Source: a virus | Taxonomy: Duplodnaviria > Heunggongvirae > Uroviricota > Caudoviricetes | Strand: one strand, 5' to 3' | IMG/VR virus record: IMGVR_UViG_2695420456_000022 | DNA length: 7,100 bases | Part shown: piece after piece, positions 1 through 7,100 of the stretch | Layout of the letters: each line of letters opens with the position of its first letter | How positions within the stretch are numbered: the first letter of the stretch is position 1 | Position numbers and translations under genes: made by a program | The notes under the pieces: generated by a model | Databases searched by the model: none | The model's input: only the letters and a program-made list of their open reading frames with translations | What the model was told of the DNA's origin: nothing

Positions 1-217
1 ATATGTCCTTTTATCACCATATCAAGACAAGCCATTGATTTAATTAAATAATCTTCACTGAAAAAAGTGCCAAAAATCGCAAATTGACTACACCATTAAC
101 TACACCGTTCGGTGCACCGTATGAAACAACGTGGAACAAATAGACACAAGAAATATACAGGCGGATCATCTTTCCAGGGGGAAGCGCACCAATTCATGAG
201 GGGCGTTAATGTCTATA

Positions 218-250
218 TGGGGATCCCCACCTACCGGAATTTTTTTCCGG
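218..250. promoter_or_regulatory. Palindrome TGGGGATCCCCA plus CCGGAA-T5-TTCCGG hairpin
   Basis: Perfect 12-bp palindrome at 218-229. Inverted repeat CCGGAA (234-239) / TTCCGG (245-250) with a T5 loop. Function unknown; possible weak plus-strand terminator or protein-binding site. Confidence 0.3.
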
Positions 251-371
251 TTAAACGTTAATCAGGCTGGTGGGCTTTACCTGTTCGGTAGGTGTTATGA
301 TTATCGTAATACCTTTCCCCCAATGGGGTAAAAGCATCAACCGTAACGAAAGTCGTTATGGTTGCCACTGA

Positions 372-452
372 TACCCCAAATTTGGGTATCACGAGTAAGC
401 CCCAAAATCTGGGTGTTACTCTTACTACCCAAACTACGGGTAGTTTCCGTAG
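372..452. repeat. Three phased, degenerate ~27-bp tandem repeats with a conserved dyad core ACCC(C)AAA-N3/4-GGGT
   Basis: R1 372-398 TACCCCAAATTTGGGTATCACGAGTAA; R2 399-425 GCCCCAAAATCTGGGTGTTACTCTTAC; R3 426-452 TACCCAAACTACGGGTAGTTTCCGTAG. R1/R2 identical at 17 of 27 positions. R1 core is a near-palindrome (GATACCCCAAATTTGGGTATC). Related cores at 316-328 and 705-716. Confidence 0.6.
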
Positions 453-462
453 TTTCATGGTC

Positions 463-482
463 GAGTTGCAGATCTGCAACTC
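463..482. repeat. Perfect 20-bp palindrome GAGTTGCAGATCTGCAACTC
   Basis: The sequence is its own reverse complement. It lies immediately after the 27-bp repeats in a region with no convincing ORF. Confidence 0.7.
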
Positions 483-523
483 CCCCATTAACCACAGGCG
501 AATTTCCGCCTTCGGTCATTCCT

Positions 524-574
524 TAATCATCTGCGTAATCATAATGATTATTCAGCAAGCGCAATTTTGCGCTT
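524..574. promoter_or_regulatory. Operator-like motif cluster: TAATCAT twice direct plus once inverted, then a GC hairpin
   Basis: TAATCAT at 524-530 and 536-542, inverted copy ATGATTA at 544-550 (15-bp palindrome 536-550). 8-bp-arm inverted repeat AAGCGCAA-TT-TTGCGCTT at 557-574. Confidence 0.4.
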
Positions 575-736
575 TGCTTAAAGTTCAGCGAGTTACCGCG
601 CCGACTTCCTCAAATTGAGGTTTCCGAAAATATCAGCGGGTTAGCGATTAAGCTGACCATTAATTAAACTGCGAAAATGTCGTAGTTGTGAGGGGTGTAG
701 CCAACCCATTTTTGGGCCGTCGGGAATATCAACCAG

Positions 737-1018
737 TTACCGCCGCAACCGCTCCGGCTTCTTCCAGTGGTACGTTATTTTCTCCTTCTCCCGATACATC
801 TCCACGCGGCGACGGTAGGCCAGCAACTCAAGAACTCTGGTTCGTATGTTGCGCATATCCACGCCATTAAGTTCTATACCATCACGGCGCATCACCTCAG
901 CAACAACACGCGCATAGTTTTCGGCTGTCACGCTGTCCGGCTGCGTGGCCTGTTCGTCAGCCTGCTGGCTGATTCCGGCAACGCGGCGGATTAATCCCGT
1001 TATTTCGGCTTCTGTCAT
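737..1018 (-). CDS. Hypothetical protein (93 aa), last gene of the operon
   Basis: ATG start 13 nt after the terL stop with a GAGG SD 8 nt upstream (TAATGAGGTCAGCAGCATG). Charged, basic C-terminus (KITYHWKKPERLRR). No family recognised. Confidence 0.55.
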   Translation of the reverse strand: MTEAEITGLIRRVAGISQQADEQATQPDSVTAENYARVVAEVMRRDGIELNGVDMRNIRTRVLELLAYRRRVEMYREKEKITYHWKKPERLRR

Positions 1019-1031
1019 GCTGCTGACCTCA

Positions 1032-2693
1032 TTACACCCCGCTAAATTCTTCCAGTTTCTGGCGGTGGCTGTCGCTTATATCAAAAGCAAAATCCTCATG
1101 CTCTGCCTGGAATGTACCAAACGCCATCAGCGCCGCCACGCTCGGGTCTATCTTGTTCGGTGATTTTTTCTTGTTCGGCTTGATATTGGCGTTCGCGTCA
1201 CTCTGCATCACGACGTTACTCATCGACCAGGACAACACCGGATCGCCACGATGCACAATCACCCTGCGGTTAACAAAAACTTCGAACGATTTCGCCGCCG
1301 GACTGAATCTGAGGTAGGTTTGCGGGAACGGCTCCACCTCAAAACCTGCCCCCTGTAATTGCGTTCTGAGATGCGTGGCGTTCCACGTATCAAAGCCCAC
1401 CAGCCTGATATTAAATTTCTCCGCGTCCTGCATGATGTCATCTCTGATCCGGTCGTAATCAATGCAGTCGCCAGGCGTTGTGCGTATCCAGCCTGCTTTA
1501 GCCCACTGACGATAGATGGCGCGGTTTTTATTGGCGGGGTTCTGTAGCTGGAACTCCGGCAGATAATGACGGGAAACCAGCATAATGGTTTTACCTACCG
1601 GAAAGGCATAGCACACGCTGGAAATATCGCTTGTGGATGATAAATCCAGCCCCGCGTAACACTCCTGGCCGTGTAAATCTTCCTCCGTGAACGTTCCGGC
1701 ACACTCAGCCCATGCGCCGTTACCCATCCACGGGGTAGTCCCCTGACACCAGATATTAAATCGCTTTGTCATCATCTCCACCCACTGCGACGGAATACCC
1801 CGCGCTTTCTGGATGGTTGAGGCCAGTTTTTCACGATCCACGGAAACATCAATATTAGGGTTCGCCTTTATCCACATCGCCGGATCATCAACCTCGTTTT
1901 CGTCGTCCAGTTCGTAAATCAGTACAAAAATTGAATCGTTAACCTCTTCGCCGTCCAGGATCTGGCAGCAATAATCATAGTGCTGCTTACAGGCTGAAAC
2001 GACGTTGCTGCCTGATGTGGTAATGGCAAATAACAGCCCTTCGGGACGTGCGCCCATCCCCAGCTCAAGCGCGGAATAAACGCCGTTATCGGGGTGCAAG
2101 TGGTATTCGTCCACGATGGAAAGGCTGGGGTTTGTTCCCTCGATGGTTGCCGCTTTTGCTGCCAGCGGCTTTAACAGGCTGTTGCTTTTCGGGTGTATCA
2201 CCTTATGCGCCTGAATATTCACCCGCCTGCGTAACGGTCGGGATAAAAGGCACATCTGACGCGCATCATCAAAGACGATCCGCGCCTGGTCACGGCTCAC
2301 CGCTGCGGTGTAGATATCCTGCTGACCGTTCTCCATAATCAGAAACCAGTTAGCCAGAATCGCGGCGGTCGTTGATTTCGCATTTTTGCGCGGCACTTCG
2401 ATAAAGGCGCTCGTATATTTGCGCCGTCCGGTGGCCTTAACCTTAAAGCCGAGGATGCACGCAAAGGCGAACTGCTGCCACGGCTCCAGCTCAATGGGTC
2501 TGCCACGCATCGGCCCTTTTACGTGCGGGCACACCCTGGAAAAGGCAATAAACCGATCCACAACCTCACGATCGAACGTGTAAAGGGGGCTTTTAAGGTC
2601 CGAAAAGTACCGTTTAACGGCCTGTTTCAGCCGTTTACAGGCCGGAATTTTGCCCGTTTTTACGTCTTCTGCGTACCTATTCCAGGCGGTCAA
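1032..2693 (-). CDS. terL: Terminase large subunit (ATPase + nuclease), HK97-like Terminase_1 type
   Basis: 553-aa ORF with a P-loop-like VPRKNAKSTTAAI, Walker B-like LSIVDEYH and a C-terminal nuclease-like region (AGLDLSS..., LVGFDTWN). The start codon at 2693-2691 is TTG, preceded by GAGGA at about -11. Confidence 0.92.
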   Translation of the reverse strand: MTAWNRYAEDVKTGKIPACKRLKQAVKRYFSDLKSPLYTFDREVVDRFIAFSRVCPHVKGPMRGRPIELEPWQQFAFACILGFKVKATGRRKYTSAFIEVPRKNAKSTTAAILANWFLIMENGQQDIYTAAVSRDQARIVFDDARQMCLLSRPLRRRVNIQAHKVIHPKSNSLLKPLAAKAATIEGTNPSLSIVDEYHLHPDNGVYSALELGMGARPEGLLFAITTSGSNVVSACKQHYDYCCQILDGEEVNDSIFVLIYELDDENEVDDPAMWIKANPNIDVSVDREKLASTIQKARGIPSQWVEMMTKRFNIWCQGTTPWMGNGAWAECAGTFTEEDLHGQECYAGLDLSSTSDISSVCYAFPVGKTIMLVSRHYLPEFQLQNPANKNRAIYRQWAKAGWIRTTPGDCIDYDRIRDDIMQDAEKFNIRLVGFDTWNATHLRTQLQGAGFEVEPFPQTYLRFSPAAKSFEVFVNRRVIVHRGDPVLSWSMSNVVMQSDANANIKPNKKKSPNKIDPSVAALMAFGTFQAEHEDFAFDISDSHRQKLEEFSGV

Positions 2694-3033
2694 GCTCGTC
2701 CTCTTCTTCTGTTTCCGGTGGATTTTTACGGCGGCTTATCGGGTCAAAACCGAGCAAGGAGGCCATTTTTATCATCACTCTTTCCGCGTCGGATTTCGCG
2801 CTTAATGCGGGGTTTCTGCTCTCGCCGCCCTGACTGTTAACAATGCTGAACCCGCGCGCCGCAAGGTCTGCGACGGCTTTCCGGTATATCGAGTAATTGA
2901 CGCAATACAGTTCCAGATTGCTCCAGTCGGCGGGAGTCAGGTCACCCCGTTCCGCAAGCTGCCGCGATTTTTCCCGCCACTGCTTCACGGCGATATCATC
3001 CAGGTAGGCGGGGGCTTTCGGTGGTCTTGCCAT
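2677..3033 (-). CDS. terS: Terminase small subunit (P27-family-like)
   Basis: 118-aa ORF directly upstream of and overlapping terL by 17 nt. Sequence (YLDDIAVKQWRE...LELYCVNYSIYRKA...GGESRNPALSA...LLGFDPISRRK) fits my recollection of P27-family small terminases, with an acidic C-terminus. Confidence 0.82.
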   Translation of the reverse strand: MARPPKAPAYLDDIAVKQWREKSRQLAERGDLTPADWSNLELYCVNYSIYRKAVADLAARGFSIVNSQGGESRNPALSAKSDAERVMIKMASLLGFDPISRRKNPPETEEEDELDRLE

Positions 3034-3156
3034 GCTTATTTTTTCGCCAGATTATTTTTCAAAAAATTCCCGTGCATAAAAATTTGAGGAGGCGGTCGGT
3101 GCCCGGCGGGGTCGGGTTTGTCCTGAAAACGCCCCCCACCCCGTCATACAGCCTCA
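3034..3156 (-). promoter_or_regulatory. Intergenic region upstream of terS; candidate cos/packaging-initiation region and/or terS promoter
   Basis: About 120 bp non-coding gap between the small ORF and the terS start. It holds a GC-rich tract (3086-3116, GAGGAGGCGGTCGGTGCCCGGCGGGGTCGGG, with GGTCGG twice), a poly-C/poly-G run (3131-3143) and an AT-rich tract next to terS. The position (HNH / gap / terS) is where HK97-like phages place cos. Confidence 0.3.
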
Positions 3157-3339
3157 TCAGCGATTGCGGAAACATTCCATAACCTCGCGGTCACGGTCGG
3201 TTAATCGCTTCGCTGTGATGCGTTCTGCGCATCCTGACGCTTTATCTTTATGCCCTGTTTCCTGTGTCTTCCATGCGTCACGCTGCCTTATAAGTCCACG
3301 GATAAGGCGGTTTTGTTCCCGCTCATTCATCAGCGTCAT
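3157..3339 (-). CDS. Hypothetical small basic protein (57-60 aa), speculative
   Basis: This is the 3' part of the 134-aa track ORF 3157..3561, which extends beyond the HNH stop. Candidate starts are ATG 3339 or ATG 3330, the latter overlapping the HNH stop as ATGAATGA. Product MTLMNEREQNRLIRGLIRQRDAWKTQETGHKDKASGCAERITAKRLTDRDREVMECFRNR. Weak SD; could be a chance ORF. Confidence 0.25.
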   Translation of the reverse strand: MTLMNEREQNRLIRGLIRQRDAWKTQETGHKDKASGCAERITAKRLTDRDREVMECFRNR

Positions 3340-3763
3340 ACATCCAGTTATTGCGGTTAGCGGCCCGTTCTTCCTCTTCACGAAATCCACCTGCGGCACG
3401 CTTACTTTTTGTTGCCGGATCAAGCCATTTCGTTTTCTGGTTATGGCACGCCTGACACAATGGTTGATGGTTCCATTCGGGCCAGAAGAGAACATCATCA
3501 CCGCCATTAATCGGGATAATGTGATCCACCACCACGGCGGGCGTATATATCCCCTTCTCAAGGCATCGCACGCATAACGGGTTTTTACTCAGATACATGG
3601 CGCGGTATTTGTCCCACTGTCTGGAGTACCCACGCGCGCGGCGGTGTCCTCGTCTGGCATCCTCTGCACGCCATGCCGCCCGCCTGTGCTCCTCACACTT
3701 GCCGGACTTCACGCGCCTGTTACAGCCTGGTTCTGTGCATCGTCTTAATGGTTGCCACGGCAT
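3323..3763 (-). CDS. HNH endonuclease (terminase-associated)
   Basis: 146-aa ORF with Cys pairs (CTEPGC, CVRC, CQAC) and HNH core VVDHIIPINGGDD...NHQPLCQACHNQK. Start ATG overlaps the connector stop (TGATG, 3761-3765). It lies immediately upstream of terS, as in HK97-like cos phages. Confidence 0.85.
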   Translation of the reverse strand: MPWQPLRRCTEPGCNRRVKSGKCEEHRRAAWRAEDARRGHRRARGYSRQWDKYRAMYLSKNPLCVRCLEKGIYTPAVVVDHIIPINGGDDVLFWPEWNHQPLCQACHNQKTKWLDPATKSKRAAGGFREEEERAANRNNWMYDADE

Positions 3764-4059
3764 CAGTACACCCCCACATCACGGTAAGCCGTCCAGAGTG
3801 CACCAATCGTCATGGGTACGCGTGTTTTTGCGTTATCCGCGACAATCTGGCGATTTTCATACAGGTGAGCGATAAACATCATGCAGCCAATCTTTATGGC
3901 TGGCGTGAACTCCAGCCCGTCATCAAAGCGCCTGCCTATGTGTATCTGGCACGCCTCAAGCGATGCGGCAATGTATCCGCTGATTAACTGGTCTTCCTCG
4001 TCGCCATCGATGCGGCAATGGAGTTTCACTTCTTCCAGGGTGATAAGTTCTTCTGTCAT
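3763..4059 (-). CDS. gp6-like head-tail connector protein
   Basis: 98-aa ORF; N-terminus ITLEEVKLHCRIDGDEEDQLISGYIAAS matches the L.E.K.HLRID.D.DD.LI..I.AA signature of gp6-like connectors. ATGA overlap with the upstream gene stop (4056-4059). Confidence 0.7.
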   Translation of the reverse strand: MTEELITLEEVKLHCRIDGDEEDQLISGYIAASLEACQIHIGRRFDDGLEFTPAIKIGCMMFIAHLYENRQIVADNAKTRVPMTIGALWTAYRDVGVY

Positions 4060-4394
4060 TTTTCCGCGCCCTCACGACAAAGAATTTCAAGGCGTGTCCT
4101 GGCGGCATCCGGCAGCGGCTGCCCGATGATATTCAGTACACGCCCCGCCAGCGGCCCCGTATTGACCTTTATCCGGCTGGTGGCGTTGATGTCCTTCCTG
4201 TAGCGTATCCATACCCTTACCGTTCCAGTCGCCAGTTCTGCACCCGATGAAATGGCCTCCTTGCTGCTGATCATGTTCACGCTTGCCCAGAGTGTGTGAC
4301 CGTCCACCCACGTTTCGAGTATTTCGCCCGTCATGGCTCTGGTCTGTTTCAGGGTCTGAATCGTTACCCTGTCACGCAGTCGCCCTATGTTCAT
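4056..4394 (-). CDS. Head-closure / head-tail adaptor protein (HK97 gp7-like, Phage_H_T_join-like); the ORF track starts it at 4436, but the ATG at 4394 is favoured
   Basis: Sequence MNIGRLRDRVTIQ...VRVWIRYRKDI...RLEILCRE matches the head-closure family pattern. The ATG at 4394-4392 overlaps the portal stop (4393-4391) as ATGA and has AGGGAG upstream; the 4436 ATG has no SD. Confidence 0.7.
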   Translation of the reverse strand: MNIGRLRDRVTIQTLKQTRAMTGEILETWVDGHTLWASVNMISSKEAISSGAELATGTVRVWIRYRKDINATSRIKVNTGPLAGRVLNIIGQPLPDAARTRLEILCREGAEK

Positions 4395-5602
4395 TCCGGT
4401 TTTTCTCCCTCGCTGATTTTTACTTCCTGTTTCCATGCCTGGCTGAACTCATCACCACCATCACGCGGTGACAGTCCTTCACGTTCGCGGGCTTCGTTCG
4501 GACACATAACGCCGGATTTGATGCCGCGCTCATAGGTGGCAAAGCGTTCGCCAGGTGTGGCCCGTAACAGGTCCGCGCTGTCAAACTCCACCTGATACCG
4601 GATACCAGGTACAGGCGAGGCCACCAGCAGGGCGTTTTTTATCTGCTGCTCAAAGTTCGCCAGCCACGGGCGCATCGTCATGGTGAGAAATGCGCGGCTT
4701 GCCTCGCTGAAATTGCTGTAGGTGCTGTTGCTGTATTCCTGCAAAAAAATCGGCGAGACGTTGAACATTCTGGCGATGTCTTCAATGGTGAAGCGACGGG
4801 AGGCCAGCCATTCAGCATCCTGATTACTCATGCCCAGCTGCTGATAGCTCATACCCCCTTCAAGGATGGGCGTTTTTCCGGCGTTTCTGGCCCCTTTGTA
4901 GCGTTCCAGTGCGGCTAATGCCTGTTTGCCCTTCACGCCGTCCAGCCATTCGCCTGACGTGATAACCCCTGCCGCCATCATGCCATCACGCATCACGCTC
5001 GCGCCGTGGCGTTGTTGGGCCAGCCCAAGCCCCAGCGATTCGCGGCAGATGGTTACAGGTGAGCGCCCCATAAAACCGTCATCCGTGGAGTAACGAAGGT
5101 GGAGAACCTCCCACGGTAAATAGTTGCGGGTGTTTCCGGTGTAGGCGTCAGTGATGCAGTAGCGCCAGTTATGCTCACCTGTCTGCTCAACGTTCACCGA
5201 CTGCGGCGGGTAAGGATGCAAAGCGACCGGAAAACCATCACGCCCCCACTGAATCACCGCATAAGCATTACCGTTTAACAGGCAGTGGCGGATCATCATT
5301 CGCTTAAACTGGTAGGGGGTTTGCCATGCGTTCGGGCGCTCGTTGAGGATGTGATCGACCGGATGAGAATCAAGCCACTCGCGGGCCTCCTTCCCCTTCT
5401 CATTGCGTACCAGGTACAGGTAACACGGCATGGTAGCCACCGCCTCAGAGATGACCGTCACGGCGTTCATGACGGCGGGCAGTGATTCCGCTGTCCCCGA
5501 TGATACGTACTCACCCGCCCCCGTGTTCGATGTGCCAGCCAGCGCCATAAACTCATCAAGCGTCATGCTGCGCTGCTCTTTTTTTCTTCTGAAAGGCCAC
5601 AT
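4391..5602 (-). CDS. Portal protein, HK97 family
   Basis: 403-aa ORF whose length and conserved blocks (LLNGNAYAVIQW, EVLHLRYSTDDGFMGRSP, RFTIEDIARMFNVSPIFL, RPWLANFEQ) fit the HK97-type portal pattern. Its start is 1 nt after the protease stop, and a GGGGGTG SD-like element lies upstream. Confidence 0.88.
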   Translation of the reverse strand: MWPFRRKKEQRSMTLDEFMALAGTSNTGAGEYVSSGTAESLPAVMNAVTVISEAVATMPCYLYLVRNEKGKEAREWLDSHPVDHILNERPNAWQTPYQFKRMMIRHCLLNGNAYAVIQWGRDGFPVALHPYPPQSVNVEQTGEHNWRYCITDAYTGNTRNYLPWEVLHLRYSTDDGFMGRSPVTICRESLGLGLAQQRHGASVMRDGMMAAGVITSGEWLDGVKGKQALAALERYKGARNAGKTPILEGGMSYQQLGMSNQDAEWLASRRFTIEDIARMFNVSPIFLQEYSNSTYSNFSEASRAFLTMTMRPWLANFEQQIKNALLVASPVPGIRYQVEFDSADLLRATPGERFATYERGIKSGVMCPNEAREREGLSPRDGGDEFSQAWKQEVKISEGEKPE

Positions 5603-5603
5603 A

Positions 5604-6176
5604 TCACACCCCCGCTAAATCCGCCCACCAGCGGCGATTATCCGCACGCGGCATTTTTTCGGGGTGCTGCTCATACAGGGAACGGCGGGCCAGCTCCACG
5701 TCGGAATCAGGGTAAGCCGGTACGGATGTAACGGTAATTTCGTACAGTTCCGCCACCAGCACGGTGCGCACGCATGGATCTGTTGTGGTATCCCATACAT
5801 CCTTACGGGAACGAAAGCCAAAGCTCATGCCGGATATATCACCTCGTTTAACCAGTTCGATAACGTCGCGCCCTGTACTGGTATCCGGTGGGGTCAGTTC
5901 AAAGCGTAACCCTGTTTCGTCCTCTTCCAGTTTCAGCGTGCCGGAACGGGTGCGCCCCAGTAACATGCTGTGGTCATGCTCATACAGGCCGCGAACGTCA
6001 TTACCCGCCGCAAGCCATTCAGTAAACGCCCCCCGCTGGAATTTTTCGTAAAACTCACCCCATAACAGTTCTGAAAGCTTATCCCAGCGAACAATGTAGC
6101 CCGTCAGCGTACCGGCTCCGCTGGTGGTGATTTCCGATGACCGGATTTCCATACTCTTCATAATTTTTTCACCCAT
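5604..6176 (-). CDS. Prohead maturation protease, HK97 family (S78-like)
   Basis: 190-aa ORF with motifs GYIVRWD, GAF, YEHDHSMLLGRT (candidate catalytic His) and GMSFGF (candidate catalytic Ser), then YEITVTSVPAYP. ATG at 6176 has no obvious SD; the ATG at 6161 (MKSMEIR...) is preceded by GGGTGA and may be the true start. Confidence 0.85.
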   Translation of the reverse strand: MGEKIMKSMEIRSSEITTSGAGTLTGYIVRWDKLSELLWGEFYEKFQRGAFTEWLAAGNDVRGLYEHDHSMLLGRTRSGTLKLEEDETGLRFELTPPDTSTGRDVIELVKRGDISGMSFGFRSRKDVWDTTTDPCVRTVLVAELYEITVTSVPAYPDSDVELARRSLYEQHPEKMPRADNRRWWADLAGV

Positions 6177-6185
6177 AAAACACTA

Positions 6186-6205
6186 AAGGGGCTTTTAAGC
6201 CCCTT
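6186..6205 (-). terminator. Hairpin between capsid and protease genes; possible partial intrinsic terminator or attenuator
   Basis: Inverted repeat AAGGGGCTT (6186-6194) / AAGCCCCTT (6197-6205). On the coding (minus) strand it lies just after the capsid stop codon (6216-6218) and is followed by TTTAGTGTTTTAT before the protease ATG. The U-tract is interrupted, so it is not a textbook terminator. Confidence 0.35.
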
Positions 6206-6215
6206 CTGTATGCTA

Positions 6216-7100
6216 TTAATCGTCGTCCTGTGGCAGTTCCAGAATCTTGATCGCGTTCGAATCCACCACGCCACCGCCTAAATATTTCTGCGCGAAAATT
6301 TTGATGAAGCCCGGCTCTGTGAGGTTGTCCGGTCTGGTGCGAACACCTGTTTCGTGATCAACAATGTAGTAACCGCGTTTGAAGTCACCCAGGGCAATAA
6401 CGTTATCCGGCATAAACTCCAGATATTCGACCGGAAGGCCCAGCAACGTATCAGGATCACCCGCCTGTAAACGGTCACGCCAGATGTAATCACCGTTCGC
6501 GTTCTTCACCTTCTGGAGTTTTGCCGCCGTCGTGGAGTTAACCACCCAGACCGCGTTTTTGCGGTATTTTTTACGTAATGCAAATTTCAGGTCGATCAGC
6601 GGGTCCGCAGATGTCCACGCCAGAGATTCGGAAGGTTTAATTACCTGCAACGTACCAAAATCACGCTCTTTGTCGTTCTTCTCTGCACGGGGTACGGATA
6701 AAAAGCCTTTTGCTTTTTTGTCACCGTCGCCCACAACCAGATCGCTTTCTTCGGTTTCCGTGAAGGTGTCGCCAATCTCGCCCGTCAGCCATGAAAGGAT
6801 GTCCACATCGGAAAAATCCACGATTTCCTGCGTGGTGCGCGGGTACGCATAGACCGGATACAGCTTAATGCTCACCTCGTTAATCTGCGGGGTGCTGGTC
6901 TGTTCGCGTGCCTTACCCTCTTCACCGTGGTTAACGGTCGCACCGCCAGCGGAAACAAGCTGCTTAAACTCGTTGCTGCTGATTTTCTTCGTAAGCGTCG
7001 TCTCAGCACCGTCTGGCAGATCCTGAAATTCCTGAGAGAATAGTGGACACCAAATATGGTGGACGCTATCCATGAAATCATTAACCGCAGTGCGTAAAAA
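6216..7100 (-). CDS. HK97-fold major capsid protein, 5'-partial (reading frame stays open to the window edge at 7100; the ATG at 7073 is probably internal)
   Basis: The C-terminal half (LLGLPVEYLEFMPDNVIALGDFKRGYYIVDHETGVRTRPDNLTEPGFIKIFAQKYLGGGVVDSNAIKIL) matches the conserved pattern I associate with HK97-family capsid proteins (L.G.PV...MP....GDF...Y.I.D..G..........F.......GG.V.D..A.K.L). There is no in-frame stop between 7073 and 7100 and no Shine-Dalgarno before the 7073 ATG. It sits next to protease and portal genes. Confidence 0.8.
   Translation of the reverse strand, partial: FLRTAVNDFMDSVHHIWCPLFSQEFQDLPDGAETTLTKKISSNEFKQLVSAGGATVNHGEEGKAREQTSTPQINEVSIKLYPVYAYPRTTQEIVDFSDVDILSWLTGEIGDTFTETEESDLVVGDGDKKAKGFLSVPRAEKNDKERDFGTLQVIKPSESLAWTSADPLIDLKFALRKKYRKNAVWVVNSTTAAKLQKVKNANGDYIWRDRLQAGDPDTLLGLPVEYLEFMPDNVIALGDFKRGYYIVDHETGVRTRPDNLTEPGFIKIFAQKYLGGGVVDSNAIKILELPQDDD

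Follow-up and report, generated by a model that had tools for sequence, protein, structure and literature searches.

A gene-free end of an EcCIEDL933-type capsid-forming PICI: a predicted attachment-site arm and palindrome modules related to lambdoid phage ant, kilA-N and roi genes

The dyad-rich DNA at positions 1-736 of the window (the whole stretch of 7,100 nucleotides that was analysed) is the integrase-distal end of a satellite, an EcCIEDL933-type capsid-forming phage-inducible chromosomal island (PICI), inserted at the stop codon of phoQ. Positions 1-139 appear to form one arm of the attachment site of the island and are followed by a conserved spacer (140-336), while positions 337-746 can be read as a tandem patchwork of palindrome modules of ~30-48 nt, homologous to internal segments of ant, kilA-N and roi, which are lambdoid phage genes of the anti-repressor family. 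It was unexpected that this DNA would be made of palindromes which lambdoid and Stx phages carry inside these genes, in some cases together with IHF sites. Confidence is evenly balanced as to whether an attachment-site arm, a spacer and a module patchwork bound by phage proteins and IHF make up the whole explanation of the region. The features are collected in Table 1.

The first-pass annotation described this end as lacking a convincing ORF, more AT-rich than the coding region and packed with dyad symmetries, and on all three counts the description holds. The GC content is 43.6% in 1-736 versus 53.8% in the coding part (737-7100). There are 13 perfect inverted repeats (stem >=6, loop <=9), against 1.7 +/- 1.4 in 300 dinucleotide shuffles, none of which reach 13, and 1-3 in coding segments of the same length; with stems >=7 there are eight, against 0.44 expected from the shuffles. 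All seven motifs listed in the annotation were located exactly where it had placed them, of which at least the palindrome CGGTGCACCG proved incidental, being retained neither in EcCICFT073 nor in the copy of the arm next to int. Six ORFs of 40-86 aa in 1-736 have no credible Pfam or PHROG match, the sole PHROG match being a partial one of 23 aa between ORF 44-169(-) and phrog_21128. The 86-aa ORF at 358-618(+) has only 21 'hypothetical' relatives, which are rarely called and have unrelated C-termini, and substitutions between variants of the 123-bp block within it (8:6:11 by codon position) show no third-position bias. A small protein gene was rejected on the grounds of these missing family matches, absent codon bias and variable C-termini, and the region is non-coding as far as testable.

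Table 1. Coordinates of the features of the terminal region and its flanking gene.
Feature	Position	Strand	Remark
att core, right-hand 8 of 10 bp (AAATATGTCC)	1-8		int-distal junction, attR in PICI convention
IHF consensus site, AATCAATGGCTTG = WATCAANNNNTTR	28-40	-	between core and arm-type repeats
Candidate integrase arm-type repeat block, ACTACACC-N4-ACTACACC	82-117	+	
Direct repeat ACTACACC	87-94, 99-106		
Palindrome CGGTGCACCG	110-119		incidental
Second arm motif, GAAACAA (123-129), GGAACAA (133-139)	122-139	+	candidate Int or AlpA/Xis-type factor site
Spacer	140-336		conserved among phoQ- and tqsA-type islands (alignment of six islands)
Palindrome TGGGGATCCCCA	218-229		within spacer
Hairpin CCGGAATTTTTTTCCGG = CCGGAA-T5-TTCCGG	234-250		within spacer
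Chi octamer GCTGGTGG	266-273	+	within spacer; Chi scan
ant module	337-365	+	homologous to internal segment of Stx-phage ant
Palindrome TAACGAAAGTCGTTA = TAACGA-AAG-TCGTTA	344-358		within ant module
123-bp block	365-487	+	dyads match in-frame palindromes in variable linker of phage KilA-N genes
Dyads H1, H2, H3	370-390, 394-420, 424-444		27-bp spacing; within 123-bp block
Perfect 20-bp palindrome	463-482		within 123-bp block
Hairpin GGCGAATTTCCGCC	497-510	+	resembles the GGCGGAATTCCGCC palindrome (TEGGIPPS)
Four tandem 48-bp units	553-600, 601-648, 649-696, 697-744	+	repeat families D2 and D4
Palindrome CCTCAAATTGAGG	608-620		within second unit
orf93 (phrog_1561)	737-1018	-	last gene of late (packaging) operon, flanks region

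The island, its junction and the attachment-site arm

The window matches FORC_042 at 99.7%, and the FORC_042 island is 14.8 kb long, lies between phoQ and roxA and has the gene order int...capsid-protease-portal-HNH-terS-terL-orf93. TerS of the window matches Pfam Terminase_4. The island has the hallmarks of a cf-PICI, namely a length of ~10-15 kb, an int gene, an AlpA-type regulator and a replication module in the absence of tail and lysis genes, capsid, protease, portal, head-tail connector, HNH, TerS and TerL genes of its own, and a dedicated att site with flanking direct repeats, here a 10-bp repeat at both junctions. It resembles EcCIEDL933 in its phoQ-roxA insertion, the gene order HNH, P27-type TerS, TerL, orf93, the 90.6% identity of positions 1-366 to the EDL933 island end and an array of 48-bp units of the same kind; the EDL933 island differs in carrying ~9 units and no 123-bp block, where this island has four units and the block. 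EcCIEDL933 is induced by helper phages, of which HK106 and HK022 are known, and is transferred in its own small capsids with helper tails (Alqurainy et al., bioRxiv 10.1101/2022.09.08.507074; 10.1101/2025.02.11.637232); the non-coding end is not described in these papers. The classical PICI EcCICFT073 shares the att site, an integrase of 94% identity, positions 1-280, the unit array and orf93. The orf93 family is narrow, with 36 cluster representatives, and has no Pfam match and no relative with a solved structure; its AF2 model is all helical and of low confidence (pLDDT 61).

The annotation's suggestion of an element boundary, possibly the end of a satellite, was confirmed. Comparison of the islands with one another and with the empty phoQ-roxA site of K-12 (AAATATGCCC), an element-free genome of the kind the annotation had proposed to consult, fixed the junction and the 10-bp core. 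Like a lambda-type core, AAATATGTCC occurs twice in the lysogen, at both FORC_042 island junctions (L001 14999-15008 and 29784-29793), and once in the empty site. The core spans window positions -1 to 8; its first two bases fall immediately outside the left edge of the window and are the final two of the phoQ stop codon. The EDL933 and CFT073 islands occupy the same phoQ-roxA att site. The further suggestion of an accessory hotspot holds for the location, the PICI end downstream of the packaging operon being a reported site of accessory and immune genes, but not for the content, as no cargo gene is found here. In related loci, a search for defence cargo left of the 123-bp block returned mostly ORFs of neighbouring phage or island genes.

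The annotation had also placed an attachment site here, and the direct repeat which it listed belongs to a set of predicted integrase arm-type sites. Six islands at the phoQ and tqsA sites retain the IHF consensus at 28-40 with differing NNNN positions (TGGC, TGGG, TGCA, TGCG, TATG), and the chance expectation for this consensus is ~0.02 per region. The 36-bp repeat block is duplicated in the same orientation beside the start of int (L001 29634-29669; 33/36 identical). Exactly one ACTACACC pair is present at each end, two per island, in four islands at the phoQ, tqsA and clpS-cspD att sites; the integrases of islands at these sites are 75-94% identical. The 18-bp block of the second motif also recurs in the int-proximal arm (L001 29684-29701), and the clpS island has CGAACAA in both arms, so that this motif co-varies between the arms.

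A lambda-type attP likewise has a short core duplicated at both junctions, arm repeats unlike the core on both of its sides (here in four islands and three att sites) and an IHF consensus between core and arm repeats. The island differs in that its arm repeats have the same orientation and lie in near-identical 60-bp blocks, in that related integrases with different cores use the same arm repeats, and in that binding of Int, IHF and AlpA is predicted. By analogy, positions 1-8 would be part of a 10-bp strand-exchange site and 28-40 an IHF bending site, the two arms would flank the core in the excised circle, and the arm- and core-binding domains of the integrase would, with IHF, bridge arms and core into a recombination complex. 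A replication origin with iterons like those of P4 crr was rejected, since ACTACACC tracks the integrase and not the replicon type; the island has its iteron/AT-rich origin, with CCTCACTTTT repeats, outside the window at L001 23920-24119, downstream of the RepA helicase gene. While ordinary in itself, the arm defines precisely where a medically relevant satellite family ends and indicates which motifs are candidate integrase and IHF sites. Alignment of the six islands, a comparison likewise proposed in the annotation, showed that the spacer, which holds the palindrome and hairpin listed in Table 1, is conserved, and the island end is ~90% identical to those of EcCIEDL933 (1-366) and EcCICFT073 (1-280).

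Modules shared with phage ant, kilA-N and roi genes

The ant module is identical at 25/29 positions to ant of phage 933W (TCAACTATAACGGAAATCGTTATGGTTGC, encoding STITEIVMVA) and matches the ant gene in ~230 Stx and lambdoid phage records. Within the adjoining 123-bp block, H1 differs by one mismatch from the KilA-N sequence GATACCCAAAATTTGGGTATC (DTQNLGI), H3 resembles KilA-N ACTACCCAAAATTTGGGTAGT, and positions 462-483 differ by two mismatches from CGAGTTGCAGATTTGCAACTCG of SfII. The counterpart GGCGGAATTCCGCC of the hairpin at 497-510 is found in KilA-N genes of the ST64B/Stx2c type and in L003-type islands, and represents a resemblance only, weaker than those of the other modules. Taken one by one, the matches to KilA-N and ant are short, spanning 21-30 nt with E-values of 2-8, and they carry weight only because all of them fall in one gene class. 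An origin of the block as a decoy array taken from a phage with arrays of the H1 dyad was rejected, as a pattern scan of IMG/VR returned single copies only, which led to the KilA-N genes. A scan of genome contigs with the 20-bp palindrome yielded chance matches only.

The 123-bp block is present in 706/5426 complete E. coli genomes (13%), in every case at the int-distal end of a PICI-type island, where it adjoins the last late gene, and parts of the region occur in ~1/4 of complete E. coli genomes. It is missing from EcCIEDL933 and EcCICFT073 and is therefore dispensable. The block is 94% identical between islands whose adjacent orf93 genes are 81% identical, with a third-position divergence of 0.33. 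Conservation is above neutral, for which recent exchange by recombination, instead of selection, could also account.

Each of the 48-bp units has a short hairpin, which varies in sequence, and after it a GAAAATATCAACnnGTTAg-type tail; the last unit overlaps the orf93 stop codon. The tails include an exact IHF consensus (727-739), a site with one mismatch (631-643) and two degenerate sites. The unit at 601-648 is a copy of an internal site of roi, with 25/25 identity to HK633/CUS-3 roi at 605-629 and 91% identity at 601-635 to roi of HK620, HK633, H-19B and others; it is the one unit of the four with a phage counterpart found, none having been recovered for units A, C and D. An unbiased BLAST search with 548-746 retrieved 148 phage records, essentially all of them inside roi or 'anti-repressor' genes and at one place per phage. 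A set of 66 distinct units from related islands differs at the N positions of WATCAANNNNTTR but never at its consensus positions. Exact IHF consensus sites number 1-5 per island end, versus ~0.02 expected, and none are found in the remaining 13.8 kb of the island. The number of units ranges from 1 to ~9 between islands.

Clerget and Boccard are said to have found in 1996 that Roi of HK022 binds inside the roi gene, adjacent to an IHF site. The roi alleles have different palindromes at the same codons (CCTGCATTGCAG in HK022, CCTCAAATTGAGG in HK633 and CCCCCAATGGTGG in the 933W type), followed by the same IHF site, and all three palindrome types are present in PICI arrays. As in HK022 roi, the island units have a short palindrome with an IHF consensus ~10 nt later and are directly homologous to the internal segment of the gene; the HK022-type combination of CCTGCATTGCAG with AATCAATG..TTAGG also occurs in other PICI arrays. 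We infer that the palindrome may be a Roi site. In IHF- hosts, Roi has an inhibitory effect. The phage site is, however, single and in frame inside the gene, whereas the island has no roi gene and its units are non-coding and tandem, with several alleles mixed. The annotation's reading of this DNA as protein-binding is reasonable, given the conserved IHF consensus sites and palindromes common to the self-operator region of roi.

REP palindromes are combined with an IHF site in the BIME/RIP elements at the 3' ends of E. coli operons, and the island units resemble these in joining palindromic units to an IHF site, in forming tandem arrays of variable copy number and in their position just past the last gene of an operon. 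The island palindromes, however, differ from unit to unit, lack the REP consensus and appear to derive from phage genes. A REP/BIME identity was rejected, no REP consensus being found within three mismatches apart from one spurious match inside orf93. An integron attC-like reading was set aside on consideration alone (no integron integrase). The modules are confined to PICI-type islands, and matches in the phage collection lie only inside roi, ant and kilA genes.

Transcript-level and packaging readings

It is unlikely, though conceivable, that the hairpins function at the RNA level, as a structured 3' UTR, a stabiliser, weak terminators or a 3'-UTR-derived sRNA, and separate the leftward late operon from rightward phoPQ transcription, which reads into the island because insertion is at the phoQ stop codon. 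The modules always lie directly after the stop codon of the gene ending the late operon, 3-4 T follow many of the unit hairpins on the + strand, and a few G-U-compatible changes favour that strand, but the strand indicated by wobble changes differs from hairpin to hairpin, the - strand has no U-tracts and no site in 1-733 passes a terminator scan. Both strands fold far better than shuffles (z ~ -8), as would be expected of any DNA palindrome. RNAalifold gave no consistent consensus structure and little covariation. The RNA searches proposed in the annotation returned no tRNA or tmRNA in the window (ARAGORN) and no Rfam family (cmscan, E<=1). A structured RNA was rejected on the basis of these missing matches, the equal folding of both strands and the scarcity of covariation. 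A literature search on sRNA or IHF in PICIs found nothing relevant.

A cos or pac site of the satellite in this region, the former considered in the annotation, is very improbable. The region lies at the end of the packaging operon, and three repeats with a palindrome superficially resemble the cosB R sites and cosN of lambda, whose cosB has IHF sites. However, no lambda-type cosN (GGGCGGCGACCT) occurs in the window within two mismatches. This sequence is present outside the terminal region in CFT073 and L003, and in classical PICIs carrying the 123-bp block a lambda-like cosN is found upstream of terS or rpp, at a distance of 1-2 kb. Where a terminase depends on HNH, cos usually lies between the HNH and terS genes. 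The cf-PICI record LR881103, obtained from virions, begins 22 bp ahead of terS and stops at the homologue of window position ~3120; IMG/VR contigs, being predicted prophages, have no physical ends. The island probably has its own cos in the interval between HNH and terS (~3034-3322). EcCICFT073 differs from the window in having lambda-like cosN copies upstream of orf93, at L005 14901 and ~15640 (cos1/cos2: Fillol-Salom et al. 2019, PMC6739421).

Operator modules or gene debris

The layout of the four units, in which an allele-specific palindrome is combined with an IHF-type tail as inside roi, suggests that the modules may be bound by Roi-, KilA- and Ant-type proteins together with IHF and so act as decoy or sensor. 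In that case, the regulators of lambdoid helpers or competitors of the HK or Stx type would be titrated or sensed by the satellite. A stronger form of this proposal, possible but doubtful, is that the gene-free end constitutes a working operator array, with modules drawn from the self-binding, hypervariable segments of roi, kilA-N and ant, uniting several alleles with IHF sites. Such an array would serve either as a decoy or sensor of multiple specificities, capturing phage regulators and thereby detecting a helper or disarming competing phages, or as a library of silent cassettes recombining into phage genes. To our knowledge, no non-coding decoy/sensor array or silent-cassette library has been described for phage satellites.

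A serious rival, also to be held only tentatively, is that the modules are recombination debris, either non-functional leftovers of ant/kilA-N/roi-type accessory genes from the 3' hotspot or patches from illegitimate or homologous exchange with lambdoid prophages, with the palindrome excess arising only from template switching. The L003-type islands have a longer similarity to the N-terminal part of KilA-N, frameshifted and stop-containing (AG..E..RP ... TEGGIPPS ... DTxxLGIA), which is collinear and of similar spacing. In the window, the pieces all share the open frame at 358-618(+) and could be relics of a mosaic gene. The mosaic breakpoints (280, 366, 365, 487) coincide with module edges, indels of 9 and 27 nt are slippage-like, and the prototype islands do without the 123-bp block. 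Against debris, only the palindrome-plus-IHF portion of roi is present and never other parts of the gene, and this portion is reiterated in tandem, in several alleles, with a constant 48-bp period. The IHF consensus positions have, moreover, stayed invariant across the diverged units while the N positions drift, and conservation of the block far exceeds that of third codon positions at a distance of 50-250 bp.

If the modules do bind phage proteins, they would provide PICIs with a non-coding route to sense or titrate helper regulators. This would bear on how Gram-negative PICIs recognise and interfere with their helpers, and would suggest a role for the Roi/Rha/KilA proteins, which are poorly understood, and for their connection with IHF. 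Even as debris, the modules would be a sign that satellites often exchange sequence with one specific class of helper genes.

Integration junction, attachment arm and packaging site

The first 736 bp of the window are 99.7% identical to E. coli FORC_042 (locus L001), where the window start is the first base past the phoQ stop codon. The FORC_042 island genes, all leftward, encode an integrase, AlpA-type HTH protein, RepA-family helicase, SSB, PerC, major capsid protein, prohead protease, portal, head closure, connector, HNH, P27-type TerS and TerL proteins and a 93-aa ORF (orf93), followed by a 736-bp gap and phoQ; roxA is on the far side of int. [quoted passage not shown] The islands of EDL933 and CFT073 (a classical PICI) are also inserted at phoQ-roxA, and the present island and its att site are members of this published family. 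The decamer AAATATGTCC occurs at both junctions (L001 14999-15008, equivalent to window -1 to 8, and L001 29784-29793), and in K-12 the empty site, AAATATGCCC, lies within the 75-bp phoQ-roxA spacer. Window 1-8 is therefore part of the att core and all DNA to its right belongs to the island, and this comparison bears out the first-pass annotation of an element boundary with an att site.

Features of the int-distal island end (window coordinates) and the KilA-N linker palindromes
Feature	Position	Strand	Remarks
att core part	1-8		decamer AAATATGTCC shared by both junctions
IHF consensus, exact	28-40	-	between core and arm repeats
Arm repeat block, 36 bp	82-117		contains ACTACACC repeats; recurs beside int
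Second arm motif TGAAACAACGTGGAACAA	122-139		recurs beside int
Spacer	140-336		conserved in phoQ- and tqsA-type islands
Dyads H1, H2, H3	370-390, 394-420, 424-444		27-bp spacing
Perfect 20-bp palindrome	463-482		within the 123-bp block
Four tandem 48-bp units	553-744		short hairpin differing in sequence per unit, then tail like GAAAATATCAACnnGTTAg
KilA-N linker palindrome GATACCCAAAATTTGGGTATC			DTQNLGI
KilA-N linker palindrome ACTACCCAAAATTTGGGTAGT			TTQNLGS
KilA-N linker palindrome CGAGTTGCAGATTTGCAACTCG			SELQICNS, SfII
KilA-N linker palindrome ACTACGGGAGATTCCCGTAGT			PhiR49
KilA-N linker palindrome CCGAGGGCGGAATTCCGCCCTCGG			TEGGIPPS, ST64B/Stx2c; exact IHF consensus next

A second copy of the 36-bp arm block is located 25 bp upstream of the int start in the same orientation (33/36 identical), and the adjoining TGAAACAACGTGGAACAA also recurs in the int-side arm. 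Arms were compared among islands at phoQ (FORC_042, CFT073), tqsA (PE164) and clpS-cspD (MS724). Their integrases share 75-94% identity, and the ACTACACC-N4-ACTACACC pair occurs exactly twice per island, once close to int and once about 85 bp in from the distal junction. The second motif changes in step on the two arms: two of the island types have GAAACAA/GGAACAA and the third has CGAACAA. The IHF consensus is retained in six islands although its four N positions vary. With its core, IHF consensus and arm repeats, 1-139 has, as judged from these motifs, the standard anatomy of a lambda-type attP arm. Int, IHF and an AlpA/Xis-type factor would be expected to bind it, with Int and IHF bridging arms and core in arm-type tyrosine recombination. 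The CGGTGCACCG palindrome (110-119), previously listed among the symmetric sites, is kept neither in CFT073 nor in the other arm and is probably incidental. The tqsA islands (L016/L017) share window 33-736 (98.6%) and the sequence flanking the core on its far side, and differ over about 25 bp around it (window 9-32). Identity of their integrases is lower over the N-terminal 90 aa (77-79%) than over the remainder (93-94%), although the arm repeats are the same.

The int-distal end is one reported location of PICI accessory and immune genes, and the suggested accessory hotspot agrees with this position but is empty here. An Abi-family gene lies between att and the conserved 123-bp block (365-487) in L013-type islands. 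Several block-carrying islands are helper-embedded satellites, interrupting a major capsid or terminase gene among the late genes of a prophage (L013 1153-3542; L022/L050 left of the block).

The suggestion that this end might also hold a cos site was mistaken: a cos within 1-736 is unlikely, since no lambda-type cosN was found within two mismatches and the ends of a virion-derived 16.5-kb cf-PICI record, vB_KppS-Ant (LR881103), map instead to the HNH-terS gap. This record starts 22 bp before terS and ends in the conserved G-rich ...GGGGTGGGGGAGGTTTTCAGGAC, the homologue of minus-strand window 3142-3120; homology to the window breaks off precisely where the record ends (~3120). The satellite's own cos probably lies in window 3034-3322, especially at ~3100-3130.

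Composition, conserved block and tandem units

Each of the seven motifs noted in the first-pass annotation was recovered in place, and its impressions of AT-richness and dyad density hold on computation. The GC content of 1-736 is 43.6%, against 53.8% for 737-7100. Counting perfect dyads with a stem of 6 bp or longer gives 13, where 300 dinucleotide shuffles average 1.7 +/- 1.4 and coding windows of equal size hold 1-3; a minimum stem of 7 bp gives eight, against 0.44 in shuffles. Searches of 1-736 found no tRNA or tmRNA and no Rfam match at E<=1. Family searches with its ORFs of 40-86 aa gave no credible match. The largest, 358-618(+), has only 21 relatives, sporadically called and with unrelated C-termini, and in its best-conserved part the differences among variants fall 8:6:11 across the three codon positions. 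The region is treated as non-coding, in keeping with the earlier reading. A 52-aa hypothetical protein (WP_157835993.1, WP_001364204.1) annotated by the NCBI pipeline over 337-495 (-) in some genomes looks like an over-call, since the palindromic sequence leaves reading frames open in either direction and both strands encode ELQICNS.

The spacer contains TGGGGATCCCCA as well as the CCGGAA-T5-TTCCGG hairpin, and has a Chi octamer at 266-273; promoter-like matches are no commoner than in shuffles. Identity is 90.6% between window 1-366 and EDL933 and 90% between window 1-280 and CFT073. Chi octamers (GCTGGTGG), which occur roughly once per 4.5 kb in E. coli, are unusually dense, with seven in 7.1 kb (window 266, 1397, 4176, 4621, 5625, 5753, 6120) and about 11 in 11 kb of the CFT073 island (L005 14272-24388). 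Both orientations occur; in the packaged vB_KppS-Ant six of six point the same direction.

Of 5426 complete E. coli genomes, 706 carry the block, always at the int-distal end of PICI-type islands and in constant orientation, with differing att sites and packaging modules. It lies 45-250 bp from the stop codon of the late operon's last gene, whichever gene that is. Conservation of the block far exceeds that of the adjacent gene: against the L004 island it is 94.3% identical, orf93 80.9% (third-position divergence 0.33), with similar contrasts in L014 and L013. That gene, orf93 (737-1018, -; phrog_1561), is the last late gene of capsid-forming and classical PICIs alike. Its family, confined to Enterobacteria, is very narrow, with 36 cluster representatives at 50% identity. 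It has neither a Pfam match nor a relative of solved structure, and its AF2 model is helical at low confidence.

The block was rejected as the island origin, which is at L001 23920-24119, and as a lambda-type cos, block-carrying classical PICIs having GGGCGGCGACCT 1-2 kb away. The region may act as RNA or as an insulator where phoPQ and the late operon converge, with little that speaks for this specifically; both strands of the block fold equally well (z about -8), and 42 distinct copies gave no consistent consensus structure. Some cf-PICIs carry two copies 434 bp apart (L044 943-1501; also L024, L065, L097). The cassette between them holds GCGGGTTA as three direct copies and TAACCCGC as three inverted ones, together with an AT-rich stretch. 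It is origin-like and differs from the island's own CCTCACTTTT iterons.

The 48-bp units number about nine in EDL933, four in CFT073 and one to three in other islands. Among 66 distinct units, the tail positions matching the IHF consensus WATCAANNNNTTR are nearly invariant, while its N positions vary. Each island end region has 1-5 exact consensus matches where about 0.02 would be expected, and the other 13.8 kb of the island has zero; the REP consensus is absent. The sequence CGTAATCATAATGATTATT (534-552) matches the Fur box consensus at 14/19, reached by 11/500 region shuffles, with a duplicated version in EDL933.

Phage-gene counterparts and proposed role of the dyads

Scanning IMG/VR with the H1 dyad pattern located it within prophage genes of the nin region encoding KilA-N domain proteins (ST64B sb46/SfII gp46/mEp460 type). 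Eight aligned kilA-N genes share a hypervariable linker immediately upstream of the conserved PVN..RGG..GTYVCKELV, which in each allele holds a different in-frame perfect palindrome of 21-29 bp. These have counterparts in H1 (one mismatch), H3 and the 20-bp palindrome (two mismatches), and one corresponds to a hairpin flanking the block in L003-type islands. The roi gene of HK022 contains CTGCATTGCAG and, 11 nt on, AATCAATGATTTAGG, with CCTCAAATTGAGG (HK633, CUS-3) or CCCCCAATGGTGG (933W type) at the same codons of other alleles, followed by the same IHF site. Window 605-629, containing CCTCAA-A-TTGAGG, is 25/25 identical to HK633/CUS-3 roi, and the arrays of CFT073, L019, L023 and L027 contain 933W-type and HK022-type roi palindromes. 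In unbiased relaxed BLAST, 548-746 matched 148 phage records at one place per phage, essentially all within genes annotated roi, DNA-binding protein Roi or anti-repressor. The 335-548 segment matched 269 records; among these, 337-365 (TAACGA-AAG-TCGTTA) hits ant in about 230 Stx phages and is 25/29 identical to 933W ant, and 462-491 hits kilA-N genes. Individual E-values of these short modules are weak, but the matches concentrate in one gene class, which makes a specific and unexpected origin of the dyads from phage roi, kilA-N and ant genes persuasive. No description of such palindrome/IHF arrays or of this origin was found in the literature searched. Within the phage kilA-N (L162, L193, L220, L226-L230) and roi genes (L225, L231-L234), the hypervariable in-frame segment is an allele-specific perfect palindrome of 11-29 bp, superimposing coding sequence and a DNA dyad that may serve as operator for the encoded protein itself.

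A serious alternative is that the modules are debris of accessory anti-repressor genes. L003-type islands show longer, frameshifted similarity to the KilA-N N-terminus, one open frame is common to all window pieces, and the block is absent from EDL933 and CFT073. The arrays, however, hold only the palindrome/IHF portion of roi, repeated in tandem, drawn from several alleles and preserving the IHF positions. Work by Clerget and Boccard in 1996 reportedly showed that HK022 Roi binds a site inside its own gene beside an IHF site, IHF stabilising the binding. In phage roi this self-site is inside the gene, whereas its sequence counterpart in the satellite is reiterated and non-coding. Because of the module homology, this reported self-binding and the selective roi content, we propose that Roi, KilA-N and Ant-type proteins of phages would use the 337-746 modules as operator-like sites, acting jointly with IHF. 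The helpers of the prototype EcCIEDL933 are the HK-type lambdoid phages HK106 and HK022. From such sites the satellite could gain titration, sensing or cis-activation. The att part is routine; the operator-array reading is testable and would be of interest to phage-satellite specialists.

Follow-up and report, generated by a model that had tools for sequence, protein, structure and literature searches.

This locus raises the question of what kind of element carries a head-building and packaging module with no tail genes attached. The window, by which we mean the whole 7,100-nucleotide stretch analysed here, had been proposed from its letters alone to be a candidate capsid-forming PICI (cf-PICI). 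We found that the cf-PICI reading is correct and that the element has already been characterised: it is a close variant of a published prototype and holds no new biology. Very probably, the window covers the ~7 kb farthest from int in an EcCIEDL933-type cf-PICI lying between phoQ and roxA (ycfD) in E. coli, with an IS66-family element in codon 128 of its capsid gene, and this copy is most likely capsid-defective.

The packaging module and its class

All of the recognisable genes lie on the minus strand, in the order capsid, S78 protease, portal, head closure, gp6-like connector, HNH, 60-amino-acid open reading frame (ORF), terS, terL and 93-amino-acid ORF. The features, from capsid to last gene, are as follows (identities are to the EcCIEDL933 proteins).

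6216–6990, minus strand: major capsid gene, 3′ part, codons 128–385 of 385 (PF05065, 2.4e-51; TIGR01554)
5604–6176, minus strand: HK97-type prohead serine protease (Peptidase_S78, PF04586, 2.5e-48; 96.8% identity)
4391–5602, minus strand: portal (Phage_portal, PF04860, 9e-91; 99.5% identity)
4056–4394, minus strand: head closure or head completion protein, Hc1 (Phage_HCP, PF05521, 9e-23; phrog_25; 94.6% identity; reading-frame span 4056–4394/4436)
3763–4059, minus strand: gp6-like head–tail connector or adaptor, Ad1 (Phage_connect_1, PF05135, 8e-12; phrog_40; 100% identity)
3323–3763, minus strand: HNH endonuclease, packaging cofactor (PF01844, 1.8e-08; 99.3% identity)
3157–3339, minus strand: 60-amino-acid ORF in the gap between HNH and terS (phrog_3173, 6.3e-36; 98% identity to the EDL933 copy)
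2677–3033, minus strand: terS, P27 family (Terminase_4, 1.3e-23; TIGR01558; 100% identity)
1032–2693, minus strand: terL (TerL_ATPase and TerL_nuclease; 98.2% identity)
737–1018, minus strand: 93-amino-acid ORF, the last gene of the island (phrog_1561, 2.9e-56; 87% identity)

Pfam searches bore out the gene order of the original prediction from the capsid to the 93-amino-acid ORF, with one gene missed, the 60-amino-acid ORF. That ORF is annotated in both E. coli FORC_042 and EDL933 and, judging from the gene numbering, probably corresponds to 'hypothetical gene 1792' in the published nine-gene packaging module. The 60-amino-acid ORF had no match in NCBIfam and the 93-amino-acid ORF none in Pfam, NCBIfam or PDB searches; the only matches of either were to PHROGs of unknown function. 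The order had also been called inverted. It is indeed permuted relative to HK97, but the genes all lie on one strand and no DNA is inverted. Synteny of the module was present in 367 of 5,426 complete E. coli genomes, and the gene order is therefore not due to chance.

Cf-PICIs are defined in SatelliteFinder by 11 core components, with tail and holin genes forbidden, and are expected to be satellite-sized units (~10–17 kb) between att repeats. In the window, the S78 protease, portal, connector and head closure (PF04586, PF04860, PF05135, PF05521, phrog_40 and phrog_25) were found at full length, as were the island's own HNH, terS and terL (PF01844; PF05119/TIGR01558; PF03354 and PF20441). An HK97-fold capsid was also present (PF05065, 2e-51; TIGR01554, 5e-63), over codons 128–385 only. 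All component families of the head set described earlier as complete were thus found, but the capsid is partial. The expectation that no tail genes occur in the 7.1 kb held: neither the ORF list nor Pfam yielded a tail, holin or lysin ORF in the window.

Direct comparison with EcCIEDL933 identified the element. Window positions 725–6990 were 97.2% identical in DNA to its module, which makes this a known element instead of a candidate one. The proteins were 87–100% identical to their EcCIEDL933 counterparts, with no internal stops, and the nine packaging genes 94.6–100% identical. A 14.8-kb island at the same locus in E. coli FORC_042 was closer still, matching window positions 1–6990 at 99.8% DNA identity. 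Its gene order runs int, alpA, replication gene, SSB and PerC, then the packaging module, with AAATATGTCC repeats at both flanks. In other copies, 99.4–99.99% identical, int, alpA, pri/rep, SSB and PerC likewise lie upstream, and these copies occupy at least three attachment sites. An integrase, an AlpA-type regulator and a primase or replicase were found upstream of the capsid gene in every near-identical copy examined, as the original prediction had anticipated. The int/alpA/rep half of this genome's own copy would accordingly be expected from its relatives, the source contigs ending in the IS.

These relatives bear on another reading, in which the locus is no satellite but the remnant of an HK97-like prophage whose tail and lysis genes were deleted. 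All eight proteins do fall in HK97-type phage families, as the proposed profile searches confirmed. The capsid fragment fits the EcCIEDL933 structure 9gyi ('Major head protein', residues 129–385, 1e-170), and the next-best solved capsids come from a gene transfer agent, which might also suggest such an origin. The unit, however, is ~15 kb, bounded by att sites and equipped with a PICI-type int/alpA/rep set, and it recurs in the 367 complete genomes and at no fewer than three att sites, never with tails. The tail module (tube and tape measure) and lysis genes of an HK97-like prophage were absent from the window and all related loci, and the complete islands 99.4–99.99% identical to it contained no tail, lysis or holin genes. 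Its gene order is unlike that of HK97-like phages, portal identity to true phages does not exceed 35%, and close 'phage' records are limited to entries of satellite size (15–16.5 kb). The prototype is, moreover, experimentally a satellite. We therefore consider prophage decay extremely unlikely and keep the cf-PICI assignment, which a reader without tools was able to make from gene order alone.

EcCIEDL933 served both to define the cf-PICI family and to test it by mutagenesis (Alqurainy et al., bioRxiv 10.1101/2022.09.08.507074). Induction by a helper phage, small capsids containing island DNA only and the use of helper tails have been shown experimentally for EcCIEDL933 and a few others only; mutation of each EcCIEDL933 packaging gene abolished or severely lowered transfer, a capsid mutant gave no transfer, and mutations in helper tail genes abolished cf-PICI transfer (bioRxiv 10.1101/2022.09.08.507074). 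In published work, the EcCIEDL933 capsid has T=4 symmetry and its mature protein begins at residue 93.

By analogy with the 97%-identical prototype, in which the whole course of events is established experimentally, an intact island of this type would respond to a helper phage by AlpA-dependent induction and would then excise and replicate. A single co-directional operon, comprising capsid, protease, portal, head closure, connector, HNH, the 60-amino-acid ORF, terS and terL, would be expressed, and its products would assemble into small T=4 capsids of the HK97 fold. A cos- and HNH-dependent terminase would package island DNA only, and the filled heads would join the tails of a helper phage, for example HK106. 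In the copy studied here, the ~2.45-kb IS66-family element in capsid codon 128 would block its own capsid formation.

An IS66-family element in the capsid gene

The capsid frame had been read through to position 7100. We found instead that the capsid sequence ends at 6990, where similarity to all island copies stops, and that the remainder is the end of an insertion sequence.

6991–7100, plus strand: left end of an IS66-family (ISEc22-like) element, with the terminal inverted repeat GTAAGCG from 6991 and tnpA from 7072

IS66-like ends from ~1,960 E. coli genomes match this stretch at 95–98% identity, and the alignment starts at the IRL of a 2,454-bp ISEc22-family copy; ISEc8 of EDL933, which we also considered as the inserted element, did not match. 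The insertion point falls after nucleotide 383 of the capsid gene. The intact capsid has an STGVPAD motif at residue 93, and the insertion lies 35 residues into the mature capsid protein. The predicted 8-bp target duplication is TTTTCTTC. The remaining capsid fragment is identical to the EcCIEDL933 capsid at 255 of 257 residues (99.2%), and the intact relative L019 differs from the window by 1 nucleotide in 6,990, which indicates that the insertion is recent. The chimeric 285-amino-acid capsid/IS ORF is not on record.

The window makes up the terminal 7.1 kb of draft contigs, which break off within the IS. Of the two source contigs, found with the protease and terL as queries, one (L021) ends 2 nucleotides past the window and the other (L022) 33 nucleotides short of its end, so that both stop 77–112 nucleotides into the IS. 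This is what would be expected where a repeat interrupts an assembly graph, and the capsid/IS junction was found in 0 of 5,426 complete E. coli genomes and, by exact search, in no species-representative genome. Both points are compatible with an intact and functional island whose positions 6991–7100 are an assembly artefact, a chimeric contig end at a repeat. Against this, the break coincides base for base with the terminal inverted repeat of IS66, as expected of a true insertion, and the junction recurs at contig ends in at least two independent assemblies, each matching the window at 100% identity. A real insertion also normally shows itself in short-read assemblies by contigs that break off one k-mer into the IS. 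An artefact is thus very unlikely. With the left junction of the IS alone seen here, a rearrangement or deletion beyond the IS may be present instead of a simple insertion.

An IS in codon 128 most likely deprives this copy of the ability to form capsids or to transfer by itself. The disruption weakens the description of the island as a functional cf-PICI, but not as a cf-PICI by descent. The other packaging genes appear intact from their sequences and, with the putative cos region, are essentially identical to those of functional relatives. Cf-PICIs are also common, with this type in 367 of the complete genomes surveyed, and genomes with several satellites are noted in published work. Mobility could on these grounds persist through a capsid supplied in trans by a second cf-PICI, or through generalised transduction. 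We regard this as unlikely: the IS lengthens by ~2.45 kb a genome of ~14.8 kb, packaged cos to cos into a T=4 head, it probably blocks operon transcription from upstream, and nothing points to a second cf-PICI in the source genome. A capsid-defective copy remains our preferred reading, and it illustrates that an IS insertion can silently inactivate cf-PICI satellites. Where draft contigs end in the IS, a disrupted capsid gene resembles mere truncation at the edge of a window, and marker-gene surveys of cf-PICIs may score such copies as complete.

Island ends and a candidate cos region

The original prediction had treated the ~730 bp beyond the 93-amino-acid ORF as non-coding. Credible genes are indeed absent, but these 736 bp are island DNA with an attR core, arm-type repeats and a structured element.

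1–8, no strand assigned: attR core AAATATGTCC, its first 2 nucleotides lying outside the window and overlapping the phoQ stop codon
87–107, plus strand: tandem ACTACACC repeat, putative integrase arm-type binding site; the 21-mer ACTACACCATTAACTACACCG recurs beside int

The window begins within the right-hand repeat (attR), and beyond position 1 the source contig continues into phoQ-phoP-purB. In FORC_042 the att 10-mer occurs exactly twice, 14,785 bp apart, and in EDL933 twice, 15,461 bp apart; in both genomes the pair flanks the island, in agreement with the direct repeats that the original prediction had called for as a check. The corresponding K-12 site is empty and reads AAATATGCCC. These comparisons would place the end of the island at window position 8. 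The 21-mer ACTACACCATTAACTACACCG also adjoins int at the opposite island end (L001 29639–29659), which is consistent with a putative role of the ACTACACC repeat as an integrase arm-type site.

A candidate cos site would lie in the spacer between the 60-amino-acid ORF and terS.

3107–3143, no strand assigned: candidate cos region, a 10-nucleotide GC-rich inverted repeat (I2) CGGGGTGGGG / CCCGACCCCG with a 17-nucleotide spacer

In LR881103.1, a related 16.5-kb element, the deposited linear genome ends in ...TTTTCAGGAC, which is homologous to the inside of this spacer, and restarts 22 nucleotides before terS. We infer from this that cos may lie at about 3107–3143. A lambda-type cos in the terminal non-coding region was rejected: we found no cosN-like 12-mer within 2 mismatches there, and no similarity to the lambda left end.

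A structured element at the int-distal end

318–500, no strand assigned: structured element of ~180 nucleotides with 4–5 hairpins, including the 20-nucleotide palindrome GAGTTGCAGATCTGCAACTC at 464–483

RNA folding of this element gave z-scores of −9.5 (minus strand) and −8.7 (plus strand). Its core is common to the int-distal ends of classical E. coli PICIs. It had no phage match, no Rfam family or tRNA was found in the window, and a 28-nucleotide degenerate pattern, used to look for the element in other species, had no matches in 185k representative genomes. Five distinct copies, read by eye for covariation, contained one compensatory or palindrome-symmetric change and some changes compatible with G-U pairing, five being too few to separate an RNA, a DNA hairpin and a protein-binding site. 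Possible identities are a non-coding RNA, a terminator or insulator that acts in both directions, or a group of palindromic sites bound by protein. Together with the upstream 93-amino-acid ORF, it might form an undescribed, conserved 'terminal module' of classical and capsid-forming E. coli PICIs, absent in EcCIEDL933, with a possible role in satellite regulation or packaging; we offer this as a tentative and rather doubtful proposal.

Comparison with known systems

HK97-like phages have the order terS, terL, portal, protease, capsid, adaptor and head closure, with HNH beside cos. The window shares with them the families of P27-type terS, terL, portal, S78 protease, gp6-like adaptor, head closure and HNH, and an HK97-fold capsid with an SxGxxAD maturation motif. 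It differs in that the order is permuted and the tail, lysis and phage replication genes are missing, and the cf-PICI capsid is T=4 whereas that of HK97 is T=7.

Classical E. coli PICIs of the EcCICFT073 type have an int/alpA/pri-rep left half like that of the window's relatives, a homologue of the terminal ~93-amino-acid ORF and the structured element at the int-distal end, and both classes are induced by helper phages. Unlike cf-PICIs, classical PICIs are without portal, connectors and terL and use helper capsids. In classical PICIs the helper terminase is redirected by Rpp to a lambda-like cos, whereas no lambda cosN-like motif was found in the terminal non-coding region here.

Two further elements, Escherichia phage vB_KppS-Ant (LR881103.1, 16.5 kb) and Pasteurella phage Pmp8 (OR544139.1, 15.3 kb), share the module order and an int/primase backbone, with portal identities of 81% and 62%, respectively. 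They differ in DNA identity (65–71%), hosts and accessory genes. Both are labelled phages, not satellites.

The closest known system is EcCIEDL933 of E. coli O157:H7 EDL933, which shares the phoQ/roxA site, the att core and the order from capsid to 93-amino-acid ORF. Its capsid gene is uninterrupted, whereas here it is split by the IS66-family element, and ~90 bp in EcCIEDL933 replace window positions 367–579, a region that includes the structured element. The replication module of EcCIEDL933 has a DUF927 gene, whereas the closest relatives of the window have a RepA/AAA_25 or D5_N primase.

A head and packaging module of the EcCIEDL933 lineage

A six-frame ORF listing combined with Pfam scans revealed a co-directional minus-strand array running from the capsid to a 93-aa ORF in the window, with the gene order and content of the original prediction. 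PHROGs additionally assigned an overlooked 60-aa ORF to phrog_3173. Along the whole module, neighbouring genes overlap or adjoin at their start and stop codons, resembling a single operon. No tail or lysis genes were detected in the window by the same ORF listing and scans.

Genes of the module (window coordinates, strand, assignment, protein identity to EcCIEDL933)
6216 upward, minus: HK97-family capsid (PF05065, 2e-51); fragment, 99.2%
5604-6176, minus: S78 prohead protease (Pfam); 96.8%
4391-5602, minus: portal (Pfam); 99.5%
4056-4394 by annotated start, minus: head completion/closure protein (Pfam; PHROGs 'head closure Hc1'); 94.6%
3763-4059, minus: gp6-like connector (Pfam; PHROGs 'head-tail adaptor Ad1'); 100%
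3323-3763, minus: HNH (Pfam); 99.3%
3157-3339, minus: 60-aa ORF (phrog_3173); 98.3%
2677-3033, minus: P27-type terS (Pfam); 100%
1032-2693, minus: terL (Pfam); 98.2%
737-1018, minus: 93-aa ORF (phrog_1561, function unknown); 87.1%

Downstream of the capsid stop codon and ahead of the protease start codon, we also observed a minus-strand terminator-like hairpin (6185-6206; 9 bp, GC-rich) with a T-rich tail, which may attenuate transcription and thereby set capsid/protease stoichiometry.

By megablast, 367 of 5,426 complete E. coli genomes carry the module at ≥80% coverage. The best match was FORC_042 (99.8% identity over window 1-6990), in which the window equivalent starts directly after the phoQ stop codon, within an island between phoQ and roxA. 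This island encodes, in order, a tyrosine integrase, an AlpA-like HTH protein, small ORFs, DUF4222, a RepA-type helicase, SSB and PerC, followed by the window module. The matching array at the phoQ/roxA locus of E. coli O157:H7 EDL933 (NZ_CP008957.1, 1680329-1694760) is EcCIEDL933, the 15.4-kb element used to define the cf-PICI family (bioRxiv 10.1101/2022.09.08.507074). EcCIEDL933 is 97.2% identical to window 725-6990 at the DNA level and 87.1-100% identical per protein, which bears out the proposed assignment to capsid-forming satellites. In addition, the capsid fragment matched residues 129-385 of the 385-aa 'Major head protein' in PDB 9gyi (1e-170), whereas the next-best solved structures, Rhodobacter gene-transfer-agent capsids, scored 3e-38. 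The window element is an EcCIEDL933-lineage cf-PICI by descent, with all features of the module present and with int, alpA, rep and attL seen solely in its near-identical relatives.

An IS element interrupts the capsid gene

Similarity to the window ends at 6990 in every island copy. Alignment placed the break precisely where the terminal inverted repeat (GTAAGCG...) of an ISEc22-family element begins. A search with window 6900-7100 matched 6979-7100 to IS66-like element ends in ~1,960 genomes (longest matches 6972-7100, including a few island bases), and found the capsid/IS junction in none of the complete E. coli genomes. A reference ISEc22-family copy has its inverted repeats 2,454 bp apart and its tnpA start 81 nt inward of the repeat, which corresponds to a plus-strand ATG at window 7072.

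6991-7100, plus: left end (IRL) of an IS66-family (ISEc22-like) element; GTAAGCG repeat, tnpA start at 7072

The window holds just the last 775 nt of an expected 1,158-nt capsid gene, which locates the IS after capsid nt 383, in codon 128. The intact capsid protein has its maturation motif, STGVPAD, at residue 93, where the mature protein is published to begin, so the insertion splits the mature capsid protein. The 285-aa mechanical ORF at 6216-7073 fuses IS and capsid sequence, its first 27 residues being translated from the IS end. Reading that whole frame as capsid, and the head set as complete, was therefore incorrect.

An exact-protein look-up with terL retrieved at least two draft contigs with 100% identity to the window. 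CYDC01000010.1 (GCA_001285425.1) stops 2 nt past the window end, 112 nt into the IS, and CAKKGQ010000012.1 (GCA_918376305.1) stops 33 nt short of it, 77 nt into the IS. The contig extension suggested at the outset is thus impossible past the capsid end. Beyond the window start, the flank consists of chromosomal genes: phoQ, phoP, purB, hflD, mnmA and onward. Because an intact island copy (L019) has a single mismatch to the window over 6,990 positions, the insertion is recent and the remainder of the module free of decay.

Island boundaries and a structured non-coding element

Direct repeats had been anticipated at the ends of the element, and a 10-mer att core, AAATATGTCC, is present in exactly two copies in the FORC_042 locus (L001 14999-15008 and 29784-29793), 14,785 bp apart and flanking the island. 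The EDL933 locus likewise has exactly two copies, which flank the island at a distance of 15,461 bp, in agreement with the published 15.4 kb. The K-12 site is empty and reads AAATATGCCC within the 75-bp phoQ-roxA spacer. The final eight bases of the right-hand copy, which overlaps the phoQ stop codon, are window 1-8, so the island reaches its end in the first bases of the window. The first 736 bases, originally described as ~730 bp of non-coding DNA, indeed contain no ORF with any family match, but they are island DNA. Window 87-107 carries a 21-nt tandem repeat, ACTACACCATTAACTACACCG (repeat unit ACTACACC), that recurs beside int at the opposite island end (L001 29639-29659) and is therefore plausibly an integrase arm-type site.

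Window 318-500 (~180 nt) is far more stably folded than shuffled controls (RNA fold z -9.5 and -8.7), forming 4-5 hairpins, among them a perfect 20-nt palindrome at 464-483. Its core (~388-490) recurs at 94%, 94% and 77% identity in three classical E. coli PICIs located at other att sites, always at the int-distal end, just downstream of the last ~93-aa ORF, whereas EcCIEDL933 lacks the element. Comparison with Rfam, tRNAs, phages and lambda cos gave no match for the element, and no copy was found in species-representative genomes.

Predicted consequences for transfer

EcCIEDL933 induction requires alpA and a helper phage (HK106 or HK446), as published. Mutation of any packaging-module gene leaves replication intact and abolishes transfer, and a mutant of hypothetical gene 1792 shows severely reduced, but not abolished, transfer (bioRxiv 10.1101/2022.09.08.507074). 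Because the numbering 1786-1794 covers nine genes, we infer that the 60-aa ORF is gene 1792. In published work, island transfer was unaffected by helper head mutants but abolished by helper tail mutants; the gene 1786 product builds a T=4, 47.5-nm, HK97-fold capsid, and adaptor and connector proteins decide the tail fit.

Between the 60-aa ORF and terS lies a GC-rich inverted repeat of 10 nt (17-nt spacer; 3107-3143), a candidate cos. As deposited, the linear vB_KppS-Ant genome terminates at the homologous ...TTTTCAGGAC inside this inverted-repeat region and restarts 22 nt before terS, which hints at such a site, although record ends may be conventional rather than physical.

The window copy most likely does not retain the family's capacity to form its own capsid. 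With the capsid protein lost, probable polar effects on operon genes downstream and an additional 2.45 kb in the cos-to-cos unit for a T=4 head, this copy is predicted to lack autonomous transfer.

Relatives and comparison with phages

Exact-protein look-ups with protease and terL placed the island at at least three sites: roxA/phoQ, pntB/ydgV-mdtIJ and beside rcnR. The capsid-to-terL module was constant across retrieved copies, barring decayed and IS-ended contig copies, while the replication genes varied (AAA_25 helicase, D5_N primase or DUF927). As in the window, tail and lysis genes were absent from every copy retrieved. A deletion variant at the pntB/ydgV site (JBAGQM010000007.1, L009 10573-12107) contains capsid, protease and then the 93-aa ORF, without the portal-to-terL genes. 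In a phoQ/roxA copy (CP026839.1, a 4.27-Mb genome; L012 10706-15144), terL is split and the portal genes are split or shortened, a second, independent example of decay in this lineage.

At the DNA level, only six records in the phage collection matched. The best were Pasteurella 'phage' Pmp8 (OR544139.1, 15.3 kb) and Escherichia 'phage' vB_KppS-Ant (LR881103.1, 16.5 kb), which share the int/primase and head-module layout of the island and are thus satellites themselves. In vB_KppS-Ant, the position right after terL, which in the window belongs to the 93-aa ORF, is taken by a 765-aa gene with a tape measure protein annotation (L026 2036-4333); in Pmp8, a gene annotated 'tail terminator' (L027 14914-15321) adjoins the capsid gene. 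These may be accessory genes or misannotations.

The closest homologues are satellites rather than complete prophages. The element is of a kind already known, and its IS-disrupted variant is ordinary mobile-element decay. A 106.5-kb Klebsiella phage record (PQ569648.1) matched at the record end with a portal 80% identical, whereas portal identity was ≤35% in the other phage records, in agreement with the published <40% identity of phage homologues (bioRxiv 10.1101/2022.09.08.507074).

What the first reader, a model, noticed from the sequence alone, without database searches (positions are those of the whole stretch)
737..1018. Unrecognised 93-aa gene translationally coupled to terL at the operon end
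It has a good SD (GAGG 8 nt upstream of the ATG) only 13 nt after the terL stop, so it is probably expressed with the terminase. I recognise no family. The position after terL, where canonical phages place the portal gene, is unusual. In satellites the region after the packaging genes often carries accessory cargo, so this could be a packaging-specificity factor, an anti-helper or interference protein, or a moron.
Basis: partly seen in the sequence, partly recalled or inferred. Interest (0 to 1): 0.5.

Follow-up and report, generated by a model that had tools for sequence, protein, structure and literature searches.

The report
Conserved last gene of PICI satellites
The 93-codon ORF is a real, selected gene of unknown function that ends the late operon of many enterobacterial phage satellites (PICIs), with or without a terminase gene beside it, so it is a catalogued but uncharacterised backbone gene and not a terminase partner or a misplaced portal.

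Summary
The ORF at 737-1018 (-) starts 13 nt after the terL stop, with GAGG 8 nt upstream of the ATG.

The window is the right end of a capsid-forming PICI of the EcCIEDL933 / CP-933C type, inserted between phoQ and roxA. The published cf-PICI gene order (capsid, protease, portal, connectors, HNH, terS, terL) explains why no portal follows terL.

The gene is real. It is annotated in RefSeq, matches phrog_1561 over its full length, and occurs in 1567 of 5426 complete E. coli genomes. Its median dN/dS is 0.27.

It is not tied to terL. About 70% of E. coli copies lie in PICIs with no terL, usually after a TerS-like (Rpp-like) gene. DNA similarity between PICI types begins at its start codon and runs on into a palindrome-rich non-coding end.

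Homologues of 57-66 aa are the last gene of cf-PICIs in about ten other genera. Where tail-related cargo is present, they lie after it.

By locus-tag mapping it is not "gene 1792", whose mutation lowers transfer. I found no experiment on it.

No Pfam, NCBIfam, PADLOC, PDB or fold match is informative. The model is a helical hairpin with a basic arm and an invariant WKKPERLRR tail.

My best guess, at low confidence, is a late-made nucleic-acid-binding or adaptor protein that acts at a step shared by all these PICIs.

The parts
737..1018 (-). 93-aa CDS (11.0 kDa, pI 9.8). The N-terminal 30 aa are acidic. The core is a helical hairpin at residues 31-82. The tail Y-x-W-K-K-P-E-R-L-R-R is invariant.
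1027..1030 (-). Shine-Dalgarno GAGG, 8 nt before the ATG. It lies inside the 13-nt spacer (1019-1031) that follows the terL stop.
   Evidence: An SD-like G-rich run also precedes the gene in most other contexts.
1032..2693 (-). terL, the upstream neighbour in this element only (cf-PICI context).
725..739 (-). Motif TAACTGGTTGATATT, which overlaps the stop codon. By eye it fits the IHF-type consensus YAANNNNYTGATW (consensus recalled from memory). It is the first of three phased copies.
   Evidence: 3 matches against 0.15 and 0.41 expected. The same motif directly follows the terL stop in Xenorhabdus cf-PICIs that lack the small gene.
581..643 (-). Two further copies of the motif (629-643 and 581-595), 96 and 48 nt apart. 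Each is followed by a palindrome whose stem sequence differs between copies and between islands.
365..487 (.). 123-nt non-coding element: three ACCC-N6/7-GGGT palindromes plus the palindrome GAGTTGCAGATCTGCAACTC. It is 92-94% identical across PICI types, which is more than the gene itself (81-85%).
   Evidence: No Rfam family.
35..736 (.). Non-coding, palindrome-rich 3' end of the island, co-inherited with the gene. The island boundary is near position 35, and the phoQ stop lies just left of position 1.
   Evidence: Folding of 360-745 gives z -7.3 and -8.2 on the two strands.

Best explanation
Shown:
- The ORF is a genuine gene under purifying selection. It encodes an 11-kDa basic protein.
- The AlphaFold model has a short helix, a loop and a long Arg-rich helix, followed by an invariant aromatic-x-W-K-K-P...R-R tail.
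- It is the conserved last cistron of the unidirectional late operon of enterobacterial PICIs, both capsid-forming and classical.
- It belongs to a 3'-end module (the gene plus 0.4-1.3 kb of palindrome-rich non-coding DNA) that is shared between islands whose packaging genes are unrelated.
- It is translationally coupled to whatever gene happens to precede it. In this window that gene is terL.

Inferred:
- It is made late, after helper-triggered AlpA activation.
- It serves a step common to all these islands, not the terminase motor or capsid assembly of one packaging type.

My committed guess is a small nucleic-acid-binding or adaptor protein. Its basic helix and C-terminal peptide would bind the island's own terminal DNA or RNA, or a host or helper factor recruited there (the int-distal arm next to attP, with IHF-like sites and hairpins). 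Its role would then be architectural or regulatory: controlling recombination, read-through towards int on circular or concatemeric DNA, or transcript stability. The biochemical activity itself is not shown.
For: - Real gene under selection.
- Element identity and gene order; the preprint read.
- Not specific to terL.
- The mosaic boundary falls exactly at its start codon, and the downstream region is shared.
- The same allele occurs with terL, Nu1-like and DUF1441 neighbours.
- It stays last in the operon in about ten other genera, even when a tail-assembly or tape-measure gene is inserted after terL.
- No consensus promoter was found in the two loci scanned (L093, L090), consistent with expression as the last cistron.
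- Basic, Arg-rich C-terminal half (pI 10.9) and a confident helical-hairpin core (pLDDT 86-94 for residues 31-70).
- A palindrome and IHF-like motif array starts at its stop codon.
Against: - There is no homology to any DNA- or RNA-binding family. The weak homeodomain hit (E 0.02) vanished with a broader profile and has no fold support.
- The IHF-like motif also occurs right after terL in Xenorhabdus islands that lack the gene, so the array does not need the protein.
- The 123-nt element accompanies only about 40% of gene copies (803 against 2012 places).
- No co-variation between protein alleles and motif variants was seen.
- Basic charge alone is weak evidence.
- The published EcCIEDL933 mutagenesis apparently did not include the gene, so no phenotype is known.
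Confidence: 0.35

Rival explanations
1. Packaging accessory factor. It would work with the terminase or Rpp complex, for example in cos cleavage, termination, or docking the motor to the prohead.
For: In almost every context it directly follows, and is usually tightly coupled to, a terminase-type gene:
- terL (window, L007, L008, L094);
- a Nu1-like TerS/Rpp (L089, L093);
- a DUF1441/phrog_141 TerS-like gene (L091, L092);
- a weak phrog_57 TerS-like gene (L088).

It is co-expressed with the late genes, and it has a conserved C-terminal docking-like peptide.
Against: - The terminase systems concerned are non-homologous (own HK97-type TerS/TerL+HNH versus a hijacked lambda terminase), yet the protein allele is the same.
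- One copy (L090) follows a capsid-protease fusion with no terminase gene.
- In other genera a tail gene separates it from terL.
- It is absent from the Xenorhabdus, Proteus, Serratia and Pasteurellaceae cf-PICIs examined, whose TerL is 69-78% identical.
- By locus-tag mapping it lies outside the 9-gene packaging module (1786-1794) that the authors defined.
Confidence: 0.2
2. Accessory cargo: an anti-phage or interference protein, or a host-modulating moron, carried in the known 3' defence hot spot of PICIs.
For: - PICIs are reported to carry immune systems at their 5' or 3' ends (PMC11364771 section 6).
- The cf-PICI authors expect immune systems in the variable region after the packaging module.
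- The gene lies at that end and has no known function.
Against: - There are no PADLOC or NCBIfam hits.
- Cargo is expected to vary between similar islands. This gene is conserved across dissimilar islands: 29% of E. coli genomes, and 492 of 538 genomes with this terL carry the terL/small-gene junction.
- Where extra ORFs exist, they lie downstream of it or between terL and it.
- No promoter of its own was found for lysogenic expression.
- EcCIEDL933 is reported not to harm its helper (abstract).
Confidence: 0.15
3. A small structural or chaperone protein of the particle: head completion, neck or tail docking, or a CpmB-like internal scaffold whose C-terminal peptide binds capsid or portal.
For: - In other cf-PICIs the neighbouring slot after terL holds tail- or neck-related genes: tail assembly protein phrog_32, tape measure phrog_2854, minor tail protein U PF06141, Neck1 phrog_5.
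- In lambda a small head-completion gene (W) follows terL (own knowledge).
- A helical hairpin plus a conserved tail is the general build of small scaffold or adaptor proteins.
Against: - About 70% of copies are in PICIs that, according to the literature, use helper capsids (PMC6092414).
- There is no Pfam hit to gpW or to any head or neck family.
- Nothing in the passages of the EcCIEDL933 particle description that I retrieved mentions such a protein (I searched by keyword and did not read the section through).
- There are no fold matches.
Confidence: 0.1
4. Not a functional protein: the ORF is conserved only because it overlaps cis-acting DNA or RNA elements.
For: Its last codons resemble the start of the downstream repeat unit (GGCGCGGTAAC...), and its stop codon lies inside the first motif copy.
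Against: - dN/dS is 0.27 over the whole length and the frame is intact at dS up to 0.78.
- Synonymous changes occur within the invariant tail.
- Homologues with only 21-45% identity keep the same core and tail in other genera.
Confidence: 0.03

Closest known systems
PHROG families phrog_1561 (93-aa form) and phrog_7271 (about 63-aa form), both 'unknown function'. RefSeq WP_000133423.1 / WP_000133425.1, 'hypothetical protein'.
   Same: This is the family itself: full-length match, E 2.9e-56. The short form corresponds to the 57-66-aa homologues found in other genera.
   Different: Nothing differs. The family carries no functional annotation, and I found no paper that mentions it.
cf-PICI EcCIEDL933 / CP-933C (Alqurainy et al., preprint 10.1101/2022.09.08.507074)
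   Same: The window is a close relative of this element, at the same phoQ-roxA site and with the same gene order. The EDL933 copy of the gene (RS08745) is 89.7% identical in DNA.
   Different: By locus-tag mapping the gene is about EDL933_1795. That places it outside the 9-gene packaging module 1786-1794, which was mutated gene by gene. It is not 'gene 1792'.
Phage lambda gpW (small head-completion protein encoded directly after terL)
   Same: Only the position: a small ORF immediately after the large terminase gene (own knowledge; compare the lambda-like prophage).
   Different: There is no sequence or profile similarity. This gene also occurs without any terL and in islands that use helper heads.
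Small late-operon proteins of staphylococcal SaPIs (CpmB, Ppi)
   Same: Small helical satellite proteins made from the late operon. In those proteins a short terminal peptide or surface binds a helper protein (own knowledge).
   Different: No homology was tested or seen. EcCIEDL933 is reported not to interfere with its helper, and the gene is shared by islands with different packaging strategies.
Small basic recombination directionality factors or regulators of satellites and phages (AlpA/Vis/Xis/Cox type)
   Same: Small and basic, and encoded next to an att-proximal region rich in IHF-like sites and repeats.
   Different: There is no winged-helix or HTH signature. It is encoded at the end far from int and in the late operon. 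These islands already encode an AlpA-type protein next to int.

Membership tests
Capsid-forming PICI (the element that carries the gene) | Packaging module in the order capsid-protease-portal-head closure/adaptor-HNH-terS-terL | tested here: met
   Pfam and PHROG assignments of all eight genes. The order matches the description read.
Capsid-forming PICI (the element that carries the gene) | PICI backbone (integrase, AlpA-type regulator, primase/replicase), about 15 kb, no tail or lysis genes, own att site | tested here: met
   Annotated context in FORC_042, PV15-279 and EDL933. The island spans about 15 kb between phoQ and roxA.
phrog_1561 | Full-length profile match | tested here: met
   E 2.9e-56, residues 1-93 against profile positions 1-93 of 93.
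EcCIEDL933 'hypothetical gene 1792' (mutation severely lowers transfer) | Being the sixth gene after capsid gene 1786 | tested here: not met
   RS08700 = EDL933_1786 = capsid. At least seven genes separate the capsid gene from the 93-aa gene, so its number is >=1794. Gene 1792 is therefore the ORF after HNH, at window 3157-3339.
Homeodomain-like / HTH DNA-binding proteins | Significant profile or fold match to a three-helix HTH domain | tested here: not met
Known anti-phage defence proteins (PADLOC-DB) | Match to a defence-system HMM | tested here: not met
   0 families at E<=1.
Lambda gpW / head-tail joining or other head, neck and terminase families | Pfam or PHROG match to a structural or packaging family | tested here: not met
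   No Pfam family for any of 15 members at E<=0.1. The only PHROG matches are families of unknown function.
Arginine-rich-motif RNA-binding peptides (lambda N type) | ARM that binds a boxB-like hairpin | not testable with these tools
   This rests only on a by-eye resemblance recalled from memory (R-x-R-x-R ... Q-W-K). No computation supports it.

The most novel reading that the evidence does not exclude
The small protein and the palindrome/IHF-like repeat array that begins at its stop codon form a previously undescribed terminal module of enterobacterial PICIs. The protein, through its Arg-rich helix and invariant WKKPERLRR tail, would bind the hairpins (as RNA or DNA) or recruit a host factor such as IHF. 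It would thereby control what happens at the island's int-distal end: read-through into int on circles and concatemers, transcript stability, or recombination directionality. This would be a satellite function independent of the packaging strategy.
Probability: 0.15. Interest if true: 0.6.

Novelty: already known. Interest (0 to 1): 0.33.

Why it matters
The element is a published cf-PICI, and the ORF is already catalogued as a hypothetical protein (RefSeq) and as phrog_1561. So the finding is not a new kind of system.

What this work adds is modest but useful for satellite biology:
- The gene is one of the few genes shared by capsid-forming and classical PICIs outside the int-alpA-pri backbone.
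- It sits in about 29% of complete E. coli genomes.
- It travels with an unusually structured non-coding end.
- It appears never to have been tested.

A knockout in the existing EcCIEDL933/HK106 and EcCICFT073/lambda systems would be cheap. It would show whether PICIs have a further common life-cycle step.

Tried and rejected
- **Giant repeat proteins.** P0139 and P0147, from the representative search, are SEA-domain and ankyrin/NACHT repeat proteins. BLASTP shows only low-complexity matches. They are spurious.
- **Lambda-type cosN near the gene.** The gene and its downstream region are not a cos site. In the classical PICIs the cosN sequences lie upstream of the Rpp-like gene, except that L088 has a second cosN just upstream of the small gene's start (2347-2358). 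No cosN occurs in the window.
- **Known RNA or tRNA in 1-1200.** None found.
- **Own promoter upstream of the gene in non-coupled contexts.** None convincing.
- **Identification with 'gene 1792'.** Rejected by locus-tag mapping.
- **True phages.** Only one marginal tblastn hit in 50,697 phage records.
- **Tai (tail assembly inhibition).** TaiEcA, the one Tai protein whose size is given, is 26 kDa, and in PICIs the tai genes lie in a different slot, downstream of pri.
- **Excisionase-like ORF after the small gene in L011.** My impression from memory found no Pfam support.
- **Structure prediction.** The single-sequence AlphaFold model was poor (pLDDT 61). The 21-sequence run gave pLDDT 74.

Full report
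**1. The observation**

On the minus strand, terL ends with TAA (complement of 1032-1034). Thirteen bases follow (TGAGGTCAGCAGC), with GAGG 8 nt before the ATG at 1018-1016. The ORF then runs to TAA at 739-737 and has 93 codons.

**2. The surroundings**

All genes in the window are on the minus strand. By Pfam and PHROGs they are:
- major capsid (6216-7073, cut by the window end)
- prohead protease (5604-6176)
- portal (4391-5602)
- head closure (4056-4436)
- head-tail adaptor (3763-4059)
- HNH endonuclease (3323-3763)
- P27-family terS (2677-3033)
- terL (1032-2693)

The window matches E. coli chromosomes at up to 99.5% identity. In strain FORC_042 it is the right end of a roughly 15-kb island between phoQ and roxA. 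That island carries an integrase, an HTH regulator, an Icd-like gene, a replicase, SSB and a PerC-like gene, and has no tail or lysis genes. The same island architecture lies in tqsA in an O157:H7 strain, and at phoQ-roxA in EDL933 itself.

This is the capsid-forming PICI EcCIEDL933 (CP-933C). Its published gene order is morphogenesis genes first, then hnh-terS-terL (preprint 10.1101/2022.09.08.507074). So the absence of a portal gene after terL is normal for this kind of element.

**3. Is the ORF a gene?**

Yes.
- RefSeq annotates it as a hypothetical protein, WP_000133423.1.
- It matches phrog_1561 end to end, E 2.9e-56.
- 1028 protein clusters match it, all named hypothetical or prophage protein.
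- A blastn search finds it in 1567 of 5426 complete E. coli genomes, at 2012 places, with 80-100% DNA identity.
- In ten copies taken across that range the frame is intact. Pairwise dS reaches 0.78, median dN/dS is 0.27, and third codon positions vary most.
- The C-terminal peptide WKKPERLRR is essentially invariant (one of ten copies has WKTPERLRR) while its codons change synonymously. So selection acts on the protein and not only on overlapping DNA.

**4. It is not a terL companion**

The 3' end of this terL occurs in only 538 genomes (584 places). The terL/small-gene junction occurs in at least 492 of them. So nearly all E. coli cf-PICIs carry the gene, but about 70% of all copies lie elsewhere.

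Sampling those other copies shows the gene as the last gene of other PICI types:
- after a Nu1-like TerS/Rpp-type gene, in islands next to clpS (L089, L093);
- after a DUF1441/phrog_141 TerS-like gene, in islands with a ClpP-protease/capsid fusion (L091, L092);
- after a weakly TerS-like ORF with a lambda-type cosN in between (L088);
- after the capsid fusion alone (L090).

DNA similarity between these islands and the window starts at the start codon (window 1018) or within 14 nt upstream of it. It continues downstream into the non-coding end. The same protein allele (…SQQRRESAKNTYQWKKPERLRR) is found next to terL, Nu1-like and DUF1441 neighbours. The gene therefore belongs to a shared 3'-end module and does not co-evolve with any packaging protein.

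**5. Other genera**

I examined eighty loci encoding a TerL 69-99% identical to this one.
- The 93-aa form occurs only in Shigella/E. coli.
- Forms of 57-66 aa that lack the N-terminal 30 residues are present in Pluralibacter, Pantoea, Rosenbergiella, Intestinirhabdus, Enterobacter, Kluyvera, Klebsiella pneumoniae ATCC 13883, Winslowiella and Pectobacterium.
- Where a lambda gpI-like tail assembly gene (phrog_32) or a tape-measure gene (phrog_2854) follows terL, the small gene comes after it. So it remains last in the late operon, and the variable slot lies between terL and it.
- In Pluralibacter and Pantoea, further ORFs of unknown function lie downstream of it.
- It was not found in the Xenorhabdus, Proteus, Serratia, Yersinia, Gilliamella or Pasteurellaceae loci.

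**6. Experimental record**

The preprint states that every gene of the EcCIEDL933 packaging module is essential for transfer except 'hypothetical gene 1792', whose mutation severely reduces transfer. I mapped the numbering as follows:
- PMC11125564 gives EDL933_RS08695 = EDL933_1785 and RS08700 = EDL933_1786, the capsid.
- PMC5120812 independently fixes 1785 through its 406-nt upstream gap.
- The 2025 preprint calls the capsid 'gene 1786' and speaks of a 9-gene packaging module.

Counting forward, HNH is 1791, and 1792 is the small ORF between HNH and terS (window 3157-3339; phrog_3173). terL is 1794 and the 93-aa gene is about 1795. In any case its number cannot be below 1794.

So the 93-aa gene is not gene 1792, and it lies outside the module that was mutated. 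The authors describe the region after the module as variable and 'expected to encode immune systems'. I found no paper that mentions the protein.

**7. What the protein looks like**

- It is 11.0 kDa with pI 9.8. Residues 1-30 are acidic (pI 4.2) and residues 52-93 are strongly basic (pI 10.9).
- AlphaFold2 with a 21-sequence alignment gives pLDDT 74. The model has a weakly placed helix at 3-14, a disordered linker at 18-28, and a confident hairpin of helices 32-45 and 52-82 (pLDDT 86-94 for residues 31-70), followed by the tail.
- Residues invariant or nearly so across the wide family are G47, L50, G52, R59, R71, W85, K87, P88 and R92.
- No Pfam, NCBIfam or PADLOC family matches.
- A PDB profile search gave E 0.02 to the HMBOX1 homeodomain. 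That hit disappeared with the broader profile.
- The family is narrow, with 36 representatives at 50% identity, two of which are spurious repeat proteins.

**8. The downstream DNA**

About 700 nt (35-736) separate the gene from the island end.
- The stop codon lies inside TAACTGGTTGATATT, which by eye fits the IHF-type consensus YAANNNNYTGATW (consensus recalled from memory).
- Two more copies follow, 96 and 48 nt apart: 3 matches against 0.15 expected.
- In most copies a palindrome follows, and its stem sequence differs between copies and islands while pairing is kept.
- A 123-nt element (365-487), with three ACCC-N6/7-GGGT palindromes and a GATC-centred palindrome, is 92-94% identical across PICI types. 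It is present at 803 places in 706 genomes.
- The stretch 360-745 folds far better than shuffles on both strands, z -7.3 and -8.2. This fits DNA palindromes and does not identify a transcribed strand.
- No Rfam family or tRNA matches.
- The IHF-like motif also directly follows the terL stop in Xenorhabdus cf-PICIs that lack the small gene. So the motif marks the end of the operon independently of the gene.

**9. Interpretation**

Shown: this is a real, selected, widely distributed last cistron of PICI late operons. It is co-inherited with a structured non-coding end and is independent of the packaging type.

Inferred: it is expressed late, and it acts at a step common to these islands.

My committed mechanism is nucleic-acid or adaptor binding at the island's int-distal end. 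It rests only on charge, architecture and position. It is weakened by the motif's independence from the gene and by the lack of any fold homology, so I give it about one in three.

The rivals are a packaging accessory (0.2), defence or moron cargo (0.15), a structural or chaperone protein (0.1), and a non-functional ORF (0.03).

**10. Verdict**

The element is known, and the gene is catalogued but uncharacterised. It has moderate to low interest, with one cheap and well-defined experiment that would settle its role.

Noticed in passing
window 3157-3339 (-): A 60-aa ORF between HNH and terS (RefSeq WP_072127963.1 in FORC_042, WP_000174068.1 in EDL933 and PV15-279; phrog_3173, unknown function). 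It overlaps the HNH 3' end by 17 nt. By locus-tag mapping this is the 'hypothetical gene 1792' of EcCIEDL933, whose mutation severely reduces island transfer. It lies where an HK97-type cos site would be expected.
   Followed up: partly
window 365-487: A 123-nt non-coding element with three ACCC-N6/7-GGGT palindromes and the palindrome GAGTTGCAGATCTGCAACTC. It is 92-94% identical across different PICI types, which is more conserved than the adjacent gene. It occurs at 803 places in 706 E. coli genomes, has two copies in L094, and is absent from EDL933. No Rfam match.
   Followed up: partly
window 581-739 (-); L007 26745-27182; L027/L028/L031/L072 at 8662: Repeat units in 48-nt phase, each made of an IHF-consensus-like motif (TAACNNNYTGATATT) plus a palindrome of variable sequence. 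The first unit overlaps the small gene's stop codon, and EDL933 has five copies. The same motif immediately follows the terL stop in Xenorhabdus cf-PICIs that lack the small gene.
   Followed up: partly
L010, L012-L015, L017, L031, L032, L045, L059, L061, L062, L064 (about 8675-9300); L023 8674-10971; L075 8688-9113; L081/L083/L087: In cf-PICIs of other genera the slot right after terL carries tail-related genes. These are a roughly 200-aa lambda gpI-like tail assembly protein (phrog_32), a 765-aa tape measure protein in K. pneumoniae ATCC 13883 (phrog_2854), minor tail protein U (PF06141), or a Neck1/tail-completion protein (phrog_5). This is notable for satellites said to encode no tail genes.
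   Followed up: partly
window 81-139; L002 28692-28750; L007 12251-12308: An imperfect repeat of about 58 nt (78-81% identity). One copy lies near the int-distal end of the island and the other in the int-flank intergenic region at the opposite end. It may be part of the attL/attR arms.
   Followed up: no
L088 2347-2358 (+) and 3086-3097 (-); L089 3031-3042; L093 3219-3230: Exact lambda-type cosN sequences (GGGCGGCGACCT) in classical PICIs. In L088 two copies in opposite orientation flank the TerS-like ORF, and one lies just upstream of the small gene. No such cosN occurs in the cf-PICI window.
   Followed up: no
L011 2842-3114; L030 8911-9503: In the Pluralibacter and Pantoea cf-PICIs, additional ORFs of 90-131 aa with no Pfam match lie downstream of the short homologue. 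Here the 3' cargo slot is beyond the small gene.
   Followed up: partly

Follow-up and report, generated by a model that had tools for sequence, protein, structure and literature searches.

Where does a satellite that packages its own DNA carry the site at which its terminase starts and ends packaging? This question is raised by the 7,100 nt of DNA that were analyzed here (the whole stretch is called the window in the following), which are the packaging half of a capsid-forming PICI (cf-PICI) of the EcCIEDL933 type in E. coli. All real genes in the window are located on the minus strand (Table 1), and from the capsid gene through terL neighbouring genes adjoin or overlap each other and form one operon. 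A gap separates the packaging genes upstream (HNH and a 60-aa ORF) from terS; it is delimited by the stop codon of a 60-aa ORF at 3157 and the terS start at 3033 (minus strand). An earlier note on this DNA had proposed that the window contains two competing cos candidates, i.e., this gap and a palindrome/repeat region at 372-482. The position of cos is not given in two papers on cf-PICIs, both of which mention cohesive ends (10.1101/2022.09.08.507074, 10.1101/2025.02.11.637232).

Table 1. Genes and gap blocks of the window, and landmarks of the compared cos sites. Positions are window coordinates; landmark positions are counted from the cut. Identities are mean pairwise values.
Feature	Position	Strand	Remarks
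Capsid gene	6216-7073	minus	truncated by the window edge
Prohead protease	5604-6176	minus	
Portal	4391-5602	minus	
Head closure protein	4056-4394	minus	as annotated; the longest ORF reaches 4436
Head-tail connector	3763-4059	minus	
HNH endonuclease, packaging module	3323-3763	minus	Pfam PF01844
60-aa ORF	3157-3339	minus	annotated WP_072127963.1; between HNH and the predicted cos
HNH-terS gap	3034-3156		non-coding, 123 bp
G-run block	3143-3119	minus	identity 0.75; GGGGTGGGGGG (3142-3132), then GTTTTCAGGAC
Spacer	3118-3101	minus	identity 0.49; fixed length, free sequence
CCGCC box, predicted cosN	3100-3083	minus	ACCGACCGCCTCCTCAAA; identity 0.85
AT-rich block	3082-3052	minus	TTTTTATGCACGGGAATTTTTTGAAAAATAA; identity 0.87, highest in the gap
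terS leader and ribosome-binding region	3034-3051	minus	length and sequence vary in the alignment; outside the conserved core
terS, small terminase	2677-3033	minus	P27 / Terminase_4 family; Pfam PF05119, E 1.3e-23
terL, large terminase	1032-2693	minus	ATPase and nuclease domains; Pfam PF03354, PF20441
Small ORF downstream of terL	737-1018	minus	
Landmarks, HK97	G-run -51..-43; T-tract +24..+30		from the cut
Landmarks, SfV	G-run -54..-46; T-tract +5..+11		from the cut
Landmarks, window	G-run -54..-44; T-tracts +7..+11 and +23..+28		from the predicted cut
Landmarks, KpCIDSM30104	G-run -54..-45; T-tracts +7..+12 and +23..+29		from the predicted cut

The window region is 100% identical to E. coli FORC_042, and among the matches listed it has 99.4% identity to many chromosomes of O157:H7 and other Shiga-toxin-type E. 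coli. In FORC_042, the element is located between phoQ and roxA, and it also encodes an integrase, an HTH regulator at the AlpA position, a RepA-family helicase, and a PerC-family regulator, while the annotation contains no tail genes in the element. The features of a cf-PICI were thus all found, namely int, an alpA-type regulator, replication, the genes for capsid, protease, portal, and connectors, the hnh-terS-terL genes, a size of about 15 kb, and the lack of tail genes. The membership was judged from the FORC_042 annotation, from Pfam, and from the family description, and the same organisation has been published for cf-PICIs with EcCIEDL933 as the prototype (10.1101/2022.09.08.507074). The 60-aa ORF upstream of the gap has no Pfam family. 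It overlaps HNH at the stop codon of the latter, and the cf-PICIs of the Enterobacterales have kept its 3′ end (...ECFRNR); the ORF is missing from the Pasteurella element Pmp8. At the other end of the window, positions 1-280 share about 90% identity with part of the chromosome of E. coli CFT073. This fits the published sharing of int, alpA, and rep between EcCIEDL933 and EcCICFT073, and it suggests that the two islands also share terminal or att-proximal sequence.

The base composition of the gap is uneven. The GC-rich tract described in the earlier note is real, with a GC content of 0.74 over 3086-3143 and of 0.84 over 3086-3116, compared with 0.53 for the whole window, and so is the AT-rich flank adjoining the terS start, where the GC content is 0.27 over 3034-3085. 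The C-run at 3131-3143 (GCCCCCCACCCCG) is likewise present; it is the reverse complement of the G-run GGGGTGGGGGG, which is conserved across genera. For the proposed GGTCGG direct repeat the result was mixed. The two copies exist (3094-3099 and 3110-3115), but 33% of the shuffles of the GC-rich tract also contain a direct repeat of a 6-mer within 31 nt, and GGTCGG was not reported as a repeat family by the repeat search. Furthermore, the copy at 3110-3115 lies in the freely varying spacer, where relatives have CCGTCC, CCCAGC, etc. instead of CCGACC. The repeat is thus at chance level and not conserved, and therefore it carries no information by itself and was rejected as a functional signal.

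The DNA upstream of terS was gathered from 80 IMG/VR loci, 39 loci of species-representative genomes, and 80 metagenome loci. The species-representative loci include Klebsiella, Citrobacter, Enterobacter, Kosakonia, Pantoea, Erwinia, Serratia, and Pectobacterium, as well as Rahnella, Aeromonas, and several Pasteurellaceae. Thirty-two distinct cross-genus sequences could be aligned without indels from the G-run to GAAAATAA. They were used to build a profile of 94 positions, in which profile position p corresponds to window coordinate 3146 - p. The mean pairwise identities of the blocks (Table 1) were computed on 29 cross-genus sequences, and the terS gene provided the baselines, with 0.49 at third codon positions and 0.84 at first plus second positions. 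The G-run block, the CCGCC box, and the AT-rich block are about as constrained as the non-synonymous positions of terS. The spacer drifts neutrally, its identity being equal to the synonymous baseline, while its length stays fixed, with zero indels in the 32 sequences; it holds one of the GGTCGG copies and one arm of a non-conserved hairpin. The consensus of 108 distinct cores is AACGGGGTGGGGGAGGTTTTCAGGAC, followed by 18 variable nt and ACCGCCCGCCCCCTCAAATTTTTACGCACGGTAATTTTTTTGAAAATAA. This conservation spans the cf-PICIs of three families or groups, i.e., Enterobacterales, Aeromonas, and Pasteurellaceae, and the motif is present in 79 of the 80 metagenome loci.

The ends of database records were considered as a further source of evidence for cos and were discarded. 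Most of the 80 IMG/VR loci are prophages called in isolate genomes, and none of the 80 begins near terS. Two of the 80 metagenome contigs (L151 and L178) do begin near terS; these are ordinary breaks, and L151 has the whole gap. The record of Pmp8 is uninformative, as terS is located at 10.4-10.7 kb of 15.3 kb. A separate observation concerns Pasteurellaceae bacterium Macca (LVZB01; loci L113-L120 and L130), a single assembly with at least 10 terS homologues. Most of these have neither a G-run nor a CCGCC box upstream, and two (L116 and L120) carry the cos motif, which suggests that Macca contains either numerous related satellites or another family of elements that uses a different packaging site.

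Two systems with mapped cohesive ends were available for comparison. The cos site of HK97 (AF069529) has a 10-nt 3′ overhang, and the TerS protein binds at +15..+29 (PMC11331095, PMC9410871); cleavage is stimulated by the HNH protein gp74. For SfI, run-off sequencing of virion DNA established the cohesive end as TGCCCGCCCC, and the cohesive end of SfV is described as having a single-base difference (PMC3636060). In the HK97 record, the gene for gp74 is located at the right end and terS at the left end, and in SfV the HNH gene is immediately upstream of terS. The placement of the gap between HNH and terS is the arrangement of both phages, which bears out what the earlier note had said of cos in HK97-type phages.

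The cf-PICI gap profile was compared by nhmmer with the whole genomes of HK97 and SfV, which had been rotated to make cos internal. For HK97, the top match of both strands (E 0.051, profile positions 4-85) spans the cos junction, and the next match has an E-value of 2. For SfV, the top match (E 0.16) abuts cos and begins 3 nt into the record. The scores of 8.6 bits (HK97) and 6.9 bits (SfV), versus 6.2 and 5.5 bits for the reversed-genome controls, are not significant on their own, and when the gap was locally aligned with each cos junction in turn, the scores were 17 (HK97) and 19 (SfV), no better than dinucleotide shuffles. Therefore, the argument rests on the location of the matches and on their register, and in this respect the comparison with HK97-like cos sites, which the earlier note had proposed as a check, came out in favour of the gap. 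In the window itself, the profile has a weak second match at 6264-6308 (plus strand, 8.7 bits, E 0.0086). It falls within the 3′ end of the capsid gene, on the opposite strand, and is probably noise.

The register was the same in both phages. In HK97, the overhang CGCCGCCAAA falls on columns 48-57 of the profile, the equivalent of 3098-3089 in the window, and the SfI/SfV cohesive end (positions 8-17 of the SfV record) aligns to the very same columns. At these columns, the cf-PICI consensus is CGCCCGCCCC and the window has CGACCGCCTC; the SfV/SfI cohesive end shares nine of its 10 positions with the consensus and seven with the window. In HK97 as in the window, the 10 nt before the cut are GC-rich. 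The CCGCC box as a whole aligns with GACCGCCGCCAAA in HK97 and with TGCCCGCCCCATC in SfV. The surrounding landmarks also occupy similar distances (Table 1): a T-tract starts at +24 in HK97 and at +23 here, and SfV shares with the window the T-tract directly after the cut and the distant G-run. This shared register is the strongest support that the mapped cos sites provide, although a non-cos signal upstream of terS that is common to the profile and to HK97 and SfV could contribute to the matches. Taken together, the gap has the gene context of an HK97-type cos and resembles mapped cos sites in sequence and layout, with scores that are weak alone.

The proteins and the overall organisation show both similarities and differences. 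The TerL of the window is 27% identical to HK97 gp2 (E 1e-46), and the HNH protein is 39% identical to HK97 gp74 (E 2e-19). In contrast, BLASTP detected no similarity between TerS and HK97 gp1, which belong to different sequence families, and therefore a transfer of the TerS-binding site from HK97 is weak. The nucleotide similarity to HK97 is weak overall (8.6 bits). The TerS of SfV belongs to the same Pfam family (Terminase_4) as that of the window, but the two are only about 36% identical. SfV also has no second T-tract and no GCACGG motif, both of which are found in the cf-PICIs. Furthermore, HK97 is a complete phage, and SfV and SfI are complete Mu-tailed temperate phages, whereas the element of the window is a tail-less satellite, in which the packaging genes come after the head genes and not before them as in HK97.

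A Klebsiella homologue allowed the sequence-based prediction to be compared with the ends of an assembly made from particle DNA. LR881103, 'Escherichia phage vB_KppS-Ant', is a linear record of 16,548 bp. Both its last 2,400 nt and its first 2,800 nt show 100% identity to locus L093 of K. pneumoniae ATCC 13883, the same type strain as DSM 30104. Ant was isolated on DSM 30104 and recognised as its induced prophage; its sequence was obtained from particle DNA by Nextera XT library preparation and SPAdes assembly, and it was published as a filamentous ssDNA phage (PMC8006926). In the preprint, packaged KpCIDSM30104 DNA was reported to concatemerise through cohesive ends (10.1101/2025.02.11.637232). 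The complete identity to the ATCC 13883 element and the isolation history together mean that Ant is KpCIDSM30104. The assembly is linear and of unit length, and both of its ends are at one locus. Between these ends exactly 69 bp are missing, which are homologous to 3119-3051 of the window and contain the predicted cohesive end. Thus, vB_KppS-Ant is the cf-PICI KpCIDSM30104 minus 69 bp at the predicted cos.

Libraries made by tagmentation give poor coverage of the final few tens of bases of a linear molecule. No hole would result from a circular or permuted template, and reads of 250 nt would bridge a dropout of 69 bp caused by GC bias. With the predicted cohesive end, the loss would consist of 21 bp of duplex plus the overhang on one side and of 38 bp on the other side; the hole brackets the ends, without placing them at the level of single bases. 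A second assembly from a phage lysate, PQ569648, also breaks on both sides of the gap, and its cf-PICI part begins at the start codon of terS and ends just short of the stop codon of the 60-aa ORF. This record (PQ569648.1, 'Klebsiella phage P12620-1', L004 / L091) has a size of 106.5 kb and is apparently a chimeric assembly, in which the last ~16 kb (~90.6-106.5 kb) are the cf-PICI part and are joined to unrelated phage sequence.

KpCIDSM30104 and the element of the window have the same gene order, their TerS proteins are 84% identical, and the layout of the gap is equal in length base for base. The two differ in the sequence of the spacer, in the cohesive end, for which KpCIDSM30104 has the variant CACCCGCCCC, and in the accessory genes after terL. 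One of the Ant ORFs after terL (2036-4333, 765 aa) carries the annotation of a tape measure protein, an odd product for a satellite without tail genes.

Because the HNH-terS context, the constrained blocks, the HK97/SfV register, and the break in KpCIDSM30104 all converge on the gap, 3143-3052 (minus strand) is predicted to be the cos site of the EcCIEDL933-type cf-PICI, with a probability of roughly 0.85. The gap is the best cos candidate in the window; it is built like the cos sites of HK97 and SfV and lies where a cos site was to be expected. By analogy with the two mapped ends, the cohesive end would be CGACCGCCTC (3098-3089, minus strand) with 3′ polarity, and for this exact placement we regard the chances as about even.

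The alternative that survives best is that the blocks are a promoter, an operator, or a translational leader for terS-terL and that cos is elsewhere, or that the region serves a dual purpose, which we consider improbable. The blocks are located directly upstream of terS and are AT-rich with T-tracts, and a weak pair of hexamers can be found by eye (TTTATG, 18 nt, AATAAT). However, a scan for sigma-70 promoters revealed no promoter-like site on the gene strand, and the genes from capsid to terL form a single operon of abutting or overlapping genes. In addition, a promoter would leave unexplained why the G-run is fixed 44-54 nt upstream, why a neutral spacer has a fixed length, why the sequence matches two mapped cohesive ends in register, and why the particle-derived Ant assembly breaks at this site.

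It is very unlikely that the gap is instead a pac-type initiation site for headful packaging, which would generate permuted ends. The TerS recognition sites of pac phages are likewise located in or near terS. However, the HNH gene adjoins a terminase related to HK97 gp2, and HNH is described as a hallmark of HK97-type cos packaging (Kala et al. 2014, as referred to in 10.1101/2022.09.08.507074). Moreover, cohesive-end concatemers were reported for packaged KpCIDSM30104 DNA, the linear, unit-length Ant assembly ends at a single locus, and the CCGCC box is nearly identical to the SfI cohesive end; all three observations argue against headful packaging.

The rival region downstream of terL fared still worse. 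A cos site at 372-482, with the HNH-terS gap being a mere spacer, was made attractive by the repeats: 365-487 contains three palindromic units, each 17-18 bp long and ACCCCAAATTTGGGTAT-like, as well as a perfect palindrome of 20 bp, GAGTTGCAGATCTGCAACTC. Its 123 bp are conserved as a unit in many E. coli genomes and often match alone. The surrounding positions 1-736 are not core E. coli DNA, as any part of them matched in only 1,383 of 5,426 genomes. In strain CFS3313, the 123-bp module is located at the clpS-proximal end of a classical PICI (L132), which carries a terS-like gene and a lambda-type capsid gene. According to PMC9026076, classical PICIs use a lambda-like cosN as their cos, and it is situated upstream of rpp rather than at the end of the island. 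The module is absent from KpCIDSM30104, and the linear Ant assembly is unbroken through the region downstream of terL. Some related loci (L080 and L082) have two copies, which is the behaviour of a mobile module. Furthermore, a search for lambda cosN-like sequences (GGGCGGCGACCT) with up to two mismatches revealed none in the window on either strand, so that no lambda-type cos was found, and the cos profile had no match in 1-736 with an E-value better than 0.3.

The element of the window also differs from the classical PICIs in its packaging strategy. Classical PICIs such as EcCICFT073 (cosQ-cosN) copy the helper cosN GGGCGGCGACCT with its 12-nt 5′ overhang and use the helper terminase via Rpp, whereas the element of the window has its own terminase and HNH protein. 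The similarity is that the cos of EcCICFT073 is also satellite-borne, lies just upstream of a TerS-like gene, and gives packaging specificity. In summary, of the two cos candidates in the earlier note only the gap stands; 365-487 is not credible as a cos, as it is unlike any of the lambda-type and HK97-type cos sites compared. It is a module that is mobile or att-proximal and may have an att-arm or a regulatory role.

The least probable reading, which sees in the GC-rich tract a structural RNA, the hairpin of a terminator, or a composition that arose by chance, can draw on an inverted repeat of 10 nt (3107-3116 / 3134-3143, 90% complementary), but this repeat is lineage-specific, one of its arms lies in the variable spacer and the hairpin is lost in relatives, the fold z-score of the gap RNA is an unremarkable -0.93, the terminator scan found no terminator-like site, Rfam yielded no match anywhere in the window at E-values up to 1, neither an intrinsic terminator nor a structured RNA was thus recognised in the gap, and chance fits poorly with conservation across families.

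Packaging from a cos site in the gap could proceed as follows. After induction, the satellite would replicate into concatemers. Its own P27-family TerS would bind to the AT-rich block at 3082-3052 just downstream of the cut, which is the predicted TerS-binding (cosB-like) site; the equivalent of the HK97 TerS site at +15..+29, with which the T-tract of the block is in register, would be 3074-3060 (CACGGGAATTTTTTG). TerS would then recruit TerL, and TerL and the HNH protein would nick both strands in the CCGCC box. The top-strand nick is predicted between 3089 and 3088 by analogy with HK97 and SfV, and the cut would most likely leave the 10-nt 3′ overhang CGACCGCCTC. Packaging of the DNA into capsids made by the satellite would start on the terS side and move through terL, the att junction, and int to the capsid genes and HNH, ending at the next cos. 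The G-run block, 44-54 nt upstream of the cut, would enter last before the cut and may help termination, so that candidate roles for it are a cosQ-like element or an element for termination or nuclease positioning.

A more far-reaching idea is that the G-run together with the free spacer of fixed length is an undescribed cos sub-site common to HK97, SfV, and the cf-PICIs, which sets the cut by distance, and that the AT-rich block of the cf-PICIs with its GCACGG motif and second T-tract keeps the packaging of satellite and helper exclusive. We put this forward tentatively and consider it rather doubtful in its full form. The sub-site may act as a cosQ-like element or may position HNH or TerL.

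The result is a well-supported annotation and contains nothing unexpected for an HK97-like packaging module. One consequence is the correction of database records, e.g., of vB_KppS-Ant, which had been published as a filamentous phage, and the comparison points to a candidate G-run sub-site shared with HK97 and SfV. The cf-PICIs fill their own small capsids exclusively with their own DNA, and tails are all that they borrow. For this family, there is now a concrete prediction, with a core at 3143-3052 and a cohesive end at 3098-3089, which makes the specificity of packaging directly testable, and the predicted core would be the minimal cis-element for building DNA delivery vehicles based on cf-PICIs.
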